Below are positions 1 to 64,000 of a stretch of DNA of 64,000 nucleotides, one piece after another. Made by a program: the position numbers and the translations under genes. The notes below the pieces were generated by a model. It saw only the letters and a list, made by a program, of their open reading frames with translations. It was not told the DNA's origin and made no database searches. Positions within the stretch are counted from its first letter, which is position 1; each line of letters starts with the position of its first letter. The DNA comes from Setoptus koraiensis. Taxonomy: Eukaryota > Animalia > Arthropoda. The stretch spans positions 19,220,001 through 19,284,000 of the forward strand of contig CM106586.1 in assembly GCA_048013815.1 (NCBI GenBank), given 5' to 3'.

Positions 1-537
1 TGTGGTTGTGCTTGTAGTTGTAATATACAGTTGCAGTCTATTTGACAGTGTTATAACATCCCCTATAGCCCTATAGCTGCAAATGTCCATAGCTCTATAG
101 TGCAATATGCCAATATACCAATCTTGCCAATATACGGCCATGTGTGTAAGTGTAAGTGTGTTTATGTGTCTAGTCTCACTGTTGCTTGGTTGCCCCAATA
201 TGATATTGTAATTTTACATATGTTGTTGTTGTTGTTTGTGTCACTAATGATATGTTTGCTACGTGCTTGTTGTCTAGTGTTGTTGTTGTGGTTGTGTAAT
301 GTAGTTGCACCGAGATCGAGCGTGCGATATGATCGCCTCTGTTGTCGCCACTACAGGTCAATTGCTAGTTGTGTCAGGCTGCCAACTCAATTGCGCTCGC
401 GTTGGCCTAATTAATAAATTACTATTTATATTCATTAAACTCAATCTGTTTTGTTTGTTGTTGTCGTCGTCGTTGTCGTCGTCGTCGTCGTCGTCGTTGT
501 TGTTGTTAGTGTCGCTGTTTGTTAGCGCGGTTGCGTG

Positions 538-2982
<2,445 letters not shown>

Positions 2983-3483
2983 TTATTTGAAATTATTTCA
3001 ATTACTCGATTATTGTTGTTGTTGTTGCTGCTGTTGGCTATTGTTGAGACACAAACAAACAAACACGCTATTATTGGCTCTTATTTTCTCTCTTGCTGTT
3101 GTTGTTGTTGTTGCAAGCTGTTACTTAATGACCACTGAAAACATGGCTACCTGAGTACATGGCCGATGTATCAAAAGTCAGTCACTTGTAATGGCAATTG
3201 TAATGGTAATTGTTGCTGCTGTTGATGCTCAACTCAACTACTGCTAATGTTGATTGTTGGTTAACAAAAATACAACTGTTGGCACTTCGATTCAGACATA
3301 CTTGTGCCAGCCAACAACAGCGCCAACAACAACAGCAGCGCCAGCAGCATCAGCAGCGCCAACCACCACGACAACAACAACAACAACGCCAACCACACAA
3401 ACAACAACAACACCGGGGGGGAAAGCACTCTAGTAATGCGCTTACAATCAACGAGCGCTCATTCTATTGCGCCGCAAATCCGA

Positions 3484-3542
3484 TGCGCATGCGCCACCTT
3501 GCGGTAACACAGCGCCACTGTCAAACTGTAGACAGTTTGACA
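3484..3542. promoter_or_regulatory. Candidate SoxN proximal promoter elements: NRF1/Ewg-type site and a 24-bp near-perfect palindrome
   Basis: TGCGCATGCGC at 3484-3494 and TGTCAAACTGT-AG-ACAGTTTGACA at 3519-3542, ~520-575 bp upstream of the SoxN ATG. Function is inferred. Confidence 0.4.
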
Positions 3543-3945
3543 TTTCTGCACACTCCCTCTGCGGCGCCTTCGGGTAGCCCAGCGACCCGGCCCGGCGGCC
3601 GGCGGTGCCCGCTCCAATACCCGAGGGCCAACCGAGCTACCCGAGGGCCAGCCGAGCCGCCCAAAGGCCAATTGGGCTATCCAGTGACCGATTGAGGGTG
3701 TCAGGTGAGATAAAAAGGTGGCCGGATCAAGGCACCGATCGGGCTAATCGTCGGCCCGGCCGGCCTAATCTCAGCGTGTCCACTGGGCGATCGGAGCCAG
3801 ATAAGCGGCGCAAGCGAGCGAGCCGGCACTGCATGCGGCTAGATGGGGCTCACAGGATTAATCCCGATCCGCCGTCGAGTGGGCGCCGCGTGACGCGGAT
3901 TTCGGCCGTCGGATTGCGTGCGGCGGGCCGAGCCAGTGCGGGCAC

Positions 3946-4018
3946 ACTGTGGCGCCCACTAGTTTGACTGTGGCGCCCACTAGTTGGACTGTGGCGCCCA
4001 CTAGTTAGACTGTGGGCC
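3946..4018. repeat. 21-bp tandem repeat x3.5
   Basis: ACTGTGGCGCCCACTAGTT(T/G/A)G at 3946, 3967 and 3988, plus a partial copy. Confidence 0.9.
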
Positions 4019-7000
4019 AAGTTGGGCAGAAACAAAGTGAGCTGGCAACGTCCAAGCGGCATCTCAGCAGCACAAGTCGGGCCAGTTACGACGGCTCGAG
4101 TGCGCCCGAGCGACCCGACCGTTGCGACCGGGAGCCTGGCTGGGTTTTTGCGCGCCGTTGCGACAAAAGCCGAGAAGCCGCAGGAGGGCCCGAGAGCTCG
4201 CTAGGCGCGCATCATAGATCATCCGGCCGGCAGCGGGCGTGCAACTGGCAGAGCCTGGCTGGCACCGTTTATCTTGGCCTCGCATTTGGGCGCCGTCTCC
4301 GGGTATCACCAGATATGTGGCGGCGGCGGCCGCGGCTGGATATTCGGGATATTCGGGCCAGTGGCACAAATGTGCGCCAGTGTAAAATGGCTCGATCGTA
4401 TCAGCTCAGTGATGATGGTGCCAGCGCCAACGGGCCGGCAACGCCACCGAGTAACGGTAAACAAGAGCGAATTTGTTTTGACTGTCGCAGCGCGGGACCC
4501 CCGACGTGTCAGGCGGCGGCGGCCCAGTGGCGACATTACACGTCGCGAGAATCAATTGCTGTGGGGCCCCGCTGCAAATGATCACTGTGTCGTGCATGGT
4601 GATTACATCACATGCACCATTGCCGGCCTGGTTAAAATAACCGCACACTGGCGGGCATAAATATAAATATAATATAAATTTATCTGCGCTTCTTGTTTGT
4701 GTGTGTCTGGCCAAGATTATTGTGTTGTTAGAGCGAGCGTCGGGCCCCAAGAAGATGCTCCAGGATAAGATGCTAATCAGGGCTGCCCGTCGGCGGGCGC
4801 CCATTCCGGCGCGGCGCGGTGCGGCGTTGCGGCAGCGCACAGCGACCCAGCTAACGAACGGCGCGCTGGCCGGCAGCGCGCACGCCAGAGATCTTGTGGC
4901 CTCTTTCTTTTTATCGCACTTTTATCAGTTTTATCACACACACACACACACACACAAATACTTGACTCGGCTCAACTCGGCACACATAATGGCATGGGCG
5001 GTGGCGTTATTTTTTATCGTGTAACGGCGCCCGTCGGGCCCCGGCAAGTCGGCGCTCGTTGTGGCGCGTCGCAACTTGCAGCGCGGCTGCCAAGATTGAG
5101 ATTAGATCTGCACAGTCGTCCTATATTGGGGCCCGCCGACAGTTTATTGGCTGCTGCTGCTGCCGGGCCAGACTGGGGCGCCGCCGACTATTAGTGTCGT
5201 CGTGTCGAGCGCTGGGCGAGCTCGTTTTGCTTGCATGAGTGGCTGTGCTGCAGTCGGGTCGCAGCGGACCGGACCGGCCCGGCCCTGCCCGACTGCAGCT
5301 CATGAATATCGCGCTGAATATTGTGTGATGTCACAAGCCAAAGATGATCGCTCACCGCCGCTGACGTTGTCGGTCACACTGGCGACTCGTCCCCCACAGC
5401 GGATTGGGGCCGCCAGCGCGCGCGCTTGTTGTGCACGAGCCAGCACGTGGCGCCACTGATCCACTTCCAGTGGCCCCAAGTCAGTGGCTGTCTGCTGCTG
5501 TTGTTGTTGTTGCTGCTGCCCGCTGCTGTTGTTGTTGCCGTCTACTGCCGTTGTTGTTGTTGTCGTCGTCGTTTTTGTTGTTTTTTACTCGTGTTTGCTT
5601 TATTCGCGAATCGCGACGACGACAGCAACAGCAGCGGCGGCGCCAGCACGAGCGCGCATATTGTTGTTACGTCATCACTCGTGGTTATTACGCACGCAGT
5701 GGTCGTACAGTTAATACAGTTAGTGCGCGCCAACATGAACGAGGCACAAGACGACGAGTTAATTATACTGACACTCGGCTCATTATTATATTCACTGTGC
5801 CAGCTTAAGCTGCGCAACCCGGCGTGCGGGGCCCGAGTTGGCCGAATCACTGGCCCGTTTACCCGTTGTGTCGTCTTTGTCCGCAGCGGTATCCGTTGCG
5901 CAGCGGTCGCCGTTGGGCCGGCTGGCAATCGTTGCAGCATTGCGCAATGCCGGCTGACTTACCTGGTATCGCAGCTAACTGCATTAGCTGGCGCCGCCAG
6001 GTAAACTGGCCAATTAAGCGTCGATGATCGCCAATTGGGCCAGTCTGAGCCAACCGGACGGCGATCGGGCGGCGATCGGACGGCGATCGGGGCCCCGCCT
6101 GCCGCACCCTATATCGGCCAGATGGGGCCGAGAGATAGACTGGCGCGCCGAGGCATATAGACGGCGCAACGAGACCATTTACGGGGCGCAAAGCGTTCAA
6201 ACCGCGCCCATCATATAGACCCGCGCAGACCATATAGACCTGCAGCGGGCCCCCGGGAGGCCGGCGTGCGTCTGACATTTGACTGGACAGCGCCAATTAG
6301 GTCGGGCCTAATCCGGCGCAACTTGCAGCCCGCGCGGCCGCTCGCGGACTCGCCAATAATTGCCATCGTGCCCATCCATCCAAACCGAACCCTGTCGCCG
6401 ATCGCCTCCCCCCTCGCAGGCCCAATTGGCCGGCCGCTCTTCTTCGACTTGCGCCAACGGTCGACTCGACGGCGACTGTCAGCGCCAGTCGCCCACGAAT
6501 CAGCGCCACTCGGTTCCGAATCAGCGCCAGTCGCCCCCACGGATTCCCGCTAACCAGGCCGGCCGGCAATTACGCTGGTTAGCGGGGCCGAATGCGCGCC
6601 TCGAATCGCAGTCCCGGGGAGGCCCGATCGGTATCTCCCATGATCTCCCGTGCGCGAGTGATGTGATCGATCAAAACAATGCCCGATGATTATGTGCTCT
6701 ATATACTGCGCTGAGACAACCAGTTGGCACGACACACACACACACACACACATATGTAACCATGTGTGAGCGACAGCGGCAATAATGACAGAATGGATAG
6801 TGTTGGGCACAATGAGAACTCGTTGACCCTAGCGCCACACATAATCATCGTCATGGGCCCGCTCCGAATCGTATGGCCGCCGACGGGCCGCCAATGGGCC
6901 GCCTGCGTTTGCCGGCGCGGTACGGGTAGCGCCGTCATATTTATCATGGTCGCAAGTTGCGCTGCACCAGACACGTCAGCGTGAGAATTGGCCCCATTTC

Positions 7001-8372
7001 AATTTTTATTTCGCCGGCGCTTCCTCTGTGGCCGGGCGCTGCGCGCCAGCGGGCCCCGCGCGGAGGTTCGTGGAAGCGCCGCCGCCGCTGCGCACACATT
7101 AGCCGGGCCAATAGTTGAGTGAGTGGAAAAATAAATCCATAAATCCATGCGAAGGGTCTATTAGTTGGCACGATGGCGGCAGCAGCGCCACGCCGAACAG
7201 TATTCAATGAATTCAAATTGGACGCCGGCGCGAGGAATTCCGAGCCATTCGGGCAATTGCGAGCGCGCGCGGAAAAACAAATGACGGCTTCGAAATGTCG
7301 CAATCGGCCAGCCAGTGGCGGTGACCACGAACCTCTCGTTGTCGCGTTGTTGCATTTTGGAATGGGGGGGGGCCGCCGTCGGTTGTGACGTCACATGCAC
7401 GCGGCTGCACAGTGCGGCGACGATGAACAAAAATGAATTATTGTTGTCATTATCGTAAACATGCTTCCCCTCCCTCAGTGGCCCCAGTCATGGCTGTTGT
7501 CGTCGTCGTCGTCGTCGCTGTTGTCGCTGCTTGACTGAATGACGGCCGGCCGGCGAGTCTCGACGGCGGCCAAACTCTCGGCGACGAGCGAAATCTCGGT
7601 CTTGTATCATGCAAGTTGTATGTCAGCATGCGACGAGATTGGCCCCATCATTAGCGTGCTGCAATGCAGCCGCGAATCCATTCCGACTCGTTGGCTTGCA
7701 GCGAGCGCCCCAATTGAACTGGATGCCAATTCAATGGAACAGACACACCAAAAAGACACCAAAAGCCGGATTCAATTGAACCGGCGCCGGGCCCCAACTG
7801 CGCCCCACTGGCGCAGCCGACCAAATGGCCGGTCTTGCGCTCGTCATCTACTCGTCGACTTGTGTCGTGTCGTGTCGTGTCGCGTCGTGCACGTCGTCGC
7901 CCGTCGCCCATCGCGAACAACCACCATAAGTATGTGCGGTCTGCTCCGTGTGCAGCACTCATTTATTACTGGCACCAGCGCCAGCGAGCCGGCCAAGTGA
8001 GTTTTGGGGCCGACCGGAAGTCGCGTCTGGAGCTCGCTGGCCGACTGGCTGTCTGGCTGGCTGTACAATTGTCAACCGCTGCTACAATAATAATAATATT
8101 GCATACTGTCGGCCAGTGGCACGGCCAGCCAACAACGACAACTCGACAACAACAACTCGACGACGGCAGCTCAACAGCGGCTCGACCCGCCGACCGGGTA
8201 CGGCCAGCCAGCCGTGCCCGACGCGATGCCCTATATGGTAATAACTGGAGTGGCCACTTGCCGCCGCCGACAGCGCCGCCATCACTTATCGCACCGGGTT
8301 GCGCAACCGTCCGCTGATACGAACTGTCCGATAATGTCAACTGTCCGAATATGCGGGGCCCACCCGCTCGGA

Positions 8373-8760
8373 TATTCACCGGTGAATAGCTGGCAGACCA
8401 ACAACTCACGAATGGAGCGCGATGGATGGAGGGCGAATGGAGAGCGATCGCCCCGACCAGCATGCTGATGTGTCGTTGACGTGATCTGGTAATCACAAAT
8501 TTATTTTATTGTGACGATTTGCACAGTTTGCTGTCAGAGCCAAACTGTGCTCAGATAGCCAAACTGTGCAAATCGCTGAAAAAGCCGCACACCGCCTCAC
8601 CTGGCCGCCAGGGCTTCGAAATCGGCGACAGCGTCGCGTATTCACGCGTGAATAATTCACGAATAATAATTGGTGAATCGTTTCATCTCGGCAGTGGTTG
8701 TGCCAAACGATGAAACGATTCACGGAACAACGAAACGGTAAACGAAATAACCGTGTGAAT
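8373..8760. promoter_or_regulatory. Cluster of ATTCAC...GTGAAT dyads, including two 16-bp perfect palindromes
   Basis: TATTCACCGGTGAATA at 8373-8388, TATTCACGCGTGAATA at 8639-8654, further inverted half-site pairs at 8655/8673 and 8718/8755. Confidence 0.5.
8515..8575. other. 61-nt inverted repeat / hairpin
   Basis: CGATTTGCACAGTTTG (8515-8530) is the exact reverse complement of 8560-8575; pairing continues inward with one bulge and one mismatch. Confidence 0.7.
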
Positions 8761-9323
8761 AGAGCCGCCTGCAGGTAACGGGCTTGCCAGGCGGCAGACG
8801 GCAGCAGCAGGTGGGCCAGAGTCGACGAGTCGAGTGTCGGTGTAAGTGGTCGTATCGACTGTCGGTGGCGTGATGCCATATCATCGACAGATAATTGCCC
8901 GATTGGTCGCTGGATAAATTCGTCGGGTCGTAGTGGGACAAATGGGAGTGGATGTTGGAGTCGGGTCGCGGCGAGCTCATTAGCAGGGCGCTGCGAGCGA
9001 AACAATTGACAATAGACAATGCGCTATTGTGGTTGCGGATGGATTTGCTCAATTGGACTTGTCGGCGTCAACTTGTCGGCGTCGCTCCGATAATCAGCGC
9101 CACTTATCGATGTGATTGTGTCGCTGCAGCAGCGCTTAAATTGGCTAAATTGCCAATTACGACTCGATTCGAGAGCGTTATCAGCGCTATTAGCGGCCAT
9201 TGATAATGCGGTCGCTAATAGCACTGGCTGATAACACTGGCTCTGCGGTCGTCGTGGGCACCCTCGGCAGCCAATTAGGGCTGCTGGCGACGCGGGCGGC
9301 CGCGCACAGAAACAAATTACCCG

Positions 9324-9368
9324 AACGGGATAAATGGGATAAACGGGATAAACGGGATAAATGGGATG
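9324..9368. repeat. 9-bp tandem repeat x5
   Basis: AA(C/T)GGGATA units. Confidence 0.85.
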
Positions 9369-12300
9369 AAGCGCGACGAAACGGCCCAAAGTGAAAGGGC
9401 CAGCGTGGGCCGGCCACAATGGGCGCGACTTGCGTGCGCCTAGTTAAAGTGTCAATGGCACAACCGCAACAATCGGACAAGTTGTTGATATAAATAAAAA
9501 AGCCAATTGAACTTGAACTTGACAAATTCGAGCCCCTTCAGTGGCTGTTGGGCTGATACGAGCAACTTTTCATTCATTCGCGTCTCGTTCTTTGTGCAAA
9601 CACAAGTATTAACTGGCATGCGAGCAGTCATATTGATCTTTTGTCGACAAACAAAAGTCTCACAACTGTTGTCAGACAACGCCAACAACAGCAGCAACAA
9701 CAACGACAACAACAGTTAGATAATGCAGATTTGAAAGTGATAGCACTTCTCGAGTAGCTACCATTGTATATGAATAAATACACAAGAAGTTGTTGTATTT
9801 GGAGTGATGCGATATGCGTTCCCATTGCACCAGTGTGTGTGTGTAGGCAAAGAGGAAAACATGTGGAAACATCGGTTACAATAGAAGTGCCCGACAACAA
9901 TAGAGCTCCAACACGCCATGCACTGCCTATTCAACAATTTGAATACAATACCCCGCGCCGGCCGGCCCACGACGCCCCACGGGCCGCGCCGGGTAGCCCG
10001 GTGGCGGCCCGTGTGGCCGGCCGGCCTTACGGACTCGTGCGCGCTGTGGCGACGCCGTGTGCGCCAGGCGCGCTCTCGAGCGACGCAATGCGCGGCCAGT
10101 TGTTGTTATTTTTGATTGGTGAATCGTTAATTAATTGATCAATTTGGGTCAATGTTAACAAAATTATCCATTCGAGCAATTCCATTGTTGTTGCCATTGT
10201 TGTCGCTGCAGTCGTCGCTGTTGTCGCCGGTGTTGCTGTTGTCGCTGTCGTTGTTGTTGTTGCTGTTGTTGTTGTTGTTGCTGTTGTTGTGGCTGTTGTT
10301 GTCGCTGTTGTTGTTGCTGCTGTTGTCGTCGGCGGCAGTGGCTGTTGTTGTTGTCGCCATTGTTGTGCCGTCTATTGGCAGTGCGTAGCTGTTGGTCGTG
10401 CCAGACTTGCCAGCGGCGGCGTGTGATATTGTTTTGATTTCAGTGCGCACAACAAGTGCAGCGGCTCTAACTCGATTTAAAGTCTCATTGTGTGTGACGC
10501 AATCATTAACGGTTTGTCTCTCGCTCGCTCGCTCGAGTTTGTTGTGGCGCCAATTGTTGTCGACGACACACACTCGCAAATAGATAAACAATCGGCCCGA
10601 TCGCAGCTGATAATGGCCGGGCAATAAATAGTCGAAAGGTGAAGCTAGGTCACACACACACACCGGTGAGTGTTGTTGTCGTTGTTGTCGTTGTCGTCAT
10701 TGTTGGCGTGATTGCGTACGGCGAAACGAGTCGCCCATTCAGCGGATCATTGATCCCCAAAGTGTCACCCCCATGCCTGTTTGTGTATCGGCTCGGCGCT
10801 GTTATTTATACGTTGTAACGGTTGCTGTTACAACACAATAAATCAGTGCAACAGTATTGCGCAACAATCAGCTGACACCGACTGGCATGTTTAGCATGCT
10901 GGAAGGTGCCCAATGTGACAGCTGACGGAATGCGGTGGGTATTGGCGCGGCCACGAGCAACTGCGGTCAGCGCACACGGCCGTCGTTGCCGGTCACAAAT
11001 ATCGAGCCGCCGACCAAGCGGGCCCGACCAGCGAGCAAGACCGGCCCGATCGAGCGAATTTGAACAGAGACCGGCAAGCAAGAGCGGACCCGACCAGAGA
11101 CGGGCAGGCAAGCAACGCCGCGGGAGCCTGGCCCGGCTCGAGTGCTCGTTGACCTGCGTGCGTGTCGCAAGACGCGCCGCGCAACGGGTCGCAAACGGCG
11201 CTAGCTCCCGTTCGGCTGCCGGCGGCCCTAATTCCACTCTAGCGGCCAATTGTGTTACAATAACGCGCACAAGTAGCGCTGCGACAACTACACTGACATA
11301 AATTATACATTGTAATAATATTGCGGCAAATATTCGCAAAAATCAGTGCCATTCTCTGGGGCGACATGCACTGAGTTTGGTGTTACAGTAAAGTGTTCGC
11401 AGTGGAGCACATTTTGCGTCGCAAGTAAATAAATATAAACATGCTGCAACAATTCCATAGAAGCATACCCTCGCACGGGCTCAATTGGCGTATCAATTGG
11501 CCCAACGCAAACTTTCGAATGCCCAGGCGAGCACGTGAATTTCCACGTGCGGCCTCGCTGTTGAACGTTCAACGCGGCCAGCCGGGCCGGCCGGGTCTCA
11601 CGCGTCGACGCTCGGTTCGAGCGTTACCTGGTCGGCGCTTGTGTCGGCCGCTCGAGCTGTTGCTCGCGTTGGGCCGGTTCGCAGCCGGTTCGCGGCCGTT
11701 CGGGGCCGCGTCGACTCGGGCAGCGGCTCACATGTGCCAGTCGGCAGTTGGTTGCGGCGTTTCGGGCGCCGCTGGCGAACACAAAATGTCTCAGGCCCGA
11801 TTGTGCGGCGCTCGTGCGAGCAGGCCGACGGGACAACGGCGCTGCCAGCAGTGCGACCGACAACCAGTTTGAGTTGTTGAGATATGAATATTTAATTTCT
11901 CGCTCTTCATCTCTGGCCTCTCCGCTGGCCGGTGCTCGGTGCCTTTGTGGGCCAGCGCGGACAGCGCACAGCAGAGACAACTGAGAGAGAGAGCGGCCAT
12001 AATAAACAATCATGACAACAACAATCGCCATAGGACCCGCTCGGTCAGCGTGAGCGGCGCGGCCAGTGTGAGCCAGCCCGACGGCCGCTCGCATTGAGTG
12101 CCGTCGTGATTAACAGCGGGCGACCCGCTGCGCTTGCTGCCCTATAAGCAGCGGGCCCGACCGGTGCCTATATGCCCGGCCGCGGTGTTGTGCCAGGTAC
12201 CTGGCGTACCTGGCGAGCGGTTGTGTGCACATGAGCGCCGTGCATACGCTGCCGACAGAACTTGACAGGGGCGAAAGAGAAGCGTTCGATGGCATGTCGT

Positions 12301-13130
12301 GTTTCTTGGGACGACGCGTTCGAATGTGCGTTCGAAGTTGAAACGCGCGATGCACCAAAATCACAGACACAGATCCAATGACAATCCGCGGCGCTGCATC
12401 GATTTATCGCTGGCTGCCAATCGATTCGCGAATTGTCGACCCACAGTCGCTGGCTGCCACTTTTAACCGGCCAGACCTGGCCGTGGCCAGCGGCCCGAAC
12501 TGGTGCCCACTGGCCCGAGCGGCACAAAGATCATTAAAAGCGGCCATGGGTGAGCGCCGCAAATGTCGCTCATGTCCAGAACACATCAGTTGATCATTAC
12601 CTGGTCAGTGGACACTTCAAGTCTGGTGGAAAAACACGCGCAAACACAAACACGCGGTGCGCGTGTTTGGCACCAATTGCGGCACTGCCAACTGGAGCTC
12701 CGAGCGGCTCCCGACAGCTCCCAACAGCGCCGTCAGTTTCAACGGGCTTGCAGCGACGCGCCGCGCCAGTTGCAACTTGCAACCTCGAAGCCAGCTCGAG
12801 CGCGCCAGCTCGAACGAGCCGGCCAGAGGTCGCGCGAGCAGCAATTTGCATAAAGAACGGGCAGATTAGAACCGGCTACTAACAAGCGCCTACTAACAGC
12901 GACAACACAACCAGCGCGTGTTCTATCGGGCCGCCACACTTGAAATGCTTCCACTGCAGACGCTCGGAGATGATTCTTTCGCCTGCTCGTTCCTCGTTCT
13001 TCTCTTCTCTTCGTTTCTCGCTCCTCGTTCTTCGTTTCTCGCTCCTCGTTCTTCCTTTTCGCTCCTCGTTCTTCGTTCCTCTTTCTTCGTTCTTCTCTCG
13101 CTTCTTCTCGCTTCCCGGCCTCTCGTTGCT

Positions 13131-13258
13131 CGGCCCGCTCGCTTCTCGGCCCGCTCGCTTCTCGGCCCGCTCGCTTCTCGGCCCGCTCGCTTCTCGGCCC
13201 GCTCGCTTCTCGGCCCGCTCGCTTCTCGGCCCGCTCGCTTCTCGGCCCGCTCGCTTCT
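13131..13258. repeat. 16-bp minisatellite, 8 perfect copies
   Basis: CGGCCCGCTCGCTTCT x8, preceded by a degenerate CTCCTCGTTCTT-type pyrimidine tract. Confidence 0.95.
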
Positions 13259-13516
13259 CGGCCTGTCGCCCCCTCGCTGGCCGCTTCACGGCCCGTGCGC
13301 CTTCTCCGGCTCCCCGATCGCTCGCCCGTTCGCCCGGCCGGCGCTCGGCCGGCGACGGTCGCCACTCAACGGGCCCCGGCGAGCGGAGATACTTTGAATT
13401 TTAATTTCAACAGTTGCCGCGCAACTGGCGACATTTCGACAGGGCAAACAAGACGAGACATGCGAACATTATCGGAAAATGTCGCCGCTCGCCGCTCGCA
13501 TTTCGCTACTGGCTCA

Positions 13517-13681
13517 CTCGTGAAGAACTCGTGAAGAACTCGTGACGAACTCGTGACGAACTCGCGGAGAACTCGCAAAGAACTCGCAAGGAACTCGCAA
13601 AGAACTCGCAAAGAACTGGCGAACAACTCGCGAATAACTCGCACACAACTCGCCAGCAACCCGCCAGCAACTCACGGCAAA
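13517..13681. repeat. 11-bp degenerate tandem array, ~15 copies with a sequence gradient
   Basis: CTCGTGAAGAA > CTCGTGACGAA > CTCGCAAAGAA > CTCGCACACAA > CTCGCCAGCAA. Confidence 0.85.
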
Positions 13682-14123
13682 CCCAACTTGTAAAAACCAA
13701 AACTGATTCGCCTCTGCACCTTTGGCCCCGTCGTGCTCGCCCGTCTTGTCGCGACAAGATGCAAACAACAACAACAACAACAGCTGACTGAATTGTTCTT
13801 GTTCCAATTGTCGGCGGCCCGACGACAACAACATTATGCAAATGAGTGGTGCGCACCATTGATATTGTGCGCCACGGCGTCGCCAAACAGAGTCAATATT
13901 TGCTCAGTGGCGGCTCTCAATTTTCAATTTTATTATTTTCCATTTTATCCGCCATTATCGCTGGCTGCTGCCGACTGACTGTGAGCTACTGTTCGGTCGG
14001 CCCATTCATTTATTCATTTACGCTGCCGCGCCAGTCAATTGGCGCTAGATTGGCCCGCTCCGCCCGCGCCGGACGCCGCTCGGCAGGTCCGACGCGCACT
14101 GACGGCCCGAGTGGCGCCCGCTT

Positions 14124-14191
14124 CCGCGTCTGACTGGTGTCCGCGTCTCATTGGTGTCCGCGTCTCATTGGTGTCCGCGTCTGACTGGCGG
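14124..14191. repeat. 17-bp tandem repeat x4 (A-B-B-A variant order)
   Basis: CCGCGTCT(GAC/CAT)TGGTGT units. Confidence 0.85.
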
Positions 14192-14756
14192 GACGGAGGC
14201 GCCCGCGCGGGCCCGCCGACCGGATCGTGGAGGGGCCCAATCAGCGAGGGGCACAACTAACAACTACCCAGTTGATGGTATCGCGGCCGGCGCTGCGACC
14301 CTCGACATTCATCAATTGGCAGCTCGCATTTTCTCACACCTTATCAATGATAAGTTATCGCGAGCACGATAATGATAATTGATCGTCGTCTTCATCAACT
14401 GTTGTTAATCACATCATAACGGTTTCTTGCGGGCGTCAATCGATCAACGCGCGCTACCAAGCGTCGATTTATCATCTCGCGCGCGCGCGGGCGGCAATCT
14501 GTGCAATCTCTCAATCATTCAATTGAACAGTTTGCCACTTTCGGCGCCCTCCAGCGTGCGTGCGATGCGCGCATTAGAGCGCACAGCGCGCGCAGAACAG
14601 AAACGGCGAGGACAAACAAAAAGATGCGCAAAGTAACAATAACAATAATCGGGTGATAATAACAACAACAATAAATTGTTATCAATAGAAATCGCTCAAG
14701 TGTCTGATACAGCGGACAAGTTCGGATGCGGCGGCCGCAGCAGCGCCAACGTCGCG

Positions 14757-14890
14757 GCCACAACAGCAACAACAGCGGCCACAACAGCAACAACAGCAAC
14801 AACAACAGCAGCAACAACAGCGGCAACAACAGCAGCAGCAACAACAGCGGCAACAACAGCAGCAGCAACAACAGCAACAACAACAACAGC
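14757..14890. repeat. AAC/AGC triplet low-complexity tract
   Basis: ACAACAGCA(GCA/GCG) repeats. Confidence 0.85.
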
Positions 14891-14974
14891 AAGTGATTCA
14901 CAAAAACGCACGAATCGAGCCGCGAGAGCGAAGCGTCGCCCAAGAATGTTAATCTATCCGTTCTCGGCGATTCT

Positions 14975-15019
14975 TTTCGCCCGTTTCGCCCGTTTCGCCC
15001 GTTTCGCCCGTTTCGCCCG
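14975..15019. repeat. 9-bp tandem repeat x5
   Basis: TTTCGCCCG x5, then degenerate copies. Confidence 0.9.
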
Positions 15020-15503
15020 TTTCGTCTCGTTTCGTGCCGTTTTGTTGTGCTGGCTGAGCGCGCCGTCGGAGCCCAGAGTCGCTGTTGCTGCTGTTTTGTC
15101 TCGCACCAACCACTGACAAGCGCCACCGACAGGTAACTGGTGCACAGGTAAACGCGATTCGCCGGTTGCAATCGTCGTGCCCTCTCGCGGACTCAACTGG
15201 CGACACCTTGTCACAAGATTCTTGTGTCATCGGCGTCCAACGGCCGATTGAAACGAGGCCACAACTGCGCTACAATGTCCGGCTGATTGTTCGCGGACGC
15301 CTTCTCGGACACGTAACAGCCCCCGGTCGCCGCTCGACACGCTGACACGAACCCTTCGGGGTCGAAATTGTTCTCCTGGGACCCCGAAAGTTGCTCTCGG
15401 GGACAAAGTGAACCAAATCTACCCAGATACAACGCCAATCCGCCAATCTCGTAGACGGGATGCATGTCTTTCGAGCCCTGATTGCCCAAATTCGACCTCT
15501 TCC

Positions 15504-15635
15504 GTGATCAAAACAGAGAAACTCTGCGATCAGAACAGGGCAAATCTGCGATCAGAACAGGGCAAATCTGCGATCAGAACAGGGGAAACCTGAGAGCAAA
15601 ACAGGGGAAACCTGACAGCAAAACAGGGGAAACGG
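15504..15635. repeat. 22-bp tandem array x6 with a sequence gradient
   Basis: GCGATCAGAACAGGGCAAATCT grading to GACAGCAAAACAGGGGAAACGG. Confidence 0.85.
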
Positions 15636-17703
15636 GTCATGTTTCCATCGAGAGGAGCCACGTCAATTGATCAATTTGCGAGCTTGGTATTCGGAGAGGG
15701 GCGAAAAATGGTCTGCAAAGATGCGAGCAACTGATCTGGGCCGGCCAAAGGGCAAAAGTGCGACGGTTAAATCTCGTGCGGCAGTGGCCTGATTTCGTGG
15801 TGCCCCGCGATGATAAACGGCGAGGTGCCGTGTCACTCGAGCAAGCGACTGGAGAGTCCGTTGAGCAACTTGACGACGGAGCCGACAGCGGTTGCTCGTG
15901 GCGCGGCCCATTGTTTGGCCGGCCGGGCTTGGGTCGGGCGACAAGTCGGGCACTCGCGACGAGTCGGGCAAATGTCGCACGGACACTGGCTGTTTTTGCA
16001 AACTAGACTCTGTGTGCGGCTGTCTCGATCTCTCGATCTATTATAGATTATTATTGGCAGCGGCGGCGTCATCATTATGGTTGTCGACGTTTAACTAACA
16101 TCAAGCTAGCCGGTCGGTCGGCCGGCCAGTCAGCGTGATTGAGCGAGCAAGCAAGCGAAAATAACGGTGATGATAGCGCCCAGATAGGTTACGCGCGTGA
16201 CAGATAAGATCTCGTGAGTGTGCCAGCACCTCTGACGGGTCTCGTGTTACTCGTTTTGTTCGGATCTCTCTCAGACGGGTGGGCGCTCGCTGCTGGTCGC
16301 GTCGGGCCGGCCAGACAGCTGAAACGGACACACTGACACTGGCTACTGATCGGCGGGCGGCAGGCCCGATGCGACCACCGCGGGCCAGCCGAGCGGCCGG
16401 ACGGGCTCGTGTGAGCCCGTGTGAGGCGCCCACTGGCTGCAGGGCGCTCATTATGTGGCTTGCATGGGCGCGATCCTGTCGGCACGTCATTTTTCACGTG
16501 TTTCGTGCGCACTTGGTCATTATCTAGTCAGTGGTCTGGCACTCGCTGGCTGCATCTTGCGGTTTGGGGCGCCGCAAACGCGCGCGCACACACTAATAGA
16601 TTTAACCTACATGTTGTCGCTGTTGTTGTCGCCGTCGCGGTTGTTGTTGTCGTTGTTGTTGTTGCTGTTGGTTGGGCAGTTGCTGCTGTCGTTGGCTGGC
16701 TGGCGCTGATGATTGTGGTTGCGTCATCATCATTAAGTTGGCAAAGCAAGCTGATACTGGCGTTCGCGTTACCACTATCAGCGCGCTGAAACCATCAGCT
16801 TAATCGATGTCGCGGTTTTCAAGCAACTATTAAAACGACCGCTGCCGGCCAGCAAGCAAGAAACTGTTACGCAACCATATTACACATATCGCACGCCGAT
16901 ATAGAGCGGCGGCGGCGTCGTCTTGGGCGCCCTCAATTTGTTGTTTGGCCCGCGCGCTCGTCTACCCGACAGCCACTGGCTCTATATCGAGTATCGGCGA
17001 ATATCGGCCTCATATCGGCCCCATATCGGCCGTATATTGGCCATATTATATCTATGTTGCTGGCGGCCGGGCGATACAGCGACGCGCCGACGGATAATCA
17101 CTTGGCTTGCTCGAGCTAACTTATCGAGAAATGATCGCACGAGCGCCACATTATCTCATCTAGATCTACATCTACATCTGTATATAAATAGTAATGTAAA
17201 AAGAAATATCTGTTGTTGCTCGGGCGCACTGCTCGCGTTTCGCCCACATGGGCCCACGGTCGCCGGTACCCGCCGCCGATATCGGCCGATGCTCGCCCAT
17301 GTTCGCCCGAGTTCGGGCAGCAGCGCCAGCACCGACTCGGGCCATATCGTGGCGCAAGCAGAGTTGTGATATATGGAGAGCCGCGATATTCGCAGCGGTG
17401 CGATGTGCGGAGAGGCGCGCAAACTAATAAAGATCATCAATAATAATCTGTGCCTCTGCGTGGGCGCCGGTCACGCTCGTCAGGGGCGCCGTGAGGCCGC
17501 CACCGGCAGTGGCGGCAATCAATTTAAATGAATCTGGCAACTCCGTTTTGCACAACACAACAACCTACAGCAACCTACAGCGACATACAGCAACCGTCGG
17601 GCCACCGTGGCGCCACCACGCAGCCGGGCACCTATCGGAGAAATTGAGCAACTGGCAATTGGAGCAACAACTGGCGGGGCCAACCGATTTCCGCCACGCT
17701 GTT

Positions 17704-17798
17704 CCGAGATTTGAAAACGGGTCCAAGATTCGCAATCAAGCCAAAGAATCGGAATCAAGCCCAAGATTCGGAGTCAATTCCGAGATTCGGAATTGAGT
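17704..17798. repeat. 19-bp degenerate tandem array x5
   Basis: CC(A/G)AGATTCGGAATCAAGC-like units. Confidence 0.7.
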
Positions 17799-19590
17799 GT
17801 CCGAATCAATTCAGCGGCCATTGTGTTGCCATTCGGATTGCTATGCGAAACATGTTTGGGTCTGTGGCAGTTTCGGTCGCGGACACTTGTCGTTAATTGG
17901 GGCACAAAAGAACGCGCAAGTGACGCAAGGGGGCCCCTTTCGGGTGTGCGCGCCGGGTTTGTTTTTTGTCGTTGCGCGGTTTGTTTATTCGGCGATCAAT
18001 CGATTAAACAGACCGTTTTTTGTTTGTGTATTGACTCACCGATGGGCACCTTTGGCGTTGCGCAACACTGTTGCGGTCGCCCAATTCAGTGTGAACCAAA
18101 GGCGTGTCTCCGGCTGGCTGGCCGGCCGATCGGCAGACCGAGCGGCGGGCGGACTGGCTGGCCGGAGATGCCGGCCAAGGTTATCATCATCAAATCAATC
18201 ATTACGTCATCATCATTGCATCATGCACACAACCGCTGTTGTGACACAACAACAACAACAACAACAGCGACGGTAACAACAACTACAGCGGTATCGCTGA
18301 CGGGAACGCCAACCGGCGGTGTCAGTTTGATCCGTTATCCGTTGGTCGGGTGTCTCACGGGTTCAGCTCAAACGCACAATTGATTGTTGGCCGGCCCGTC
18401 ACTCACGATGAAGATCTCACGGCCAGATTGGGGCCGAGATAAGGGCGCCAGCGACGCGCCGATAAAAAATCAGCGGCCGCCCGGCCGGTTGCACATGAGC
18501 GAGATTGGCTCGATCGGCCCGCACCCGGCTAGTCAGGTAATGATATATCATAAACAAAGACTGTTCGCCTCTGTCTGGGCCGCACCGTCGCACACTCAAG
18601 TCGCCGGCTAGCCCGCAGCCCGGCCGGATCCACTGCCCGCTACCCGCTGCAAGCGAATGCGGCCCGAGCTCTGCTATTATATAGTATTATAGTTGTGCAC
18701 GCAGTTGCGCAACGGCCGCCATAACACTATCAACACACGCGGGACACTCAAAGTTAATTGCTTGCGACCGGCCCCGCATTGGCCGCGCCGGCCCATCTAG
18801 CGGGCTGCAGAGGGGCCCCGATCGCAAATGGCTGGCACTTTGGCCCGTGCTGTCGGCCCGAGCTGGCAGTGAGCTGACGGTGATGGATGCGTATTTGATT
18901 GGCGCGAGGGGCGCTGGCCCGGCCATTTATACGCTGGCCACACATCAAGTGTGGGGCGACATCGCTTGACGGCGTCGCTGCAAACACGGCCCGATCGCGC
19001 ACGGAATAAATCACACTCAATCCATCTTTCTGCATTTATCCGCTCCGGGTTGGTGCCGTCGCCGGCCCGATTGGCGTCGAGCTGGTTGTCGCCCCCAAGT
19101 GACAAGTCACAGCAGCTCAAGTGACGTTCGCTGGCTGGCCGACGCGATCACAAGACCCGTGCAATCACAAGACGCGCCAGCGACGGCCACCGTGATTAGA
19201 TGGCCGGCCCAGATAAGACCCGGCGGCGCCCCGCTCGCCGAGACCTATATAATGGACAGCGCTCATTAAGCGGCCTCTCACTGAATCGGTCAGACTGAAT
19301 CGGTCGGGCTGAGCGAGCCGACGGGCCACCTGAGCGGCCAGTCAAATTCAGTGTGATGAGGCCGTTGACGCATCGACAACGAGCTAACAAGTTGATTAAG
19401 AGCTCTCGGTCTAATTAATTAATTATATCATCGATTCAGTCGGCAGCTCACACACAGGCGATCGAGCACAAAGAGGCCCCAGAAGCCATACTTAGAGCCG
19501 CTTATCCGATCGATTTTCGCTCTGCTGGCCCGCCGGCACATTGATCAACGCCAGCCTGCTGGCCGGCCGAGCAGCGCCAGCGGCCGCCCA

Positions 19591-19686
19591 AAAAAGAACG
19601 GGCCCCAAAGAGAGCGGGCCCCAAAGAGAGCGGGCCCCACAGAAAACGGGCCCCGAAGAGAGCGGGCCCAAAGAGAACGGGCCCCA
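19591..19686. repeat. ~16-bp tandem array x6
   Basis: AAAGAGAGCGGGCCCC-like units. Confidence 0.8.
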
Positions 19687-20567
19687 CGAGCAGAAATGCG
19701 GCTCGTCCCACTTGCTGCGCGCGTGTTTGTGCGCGCTGGCGGCGGACGGGCCAGCACGTGCACGGGGAACACGCGCAGATGAATTATATGTATTGGTGTG
19801 TGGATGGGTGGCGGCGATTGTGGCGCTGCCGCCGCCATTCATCATAGAACTATAATTATTAATAAGAGCGAGAGTTAAATTTTTACGCCAATATCGGCAC
19901 TATTAACAGTTAACCGGCGCTCGGGCCGAGCGCCGCTCGCTGTTGCATCCCGACGAGCCCGCCAGCCGACATCCTGACGAGTGGGTGCGAATGTTATGCA
20001 ATCTCTGGCGCGCCGCTCTGATGAGCATGGGGCCACAAATTGATTACTGGCGCCGGCGCCGCCGCCGCTGCCATTCATGCGCGGTACCGCGGCTCGACGG
20101 TGGGCGCTCATTAAATGCGACTCGCAATATCGGGTTTGTAATTGAATTGGTCGCATAGCGTCGGCTCGTGGCGCTCGTGCAAACCAAACTGATCGTTACC
20201 AATATTTGCCATGATATTTGCATGGCTTGCAGTTCGTTAGTAATAGTGATTATTACTTTTTATTATTACGCACGTCGATTGATCACTGTTGGCCGACACT
20301 CATATACCACAATATGACGTCATTAGGACGGTCATACTAGCGTAATGGTTGCGCGCGGCCGGCCCGTCTCCGCGAACACGCCCCTGGGTGACGGTGGGCC
20401 GCCGGGCCGGCCCAGCGCGGTGCTGGTGCCAGAGACTCTCGGACCTCTGCCCGGTCACCCGGACGCTCGCAGCGCCAAGTTCAAATGTTGTTCAAATCAG
20501 TAATATATCCCATAGACATATAACTACCACATTTAAGTACTACATTTATGCCCGAGCACAAGTGCGC

Positions 20568-20680
20568 GTTATATAACACGTTACGTAACGCGTCGTACAA
20601 CATATATAGTTATGTAACGCATACCGTGCGCAAATCTGCCCACGGCTTGGGCTGTAGACAGTTGGGCACAGTTGTGTAAC
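20568..20680. promoter_or_regulatory. Homotypic cluster of PAR-bZIP-type sites (RTTAYGTAAY)
   Basis: GTTATATAAC 20568, GTTACGTAAC 20580, GTTATGTAAC 20609, GTTGTGTAAC 20671. Confidence 0.45.
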
Positions 20681-23463
20681 ATGGTACGGGCCGGGCGCAA
20701 GCGTGTATGCGAGGGCCCGCAGCGCGGTCGTCGGGAAAAGCGACGACGGGCGCGCGGTCAATTCGCCGCTCGGAGTGATTAATGCGCGGCAATCAATTAA
20801 GATTGCGCTAGCGCACACATCACATTCCAAGCATGTTGAAGCTGGCCAAATGAGCAAATGAGCAAATAGGCAAATAGGCGCCCGGCTGAGCCACCCATCC
20901 GGTCGGGCGCGGCTCGGCTCGGGTGTCGGATGGCGCACTGCTGGCCTGGCCGGTCGGGTGCCGGGACGAGGGGATTCGGCGGGGCGGGTACGTTCGTGGG
21001 CGCCGCCAGCGGCGGCGGCCAGCGCAACGGTCAACCGTGCAGCAAGTGTCGCTAATAGACTGACTTTTTTCCTCTCTCGCTGTCCAATCCGGTTTAGTTT
21101 TGCGCCAGCATCCTGTCGTCGCTGCTGTTGTCGTCGCTGTCGGTGTTGTCGCCGCTAGTTTGGCCGTTGCGGTTGCTGTCGCGGTTGTTGTTGTTGTCAT
21201 GATTGTCATTGGCACTGGCCCATTTGTGTGTGTGTTCTAATTCCAGCGCTACTTGACATTAATATTAGTTGCGCAATGGTGTTAGCAGTGGGCTTACAAC
21301 ACTGTTACGCAACACACACACACACACACACCGGTAGTGTTGTAATACTGTGTATAACACTGGGGTGCACGGCAGTGCACAGTGGCATAAAAGCGCGTAT
21401 ATACATGACGGTGACGATGACGCAACTGACACGAGTGACTAATGCGGTAATGCGGTTGTTTTCGACCGCAGCCGCAACCGGGCCGCACAACCGGCCGCCA
21501 GACTGCGCTCACCGGGCGACCGGAGCGACCGGAGATGGGCGAATATGCGAATATCCGAGCATGCGAATGTCACGAGTGCGCGGGTATCACAACGGCGCGC
21601 GGGTATCACAACGGCGCGCGGGTATCGGAAGCATGCGAATATCCGAGTGAGAGCCCATGACACGGGCGGGACGGGCCGGCCGAACAACAATTGGGACAAG
21701 TGGCACAACAGCGGGCGACAAGTGAGATTAACTGCTATTAACTGACTGCGCGACATGGATTATCCCGACACTGTGTCCTACTGTGTGTACAAGTGACTCG
21801 TTTGACAGTCCCGAGTCGACCGGCCCCAAGTGACTGCCAACACCGACCAATGGTAATAATATTAATATTAATAATAACGGATAAGGATTCGGTCGGGCAC
21901 ATTAATTTGTTTTACGCCCGGCGCGGGCCGGCCAGATATTGCACTTGTGTGGCTGGCATTATTGCCTAGTATTGCCAGACGACAAATGTGGGCCCACAAA
22001 ACAAATTCTGCTGTCTGCATGATTTACTGGACCGGGCGCTACATTCATCTTGTCATCGTCATGTTGTTGTCCGACACACACACACACACACGACAAACTG
22101 TTACGTAGCGGCGTGTTGCGTAACAGTGCACAGCAGTCAGGTATATCTTTCATGTTTCGCCTCTGTTCCATTATAAATTGTTGGCAGCTCGTGTTTTGGC
22201 ACGAGCTGCGCCAGCGTTTCATCGTTGCGTCTCGTTTCATTTGGCGCCTTGTGTGGCTCGGTGCCGTTTGGCCGCATTCACCACTTATTATTTCAATTGT
22301 CGCTCACAATATTGACTCTCTCGGCCAAACAATTTATAATGGCCACACGGCAACATGTTTGCCGGCCCCAGTTGTGTGTGTCGACGGTGCAATATGGCTG
22401 CTCGTCGCGTTGCCGGCGCCTCGTTCACGCGGACGCGCAACGTAGGTGCCGACTATATTAAAAAAGTTGCGCGCCCATTGAAAACCCAACACGTACGCCG
22501 ATATGTACGCATCTCGGCGTCGGCCATTTCATATAGAGGCGCCATATTTATATATAACGTTATATAGAGAGGCGGACAAACCGCAAGCGAGCCAATATCT
22601 CATTCGGGCGCATCCCGTCAACAGGCGCGCCGCTCGGCCGGCCGGCAACGGGCGACCGACGGCGCAAGGTAGCGGCAATTTTTTATCTCTGTCTATGACG
22701 ACAGAGCGGTATTGCGTCATTGCGTCATTGTGTTGTTTATCAACTGCCAGCTACCAGTGGCGGCGGCTGCTGCTGCTGCGAGCTGCAATTAGATGCTGCC
22801 TATTGCGCAATTGTGGGGCGCCTTGTTCGGTTGTTGCCGTTGTTGTTGTTGTTTGGGCCGCCTATCTGAAAGCCGCAATCTAACGGCACAATGATTGTGT
22901 GCTGTCAGCACACAATTTCTCGCCGGCGCCCCCCGAATTCTCACACTGGCCCAGCCAGACACTGCCAACGGCTCGTCAAGTCACAAGTGAGCATCGTCGC
23001 CGCTCGTGCGCTTCTTATCTCTTCCGTTCAGCTGTTGGCGAGAGAGAGAGAGAGAGAGCAAACGCGCCAATTGAGTTGTTGTTTGGCCCCCGCTAACTCA
23101 CGGCCCGCTCCGTCTGAGCCGGATCGCGCCTGCCGGGCCCCACTCTGCCTAATGTGCGCTGTGAGAGCGCACAGTGGGCGCGGGCAGGTTGCGGGCACCC
23201 CTTAATCAAATCAACGATAACTTAATAGACGCACGGGTCTATTTATGACTGGCACAGTGGCATTTATAACTGTCACATCAACTAGATACAGTCTGCATAA
23301 TATTAGCCGACCGGTCCAATATTATAGGTCCGATAGCAATTTGTTTGGCGCTGGTCGCCGGTTCGCTTGCTGGTCGCCGGTTCGCTTGCGACCGGCAGCC
23401 GGTTTGTTAGTCTCGTTTCTCGGGGCGGGTATTTCGGCGGGCGCGTTGCAGCGATAAGAGGGC

Positions 23464-23533
23464 CCGACATTGTCCGACATTGCCCGAGTCTGCCCGACAT
23501 TGCCCGAGTTCGCCCGAGATTGCCGCAGATCGC
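23464..23533. repeat. 10-bp tandem array x7
   Basis: CCGA(CATT/GTCT/GTTC/GATT)GC units. Confidence 0.8.
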
Positions 23534-24393
23534 CGGTGACAGAGCTCGCGCTGGCTCTGCCACTGGCAAGCACGGGCGATCGCGGGCGAGGGGCGCACCG
23601 AAAGTGATGATTACATCACTGTGTGACACACTGTGATTTATTTGCAGCCGGCCACACAAATAAATATATTTATAGCCGCCAGAGATTATTGCTATTCGAG
23701 TCACGTATCTGCCGGCTGGAGGGGGGGGGGGCGCCGCCAATTGCTACCAATTGCAGGGGCGCCAAACTGCACGCCAGTCAAGTGTCGATTGACACTCGAG
23801 ACACCAACCGGTCAGCGGGGCCCGCAACTGGCCCACTGTCAGTGGCATTCGCATTCAATTTAATTAATTTGACATGTTGAACAAATTGCCCCGCAACGCC
23901 GACACGCGGCGTCCCATTACAACCCATAGGAGGCTCGTTGTCGGGCCATCGGCCGGCTCGCTGTCGGGCTATCGAGCGGCTCACTGTCGGGCCGTCGGGC
24001 GGCTCGCCCGAGAGGCTCCGCCGACGAGCGAATACAAAGAGCGGGCCGTTTTAAAATAATGAAGCGAGCGAAATCAAGGGTCGTTTGTGGGCCCGGACAC
24101 GTAGCTCGCATCAATTAAGCGGGCCCCAAACAACGGCCGCCGCTCGACGCTAGGTGGGCCCTAAGTCTCGTGCTGCTGGCGCTGCTCGCCACTCAATCCG
24201 TATTAAGTGCCAGATAAGGCCAGACACCGTTCGGTGGGGGGGGGGCGAGGTCTTCGGTGCGCCGGCCAGTTAACAGGTGTCTATCAGCGCGCGCCGCGTC
24301 TTATCTTGACTTTTGTTAAGAGCGGCCCGCACGATACAGGCGGCCCGCGCGACACAAGCGGCCGGACTGGTCTCGAGTCGCGCGACTAGCGCG

Positions 24394-24417
24394 CATTGTT
24401 ATGCTAATGCACATTGT
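24394..24417. promoter_or_regulatory. Sox-POU composite element plus a second Sox site
   Basis: CATTGTTATGCTAAT at 24394-24408 matches the Sox/Oct composite consensus; a further CATTGT at 24412-24417. Confidence 0.5.
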
Positions 24418-26268
24418 AGCCGGTGTGAGTAGCCAATTACTTGGGGATTCGGGCGCGTCACTAGATTGTCGGATTAAATCTCCCCACTGTCGGATATAAG
24501 ATTGATATAAGCTAAGAAGAGCGAGCGAGCTGCCCGAGTTGGCGATAATTCAATTCAATCATCGGCAATCTTGTTGATCAGCGTCGTGCCGGACTCGACT
24601 GGACTCGGCCCGGCCCGGCCGGGCTCTCGGTGCGAGACGCTCTCAAAGATTGGCTCCCCAACGCGGGCGCCCGACGCCGACACCCGGCGCCACACTCGCC
24701 ACAAGGGACTCAATCATCTCAGCTTTATCTATCCGGGGCCCGCAATGCCAATATCACGACAGCGCACGCAAACGCCAAACAGACAAGCGTGGGGCCCGGC
24801 GGCCGGCCAGCGCTCGCCAGTGTGTGATATGGCTGATATGTGACTCATTGCGTGTCACTCAACCGGCTGCGCCATTGGCATTATCCAGCCATCCAGCCAG
24901 CCAGCCAGAGAGTGAGTGAGCCGAGCAAGCTGGCGTATGCCATTTAAACACGACAGCAACGACAACAATATCAATGTAGCGACATCCACACACTGACTGC
25001 CAGCAACAACAACAACGACAACAGCAACAACGACAACGACAACAACTCAACGTCACATCATCATCATCAACATACTGCCGCTGCTACAATGTGTCCGCAA
25101 TGTTGGCTCGTGGTGCGCGCACTACGTACGCGAGTACGTGGCACGTTGCGTAACGCTCGGGATAAACAGTCATGTAATATGTCTATGGTGGCGCGTTACG
25201 TCACTCAATGGACAGCTCGTGCAGAGTGAAACGCGCGTCAGCCACAGCCAATGTCAGCCAGTGTGCCAGTAGTAGTTGAGATGACGCCGATAACAACAAC
25301 AACAGCAGCAGCAGCGGCAACAACAACAACGACAGCCCAGTAAGTGACTGCCGCCGCTGCCACACAACAAGCGGACTAATCCGATCTAGCACTCGTGATA
25401 TCGCAGTCAACAACTGCGACAACCGCCAGCTATCGCAGCCAACGCCAACAACTGCAACAACCGCCGGCACCTAAACTGCAGCGCTGCTGGCGCTCAAACA
25501 CGTGGCATTGTCGCGAACGACTACGCGCCACGACAGAACAAGTCAGTGGAGCCAAGTCGATCAAGCATCGGCCTAGAACAATTGGCCCAATTGAATGGCG
25601 GCCAGCCAGCGAATGAATTTCGCCGCTCGAGTGCGCCAACGGAGCCCCAGCGGCACACAACTTTGGCGCTGGTTGCCGCCAACTTGCACCGCCGGCACCC
25701 GCGAAAACCTACGAAACGAAACGAAACGAAACGGAGCGACACGACACAACTCGACACAACGCGACACGACGCGAACCGAACCGAGTCCAGACGAGACGCC
25801 GGCCAGCGAGAGAGACTTGATTATTTAAGTATACACGTGCAAACGCCAATCACGAGCAGCACTTCCGTTTGTTGTCGCTGGCGAGCGGCAGCTCGACAAA
25901 GTTAACAAGTCCGGTGCGTTGTGTGCCCCTGTCACATAAATTGCCCGCTTCCTACTTACTTTGTTGGTGCGCGGCGGCCCTTAGACGGCTTCTCCACTTA
26001 GACCCCTCGTGACGCCATGGTCTGGGCCGCGTCTGGCCCGTCCATCGAGACGCGTGAGCCCGGCGTGAGCGGCCTGCCCGACGCGTCCGACGCTCTCGAT
26101 GTGTCCAGACGGCCACATCAAGATTTGCTGTCTAGGTGCAGCAAATCTGCTGCTTGAGGCACCAATAATCCGCTACAATTATGCGCCACTCATATTAGCG
26201 ACTAAATCCTGCCTCGTTCGGGTGTGATGATATGCCGGCTATATGCCGGCTATGTGACGGGCGAGTTT

Positions 26269-26272
<4 letters not shown>

Positions 26273-26300
<28 letters not shown>
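26273..26300. repeat. (CT)n microsatellite
   Basis: About 14 CT dinucleotides; a (GA)n tract also lies near 23040-23058. Confidence 0.9.
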
Positions 26301-26301
<1 letters not shown>

Positions 26302-26629
26302 CCCCCTCTCTCTGTTTGGGGCCCGTCGACACTTGTGAGGCTTCATTATAATACGGCCGGCACGTGGTGCTTGCGCGTACCTAGCAGCACTGCCGCTAAC
26401 ATACAGTAGTGGCACGCGAGCAAGTGCATTAATGATTATGCGATTATCATCATTACGTTGTGTTATGATGACAGCCACTAAGTCATCCAAATAAACTGGC
26501 CAAATGGGCCGAGAAACTGGCACCATTATTAGCAATCGTTCAACCTGTGCCCGGCGAGCGGCCAATGTCGCCGCTGCTGCAATGATTATTATATAAGTAG
26601 TGCCACTACTAATACTATCATCTTGGCTA

Positions 26630-26715
26630 GTATCATCATCATTATTATTATTATTATTGTTATTACTATTATTATTATTATTATTATCATTATTATTACT
26701 ATTACTATTATTATT
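26630..26715. repeat. (ATT/ATC/ACT)n triplet tract
   Basis: Run of ATT-dominated triplets. Confidence 0.85.
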
Positions 26716-28895
26716 GACCTGATGGGCGCGCACACAACCAACACACCATTAGAGACTATTACATTAGTAAGTATTAGTTGATGATTATATAATGACGTGC
26801 GCCTGTGTGCAAATGAAAGCGGCCAGCTCTGAAATCATTATTATTACCGAACAGCCGGCCCACTCACAGATTGCCATTGCCCACTGTGTGTGTGTATGCT
26901 TACGTAATAATCATTAGCCAGCTAGTGCTACCACTTGTGTGTTTGTTGTTTGTTTGTTTTTGGCCTCTGCTCGTTCAGCTTTTGCTCGAACGAGTTGACT
27001 TTGCCACTTTGCCACATAATAGATATAGATATAGCTATAAAATGATGACCATCGCCGGGTTGGTGGCGACCAGGTGAGTGCGCCGACTAACAAGTCTGTA
27101 AGTTGCACTGTTTGTGTTGACACGCAGTCACTTTTTATGCTACATCTTCTTGCGAATCCACTCAATGTGGGCCCCCCCCTCCCCGTCAGCGCCAGTCACT
27201 AGATCAGGCGTAGGACTCACTGGTCGCCACTAGTCCGGTCAGCAATCCAGTTTCAGTGGTCGCTCGCACAATGTCCGGTTTAATTCAAGGTTTCGTGTCA
27301 TCGTCATCGTGTTATCATGTCACAAGTTGGTCCGAGGCTGGAGCCAATTTGAAAATGTCTATAACAGGGCGGATACGCGATATGCTAGTGAGCGGACCCC
27401 ACCAAATGGGCACTCATGCGTATCTCCTGCACCTGTCCTCACAAGCCAGTGCCAGTAGTCGTTTCTGTCAGTGACATCGCATATTAGACAACATTACATT
27501 ACGTAATAATAATCATGGTAGAGATATGTTTGTTAGAGAAAATTGTCTCGACCAAACTTAACATTCTACCTGCATGCATGTCTGTCCGTCCGTCTGCCTG
27601 TCATATAATAAAGCTCACTAGCCGCTTCAGCAGTGGTACTAGTAGTGAATGTTGTCACTCACTGTCACATTCATCAGTCATTACAAGTTGTATCAGCGGC
27701 TCGTTACGACCCTCGATCACGTCGCTCATGCCGGCCGCAATGTCCAACCGAAATGTCAGCAACAAGTGCAACAACAACCACCATATTGCAGATCAGGTGA
27801 GTCTGGCGTCAAGCTTCGCCGGAAGTCGAACTGACACCACTGCCCAATGCATATGGCGGTTCCCGTTGTGTCATGTAGGTGTGTTATGTAACTGCTTAGG
27901 TGGGCCGTGTTGGAGTAAAAATCGATGGAACAAAATTGATTGCATAGAGAGGTCTGTTAGCTAAGAGACAGAGATAACTTATTTTTTTTTAATATTATTT
28001 CTCGTGTGCCAGTCAATTGAATCAGCCGAACAAATTAGAGCACGCAAACGTTTTCAATCAGGAGACACAAGTTGACACACACACATACCTACATTTGTAC
28101 CAACACAAACAAGCTTGAATCAAACATGGGCGACTCTCTTTGGCCAACTCATTTGCGAGTCAAGCACCCAAGAGTGAGTAACTAATATCACGCGATAGTT
28201 CCATCAACGAAAAATGTAACTGACATGGTGTTCAAACTGTCAAATCGTTATCGTTTCGTACAACAGACAAAGAGAGCCAAATAGATAGATGGTGGTTTGG
28301 CGAGTTAATATTAAAAGATTATCATCGCCGAGTGACCAAATCATGTAAAATTGCTGAAAAAAGGCAAGAAATAAAGTATAAAAAAAATTATTTAAAGCGT
28401 GCAGGCGAGCCAGTGTGAGTGTGTTCGTGTGTGAGAAAGTCAAATACATCCTTGCTTCAGAGCGTCATCAAATAATCAACTTCCACCACTCTGTACCCCA
28501 CTGGATCACACAAAAAGATGCAAGCCACGAAAGTTAGTCAACATCGTAACGAGCGATAATGATATTGAAAATTTGTTGAAAATTTAGTTGTGCAACTTTA
28601 ATTTAATTGGTGCACCACCCACAGCTCTCAACAGCAATAGGTGCACTTGTTTTTCTTTGTTAAACATGTTTGTCTTTGTTGATTGTGCAGATTAGATGGC
28701 TATTGCGTGAGGCGGCGAGACACGGCTATCATCATTAGATGCAATTATACTTGGTAGGAAAAGTGCGCGCGTAAACGTTCACTTAATTATCACTCTGCAC
28801 TTAATTTACCTTATTTTTTCTATTCTACTATCGATAGAAATCTATGTGGCAGATCGACGTGGCAGATCGATGTAGTAGATCGATGGATGTCAGGC

Positions 28896-30806
28896 CTACC
28901 AAGAGCTACCCCAGCCACCTCCGTCACTCTGTCCTCCGCTTCGTCCTCGGGAACCACCATAAGAGCCACCGCGCTGACCACCACGGTTACCTCCTGGCTG
29001 GCGGGGCTGAGGACAATCGCGACTCATGTGACCAGACTGGTTACAGTTATAACAATTTCTGTTTCCGCCGCCGCCACCACCGCCTCCATAACCGCCACCG
29101 CCTCCATAACCACCGCCTCCATAACCACCACCGCCGCCGCCACCATATCCGCCTCCCGAACGGCCTCCTCCAAAGCCGCCGCGGCCTCCACGCCTTGGCC
29201 CGCCCGCTGCCGCATCTTCGGCGTCTCTCTTAGCTTGCCACTCTTTGAAGCGTTCTGCCATGAGCACTAATGATTCGGGTATCTGCTGTTGAGTTCTGCC
29301 TAGAATGTCAACCAACTCCTGGGCATGTCTCCAATCATCGCGGGTGAAGAATGTTATAGATTTTCCTGTCCGTCCGGCACGGCCAGTTCGCCCTACACGG
29401 TGTACATACTCTTCCGGATGAGAGGGAAAATCATAATTCAATATGTAACTGTTTAGGGGAGAAAGTGATAGAGAGAGGGAGCGAGAGAAAACCTTTTTTA
29501 GTTTTAGAGAATTGGCAGGGCATGAAGAACAAAATGAGGCTCCCGGACGAGTTCCTATTCATCAAGGTTGCTCATTAAGGGCCACTTTTTGCTATCCACT
29601 TCATTGGTTTGCTTACGTTATATCGTCGATGTCCAATCCTCGAGACGCAACATCAGTTGCCACGATTATTCTGACCTCGCCGGATTTTATGTCGGCCAGA
29701 GATTGCTCACGGTCGGCTTGATCGCGATCACCATGAATGCAAGAGGCAGCAACGTTGTTTAGGGCAAATTCACTACTGATATCGTCGGCAGTGGCCTTTC
29801 TTGAAACAAATATAATGGCCTTGTCGTGCGGTTGCATAGTATTCAAAATAAAGTTATAAAGTAATTTGCGCTTCTCTTCAGCTTCAGTCATCACAATCTC
29901 TTGGGTAACCGAGCCTACGGCAGCCAGATCAAGGGTACCCACATGGACTTGCAACGGATCTTTCATGTAGCTGTTGGCTAGCCGCCGAACACCGGGCGGC
30001 CAAGTGGCGCTCATCATGACAGTGTGTCTATCTGGCCTGATGTCACACATAACTTTGCGTATTTGCGGCTCGAAGCCCATGTCAAGCATGCGATCGGCCT
30101 CGTCTAGCACCAGGTACCCAACGGCAGTTAAATCAATCACTTTGGCATAGCAGAGATCATTCAAACGACCTGGTGTGGCAATGACAATTTCTATGCCGCC
30201 ACGGAATTCTCTTATTTGGTTGTTGCGGTCACCGCCACCGTAAACACACAATGACTTGATGCCACGATAGGAATACTTTTTCGCCTCTTTGTCAATCTGT
30301 TGGGCCAATTCGCGAGTGGGTGCCAATATCAGTACAGAGGGACCTGGCCTGTCGCGTAACGGAGTGGTCTGGTGCACAATATTCAATAGTCCCGGTAGTA
30401 GGTAGGCCAATGTTTTGCCCGTGCCAGTTTGTGCTATTCCTATGAGATCTTTGCCCTGTAACAATATTGGCCAGGATTGAGACTGTATCGGCGACGGCTT
30501 CTCAAAGCCCTGGCTCTTGACCAATTGTAGAATGTCCGGATAATTGTGGAAGGCGTGTTCAAATGAAGGAGTCGGCTTAGGTATTGGAAATGTGTCCTCC
30601 TGATTAAAGTGATCACAAACGATATGATTGTTGTTTTCGCGAAACTTTTCCACCTCTTCGTCGCTCATTCGCTTCACATCGTCGTGTTCGACGTAAAATT
30701 CCTTGACCAACGGCGGCAACTTGGCCCATTTCTCCTTGGTTAATCGTTCGCTCTCTTCGTAGGCCGCCTGCCAATCTATTGGTCCCTCTTCATCGTCCCA
30801 ACCCAT
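28896..30806 (-). CDS. DDX43: DDX43/DDX53-type DEAD-box RNA helicase, 2 exons: complement(join(28896..29448,29617..30806)), 580 aa; no N-terminal KH domain, C-terminal RGG/Gly tract plus CCHC knuckle
   Basis: Motifs [48 protein letters not shown]43-like IDW...KW..LPP..K.FY and [15 protein letters not shown] 168-nt GTAAGC...AG intron joins DDIT to YILNYDFP in frame. Confidence 0.85.
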
Positions 30807-31462
30807 TTTGTGTCGGCGGGTTGGCGAGTGTGCGTAGCTGGTCTCTCAGTTGGCCAATGGCTTCACTCCAATATGTACCGATTATGATAACTTAGATATT
30901 GATTATTGTTACAAAGTTACCGTAGGTCGTGGTTGGATAATAAATGATATTTGCTGTCTTAAGGTGGCTGACTATCACTGATTGAGTAATAATTACAATT
31001 GTTGCGCGTACACACACGCATATCTCTAGTCTCTTTTAGATGAGGAGCACAATGCAACGTTTTTGAACTTTTAAATAAGTCACTCTCAGTGTGGCCAGTA
31101 GTGATCTGACAACTTAAAGATTGGCACATGATTGTCCTCACTCGTCGCAAGGAGTCCAATTGCACCCCATCTGCACTAATGTATCGTACATTTATTACGT
31201 GTATCAAAGCACGCACATGATTAGGTAATTCACAGCATCGTGTGCACGTTAGTATAGATGCGCGAGTTTCAAATGATCCTGAAAAAAAAAATCATACCAT
31301 GGATTCCATAGTGGCAACGGAACTCCAATTCCCAGATAAAGAAGAAATTATCTACCGGACACTGACAAATGCATAGAAATATGTTGCTACGCTGGAGCAA
31401 CATCCTGTATTCTTTATTTCCAATCGATCTTGATTTACGAAGTTTCAAAAAGTAAAAATCAA

Positions 31463-34300
31463 TCAATTTATCAGCACCTCCAGCTCTATCAATCTGGCGA
31501 TTGTGTCAGAAGGCATCCTATACTGTATCATACCAGAGAATGTAATCAGTGATTTGGCCTTCTGACGTATATCTTGACATTGGTGCTCACAAATCTGTAC
31601 ATTACTAGCCAATGTTATCTTGGCGCTTGTATTATGGGTGCTGGACTTTGCATCTCGGTATGAAGCGTACAACATGTTCATGGTCGCGAGTAAAATGTCT
31701 GCAATATTACGTCGAATTTCCTCTGGGTATTTAGTGAATTCTCTCGCTTTCAACTCTACTTCACTTGGAATCATGGGCAAAAGTTTCAATTTTTGTATGG
31801 TGTCCAAAGCCTCATTATACTGACTGTTATGATAATAATTGAAGAATGTCATCAGGTCCAGTAAAAGATAGAAAGTTCCTGAAATATCTCTCGGCGCATT
31901 GATTTCGGGCTCACAATATCTGTCGGCTATCTTCAGTGCCATAGTTTCCAGTCTATCGCGAGTGGACCGATCAGATTTCCTTCCTGGAACAACTTCGCTC
32001 AATAATTTGCACAAGATCTCCAGAACTTTTCCATGCTTAGATGCCAAGTCGTATATCTTAACTGCGTCCTCATATTGACCACTATTTTCACAATCTTCCG
32101 CTACTTTGCTCACTATATCGTCAACATCCTGATGGAATCTGTCAATGACACCACCAATTCGTCCAAAATCATTTATGTATCCAAGAAGATTGTCGAAGTC
32201 TTTTGTTTCGCGCACAAGTTCTGAAACATTACTCACAAAGAGATTTTCTTTGTTGGGTGTTGGACAATTTCTCAATAGGTAGAAGTAATACAATGCTTCC
32301 GTGGTGTTTGACCTCGCAAATTTCATTGTATATCTAATGATCATGCTGGTGTAATTTAAGCATCTTATGTTACCACCTGATGAATTATTTTTTGATGTCG
32401 CCTTTGATAATAATGGCAGATTGAGATAAAGATCAGGTTTGGCCAGTAAACCGAATTCATTGAGGGCAATAGCTACATGTACAGCATGACACCGGTATCT
32501 TTGGAATCTGAATAGAAACTCCACTGCAGATTCAAACTGGCCAGTCAGGAAGAGGACTTTAAAGTAAGAGTGCGGGTTCTCCTGAGCGTTAAAGTGACTT
32601 TCGCCAAGTTCTTCACTCATGAGATGTTGGAGTTGTGAAAGTGAGAATTTGTTCGCAGTAATGAACGTTTGTGATGGTAATTGAGTTGTCTTCACTGGAG
32701 TAGATTGTTGAATTGGGGGAGGATCATTCTCATGTATATAGTCCACTGTAACTTGACATAATCTCAGCCACAAGAAGTCTTCAATCCTGTCAGCGACCTC
32801 CATAAATGTAACGTCACACGAAGCCAAGGCACAATATACAGCTTTCTTATAGATGTCGTTTCCTTTGGACACGGATCTTTTATATTCCAAACGGAGTTGA
32901 TTTTCAATTTTTTGGGAAAGTCTTCTATCTTCCGTTTCTCCGTATGAACGAAGTATATCAACAAAGTCATCAGCAATATATGGAGTCGTTGATCTTTGAG
33001 CAACCTCAATAGCAGCGTCAATAAGGCCCGCTCTTAAGCAATGCCACATAAATGTCCAGACAGGATGTCCATCAACAATTCCATCGACTGATTCTGGATT
33101 GAGATTCTGTATAGAATTATTGAGAACATTCAGATTCGAAAGCCATGATGGGGATTTCAAACTTAGGAAGTTCTTAATAAGATTATATCCAGACTTAGCG
33201 TCATCGGTGACTTTACCGAAACTTCCGTAAACAGTTGTTTCGGCAAATTGTCTATACTTCTGCTCCAGTAGAATTCTTGAACTTCTTACAAAACGAACTT
33301 GAAAATTTAGACCCTGTCGTAGTTTCATTGGGTCTGTTCCTAACTTGACCGGGTCCACGGAGCTGATTAAATTGGCTACAGTATCCCAAATATCACTTAT
33401 GTTGGTCTCAACTATCTCCTTCAGTACGCCATCGATGAAAGTTTCAATAAAATCCGGACGGTACCCAGATGAAACAACCTTATCTACATGATTCATAACG
33501 CATTTGGCATACACCAACTCAATGTAGTCCATGTTTGATTTGGCCACCTTGGGGTCTACGTAATTCTGAATGGAATGTTCGATAAAAGGTGACGTGGAGG
33601 TGGCGTTGAACGAAAATCTGGAAGCATCTGGTTGTTTGGCTGATACACTATACATTGACATGTCATGACCATTGGCGGTCGGTGAGAACATGTTGCCAGC
33701 GGTTGTTGCGCGCCCAAACTCTTGCTGAGATCTGTTCAGGGTAGAAGAGGTCACTGGTAGTCCTTGAGTAATGTCGAAGTCATCAAGATCTTGATTGGGG
33801 CCAACGATGGCGTTAAGTAGCTCTAATTTCATTTGTTCCCATTCTCTTTCAACAGTATGCCAAAATTGTTTGTCAACTTGTTCTTTGCTAATGTCTTTGG
33901 TATCTTCAATGACTTGTAGAATGGCATTCTCGCGTTCGTTCTTTAGAAAACCAAGAACGTCTGTTTCCCTAAGCGCAGGCTCCTTTATTTGAGCAGAAAT
34001 TGCTGTAGATTGTTTGAGGCCCCTTGAGACAAGACTGTCTAGATTTCTCGATACTTTTTGTAGGTCATATCCGCTGCTGCTGCCTAATAAAATGGAGGCG
34101 CGCACATCAGAAACATCTCTGCTGGCATTCATGGACGTTCTAGTCCATAATTGATTGCAAGCCTCTAACAACTGTGGCAGATTTCTTTTGACACGTGGCA
34201 TTTCGAGATCTTTGTTAACTTCGGCTGACAATTGCTCAGCCTGATATAGAAGATCGTCGAATCCTGTGTTGTGGGCTGGTGTGGTATCCATTTCGTCCAT
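31463..34300 (-). CDS. Nup93: Nuclear pore protein Nup93, intronless; ATG at 34300 or 34291 (the ORF-track start at 34324 is TTG)
   Basis: N-terminal GFDDLLYQAEQL..E.....MPRVKRNL, GHPVWTFMWHCLRAG, IEDFLWLRL, YFKVLFLTGQFESAVEFL; C-terminal KAKSLITFSGMIQYRMPSDTIARLIELEVLIN. Confidence 0.93.
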   Translation of the reverse strand: MDEMDTTPAHNTGFDDLLYQAEQLSAEVNKDLEMPRVKRNLPQLLEACNQLWTRTSMNASRDVSDVRASILLGSSSGYDLQKVSRNLDSLVSRGLKQSTAISAQIKEPALRETDVLGFLKNERENAILQVIEDTKDISKEQVDKQFWHTVEREWEQMKLELLNAIVGPNQDLDDFDITQGLPVTSSTLNRSQQEFGRATTAGNMFSPTANGHDMSMYSVSAKQPDASRFSFNATSTSPFIEHSIQNYVDPKVAKSNMDYIELVYAKCVMNHVDKVVSSGYRPDFIETFIDGVLKEIVETNISDIWDTVANLISSVDPVKLGTDPMKLRQGLNFQVRFVRSSRILLEQKYRQFAETTVYGSFGKVTDDAKSGYNLIKNFLSLKSPSWLSNLNVLNNSIQNLNPESVDGIVDGHPVWTFMWHCLRAGLIDAAIEVAQRSTTPYIADDFVDILRSYGETEDRRLSQKIENQLRLEYKRSVSKGNDIYKKAVYCALASCDVTFMEVADRIEDFLWLRLCQVTVDYIHENDPPPIQQSTPVKTTQLPSQTFITANKFSLSQLQHLMSEELGESHFNAQENPHSYFKVLFLTGQFESAVEFLFRFQRYRCHAVHVAIALNEFGLLAKPDLYLNLPLLSKATSKNNSSGGNIRCLNYTSMIIRYTMKFARSNTTEALYYFYLLRNCPTPNKENLFVSNVSELVRETKDFDNLLGYINDFGRIGGVIDRFHQDVDDIVSKVAEDCENSGQYEDAVKIYDLASKHGKVLEILCKLLSEVVPGRKSDRSTRDRLETMALKIADRYCEPEINAPRDISGTFYLLLDLMTFFNYYHNSQYNEALDTIQKLKLLPMIPSEVELKAREFTKYPEEIRRNIADILLATMNMLYASYRDAKSSTHNTSAKITLASNVQICEHQCQDIRQKAKSLITFSGMIQYRMPSDTIARLIELEVLIN

Positions 34301-34819
34301 GATGTCTTGAGGTAAAAAATTCAACCTCGATTGTATATCTGGTGGATAATTGTAACAACTAATCTTATGATAGATCCAATAATTTATTCACTAATTATGA
34401 TGATAGTCCAATAGTACCCGGGGGGATTTATATAAAATATGGTCGCCGGTCGTGTGTAAAGTCGGACTAGAATTGCATGCTGTGCCGTTGATGCTAATGC
34501 GTGAGATGTAGCATACTCACCAAATTTAGACGTTGCTTTTACCCTAAGCACATGTTCCGTACATGAAATTTTTTCGCCGCGTAACGGACAAATTTTGTAC
34601 TATTGTAAGAAGTCATTTTCATGAACCTAAGCTCACCATATCCAGTGGGCTCGTGCACGAAAACATTGTTCAGTGGTACATCCTATACTGTCAATGTGTG
34701 AAAGCCTCCAATAGTCTGTTCGATAACCATGTGGTAGCTGACTAAAACACTCGTGTTCGCTTTGGTATCATCATGATGTAAACCCAGCTTAAATATATAG
34801 AACAAGCTAATTCTTATTG

Positions 34820-35422
34820 ATGGCCATGTTGAACAAAATTTTTCAGTTAGCCGTGCCTAAGAGGTCGATAGTGGCCAAATTTGTGGCCGTATCCCCTCCA
34901 ACCATTTCAAACACTCTTCTAGAGTGTCCGACACATCTCATTTGTCATTCTAGACCGGGATCTACCAAAGTAAACTTATTTGGAATCAATTTTGACAGAA
35001 GAATCAAAGTGAACTACGAAGAGAGCATTAAGTATATGGAGTCACAGGCATACAAAAAAACTTATTCTGGTAATATTGTGTGGAAATTATACAGAAGAAA
35101 TATAAAAGGGCAAACTCCAAAAATGAAGACCAGACCGAGTTGTATCAATGACGAAGGGTTCATAAATACCTCCTACCCGTGTCCCATTTGTCGGGATGAG
35201 TATCTAGTCCTCCATCGCGAGAACGCCAAATTGCTTGAGCAATTCTTAAATCCTTATACAGGCGAAATTTATCAACCCAAAGTAACTGGTTTGTGCCAGA
35301 AACAGCACAGAAATCTGGTTATATCAATAATTCAAGCAAAAGATTATGGATACATCACATACCCCGTGCCAGAAAGATTATACAACTACTCTGACTACTT
35401 TGATGTAGATGTCAATGGCTAG
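34820..35422 (+). CDS. mRpS18B: Mitochondrial ribosomal protein S18B (mS40), intronless, divergent from Nup93
   Basis: YMESQAYKKTY...VWKLYRRN.KGQ, TRPSCI, PCPICRDEYLVLHRENAKLLEQF..PYTG, TGLCQKQH. Confidence 0.9.
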   Translation: MAMLNKIFQLAVPKRSIVAKFVAVSPPTISNTLLECPTHLICHSRPGSTKVNLFGINFDRRIKVNYEESIKYMESQAYKKTYSGNIVWKLYRRNIKGQTPKMKTRPSCINDEGFINTSYPCPICRDEYLVLHRENAKLLEQFLNPYTGEIYQPKVTGLCQKQHRNLVISIIQAKDYGYITYPVPERLYNYSDYFDVDVNG

Positions 35423-35607
35423 CGATACGTAGTAAGTAATAAAATGTTAATGAAAGGACACAATCTAAAATTAATGTTTATGAAATCACTTTATAAGTTT
35501 TCTCATATCGATTCTCGATAATATGAGAAGTATATATCCATTGAATACGATAAAATTACATCTAAAGTTTGGTAGTGCTGGCGGTTATAATGTTATTTTT
35601 CTGGATC

Positions 35608-38600
35608 TCAGGAGCTTTGATGTTGCTTCTGGTTGATTGCGCTATTTCCTGATGAAATTGCCGGTTTGCTTGAGCTAGTTCTATTATTACTAGATGCAAT
35701 GCTAACTCCACTAGAATTGCCAGTTGCATTATTGGGTACACTACTTGGCGCATTAGAGGCTGATGCAGTAGTGGGTGCAGTTCCAGCTGCAGTGTTCGTC
35801 GCAACGCTAGGTACAGCACTAGGTGCATTGCCAGTCGTCGTACTCACTGAAGCACTTGCTGAAGCATTCGATGCAGAATTACTGGCACCACCGCTGGGTG
35901 GCTGAGGGCGATTTGGTACTCTATGAGTTCTCATGTTTTTCCTGGTGTCTCCTCCCCTGCTGGAGTGGTAAAGGTCGCGTCGCTTAGGCTGATCGCCCCT
36001 GTCTCTGATAAATCTCCTGTTGTCGTTACGATGACCTCTGCTATCCCTATCATCACGCTCCTTGTCATTTCGCGTCCGGTGATTTTCTTTGGCTTCGATG
36101 CTGTTGTTGGTCTTGTTTGCAGGGGGATTCGTTGTTCCAGCATTACTCTTCACTGCAGCCTCATCCTGCTTCACAGTATTGATAGTTTTACTGATAGTAT
36201 TATTATTATTGGCTGTAGTGTTAGATTTAGCCGTTTCTGAGGTTCTAGGTCCAGATGTTGTTGCTGCAGCCGCGAGAGCTGCTTTTCTCTTGTCATCCTG
36301 TTCAACCTCTGCCGCCCAATCTGTAATTGGTTGAGGATTGACACGAGATTGACTTTTGACATTATTACTGGAGTTTCCAGAATTAGCTTCGCCTTGGGTT
36401 TTCTCAGAGTTGGCAGAGTGTTGCGTTCGGGATGGCTGAGATCTAGATTCGCCATGTCGTTTGGGTGAAATATCTCGCTTGGGCTTGGGAGGATTGTAAG
36501 CTGTCTTATTGCCTGCTACAGATATATTGTTGCTCCTCATGTTATCGTTTCCACTATTGCGGCGGTTATCACGTGCATTATTGTTTACTGTGACAGACTT
36601 TGATGGATTTCGTGGAAATCCATCTTTTTCCAAATAAACAGGCCGATTCTCAGAATTCATACGATTACCACGATTATACACTCCTGGATTTGCCTTTGGT
36701 CCGTAAGAGCCCTGATTGTTATACTGATTTGATTCAGAAAATTGACGATCAGAGCTTTTAGTGTAGGGAACAGTGCTCATGTTCTTAAGTTGGTGAAACA
36801 TTTCTTGATTTCCTTTACGCAATGAGTCCAGTTCTAATAGGTGATTAATATGATAGTCTAGCAATATTTGAGCATTGCCAACAGCCTCAGCCGTACCTAC
36901 GAACACAAATGGTACATTTTCACGAATATCGTTTTCAGTATCCCCTTCGATCTTTACTCGATTGACACCAGACTTATCAACTATCTCTTGTATCACTGTG
37001 CCAAATTTACCAATGACTTTTCCAATGAGTGGACGCGGAACCTCAATAGTGCACTCAGCATATTCTAATAGAGCTCTTGCCTTGAGACAGGCCTCTTGGC
37101 TAGTAGCGCTAACATGGAAGGTATCATTGTCTTCGTATATCTCCATGACACCATTTATCTGACGTGCTTTCTGAATGTTCTGACCGTGAGCTCCTATTGC
37201 TAGTCCCATAAGATGACTTGGTACCTTGAATTCGACAGTACATAGACGATTTGAGGAGAAATGTGATGGGTTTCCGTCCATAGTGCCCATATTGTGACTG
37301 CCTCCAGGCATTCCAGCGATTCGAGTAGATTCCAATTTTTTGGCTACCTCCTCTGCTTTTTCAAGCAAAGCAATTTTCTGTCTTAGATTCCTAAAATGCA
37401 TCTCACACAACATTGATGATTTCTTTTCCATTGCTAGTAATTCAGCCTTTTTATCACGAGAAGGTAAAGGTGGACAATAACCGATTACAGTCAAAACACC
37501 GACAGATGAACTGTTATAGCGAACAGCTATAGCACACAATGATTGCCTAAATTGCTTATGAGTTTCAGACTTGGATAAAGAGCTAGTATTTAATTCCAAC
37601 AACTCCTTGGGAACGTGTATATCAAATTTGAAGAATGGATTGGACGAAGTGAGTAGTGGATGTGGATTTTTCAATCTTATCCTGTCACTGGGGACAATCT
37701 GATCTCCGTGCGGATGGTATGGATGGTTAACTGCGGCAACTATTGGAGGATTTGTGTGCGTCATGTGGTTGGGCTTTACAGCAAATAATTCGCCTCTTAT
37801 GTATCTGACATAGCCTGGCCACCAACCTGGTGACTCTTGCTTATCCTCAAGTTGAAATTCAACTTCCATGCCTTCAGTGATGGTTGATGTAAGAGATTGC
37901 TGTTGTGTAGACTGAGAATCATTTGTTCGATTATGATGTGGATTGCTATTATTACTAGTTGTATCTGGTGTAGCTGATTGATTTTGATCCTGCTGATGAC
38001 TGCTACCATTAACTAAATTGGTGTTGATGGTATTCGTATTAGATGTAGAGCAAACAGCTGAATTATTATTACTACTAGTATTTTTGGTATAGTGATTATC
38101 GGGCGGTGGTAGCCTAATACGCGATAAAGGATATCTAGCTGTAGGTTGCCAACTATTCTCAAATTCCAATGTAACCTCAACCATGTTAGAAGATAGATGC
38201 TCATTTGCAAAAAGTGGTTGATTCAGGTTCGAAATCATGGCAACATTATGTTGTTTTGGTTTGTTAATTAACGATCCAACGGCATCCATTAAGTGGTGTT
38301 GCTGGTTATGGGCTTGACTTGAGGAAGACACAGGGGCCCTCAATGCTGCTGAGTTATCTTGTGTCGTTGCATTATTAGCGCCGGCCATATTGGCAGTACC
38401 AACGGACTGGCTGTTTGTCGCTCTAGTCATATTAATACTGTTTATGTGATTCATAAAATGCGCTGATGTAGCCGAACTGACAGGCGGCGGCGGTTGCTGA
38501 CCAACAGCTTGCTGAGAACGCGAACTAACTGAATTGTTAGTGGAAGCTGTAGTATGATTCAACTGATTCATAGAAGCCACTGGAGCATTTGCGCCATGGT

Positions 38601-38865
38601 GGTGTTGTTGCTGATGGTGATGCGACTGATGATGATGTTGCTGATTGACAGGGCCTGTAGAGGAGGATGGGGAAGCCGCGGAGAGTACGTTCGCTGAAGC
38701 GGGCGAAGATAACTGTATTGACTGCTGTGTTGAAGCGCCGGCGTTTAATGCCTTAGGCTCATGTATGTCCATGATGTGTGCCCTGTAAAAGGCTCCATTG
38801 TCCCAGAGAACCTCAACAATACCTTCCTTAAAAAGCTCAGGTAGCGCTTGGTACTCGATGTTCAT
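35608..38865 (-). CDS. Fmr1: Fragile X RNA-binding protein family member, intronless, 1085 aa
   Basis: Agenet1 [20 protein letters not shown]...[11 protein letters not shown], Agenet2 EGMEVEF...[15 protein letters not shown]1 [19 protein letters not shown]2 [25 protein letters not shown]-like [16 protein letters not shown]. Confidence 0.92.
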
Positions 38866-40534
38866 GATGGTCTAGTGATCTTTTCAATAGTTGTAGATTA
38901 CAGTTTTTTCTGTCTGTTGGTTTGTTGAATATAAATTGTGTGATAATGACCAATAACGACAAAGCGACGGCGACCACAGCGGCGGCGTTTTAACTAGGGA
39001 CTCAAGGGGTCCGTTACAAGTATTACCAGCTATCCTAAAATGTGTAACGTATGTAGATATTGTTGTTGTTTATATGTATAGGAATAGACTTCTGTGTATG
39101 AATATGTATATATAAGTATAAGTGTATATAATTATTTTGAATATATATATACACGTATATAAATGTATACTTGTGATTGTATGAGTGTGTGTGTGTGTCT
39201 GTGTGTGTATGATGTGTTGTATGAGTAATAAATAATCAGTTAATTGTAATAATAATTAGCTTTATGTTTCATATATCTAATATAATATAAATATATATGT
39301 TATGTCTATCAATTTTATGTAGATTTTGTGAATAAAAAGAAGAGAACTAGAAATAGAGATAGGCGCTTCGATGGAGATTACAATGAATATTTACAATTTT
39401 TTCCACCGTCACACAATGTGTTTGTTAGAATACACACACGCATACACACACACACAAATACACACAATTGCTCACAATGAGCCGTGCGTCTATGCCAGCC
39501 TATAACAGTGCATACAACAACATTGCCAATGCATCCATGCACTACTGTGATGCTTCAGCACAGAGACAAACGAATGGACAGAATTGTTCTGCACATTGGG
39601 ACACACGCACAAAAAGTGTGCTGCTACACATCTACACATTGGCCAACACCAGGCTGTGTGATGCCACATCTGTGTTCAAAACGTTGCTGCGAAGAATATC
39701 CGCGAGGGCGGCGCTGTTCTGCTCTCTGCTTGCACTCGTTGCTCGTGTGTGCCGGCCTGCATAAGGTGCGATCGGTTTCGAAGAAAGATCGCTGTCAATG
39801 TTCTCGCTGAGACGTACCACGAAATAAGGTACTGTTTTTACGGAACACTCCGGAATTCGTTGAGCGTTGCTGAGGCGTCTCAAGCGCGCCTAGCGGATGT
39901 CCTTGCCACCACGCAATAAATGCTGACAGGCAATTCACACAGTACACGATGCGTCCGACATTCCCACAAATGGCACGCTCACAATACGGCAAGAAGAAGT
40001 TGTGCGCATTGTAGAGAGGGCCTAGTCGGATAAAATCAAACCCAATAGTATTGGGTGTCTCAATAATTGTGGTGCATTTTCTGTGCGCTTGCACACAACT
40101 CACTTGCGCGTGCACACTCAACACACAATACTACTCGTGTGTGTGTGCATTACGACAGGCCAAACACTTGGCTAACAAGTCAGATCAAACAGATTGCCTG
40201 CACAACAGTGACCAAATTACGCACATTCAGGCTCACACAAGTATACAAATGTTGCATTATATCGCACAGTAATTATAACAAAAGTCCGATGACACCCAGT
40301 AGTTAACAGCGACCAACCAGCAGCGATAGCCTTTCATGATCCTGCGCGCAATATAACATTTAGCTGCCTCACCAGAGGGCCGACACTCCGGCCACTATGT
40401 GCGTCCTGTTGTTGTTGTTACTGTAAACGATAATATATTATTCAAGTCCATGTCTTCCGGGGGCCCCTTCTTGGCAAGCTGTCGCCACAATTTAGCCGCC
40501 TCTACACATACACGCACACGTCGACACACATTAC

Positions 40535-41909
40535 ATGTATCAGGGGATGACCAACAAACCGCGTGTCGTTGCTAAGGTGAGTTTGAGTTACTGCTGTAAA
40601 ATTAACGCACTCTTCACCTTGTCTTTTCTCATAATAATTAATAATTTCTTTCTTTTCTTGCCTCTAGTACGACCTGTATTTCTCGAGCCATGCAGACGAT
40701 TCACTCTATCTGATGCGATTCCCGGCGATGAGGTCGCAACTTGAAAATGACCCAGCTGACATAGGCATAAAATTCAAGTTGAAATCTAGACGCTGCAAAT
40801 TGGAAATCAGCGCCAACGAGTCTAAGGCTAACTTTTCCATGGACACTGCCAGAACTTTAGCATCCAAATCAACACCATTCACGTTCGATGTTGATCACGT
40901 AAACAAGTATTTTTATTCGTCAACAACATCGAAAGTTGATGATATACAACTAATGATCGGCAAGATCACTCCCAATGATAAGAATATAGTGCTAAGCCCT
41001 GTTGATTACATCCTGAACATGAGACCGGATTTTTCACACTTTGATCGCAAGGAAGAGGTAGACATAAAAGAGGAACTCAAAGCGGTCACAGTTAAATTTG
41101 CTGCCCCCGACAAAGTTGGATATTCTGCAAGACCAACATATATCGATGAATCCCTCTCCGAGGAATACACAATCTTCACGTACCACAGTAGTGATTCCAG
41201 AATAGCCGGTGTAGCTAGGCTCGACCTACTCAGAGATATTGAAGAATCTATTAAAAGAGAACCTGGTTGTGATGGTGGTGATAGGCCTTCACCTACTTCA
41301 CTAGATGAGGACATAAAACCAAGGATTGAAAGTTTTTCGCCCAACAAGCCCCCCAGCCGAAATGATCTTAAACAAGCCAATGTTAGCATCAAAGAGTGCC
41401 TACTAAGAGCCAAGGTGGCTAGTTTTGATGAAATTTGTGTTTATATACAGAAGTTCACTGACGCTCAATTGACAGCCGATCAAATCTTGCCAACCGTAGA
41501 ATCGTTCGCTGTTCTTGTGCAGGGCAATTGGGTTATAAAGAGCGAAATATTGTACGAAGATGCTGGTGATTCTAAAAATCCAACAATCACTGAAGTGACT
41601 GGTATACCTGTGAGTAATCTGATACTTGCCAGAGATTATTTACTATGGAGTTTTTGTGAATTTGACAAAAACTCCATAGTAAATAATGGCAAGATATCGA
41701 GAGCTCTTCTTACAGACAAAGTGAAAATACCTGATCACGATGTGCTAGATTTATTGAAACAGTTAGCTTCGCTAAACAGCATCGAGAGAAAGTGGGAATT
41801 CAAATTACCTACTGACAATAACTTTATTCACAGCCATCAGGACATAGTTATGAGACAAAAGTCATTGTGGGCAGTGAGAAAATCCAATAAACTATCGAAG
41901 TTTTTCTAG
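40535..41909 (+). CDS. POLR3E: RNA polymerase III subunit RPC5, copy 1: join(40535..40576,40668..41909), 427 aa
   Basis: A 91-nt GTGAGT...CTAG intron gives VVAK|YDLYFSSHADDSLYLMRFP, matching the RPC5 N-terminus. Also L.PVDYILNMRPDFSHFD, AVTVKFA, AVLVQGNWVIKSEILY, ARDYLLWSF. Confidence 0.85.
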
Positions 41910-42419
41910 TTATTGACATCAAGAAGTTCTCTTTGGCTTCAGTTATGATGCATCTCATGTCTGAAAAAGAATTAGACAAGATACTTCTTGCATTCTCTGA
42001 ACATGCGGTTTTTCTAATGAGTCTTTCAGATAACTATTTTATTATCACTCGCACATTCCTCGTGAGATTTCATACCAATGCTTTGTGTTTCTTTACATAT
42101 ATTGTTGAAGATGGCAATACCGATTAAATTTCTTAAATTAGATTTCTAATCGAAAATTTGCGAACATATTGACAATATCATCAGATCGAACTCTGGCAAG
42201 ACAAGAATTTCTGGTAGGATACTCTTGGGGCCGCCGAAGTATCTAGTCTTGAACATATCAGAAACATTATACACAACGATCTCTAGTCCAATTATTACCA
42301 GTTGTCTTCATATATCTCCAGCAACAGGTGGTGTTGAGCAATGAATGGAAAAATCTTCGAGATAACTTCCACCAATAATGTTTGTTGAAGAGGCTTCGAG
42401 AGGATCAACGAAGCAATTA

Positions 42420-45409
42420 TGATGTTGACAGAAAATTGTAGACCGTTATTAACCAACATGTCGTGGTTACCATAACGATAACAAGGTACATTTCCCGGTA
42501 CATTTTGCCACCTCTCTTGCAATACGAAAAACCTGAGAGATTCCATACAAATGTCACAGTGCAGTGTTTTGGCTCAAGTTTTTACATTACACATACAACA
42601 ATGAGATAGTTTTCGAGAGACCAAGGAAGAAGAAAACACACGACATGAATAATGGCTGTCATGGGACGGCCATAAATGATGTGCGTTCTCGTGCGTGCAA
42701 TAGAAAAATCGCTAGAACCGAAAGGATCCAGAGACAGAGAATTTATGGCCCATGAAGCGCAATTCTGACATTTATCTCGCTGATTTATAAGGTATATTCT
42801 TACCTGTCTGATATACGCGGTAAAATCCGTCTAGTAAAGTGCGATTCGAGTAGAAACAGTTCGAGAACTGGAGAAAAGAGTGTACGAAATCAATTGGAAA
42901 TAAGATGGAAACAAGTGAAGAAATGTAATCAAAAAGTACTAAAATGTAGAAAGATTTGCAACATATTCATAGTCGTTTATATTCTAAGAAAGCGGATATT
43001 AATGGGATGGATTCGATCAAATTCAATGTATTTTGGCCTTCAATTTTCATCGTCATATTTCTCAACGGCTCTGGCAATCTTTTGGGCTCTCATGAGGACG
43101 AAGAAGGGGCGCCACACGCGAACCAGTCGGGATTCAACCACGACCCGGAAGCAAAGAAGAGAACACTGCTCGATGCAATGAGGGCTCGTGTAGCTTTATA
43201 CTTGAAAAACAGACATCTAAAACCGAGCTATTTTATATGGGTAGCACTCGATTATCTAATTGGACTCTACTTCCTATTCGTTACGATGGTACGCGGTTTT
43301 GGCAGCAAAAGTTACTTTGCTGCATTAGAAGAGAAATATTTGGTCAACATGTTTGCTCCCTATGGTTTCTCTCAATTGATGAACAGAGTTGTGGCGATAC
43401 TTCTCACAGAAGTCTACCTGTTTCGCACCAAGAACATCATCGCAAACATGAGGAAGAAGACTGAACGGCAATATCTGGGATATGCATACATGAACTGTCT
43501 CGATTTGACACCCAGAGCCTGGATTTATATTTTAGGTCTGACGGATAAAGTCCGAAGTAAAGATAAGGTGCATAATAAGAGAATCACTCACATCAGTCAG
43601 CATTCCAAGCCTCAGTGTCGAGTTGTCTCATCGGTGAATGAGGGACATCGAGGTCAATTTTTCTATGTGAATTGTAATCAACGTCGTCATGTTGATGTAC
43701 GCGGTTGTGATTCATTTATTATGGACAATCCGACATGTTCGGCACAAGCGATTTGCAAGGAAAATTTGTTCGATTTTGACGATGACTTCCGCGAAATCAA
43801 TTATCAGCTGAAATTTCCGAAGCAGCTTCTAGTAAAAGGGTCCCCCCATATAGTCGATCTGGAGTCGCTGAGAGTCGGAACTCACTGGTTTCTATTCACT
43901 TTCCTGATGATAATATTGGTCTGCCCAGTGCTTATCGGAGCTGTTTTATCGATTGAGTTTCGCTACAATGGCAGTACATTGTTATTATTCTTCAAGCGGC
44001 GTCTTTCACCGTGTTTATCCATGATCCTCGCTTGCACAATCATAATGTTTCAATTTGAGGAGATCGTAATCTTTCAACTTCACTGTGGAGTCTGCTTCAG
44101 CAAAGCTAAACATACGCTCAATTTTTCTCTACAGTTAATTGAATTGTATCGGTCCAAAAGAAGGCTAATTTCGAGCTACCGCATACCGTACTCAGTAAAG
44201 AGCAACACGAACGGAGAATCAAACAATCAAACTAGCCAAGACTACGAGATCAACGAAGAAGCGTCCACCGTCCAGAATAATTGCATATTGGACGACACAA
44301 TTATTGATAGAGATGAAACAAGTCCGATACTGAGTGATCTATCCGAAAAGATAGATCTACTCGTCAGGATGATTATGGAGCTACGCTCGGAATTCGAACT
44401 TCTAAGGCGACGTTTCACGCTCGATTTTAACTTGGAACTTCTTTTCAAGTTGCCATGTGTTATATTGACTCTGGCGGCGCTCATTTCGTTGCCCAACTTG
44501 AGCCTTTTGGAAATTCAAATGATCTTCGTTCTGTTGCAAGGATACCTAATTCCCATCTTAGTCCTCTGTCATTTTGCAGCTCTTGCCCAATCTAAGGTGA
44601 TCATCATGATACGAGTCATTCACTTACCTGTTGTTGTGACCCTATCTTGTATAACTCACCTCATCTTGTCATCACCGTTGCTCACCTGGCCCGCACAACC
44701 TCAGACACAACACGCCATAGTAGTGGCCCGGCTAGTGGGTGAGATGTAATGGTGTGAGGAAGTCGGGTCATCTTATCTCCAAATTCCTCTTATCGCCCGA
44801 TGACCATAACTAATATCATATTCTATCCACATTTTTTATCCGATCATATTTCCAGTTCAAGGCCATCTATCATGCCATACAGAATCTGATAACTTACAAT
44901 TCTCTCATGAGTAGCTGGAACCTCCGGCGACTGTCATCGATAGCGGAGGATCTGAATGATATCAATAATGTGGCGCTTTTTATCTTCACTGTGAACCCGG
45001 TTACTTTTGGTAACTTGCCTATGGTTTGTATATCATGAAAGAGGACGAATCTCACTATGTGCATTATTGAATGTGGTTTGTCTATATTAACGTCATCTCA
45101 TTTAATATTGTACCAATACATTCCATTCGAATATACATATTCTATAGCTCATTGGATGGATTGCATTGGGCATAGTATTGTTGTTACAATATGCAGTGTA
45201 GAATTTTTATATTTCGAAATGTGTAAATAGTATAAATTAAAATGAAAATTTTGTATGTGTAGAATGGGAACTATTTCGCCGTCAAGCTCATTGTCTAAAA
45301 AGTAATGTGCGATACAGAAGTATTTTCAACCTCTGTGTGATCGAAAAGAGTTCATTAGAGCTCGAATGGAGTCCATAGAGTCCGAAGATCTGGTGAATCT
45401 GTTCAAAAA
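42420..45409 (+). repeat. Left arm of a ~3 kb inverted segmental duplication (partner ~50452-53465)
   Basis: Continuous reverse-complement similarity, roughly 90% by eye. The inner edge is sharp at ...GATCTGTTCAAAAA; the outer edge is fuzzy. Confidence 0.9.
42956..45201 (+). CDS. Gustatory-receptor-like 7TM chemoreceptor, copy A: join(42956..44596,44856..45023,45148..45201), 620 aa
   Basis: Several hydrophobic segments and long hydrophilic loops. Two phase-0 GT-AG introns near the C-terminus yield AQSK|FKAIYHAIQNL...VTFGNLPM|LIGWIALGIVLLLQYAV*, ending in a GR-type TM7 hhhhhQY motif. Start codon uncertain. Confidence 0.7.
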
Positions 45410-46198
45410 AACAGATGTAATAGATTCGCGCCGTATTCTTAGTAACGAAGAAGTCTGGAAACTTAGTCAGTGGTTTCGTGGTTCAAGAGATATAAATAAA
45501 ATTGGCTCGTGAAGTTTTATTTCACAAGTTAGGCGTTCAATCGTGAGAGAAGTTGCGATTATGATAACGAGGTAGCATCTCTCGAAGCATCCCTGACTTG
45601 GCCACAATGTGGGCTGCTTCACACTTCAACCTCAAAAGGGTCAAGTTATGGTTAAATTAATGACTTGATAGTATCCCTTAAGGAAGTTATTAAAAGCCCA
45701 ATTATCCAATATGGATAATCCTATACAATACTCGAGGTGCTGAGAGTATTGTTTGTGGCTCAATTGTCGCTACCCTCAAAGTTTGGTACGCTAATAATGG
45801 ACGGCAACCAACAGATATTGATCTTTTAAGCTGTCTAGACGATCTGTTTTTATTTGTGTTTTTGTCCTCGAAGAGGTACTTTTCAAAGGTATAGAAATGA
45901 GGAGCACACAAAGCATAGCTAGACTGTCTAGAGATGGCCATCAATAATTAGTTTTATTTTGCGTGCATAGAGACATCAATGGTGGAAAGAATGAGAAAAT
46001 CCTGATGAAAGTACAAATGGAAACGGAAGAGATAATGCATGCCGTCACGGGAGATATCATCTAGTGAGTGAGCATTAACTGATTGATCAGAAAATATTGT
46101 AGAAATGATGCAAGTAGCAACTTTATTGGATATAACATTTTTTAGTAGCGCCACGTAAAAGTTATTTCTTGTATACTGGTGTTCAGCATCTCCAAACT

Positions 46199-47098
46199 TC
46201 ATTCGCTTCTAATGATATTATTGATCCATCCGAGAAAGCTTGTCACTTTGGTGAAAATATTATATCCGTTACACTCTTTTCGTCCGGTAGAAATAGTACC
46301 TTGGATGACCCATGGTTTATTTTTGCGATGAATTGAGACTGGCCCTCCCGAGTCACCATAACAAGCCGAAGATTCCCCGTTACCGTTTTCGTCTAGTAGG
46401 CCAGAGCATATCGTAGAAGCCTCATATTTCCTTCTCAATTCATCATCAATTGTGACATTGTTGTGCTTACTGACTTGATCTATACAGGTGGGACTGTGAA
46501 TTATAGGTATATCGATCGTTTTTGCTGTAGTTGTTACCGATATATCATTATAATGAGTTCTGCCACGACCAGCCAATCTCCGACGGGTACCAAGCTCTAA
46601 TTCCTCACCCGCCGCGTTGAGTAAACAGATAGGCCTAACATATTGATTCAATTCTAGTGGCTTGTCTAATTTCACCAGGGCTATGTCATTTCTCGGAACG
46701 CCAATGCCCGAATTGCGGCCACTGACGAAGTGATGATGGACGAAAATCTTCTCACTTTTTCGAAGCTGCACCGAACCTTCGCTTCCTGCAGATATGGTTT
46801 TTTCTGTGATGGGATCGAAACAATGAGCAGCGGAAAGTATAAAATCCCTCGAAATTATGCTGCCTCCACAAAAATGACCGGAAGAAAGGAAAATGGTTAC
46901 TAACCAAGGAAACTCTCCTGGCTTCTCATCGCTACCACCAATTATAGAATCTGGTGTATCTATTCCGTTGACACCGCATTCTATGGAATCAAAATTAATC
47001 CTCCCCCCTGGTGTTCCTTCCGGATGTGGCCGGATGTGAACAACAGACTGTTGAACATAATGTGAAATTGTAACCAAATTAAAATCTAGCTTTCTCAT
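46199..47098 (-). CDS. S1A (trypsin-fold) serine protease, single ORF, chymotrypsin-type S1 residue
   Basis: IIGG, GEFPW, CGGSII, SAAHC (His), NDIAL (Asp), CYGDSGGP (Ser); Ser at the 189-equivalent position. Confidence 0.9.
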   Translation of the reverse strand: MRKLDFNLVTISHYVQQSVVHIRPHPEGTPGGRINFDSIECGVNGIDTPDSIIGGSDEKPGEFPWLVTIFLSSGHFCGGSIISRDFILSAAHCFDPITEKTISAGSEGSVQLRKSEKIFVHHHFVSGRNSGIGVPRNDIALVKLDKPLELNQYVRPICLLNAAGEELELGTRRRLAGRGRTHYNDISVTTTAKTIDIPIIHSPTCIDQVSKHNNVTIDDELRRKYEASTICSGLLDENGNGESSACYGDSGGPVSIHRKNKPWVIQGTISTGRKECNGYNIFTKVTSFLGWINNIIRSE

Positions 47099-47636
47099 GC
47101 TAATCGATTGTTCTTATGAAGAAATGACGTTTCTATCCGACCAAACTTGCATTAAGACTCAAGTTTTACTACTAAGCGGTGAATGTATTCACGAACTTGT
47201 CAAATCTTGATCATACTTGAGAGGAGCTACCTTGCAACTTGTTACGCATTTTCGCGTCCTTTAGCTGGACAGATTTTTTTGCTTTCAATCTTTCTTTGCA
47301 TAGAGTTGAGTTGCCGATCCTTGGGAGTTATGGGCAGCATTTGGTGAAAACTTTGGGAAAGATCAGCGTATTCTAGGAGACGTGTCTGTAAATTATTGGC
47401 TGGGAGTTATTGTGCATGGTGCGATTTCGCCAGTCTTATCATTGAATTCTCTTGACCTGCGGTTTGCCTAGAGACTTACTCAAATTGCGTAACAAATGCA
47501 TCCTTAAGATAAATGGCACAATCAAGTCAACAATGAACCAATCAGTGCCGCAGTTGCAATTTAATTATCAACTGTTTTACGAACAACCTATGATGGGTAT
47601 CCTTGCGACTCAGTATATTTCTGCCGAATGTCAAGA

Positions 47637-49093
47637 TCATTCTCTTAAAAGTGGCAGCAGGTTGAAAGTTTCGACACTTTTTTCCGGTCTTTCAAACATA
47701 GTCAACCCTTTGTATTTTATGTAAATATCGAAAGTAGCAATGATACGAGTATAAACTGTTGCTACCAGACAAAACTCAAGTCCGAGCTTCCTCATTATAT
47801 TATCAATTGCCACACCACCATCATTCCATGTACTTATAGCCAATGCTACGGCCGTCTTCAATGTTGCATGTCCGCTGAAAGTGGACTTCGGAGCCAGCTT
47901 CCATATCTTGGCATTGAGCGATTCGTTCGCATTTTTATTATATCCGCCAACACAACGTTCCAGCAGATCGTCTGCAGTTAGATCATGGAACAGCGGTTTT
48001 ATCTTCTCCCATACACATTCGGGTGATGTCGGTTTGTGTCTGAAGTCTTGGTTATTCAGTTTTGCTCTGTTAAATTTGCACCAAGTGTTTTCATTCATGG
48101 GGCAATAGTCATGGTTGTAATCTTCATCTGTTGACGACTCGTGATGATAAACAGCCAATATCGCTTTGGTCATTTTCTCTTTCGAATCGGAATTCTCTCT
48201 TATGGCTTTTACGTAATAACTTGTAGGCCTGTCAATCATATGAGCTGTGAGACGACTACGTCCACCTATTGTCTTTCCATCCTCTAGTAATGTTTTTCCT
48301 AGTCCCGACTTCAGTTTTCTCAATCGGTTTCCCATGCCTCTACCGACGTGTCCGATACACTCGCGTTCTATGATGAAAGCTTAAGCTGATGAGCTTTTGG
48401 TTTCCACGTCCAACACTTTCCCACTTTTGTTACCAATGACGGTTACAACTCCTTGTTTCGAATTATGTCCTCTTTTTCTCCAGCCGCCGTCTCCAGACAC
48501 GGCTATCTGTCCATCGGATAGATTCGGTTCTTCTTTGGCTGCCTCAGCTAGGGAAATATCCATGATATCTTGTGTAATTTGTTCGATGGTTGCAACGTGT
48601 TTATCGTAGTTTTTCTGGTGTACTGGTCGAGGTAGGTTCATTATGCCACAGAAAGTTTGGATGCCTCGCAGACCATGACCGAGCATTCGCATTGCCGATA
48701 TTGTTCTGATGTTCAAATCGTAAATGTTTTTCCTGTCGGATGTCGGCCGGTTGAGCATCTGTGAATTATCCAATGATGCTGTTTTTTCACAATTTTTGCA
48801 CACAACTTCTAATTTAAATCCTAGTCCAGCTTGCGATCCCGTGTTGAGACTCACATCCTGATGGCATCTCTTGCAGCTGACCACTTTTGCGATTTCTTTG
48901 AATACCTGCGTGTTGATTATAACATTGTAGTTCGTGTCCACCTTAGTATGATATTTCAACTTCTTTGTTACAAACTGATTTCCCTGGAACGATCGTCTCT
49001 TGGTTGCAACTCGTGGCATCTTTATAATAATATGTTTGTCGATAATAAGTTCTTTTCTAAGTTTCTAAGTTCTTAACGCCTACCTCCCCTTAA
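47637..49093 (-). mobile_element. Decayed DNA transposon: DDD/E transposase pseudogene of the Mutator-like (PF20700-type)/Kolobok-like family, with an internal deletion, an in-frame stop and a truncated 3' end
   Basis: CxxC..CxxC N-terminus, DLNIR, FCGIMNLP, SGDGGWRKRGHNS..G, ECIGHV..MGNRLRKLK, YY..AIREN, H..CP....WCKF, NANESLN..IW. TAA at 48381-48383. Candidate end TTAA|GGGGAGG at 49093-49083 (minus strand); no matching opposite end found. Confidence 0.8.
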
Positions 49094-50451
49094 CAGGAAT
49101 CGGGCCCAGAGTCAGAAATGAGTGAAAAAGTACTAGCTGCAACAAATATGACCATCTATTAGTTGTGCATAACTAGCCGGAAAATTTTTTATTCAGTCCA
49201 TTTCTTACTTCGATGTTTATCATTTCAAAACTAAACTATGATATATAGGGCACATACGGATTTTTTGTAAGCGAGGCACAATGCGTTTTACAGTCGTCCA
49301 GGGATGCGAAATTATTGTCATTTCGTCTACAACCTTTCCAGATGAAACGCATGCATTTGCTCTTCTCGGAATCCCAGAACCATCTATGAAGGGATGCAAC
49401 TACCTAAGTCCTTAGGTTGCATGCAGATTTTTAAAACAATTTCTTGTTGGTAGATTGGTTGGATATAGATTGGTAGGTGTATAAGTAATGAGTTGATTTA
49501 TCAAAGCGCGGGCTGGCCTGTAAAATGGGGTATTAATTACCATGATTCTTCTTCCTGTTGCACTCAATGCAAGCCAAACTAACCAGCAATAACAAACAGA
49601 TGGATACGAAGGATTTCGTTGCTGGTGACATCATGGGTTCCCAGGTGAAAATCGAGGCTAATGATACTGATTCAACACAAACAGAAAAAATGTAACTTGT
49701 GATTTTCCGAAGATTCTCAATGAATGAATGAACTTGTGATAGTTATAGTGGAACTGGAAAATCAGTTTAAATAGACGAGATTACTTCGCTTCCAACTAAA
49801 ATTTACAAATGTTTTGTCTGATCTACGCATCTCGTCGAAATCAAGTCAAGCCATATCGATGCAGAAGACTCATATCGTATCAAGAAACAGATTATGAAAC
49901 ATGGCCAACGTTGGCAGCAAGGGGTATCGAGTTTCCATGTGTTGAGATGCGAGTACTAAACGTTTCTACGGGAGCCCTTCCTTACGAATTCATGTACGTC
50001 TTTCATAAAGCTGGTAGTATTGGCTGATCGGAACATATACAGCGTCTTCATGCTCTATCCCAGCAAGTTTTAACCGGTTTTTTAGGTAGTCAAAGAGAGA
50101 TTCGCAGAGGAACGGCTTGATTGGGTGTGATAGGAAGAAGGGACATCGCATTCCCTGCGAGCAGCATTTAGAGCGCGCCAAAGAAAATTGATACTTCATT
50201 TTACGTGGCAGCTTGCGGTTTGGCATATCAACTCGAAAGGTATCACTACTTACACTCCTACCAATCTATAACTATTGTTATCAACACTCACCTTAGAAAT
50301 CTGCATGCAACCCACGGACACAGGTCGTTGTTATGCAGCGTATCCTCGATGGTAGACCAAAGTATAAAAAATGGCCTCCACATGGCATGAAGGATAAATG
50401 CGATGTCCATTCTATTGATAAAGAAGGAAAAGGTTCATCATTTCTGCAGAG

Positions 50452-53400
50452 TTTTTGAACAGATCCACCAGATCTTCGGACTCTATGGACTCCATTCGAG
50501 CTCTAATGGACTATTCTCGAACAAACATAGGTTGAAAATATCTCTGTGTCACACATTAACTTTTCGACAATGTGCTTGACAGCGAAATATTTCTCATTCC
50601 ACACATACAAAATTTTTATTTTAATTTATACTATTAGCACATGTGAAAATATAAAAGTTCTACACTGCATATTGCAACAACAATACTATGCCCGATGCGA
50701 TCCATCCAATGAGCTATAGAATATGTATATTCGAATGGAATATATTGGTACAAGATTAAATGAGATGACGTTAATATAGACAAACCACATTCAATAATTC
50801 ACATAGTGAGATTCGCCCTCTTTCATGATATACAAACCATAGGCAAATTACCAAAAGTCACCGGGTTCACAGTGAAGATGAAAAGCGCTACATTATTGAT
50901 ATCATTCAGATCCTCCTCTATCGATGACAGTCGCCGGAGGTTCCAGCTACTCATGAGAGAATTGTAAGTTATCAGATTCTGTATGGCATGATAGATGGCC
51001 CTAAACTGGAAATGTGATCGGATGAAAAATGTGGATAGAATATGATATTAGTTATGGTCATCGGGCGACAAGAGAAATTTGGAGATAAGATGACCCGACT
51101 TCCTCACACCATTACATCTCACCCACTAGCCCGGCCTACAATTTGACCTCCAAAGCATGCTTCATTACTATTGGAGGGAAGTTATAGGCAAACTAGGCGT
51201 GAGACTAGAGAAAACGAAAAGAATACAAGATGGCGTGTTGTGTCTGACAAGGTTTTGAGGTTATGCGGGCCAGATGAGCAACGGTGATGACTTTCTACGC
51301 TAGGTTATACAAGATAGGGTCACAATAACAGGTAAACGAATGAATCGTATCAAGATAATCACCTTAGAATGGACAAGAGCTGCAAAATGACAGAGGACTA
51401 AGATGGGAATTAGGTATCCTTGCAACAGAATGAAGATCATTTGAACTTCCAAAAGGCTCAAGTTGGGCAACGAAATGAGCGCCGCCAGAGTCAATATAAC
51501 ACATGGCAACTTGAAAAGAAGTTCCAAGTTTAGATCGAGCGTGCAACGTCGCCTTAGAAGTTCGAATTCCGAGCGTAGCTCTATAATCATCCTGACGAGT
51601 ACATCTATTTTTTCGGCTAGATCACTCAGTATCGGACTTGTTTCATCTCTATCAATAATTGTGTCGTCCAATATGCAATTATTCTGGACGGGAGACTCTT
51701 CTTCGTTGATCTCGTAGTCTTGGCTAGCTTGATTGTTTCCGTTCGTGTTGATCTTCACAGAGTACGGTATGCGGTAGCTCGAAGTTAGCCTTCTCTTGGA
51801 CCTATACGATTCAATTAACTGTAGAGAAAAATTGAGCGTATGTTTAGCTTTGCTGAAGCAGACTCCACAGTGAAGTTCAAAGATTGCGATCTCCTCAAAT
51901 TGGAACATTATGTTTATGCAAGCGAGGATCATGGATAAACACGGTGAAAGACGCCGCTTGACGAATAATAACAATGTACTGCCACTATAGCGAAACTCAG
52001 TCGATAAAATGATCCCTATCAGTACTACGCTGACCCATATTATCATCAGGAAAGCAAATAGAAACCATTGAGTTCCGACTCTCAGCGACTCCAGATCGAC
52101 TATATGGGGGGACCCTTTTACTAGAAGCTGCTTCGGAAATTTCAGCTGATAATTGATTTCGCGGAAGTCATCGTCAAAATCGAACAAATTTTCCTTGCAA
52201 ATCGCTCGTGCCGAAAATGTCGGGTTATTTATAATGAATGAATCACAACCGCGGACATCAACATGACGACGCTGATTACAATTCACATAGAAAAATTGAC
52301 CTCGATGTCCCTCATTCATCGATGAGATAGCTCGACAGCTTCTCTTATTATGCGCCTTATCTCTACTTCGGACTTTATCCGTCAGACCTAAAATATAAAT
52401 CCAGGCTCTGGGTGTCAAATCGAGACAGTTCATGTATGCATATCCCAGATATTGCCGTTCAGTCTTCTTCCTCATGTTTGCGATGATGTTCCTGGTGCGA
52501 AACAGGTAGACTTCTATGAGAAGTATCGCCATAACTCTGTTCATCAATTGAGAGAAACTATAGGGAGCAAACATGTCGACCAAATATTTCTCTTCTAATG
52601 CAGCAAAGCAACTTTTGCTGCCAAAACCGCGTACCATCGTAACGAATAGGAAGTAGAGTCCAATTAGATAATCGAGTGCTACCCATATAAAATAGCTCGG
52701 TTTTAGATGTCTGTTTTTCAAGTATAAAGCTACACGAGCCCTCATTGTATCGAGCAGTGTTCTCTTCTTCGCTTCCAGGTTAGCGTGTGGCGCCCCTTCT
52801 TCGTCCTCATGAGAGCCCAAAAGATTGCCCGAGCCGTTTAGAAATATGACGATGAAAATTGAAGGCCAAAATACATTGAATTTGATCGAATCCATCACAT
52901 TAATATCCGCTTTCTTAGAATATAAACGACCATGAATATGTTGCAAATCTTTCTACATTTCAGAATCTTGTGCATCACTTGCAAACTCGTAAACTCTCTT
53001 CTCCAGTTTTCTAACTGTTTCTACTTGAGTTACACTTTATACGACGGATTTTACCGCGTATATCAGACAGGTAAGAATATACCTTATAAATCAGCGAGAT
53101 AAATGTCAGAATTGCGCTTCAATGGACCATAAATTCTCTGTCTCTGAATACTTTTAGTTCTAGCGATTGCACGCACGAAAATGCACATCAGCTATTGCCG
53201 TCTCGTGACTGCCAATATTCATGTTTTGTGTCTCCTTCGTCCTTGGTCTCTCGAAAACTATCTTGTTGTTGCATGTGTAGTGTAAAAACTTGGGCCAAAA
53301 CACTGCACTGTGACATTTGTATGGAATCTCTCAGGTTTTTCGGATTGAAAGAGAGCGGCCACAATGTATCAGGAACAGTGGGACCGAATATCTTTGAGAT

Positions 53401-53465
53401 AGTCATGGTAAGCACGACATCTTGGTCAATCATGGTCTGGAATTTTCTGGCAAAACTAACATTTA
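50452..53465 (-). repeat. Right arm of the ~3 kb inverted segmental duplication
   Basis: Reverse complement of ~42420-45409; carries ~110 bp extra in intron 1 near 51130-51230. Confidence 0.9.
50660..52946 (-). CDS. Gustatory-receptor-like 7TM chemoreceptor, copy B: complement(join(50660..50713,50838..51005,51363..52946)), 601 aa
   Basis: Same splice sites conserved; C-terminus VHSK|FRAIYHAIQNL...FGNLPM|LIGWIASGIVLLLQYAV*; three in-frame deletions (7, 10 and 2 aa) relative to copy A. Confidence 0.7.
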
Positions 53466-54418
53466 ACATTCCCCTAATTTCTTTTTCACGTTTTTGTATT
53501 GTTGTTCTTGTTTTTCAATCAAGGATTTTTGCACAAAAAAACAGAAATCGTTTAGGCAAGAGGAAACTCAATAACTACTATGCAATATACCGTCTCAATA
53601 CATATGATCGCACGATTCATCTCGCTCTGATTCTTTTTTTTTTCGATACAGCCATCAAGGATCTTCTGCGGCTCAAAAGAGAGGATTTCATTGGTGGTGA
53701 TTGCTTGTTAATGAAGGTCGTTATCAGCAGCCAGGCGTCTATTTCGCCATCTTGATTTTTTGCCCCAAAGACGAACTGAGAAGGAATCCACTCAACAGGA
53801 GACTACGAGAAAACTGCTACATACTAGAATTGCGCCATCGGATGGAACTTTCTCCGATAACAATTCTAATGGGCGACCTCACATACTTTTCCGCTATTTT
53901 CCCGGATATTTTCAGAATAACCGAATGCTTGTGGTGCAGCCGGCATAAATGATTGCAAAAATCAGTGAGTGGTGTCCGATAGAAGGTCCGGCACTAGTTA
54001 TTTCAAGCGTACAGCATGGTTTGGGGCCTCAGTTATTGCAACGCCGGCCAAGTTGAGTTAGTTCGTTTGAATATACATCTAAAATTGTCGATAGAAGCAA
54101 TCATTTGTCACATGATTGTGCGCACTGGTCGCGGTGTGTTGAAAGAGATTTTCTAAAAATAATTCAGTCAATAAAGAATAACTCGAGAACAATGAGACTT
54201 TCTGCAAAAATACTTGTCTTCTCTGGCTGTTCCGTCAATCGTTACTCTCATATTGCCTGCGATATCCCCTCTCGTGTCGTGTGGAAACTTGAGACATTGA
54301 TTCTATCAATATATTAAGTATATCTGTTCATTTTCCACCGCTTACTACCAACAAACAGTTTCTAATCTGAGGCCGTTTCGGAGATAAAACCAACATTTGA
54401 TTGACGACACACGAGACA

Positions 54419-55108
54419 ATGTTACAGAAAATTTATGGAGCGGCCAGGCTGTTAACCGCACTGATGATTTCAGCAAGTTTGGTACAACTGCCTTATTGTG
54501 CCAGCGGAGAGAAAGACAAATTGAAATCGCAAGTAGAAACCATAAATCAAAAAGTTGAAGAATGGTACCAAAATGAATTGGGTTCAGGGAGAAAGGTTGA
54601 GCGAGCCCGAGGTTTTATTAGCGAGGCCCAGCGCCAAAGCCAACAACAGCACTGGCCTCGACAGATGATGAAGGTTTTACAAGTGGCCACAGGAGCACCT
54701 ACATCGGGTGCCATTGATATGGATAAAGTTCGTCGCATCGTTGGCGGTTTGCAACTGAATCGCTACGAGGAGGAAATGCAATTCAATGTTAACCTGTTGA
54801 GGTATTACACTCAAGAATTTCCTCTCGGAGACAAGTTGGATAGACATGAGGATTTGTGTGGGCCGTTCAGACAGCAAGGTAACGGCCACTTCAATTTCAG
54901 CGCGGCCATCAAGAATCTTTTGCGTATTACAAGAGAGAATTTCATCAATGATGATTCGTTCATCAAGGTGGTTGTCGACAGTGAGGCGGCTATTTCGCCA
55001 TTGTATTCGGCCACGTTGATTTGCCGTCATTTAGATGAACGAAAAGGAATCCATCTACCAGGAGACTATGTGAAAACTGCAAAATACTGGCCTTATGCCA
55101 TCGACTAG
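54419..55108 (+). CDS. Orphan ORF (229 aa from the ATG at 54419), possibly secreted; weak TRAF/MATH-like C-terminal segment
   Basis: Open 690-nt frame in AT-rich DNA, hydrophobic N-terminus (ARLLTALMISASLVQLPYCASG), FINDDSFIKVVVD resembles the last MATH strand. Confidence 0.35.
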   Translation: MLQKIYGAARLLTALMISASLVQLPYCASGEKDKLKSQVETINQKVEEWYQNELGSGRKVERARGFISEAQRQSQQQHWPRQMMKVLQVATGAPTSGAIDMDKVRRIVGGLQLNRYEEEMQFNVNLLRYYTQEFPLGDKLDRHEDLCGPFRQQGNGHFNFSAAIKNLLRITRENFINDDSFIKVVVDSEAAISPLYSATLICRHLDERKGIHLPGDYVKTAKYWPYAID

Positions 55109-55532
55109 ACAACACCCTGAAAAAGAAAACCATTGAGCAATCTCATCTTATACTTTTCAGCTACCCTTACAGACATACATGTAAGATTAGAATGGCTGTT
55201 TAATCAGGATAAATTATCGCAGTTAATTGGCTTCTCTGGTCGCTCGACAACTGTTTCGTACGATACACAATGTCTCAGTAAGTGAGCAGTTTTGTTTTCT
55301 GTTTGCCACTTCCCCAAATCTGATTCAGGGACAGGTAAACCGTCCCATTTGTTTGCCGGGAGTAGATCTCTCTTTGGCCAAAAATCCAGTATCAACTTGT
55401 TGTCACTGCTTCAACGAGGGCCCAGTGCATTGTTGCTCGAATTGACAATGCGATAACGATACGCAGTCTCTGTCTAGGCACAACAATTCACATATCAGCT
55501 TGGAGCTCAACAGATGCACCTCCACATTTTAG

Positions 55533-55867
55533 TCCATAGTTGATTTGCTCGGGCTCGTTTCTTATCCTCTCTGTAGAATTCGACATGAAATGCGTCAGGT
55601 ATTTGTTAAACGTAATGAAAAAAAAAAGTTGCGATATTCACTCTGATACTGCTGCATAGGTTTTCATCGATGACAATTACTACCAACGCAGAGATGCACT
55701 ATCTACATCCGGCGTAGATCGTGTCTAGATAGTTGAAAGCATCAATTGTTACGTGAAGCATAGTTATTCCGAAAAAGTGTCTTTAGTGTCGATTCGTCGG
55801 CCATAAATGTTGAGAGATGAATGACATGCATCAATTATATTTAAATAACTACAATAACATTCAATAG
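55533..55867 (+). repeat. Inverted copy of the intergenic region 62672-63019 (upstream of the PAN gene, downstream of GANAB)
   Basis: Reverse-complement match, roughly 85% by eye, including the CACTATCTAC/GTAGATAGTG hairpin (62820-62846 vs 55697-55723). Confidence 0.85.
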
Positions 55868-55991
55868 CTAATGCACCCAACTCGGTAGAGTGTCCACAGT
55901 GATTTCGGGTGTCTCAAGCTTTGGAACATCACCATCATAATGCAACAGAAAGAGCTAACTTGTACTGTTCAGTTCAGTTCAACTATCAGTT

Positions 55992-56632
55992 GTATCAGGT
56001 TCGAGAGTCTTTGTTCTATCAACGTAAAGATTTCCATGAGCATAAGATTTGTCGTTGTATTTACCCAAGACAATATCTAAGGTGATGGGATCTTTGATTG
56101 CTAAATCTAGACTGCGTCTCATTCTGTAATGCCTCGGTATAATAGTTCCGGCTCTTTGGAACAGAGGTATCGTTGAGATGTCAACAGGCATGTGTACAGT
56201 TTGGCCACCATGGTACAAGACGAAATTGTTGAGATCAAACCAAGCATTGACATCTTTCTTGCCAGGCAGATACACATTTACAGACTGAACACCCTTCTCC
56301 ATGACAGGTTTGACCAGTAAGGCGACTCCAAGACCATGCTGATCATCTAAATCAAATGTCTTCTCATCTTGTGGGTCATGGAACCAGTGTGGCCGTAGCA
56401 TGGGCATTCCTGTAAAATGTGATTCAAAAAATAATGTATACCAATAGGGTGCATAAGAGTATCGGAGTCTTATAGCATTCCTTAGGTGGTTTTGGGTCTC
56501 TTCGGAAAACATATAGGCCTCTCTTCTACGTGAATCGTGATGAGCATGAGCGCGGAAAAAAGGTTGAAAGGCACCAGCTTGAAACCATCTAATTACAAGT
56601 TCATCGGATTCTGGGTTTGAGAAGAATCCCAC
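55992..56632 (-). pseudogene. GANAB: Duplicated internal fragment of glucosidase II alpha, truncated at both ends
   Basis: 55992-56587 matches 63405-64000 with 3 substitutions that I could see. Homology starts at GFFSNPESDELVIRWFQAGAFQPFFRAHAH, downstream of the GH31 catalytic Asp motifs, and ends at LEPDT. Confidence 0.85.
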
Positions 56633-56635
56633 ACA

Positions 56636-56751
56636 TTGTACACATTGGTAGTGTGCGGGCAGTAAGGGCAGCACACTACACATTGGCCAACACCAGACTG
56701 TGTGATATCACATCTGTGTTCAAAACGTTGCTGCGAAATAAGGTACTGTTT
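56636..56751 (+). repeat. Shrunken relic of the region upstream of POLR3E copy 1 (39584-39838)
   Basis: 56676-56737 matches 39632-39693 and 56734-56751 matches 39820-39837, joined through a shared CGAA. Confidence 0.8.
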
Positions 56752-56787
56752 ACATTATTAATTGATAATTACATCGATTCAGCCTTT

Positions 56788-57982
56788 ATGTATCAGGGGA
56801 TGACCAACAAACCGCGTGTCGTTGCTAAGGTGAGTTACTGCTGTAAAATTATTGTAAAATTATCTTCTCTCATGCTAATAATTAATAATTTCTTTCTTGT
56901 CTTGCCTCTAGTACGACCTGTATTTCTCGAGCCATGAGGACGATTCACTATATCTGATGCGATTCCCGGCGATGAGGTCGCAACTTGAAAATGACTCAGC
57001 TGACATAAACATAAAATTCAAGTTGAAATCTCGACACTGCCAATTGGAAATCAGCGCCAACGAGGTCAAGTATTTTTATTCGTCAACAACATTCAAAATT
57101 GATGATAAACAACTAATGATCGGCAAGATCACTCCCGATCATAAGAATATACTGCTAAGCCCTGTTGATTACATCATGAACATGAGACCGGATTTTTCAC
57201 ACTTCGATCGCAAGGAAGAGGTGAACATAAAAGAGGAACTCGAAGCGGTCACAGTTAAATTTGCTGCCCCCGACAAAGTTGGATATTCTGCAAGACCAAC
57301 ATATATCGATGAATCCCTCTCCGAGGAGTACAAAATCTTCACGTACCACAGTAGTTACTCCAGAATAGCCGGTGTAGCTAGGCTCGACCTACTCAGAGAA
57401 AGAGAACCTGGTTGTGATGGTCACTTCATAAAACCAAGGGTTGAAAGTTTCTCGCCCAACAAGCCTTCCAGCCGAAAACAAGCCATCAGAGAGTGCCTTT
57501 TAAGAGCCAAAGTGGCTAGTTTTGATGATATATGTGTTCATATACAGAAGTACGCTCAATTGACAGCCGATCAAATTCTGCCAACCTTAGAATCTTTCGC
57601 TGTTCTTGTGCGGGGTGTTTGGGTTGTAAAGAGCGAAATATTGTACACAGGTATAACAATCACTGAAGTGACTGGTATACCTGTGAATAATCTGATACTT
57701 GCCAGAGATTATTTACTATGGAGTTTTTGTGAATTTGACAAAAACTCCATAGTAAATAATGGCAAGATATCGAGAGCTGATTTTACGAACAAAGTGAGAT
57801 TACCTGATCACGATGTACTAGACTTATTGAGCCAGTTAGCTTCGCTAGACAGCATCAAAGGAATGTGGGAGTTCAAATTACCTACTGACAGTAACTTTAT
57901 TCAAAGCCACCAGGACATAGTTATGAGACAAAATTCATTTTGGCAATTGAGAAGATTCAATAAACTATCGAAGTTTTTCTAG
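56788..57982 (+). CDS. POLR3E: RPC5/POLR3E paralogue, copy 2: join(56788..56829,56912..57982), 370 aa, 57 aa shorter than copy 1
   Basis: Same exon 1 and phase-0 intron (82 nt), open frame to the same terminal codons (NKLSKFF*), at least seven frame-preserving deletions. Confidence 0.8.
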
Positions 57983-58019
57983 ATATCGCCACTTGCGCAA
58001 ATGGGAGCTCAGTCTAGTG

Positions 58020-61000
58020 TCAGATGTGTGCACGTCGCATGTCAATCAGTCGATTAATACGTTTCTGAATCGGTTCGGGACTATACCGAGGCACCATAAC
58101 GATGGCCACTCCGACCAGCAGACTGCAAACGAAACCAAATATCAAGACCCAAACAAATCCTGAGTGTGACACTGGCGTCACCTTGCCGGTCATGTTGTCG
58201 CCACCAAGGCTGATCAAGTTGTCGCGACCTCTTCCAATCAGAGCGTCTAACAAGACAGAAGAATAGTTACAATTAGAATTGTATGCCATTCAGTTAGTGC
58301 TAGTAGCTGCTGGCGTGACTCACTCACCTTTTCTCAGAGAATAAATGGAACATTCGGCGCTTGCAGTAAACAGTTTACTTATATTTTCGGCACTGTTATT
58401 GACACCGTTGAATATTTTACCATTTGCAATAATGCAACTCTGCCTCTGTATCGAGTTCAATTTTGAAAAGTAACAAAATTCAAACGTACTGCAATCCGTG
58501 TGCTCCTCGATACACAACCGAGCGCATTCCTTTAGATCGACTCCTGTTAGCACCTCCAACTGGACCTTGTAGAAAGTGGTCTTCTCGAACTGCCTGTTCT
58601 CTAATTGTTGAAAATCGGCCAGAATTGAACGGTCATAATGGTCGCATCCAGTCATCTTGGGCTGCTGCTTACTCGTGGCTACCTTATTGTTTATCATTTG
58701 ATCATTCTTTTGAAACCTGCCAGCCACATTAACAGACTCCATGTCTCTGTCGCGAGCCTCGTGTAAAAGGCACGAAGGCAAGCTATTTAGAACAGACCCT
58801 CTGGGTTTTGGGTCTGTCGATGCAGCAGCTCTTGGGGAACTGCAATAATCAAACGATAGACAACGGAATTGTGTCTCCGAGACGCACAAATGGGCGCAAT
58901 TCGACGCACTCACCGCCTCTCTTTCTGCCTTGTATCTGATTGGACGGCCAACATTTTCAAATTTGGTAAACTTAGTTAAAAAGTCTCTTTGGGCAATAAA
59001 ACATCCCGTGTCTTTCTCGGAATTGGTCTCGATTGTGGGAGAGTCTTCGAAATCGGTGACGACGCAATGGTTCTCGATTGAACAATACGACAACGATCGA
59101 CAGCCTCTGTCTACGCACAACAATGAACACTGTTCGTATGTCTGATGGGACAAAACAAGTGATCTCTTATCGAACATCATCTTGAAGCGTCTCCCCATGA
59201 TAGCGAGATGGAATTCGGGCACATAAACTAATCACATGAGCACATAGATTGGGGCCAGATATCCGGTTTAAGATGAGAAACGCAAGAAGGTAAGAAAAAT
59301 GTTGGCACTCTGTGTCAAGTCTGTATACAGGGAGAGCAAGGCAGTGACTTACGACTGTCTGTGTCCAAATCAGATGGAAATAGCTCAGACATGGGGTCCT
59401 GTTCGATTTTGAATTCGCTTGGCGTCAATATAACCTGACCATGGACACGAAACAACAAAGTGCGTTTTCAAGAAAATAACTCGTTAGTAAATTGATTATG
59501 TCAATTGGGCTTGTTTCATAAACTAAACACAACTTACCAGGAAGTTTTCCAGCTCCAACAGTAAAGTCATTGCGGGTGTATCGTATTTATACATGTATAG
59601 TGCCACTTGGGCAGCATACTCGCTAATGGCGTTAGAGCGGGCCTCTTTGTCGCTGTAACTGTCCCCATTTGGGCCCTGTAAGAGTTCCTCTGGGCTTGGC
59701 GGCAGTGAATAGTCGCCGTAATTGTCGTGCTGCAATTGTGATAATATCTCTTGCAGCGACAATGGCTCGTCGTCGCCATCTATTTCCGCCATACTGTTGT
59801 TGTCAGTGGTCTTTGTGTACACGGTGCACTCGTTAGAATCAACCAAATCTACTATGCCATTGTTATTACTCGTGGATGATTTCGATCTCAAGACCCGTGA
59901 TGTAATCTTGCAGGCAAAAGTTTGACAATAGCTGAATGTTTGACACGAATATAGTTTACACAATTCGTTACATTGTTGCTCATTTGCAGCTACTTCAAGA
60001 CGATCGTCTGCAGCCACCAGAAAGTCTTTGTTCTTCTGGCTCGCATATTGATCTAATGATATTGTGATAATGTGACAAGGTGAAATTGATTCGTGAGCAG
60101 GGGCCGAAATAAGAATATATTTTCGCAAATAAAACTGTAGGCAATTTCGAGTCTGGCTTACTTACAAATTTTTGATGGTACGTCCAATAATTTGGTTCTG
60201 ACAATCATATAGAAACTGTCGAATGTTATCTCCAGATATGGCATTCGAATAAAGTCTAGCCTCAGATTGAAGCTGTACCTCTCATAGAAGTAATCCTTGA
60301 GATCGTAGATATCACGTGATAATATCTCACCAAGTTTAGCAGATACTGGATATTTTATATCGATCCAAGCGTGGGACTTTTTATCTTGATAGCAATCGCT
60401 AATATCAAACAATTCTGCCATCTCTTGTCGGGAAGTTAATCTAACATGGTCCAAAATCTTAAAATTGTATACGGTCTCTATTTTGGTCCTTTCCTTGTTA
60501 TAGACGTACATTTTTACCCCAGATAATCTTGGCTCGATGTACGATGTCTTTGTGGTGAGTGATTAATTTATGTCAGTTGTGTAAATTCGACGCACGTTGT
60601 CATATACTGAATGTAAAATTTGGGCTCACCTTTTGATAGATACGAATTATAGAGCTGGGCTTGGACACAAGATTGGAGCCAGTCTTCTCGAACGTGATTG
60701 TGTATATGTCGTCAAACTACGTTGGAAAAATTCAATGGAAATTTACTATTTAAATGTTAGCTGTGCTAGATGTGAGTGCATCATATATTGAATATGTAAA
60801 TATCTACAGTTACCCACTGGTTGTCTGTATTCGGAGATAAAATTAAAATTTGTTATGTCCTCCAGAATCTCTTGTAGGGTAATTTGGTTCATGTCGAGTA
60901 AAATATCATTGCTGAATTCAATGGGAGTGTGGTAGATTTGATCATCTTCCAACTTTGTGATATCGCATTGATTGGAGTTCTTATTAATTGTGTATTTGAT

Positions 61001-62646
61001 ACCTGGAAATCAAAATAAAGTAAATAAATTGATGAAGTTTTGAGGTCGCTACAAGCTCGAAGAGTAGACAAAACCTACACATTTTGGTGCCGCTTACTGA
61101 CCAGTTTTGATATCACTGATGTACTTCCTATTGACCTGATTGGAACCGATGCATCGTTTAGCGTTGAGCAACAGTAACTGTTCTTTGAATCTAGTCACTT
61201 GTTTGTCATTGCCTCCATGGGTTTCATACATGAAAGCCTTGCCAATTTGAACTGATAGGGTGTCTGTTTTTTTGATTGGCTCAGCTTGGCTATAATCGAA
61301 CACTGTGGCGCTAACTTCCATATCGATTTTATAATTATCATCAAGCAGAGAGTAGTGTTTCAATAGGTGCTGTTCTATGTCAGGTGTTGGGCAACCGTAT
61401 CCTGTTGGCACTGAAAATTTTCTCTCTTCCTCTTCAGTAAAATAAAACTTTATTGACATAATATTGATGGTGTGAACTATTTCTTTTGTGTTTTGATCTT
61501 GAAATTGAACCAATTCGAGTGGCATCTTGTGAATTTCCTCGGGTTTCGGTGGGACTGACAGGGTTTTGTTTGATTCATGCGAGTTGTTTAGGCAATTGGA
61601 AAGGGTTAACAAATTAGAACAGCATTCTTTATGACTGAGAGATTATCATAGTACAAGTAGTAAACCATATAATGTACCCCTGAAATAGAGATGAATGTCC
61701 ATTTGTAGTTCGTCATCGGACATTGTCCAACGATAGGAAGACACTATTCTGTCCTTAATGGCAGAGTATATTCTCTCGGCTTTGGCAAATACCTATGTCA
61801 ACATTACGAATGAAGAGTTGTGATGAAAGAATTTTATACAATCCAGATCAATTGAAGAAGGCCCGGAGGAAGTAGCTCACCTTGTTCGCTCTCACTGCAT
61901 TCATCCATATGGCTGTGACACCAAATACGGGCAGAGTCTTTATGTTGTAGTCGCCATGCTCAAAAGCGTATTCGTGAACCCATTTGCCGATAAATCCAAG
62001 ACTTGGCAAGATCATACTAGCCGATGTGCTTCTAGAACATTTGAAAGGTTGATATCTATATATGACATCCTTCGTCCCGTCAATGAATGTTGATTGTTCG
62101 CCATGCTGATTATGGGTGGTAACAAACTCTTGACCCCCTTCAGCGTCCACATATTCATGTGTGGTATATCGAATCTGAATATATTAAATTGTATTTTATT
62201 TATGTCCATAAGGGTGTATATTAATTTAGCCATTGAGCTGGTTTTACTAAAGAAATTGACGGTGCGATTCGAATGTTAGCCATCGGTGTGGATTGGCTAA
62301 CAGACCCACGATGAATAAACTTACATTTGAATTTCTGATCATTTGAACATTTTCTGAAACAATGTGAATGTTTAGTTTGCTGGTACCACTTTGTAGATAT
62401 ATTGACGGGAAAGGAGGCTCGGGTACATCTATTTGGTAGTTGGAGATAAGATTGTGAGTTTAATTGTGCTGGATCGATATGGTGTCTAGTTGGAGCGTAA
62501 CTTTTGCAAGAGCAGATTTTGTCCAATTTTGTCTAGTCTGATCTGAGCTTTCTATTACCTTCGCCAGACAATTCTGCAGAAACTGTCGAAAAACTGTCCG
62601 CTATGTTGAAAATACAAAAAGTAATGTACCAAAAAACCGGTAACAT
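58020..62646 (-). CDS. Type I membrane protein with signal peptide, uncharacterised beta-rich N-terminal region, 4 PAN/apple domains and C-terminal TM; 12 exons, 1143 aa
   Basis: Exons 62559-62646, 62325-62428, 61881-62174, 61678-61792, 61102-61554, 60818-61002, 60630-60716, 60166-60547, 59538-60052, 59353-59434, 58328-59227, 58020-58246. All introns are GT-AG, phases are compatible and the total of 3432 nt is open. PAN signatures C...C.....C.(S/T)F.YC; TM GFVWVLIFGFVCSLLVGVAIVMV. Confidence 0.75.
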
Positions 62647-63103
62647 TTTATTATTGCTAGACTACTGTTACCTATTGAATATTATTGTAATTGTTTAAAT
62701 ATAATCGATGCATGTTAGTCATTCATCGCAAAACATTAATGGCCGACGAATCGACACTAACGACACTCTTTCGGAATAACTATGCTTCACGTAACAATTG
62801 ATGCTTTCAATTATCTAGACACTATCTACGCCTGAGGTAGATAGTGCATCTCTGCGTTGGTAGTAATTGTCATCGATGGAAACCTATGCAGCTTTATCAA
62901 AAGGAATATCGCTACTTTCTTTCATCAATGTTAACAAATACCTGACCTATTTCATGTCGAATTCTGATGCATTCAACAGAGAGGACAAGAAACGGGTCCG
63001 AGAAAATCAACTATAGACGATGCACCTATAGAGCTCAATTTTGCAATGCTATACCTCTACATATGTTCCATGTGTTCAATTGTTCTTACAAATGAACGAA
63101 TAT

Positions 63104-64000
63104 TTATTTGAAACTGTCAATCTTTAATTTCCACTCTTTCCATGCTGGTGAGAGTTGCGGCCTTCTTATCTCTAGTCTACTTGTTCCGTCTGATTTAGCA
63201 GGATCCATTTTAAAATTCAATTTTGAACCATTAGAAAATCCTCCTTCTCCATCAGCTACAATGATAGAAGAGATTCGTTTGTCACTAGGCCAGTTGTATA
63301 TAACAATACGCTCTATGACACCATGGTCCAATTGAGCTTTGGTAGATGGTTTGATGTGAAGGAGTTCATCATAGTAAGATATATCCTTGTAGATGGCACT
63401 CTTGGTATCAGGTTCGAGAATCTTTGTTCTATCAACGTAAAGATTTCCATGAGCATAAGATTTGTCGTTGTATTTACCCAAGACAATATCTAAGGTGATG
63501 GGATCTTTGATTGCTAAATCTAGACTGCGTCTCATTCTGTAATGCCTCGGTATAATAGTTCCGGCTCTTTGGAACAGAGGTATCGTTGAGATGTCAACAG
63601 GCATGTGTACAGTTTGGCCACCATGGTACAAGACGAAATTGTTGAGATCAAACCAAGCATTGACATCTTTCTTGCCAGGCAGATACACATTTACAGACTG
63701 AACACCCTTCTCCATGACAGGTTTGACCAGTAAGGCGACTCCAAGACCATGCTGATCATCTAGATCAAATGTCTTCTCATCTTGTGGGTCATGGAACCAG
63801 TGTGGCCGTAGCATGGGCATTCCTGTAAAATGTGATTCAAAAAATAATGTATACCAATAGGGTGCATAAGAGTATCGGAGTCTTATAGCATTCCTTAGGT
63901 GGTTTTGGGTCTCTTCAGAAAACATATAGGCCTCTCTTCTACGTGAATCGTGATGAGCATGAGCGCGGAAAAAAGGTTGAAAGGCACCAGCTTGAAACCA
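63104..64000 (-). CDS. GANAB: Glucosidase II alpha subunit (GH31), 3' part; the gene continues beyond the window
   Basis: WFQAGAFQPFFRAHAHHDSRRRE, LRYSYAPYWYTLF, G.PMLRP.W, ALLVKPV, VYLPG, IPLFQRAGTIIPR, C-terminal LEIRRPQL. Confidence 0.9.
   Translation of the reverse strand, partial: WFQAGAFQPFFRAHAHHDSRRREAYMFSEETQNHLRNAIRLRYSYAPYWYTLFFESHFTGMPMLRPHWFHDPQDEKTFDLDDQHGLGVALLVKPVMEKGVQSVNVYLPGKKDVNAWFDLNNFVLYHGGQTVHMPVDISTIPLFQRAGTIIPRHYRMRRSLDLAIKDPITLDIVLGKYNDKSYAHGNLYVDRTKILEPDTKSAIYKDISYYDELLHIKPSTKAQLDHGVIERIVIYNWPSDKRISSIIVADGEGGFSNGSKLNFKMDPAKSDGTSRLEIRRPQLSPAWKEWKLKIDSFK

Follow-up and report, generated by a model that had tools for sequence, protein, structure and literature searches.

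Two RPC5 Genes Lie on One Contig

The stretch of Setoptus koraiensis DNA analysed here (the window, 64,000 nt) contains two genes for RPC5, a subunit of RNA polymerase III (Pol III), one of which is shorter than the other. The question that this locus raises is whether the shortened gene still encodes a working protein and whether it could define a variant polymerase, as a sequence-only reading of this DNA had proposed.

A blastn comparison of the window with itself placed both copies on one contig, on the plus strand and 16 kb apart. The parent gene, copy 1, consists of exon 1 (40535..40576) and exon 2 (40668..41909, 413 codons and TAG), separated by an intron of 91 nt. In copy 2, exon 1 (56788..56829, 14 codons, with the ATG at 56788 and a GT donor at 56830) is followed by an intron of 82 nt (56830..56911, phase 0, GT..AG) and by exon 2 (56912..57982, 356 codons and TAG). 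The residues encoded by exon 1 are identical, and the two introns can be aligned with gaps of 6 and 3 nt. Each copy has an ATG, a single phase-0 GT..AG intron, a TAG, and no internal stops. The encoded proteins, of 427 aa (copy 1) and 370 aa (copy 2), are 85% identical, and the genes differ by 8% of their nucleotides and by nine indels.

Exon 2 alone, leaving out the 14 N-terminal residues, was used as the query in the database searches, family scans, and structure predictions; the two exons were joined only in local scripts for codon counting. Exon 2 of both copies scored far above the curated Pfam cut-off of 23.1 bits for PF04801, the family of RPC5/POLR3E and yeast C37, the partner of RPC4/C53 (copy 1, 192 bits, E 2.8e-56; copy 2, 153 bits, E 1.8e-44), and a profile of 34 homologues matched residues 9-428 of human RPC5 (E 4e-99). 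Both copies share the same architecture of a dimerisation module, a flexible linker, and the winged-helix module WH1-WH2, without WH3-4, as is also the case in flies and nematodes (PMC7747717; bioRxiv 10.1101/2020.06.29.177642). The AlphaFold model of copy 2 matched the human RPC5 chains (8IUE_M, E 6e-21) and the tWHD1 crystal structure 7ASU (TMt 0.80, rmsd 2.4 A), and its N-terminal part matched yeast C37; it should be noted that these models lean on an orthologue-based alignment. Judged by its sequence, copy 2 is an intact RPC5/PF04801 gene.

The search for relatives yielded a single protein above 45% identity, P0001 (75%), which is an outgroup to both copies and the only RPC5 found in its species. 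The nearest homologues are mite-like, which agrees, like the few and short introns, with a mite as the source. A copy-2-like protein was not found in the searched database, and an exact-protein look-up of both copies in public assemblies returned no record. On these sequences, the lineage of P0001, the nearest available relative, appears to have split off before the duplication. Two RPC5s of 85% identity were seen in one other sample, SRR3100150 (dS about 1, omega 0.07). Recurrent RPC5 duplication in relatives was considered and set aside, as the runs SRR3100150-52 jointly hold four variants and a mixture of species is as likely as paralogy. Even a first gene for the partner RPC4 (PF05132) went undetected in a six-frame search of the whole genome, whether the threshold was E 0.001 or E 10; with uninformative controls, this outcome speaks neither for nor against a duplicated partner.

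The Reading Frame Survived Seven Deletions

The protein alignment showed that copy 2 lacks 27, 6, 10, 3, 3, 2, and 6 aa relative to copy 1 (57 in total) while keeping its start, splice sites, and stop, just as had been described. In nucleotides, the gaps measure 81, 18, 30, 9, 9, 6, and 18, and all seven are multiples of three (3n). Their junctions in copy 2 lie at 57064/5, 57398/9, 57424/5, 57475/6, 57484/5, 57551/2, and 57653/4, and the segments of copy 1 without a counterpart are 40821-40901, 41236-41253, 41280-41309, 41361-41369, 41379-41387, 41455-41460, and 41563-41580. The orthologue P0001 of another species (Logan contig L005, 76% nucleotide identity) served as the outgroup. Since it shows the copy-1 state at all seven gap sites, every gap represents a deletion in copy 2.

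The 10-aa loss had been read as two compensating deletions of 17 and 13 nt that leave ACTTCA in a shifted frame. The frame shift of ACTTCA stands in either parse of the 30-nt gap, but the parse itself is not unique: 13 + 4 + 13 nt requires no substitution, and 17 + 13 nt requires one. The edges of the 81-nt gap and of the second 18-nt gap are altered as well.

The noncoding paralogous DNA of the same window contains indels of 11, 8, 1, 19, 9, 10, 3, 4, 11, and 87 nt, of which three in ten are 3n, and within the coding sequence of RPC5, 37-43% of the short direct repeats are spaced at 3n. From these two figures, the chance that seven of seven deletions are 3n is about 5e-4 to 2e-3. This supports the earlier claim that the frame of copy 2 was preserved beyond luck. 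Meanwhile, the neutral chance of copy 2 remaining stop-free is not small (P 0.10-0.15).

The Deletions Spare Conserved Residues

Residues with at least 80% conservation among 32 distant homologues were taken as highly conserved (75 residues). The 57 deleted residues include no member of this set (permutation P 4.5e-4), and a test of the mean conservation of the deleted residues gave P 2.6e-4. The first deletion (27 aa) falls, as previously suggested, within the dimerisation module that pairs with RPC4. According to the AlphaFold model of copy 1, it takes out a confident helix (exon 2 residues 58-67) together with its loops, between the strands 42-48 and 80-89, and the model of copy 2 joins these two strands as a confident hairpin. 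The remaining deletions affect the linker (pLDDT below 50), loops, or the N-terminal start of a helix.

The same 27-aa segment, with the same boundaries, is missing in the RPC5s of at least five entries from other species (P0021, P0024, P0025, P0026, and P0027) and is shortened in P0019, P0022, and P0023. Two of the proteins that lack it, P0024 and P0025, are under strong purifying selection (dS about 1.0, omega 0.07). Since this loss recurs in other RPC5s, and the two tested are constrained, it is an ordinary tolerated length variant and no mark of a special polymerase; the proposal that it defines a variant Pol III is not supported, and the loss no longer argues for an altered pairing with RPC4. 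Four further deletions coincide with places where one to eight of 33 homologues are also short, and the 10-aa linker deletion has no counterpart among the 33. RPC5s of 391-398 aa without the helix excursion were observed on the contigs L011, L012, L013, L015, and L016 (Logan runs SRR3100150-52); two of them are the pair of 85% identity in one run.

The deletions of copy 2 are of the kind that working RPC5s tolerate, which supports a filter at the level of the protein. Two signals point to such a filter, namely the restriction of the deletions to 3n lengths and the sparing of highly conserved residues; against it, variable segments may be mutationally prone to deletion.

Copy 2 Has Escaped Ordinary Amino-Acid Constraint

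The substitutions tell a different story from the indels. The pairwise dN/dS between the copies is 0.63, with differences of 34/24/30 by codon position. After polarisation by the outgroup, 35 amino-acid replacements are specific to copy 2 and 7 to copy 1, and the nucleotide changes of copy 2 are spread 25/17/13 over the codon positions. The branch omegas were estimated with a purpose-written GY94 branch model comprising copy 1, copy 2, and P0001. The omega of the copy 2 branch was 1.26 with all branches free and 1.63 when copy 1 and the outgroup shared an omega of 0.18; its 95% interval is about 0.73-8.5, and values below 0.7 are rejected. It differs strongly from the background of 0.18 (LRT 33.4, p 8e-9), and it is indistinguishable from 1 and not significantly above it (p 0.26-0.61). 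The copy 1 branch gave 0.18-0.36. Ordinary amino-acid constraint on copy 2 is thus excluded, and the two copies do not show the purifying selection on both members that marks alternative Pol III subunit pairs of the POLR3G/GL type (copy 2 omega 1.26-1.63). The sequence-only reading had named a dN/dS near 1 combined with absent expression as evidence against itself; the first half of this combination is what was found, with a copy 2 branch at 1.3-1.6 that cannot be told from 1.

Changes are depleted at conserved columns in copy 1 (p 0.005) and in the outgroup (p 0.003), and in copy 2 a depletion is not significant (p 0.27). Nine residues are invariant across the 34 homologues and also in human RPC5 (V-Q-G-N-W, R-D, W, D). 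All nine are present in copy 1 and seven in copy 2, where Q285R and N287V turn the VQGNW of the WH1 hairpin into VRGVW. The replacements of copy 2 are denser in WH1-WH2 (23/161 sites) than in the dimerisation module (9/173; Fisher p 0.005). This contrast is one of branch length, as synonymous changes follow it too, and not of omega, which is about 1.4-1.6 in both domains; the branch measures 0.074 in the half with the dimerisation module and 0.212 elsewhere. The longest identical run between the copies, of 91 nt, gave p 0.03 in a gene-conversion test; together with the shorter branch in the dimerisation-module half, this is only suggestive of conversion between them.

This run includes a palindrome-bearing stretch of 53 nt in the WH2 coding region (57708..57760, plus strand) that is identical to 41635-41687 of copy 1, while the surroundings of the copies differ by 8-12%. 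The stretch carries two perfect inverted arms of 22 nt. The outgroup lacks the right arm, an in-frame insertion of 24 nt, as if the left arm had been copied by snap-back.

With a dS of about 0.12, copy 2 is a young duplicate. It combines the neutral substitution pattern of an unprocessed pseudogene with the absence of any disabling lesion (stop, frameshift, or lost start or splice site).

Flanks and Surroundings of the Two Copies

It had been stated that the similarity of the copies ends exactly at the ATG and the TAG. Near the TAG this is almost so, the similarity ending 4 nt past it. At the 5' side the similarity fades at the ATG and returns farther upstream. The upstream elements extend over 39627..39837 in copy 1, where the element faces an FMRP-like gene (35608-38865, minus strand), and over 56672..56751 in copy 2, both on the plus strand. 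They have in common a 67-nt element (39627-39693 and 56672-56737, 94% identity) that includes the motif ATTGGCCAAC, found at 56682 in copy 2, and an identical 18-nt motif with the donor-like AAG|GTACTG (39820-39837 and 56734-56751). The distance from the element to the ATG is about 700 nt in copy 1 and 36 nt in copy 2. From its sequence, the element may be a promoter or a 5' non-coding exon; in the latter case an intron would follow it, a long one in copy 1 and one of about 40 nt in copy 2. The flanks were not simply eroded up to the gene, as had been imagined, since this putative exon or promoter piece was retained.

An AATAAA hexamer lies within the coding sequence 18 nt 5' of the stop in copy 1 (41886-41909), in copy 2 (57959-57982), and in the outgroup (L005, ~1365-1388). 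If it acts as the polyadenylation signal, the 3' UTR is nearly nil, which could account for copy 2 managing without a common 3' flank.

The neighbours of copy 1 are conserved genes, namely those of a DEAD-box helicase and Nup93 and the facing FMRP-like gene. Copy 2 is surrounded by a patchwork of fragmentary duplications. A fragment of a GH31 glucosidase II alpha gene (55992..56630, minus strand) ends 42 nt from its upstream element; it is a 99.4% copy of 63405-64043 (639 nt) and represents an internal piece of the full gene (63104-66121, minus strand, 1005 aa). A further piece, 55532-55871, corresponds to 62668-63018 at 86% identity and in the opposite orientation. Between the two copies of RPC5 lies an inverted-repeat cassette of 11 kb. 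Its ~3 kb arms (42425-45409 and 50452-53453) are 88-93% identical, and each contains an ORF of 597 codons that has no Pfam match; the indels within this ORF measure 21, 30, and 6 nt (all 3n), and those outside it are mostly non-3n.

A third copy of RPC5, a relic, was found outside the window, 170 kb downstream (G000:C2:19429234-19430474; L004:1357-2096). Its ATG is changed to ACG, the intron is retained, and 1152 nt of exon 2 are deleted, leaving the last 29 codons; this deletion is in frame by chance. About 500 nt of 3' flank are common to the third copy and copy 1 (97%). A 30-nt stretch close upstream of the relic also occurs upstream of copy 2, and none was detected upstream of copy 1 by blastn. 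The third copy is an example of a dead RPC5 in this deletion-prone genome.

At the far side of the window, positions 1-26000 have a G+C content of 51-60%, against about 40% elsewhere, and contain a SOX-type HMG-box gene (538-2967, minus strand), no other ORF of at least 250 codons, and a 16-nt tandem repeat at 13107-13263. This region could represent repeat or foreign DNA, or a regulatory desert rich in GC. Comparing gene order with the outgroup contig did not fix the ancestral locus of RPC5, as the gene downstream on that contig (TBK1/IKK-like kinase) has no counterpart in the window.

Explanations for the Shortened Copy

The reading that we favour, giving it a little under an even chance, is that copy 2 is a young, still-coding, redundant duplicate in which lesions that break the frame or the fold are selected against and amino-acid constraint is relaxed. 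Copy 2 arose in this lineage when the single RPC5 (POLR3E/C37) gene was duplicated as DNA; the intron and the stretch of upstream element that came with it rule out a retrocopy. The indel pattern shows that selection has purged changes that break frame or fold, so that the fixed deletions are all 3n and confined to the flexible linker, one helix excursion, and dispensable loops. The substitutions show that selection on the amino acids of copy 2 has been relaxed, roughly to neutrality, as copy 1 provides the essential function. The product would keep the fold of the dimerisation module. Its ability to pair with RPC4 is probably preserved, and it could then join Pol III as a redundant subunit whose linker is shorter; its winged-helix module, which in human Pol III sits on RPC2/RPAC1/RPABC5, would be altered. 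The filter against stops and indels may act mainly since RPC4 would be sequestered, or the assembly of the polymerase upset, by an RPC5 that is truncated or misfolded. The intact ATG, splice sites, and stop, the match of the copy 2 model to human RPC5, and the different look of the decay of the third copy support this reading. Several observations stand against it: an omega of at least 1 along the whole length is pseudogene-like, the changes are not significantly fewer at conserved sites (p 0.27), and Q285R and N287V strike two of the nine invariant residues. Moreover, a stop-free frame is not rare under neutrality (P 0.10-0.15), and the setting is one of fragmentary duplications, with a very recent GH31 fragment abutting the upstream element.

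The same observations suggest that copy 2 might be an unprocessed pseudogene that has so far escaped both stops and frameshifts, its function having been absent from the start or lost after a brief working period. We regard this as rather unlikely, and as the strongest of the alternatives. An omega of 1.3-1.6 that is indistinguishable from 1, changes of 25/17/13 over the codon positions, conserved sites left unspared, and a broken VQGNW are all what it predicts, and the probability of no stop (0.10-0.15) is accommodated easily. The gene fragments nearby fit as well, and the 1152-nt deletion of the gutted third copy is also in frame. Copy 2 resembles young duplicates in a relaxed phase and unprocessed pseudogenes in its high omega, its setting among duplicated fragments, and the destruction already suffered by a sister relic; it differs from them in having no disabling lesion and in indels that are filtered for the frame and for dispensable segments. 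Neutral decay from birth would demand that all seven deletions be 3n (5e-4 to 2e-3), that they avoid conserved residues (4.5e-4), and that no stop arise, which jointly fall below about 1e-6 if independent; this figure is larger if the variable segments are mutational hotspots. In addition, frameshifts should have accumulated over any lengthy recent period of neutrality, at the rate estimated from the noncoding paralogous DNA (5 indels per 531 nt at roughly 7% divergence), and the start, both splice sites, and AATAAA are intact. Pure neutral decay of copy 2 since its birth is very unlikely.

Improbable to a greater degree is an expressed, specialised RPC5 isoform under positive selection, incorporated into a variant Pol III with altered RPC4 pairing or winged-helix contacts. 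The filtered frame and fold, a point estimate of omega above 1, and the concentration of replacements in WH1-WH2 (23/161 vs 9/173) agree with it, and paralogues of Pol III subunits exist elsewhere, such as RPC7 alpha/beta (PMC9877311) and the two C53 forms of Arabidopsis (PMC4417161). However, the excess of omega over 1 does not reach significance (p 0.26-0.61), and the contrast between the domains comes from branch length. The 27-aa loss recurs in the RPC5s of other species, two of which were tested and are constrained, and it is no signature of an isoform. The nearest available relative, in which one RPC5 was found, also appears to have diverged before the duplication took place. A variant Pol III built on copy 2 is speculative on the sequence at hand. 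Such a second form of the enzyme, with a shorter linker and with a winged-helix module reshaped so as to change the contacts with the core or with initiation factors, would be the first RPC5-based isoform if true, and we consider it unlikely.

The sequence-only reading had raised against itself the objection that the copies could be alleles. This possibility, taken together with haplotigs and an assembly artefact, is rejected as scarcely credible: a single contig carries both copies at a distance of 16 kb, their flanks are unrelated, they differ by 8% of their nucleotides and by nine indels, and conserved genes stand beside copy 1. Nothing beyond high similarity speaks for it.

RPC5 Among Duplicated Pol III Subunits

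In comparison with known RPC5/POLR3E/C37 proteins, copy 2 has the same architecture; it is set apart by a loss of 57 aa, the absence of the helix excursion of the dimerisation module, the replacement of two of nine invariant residues, and an omega of about 1. The closest precedents concern other subunits. RPC7 alpha and beta (POLR3G/POLR3GL) are alternative Pol III subunits of vertebrates encoded by two paralogues per genome (PMC9877311, PMC9151912); both occur across vertebrates and differ in their expression, and a given polymerase takes up one or the other (PMC9877311). The likeness is that a Pol III-specific subunit exists as two paralogues in one genome. In contrast to RPC7, the RPC5 duplicate is young (dS about 0.12) and shows no amino-acid constraint. 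In Arabidopsis, NRPC14 (C53) has two paralogues, both of which were found in purified Pol III by mass spectrometry (PMC4417161); in the literature searched, C53, C17, and C31 are reported as candidates for alternative subunits. In NRPC14 the duplication affects the same RPC4-RPC5 heterodimer module, but it is the partner C53 that is duplicated, whereas here it is RPC5 (C37). A paralogue of RPC5 was not reported in the literature searched.

RPC5 is normally single-copy, and C37 is unique even in Arabidopsis, where many polymerase subunits are duplicated (PMC4417161). If expressed, copy 2 would represent a natural experiment on the dispensable parts of RPC5, namely the helix excursion of the dimerisation module, a segment lost repeatedly in the RPC5s of other species, and a third of the linker. 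It would also show how far the invariant VQGNW hairpin of WH1 can change and test whether the composition of Pol III varies via RPC5. Even if copy 2 is decaying, it shows that the filtering of indels and the constraint on amino acids come apart in a young duplicate.
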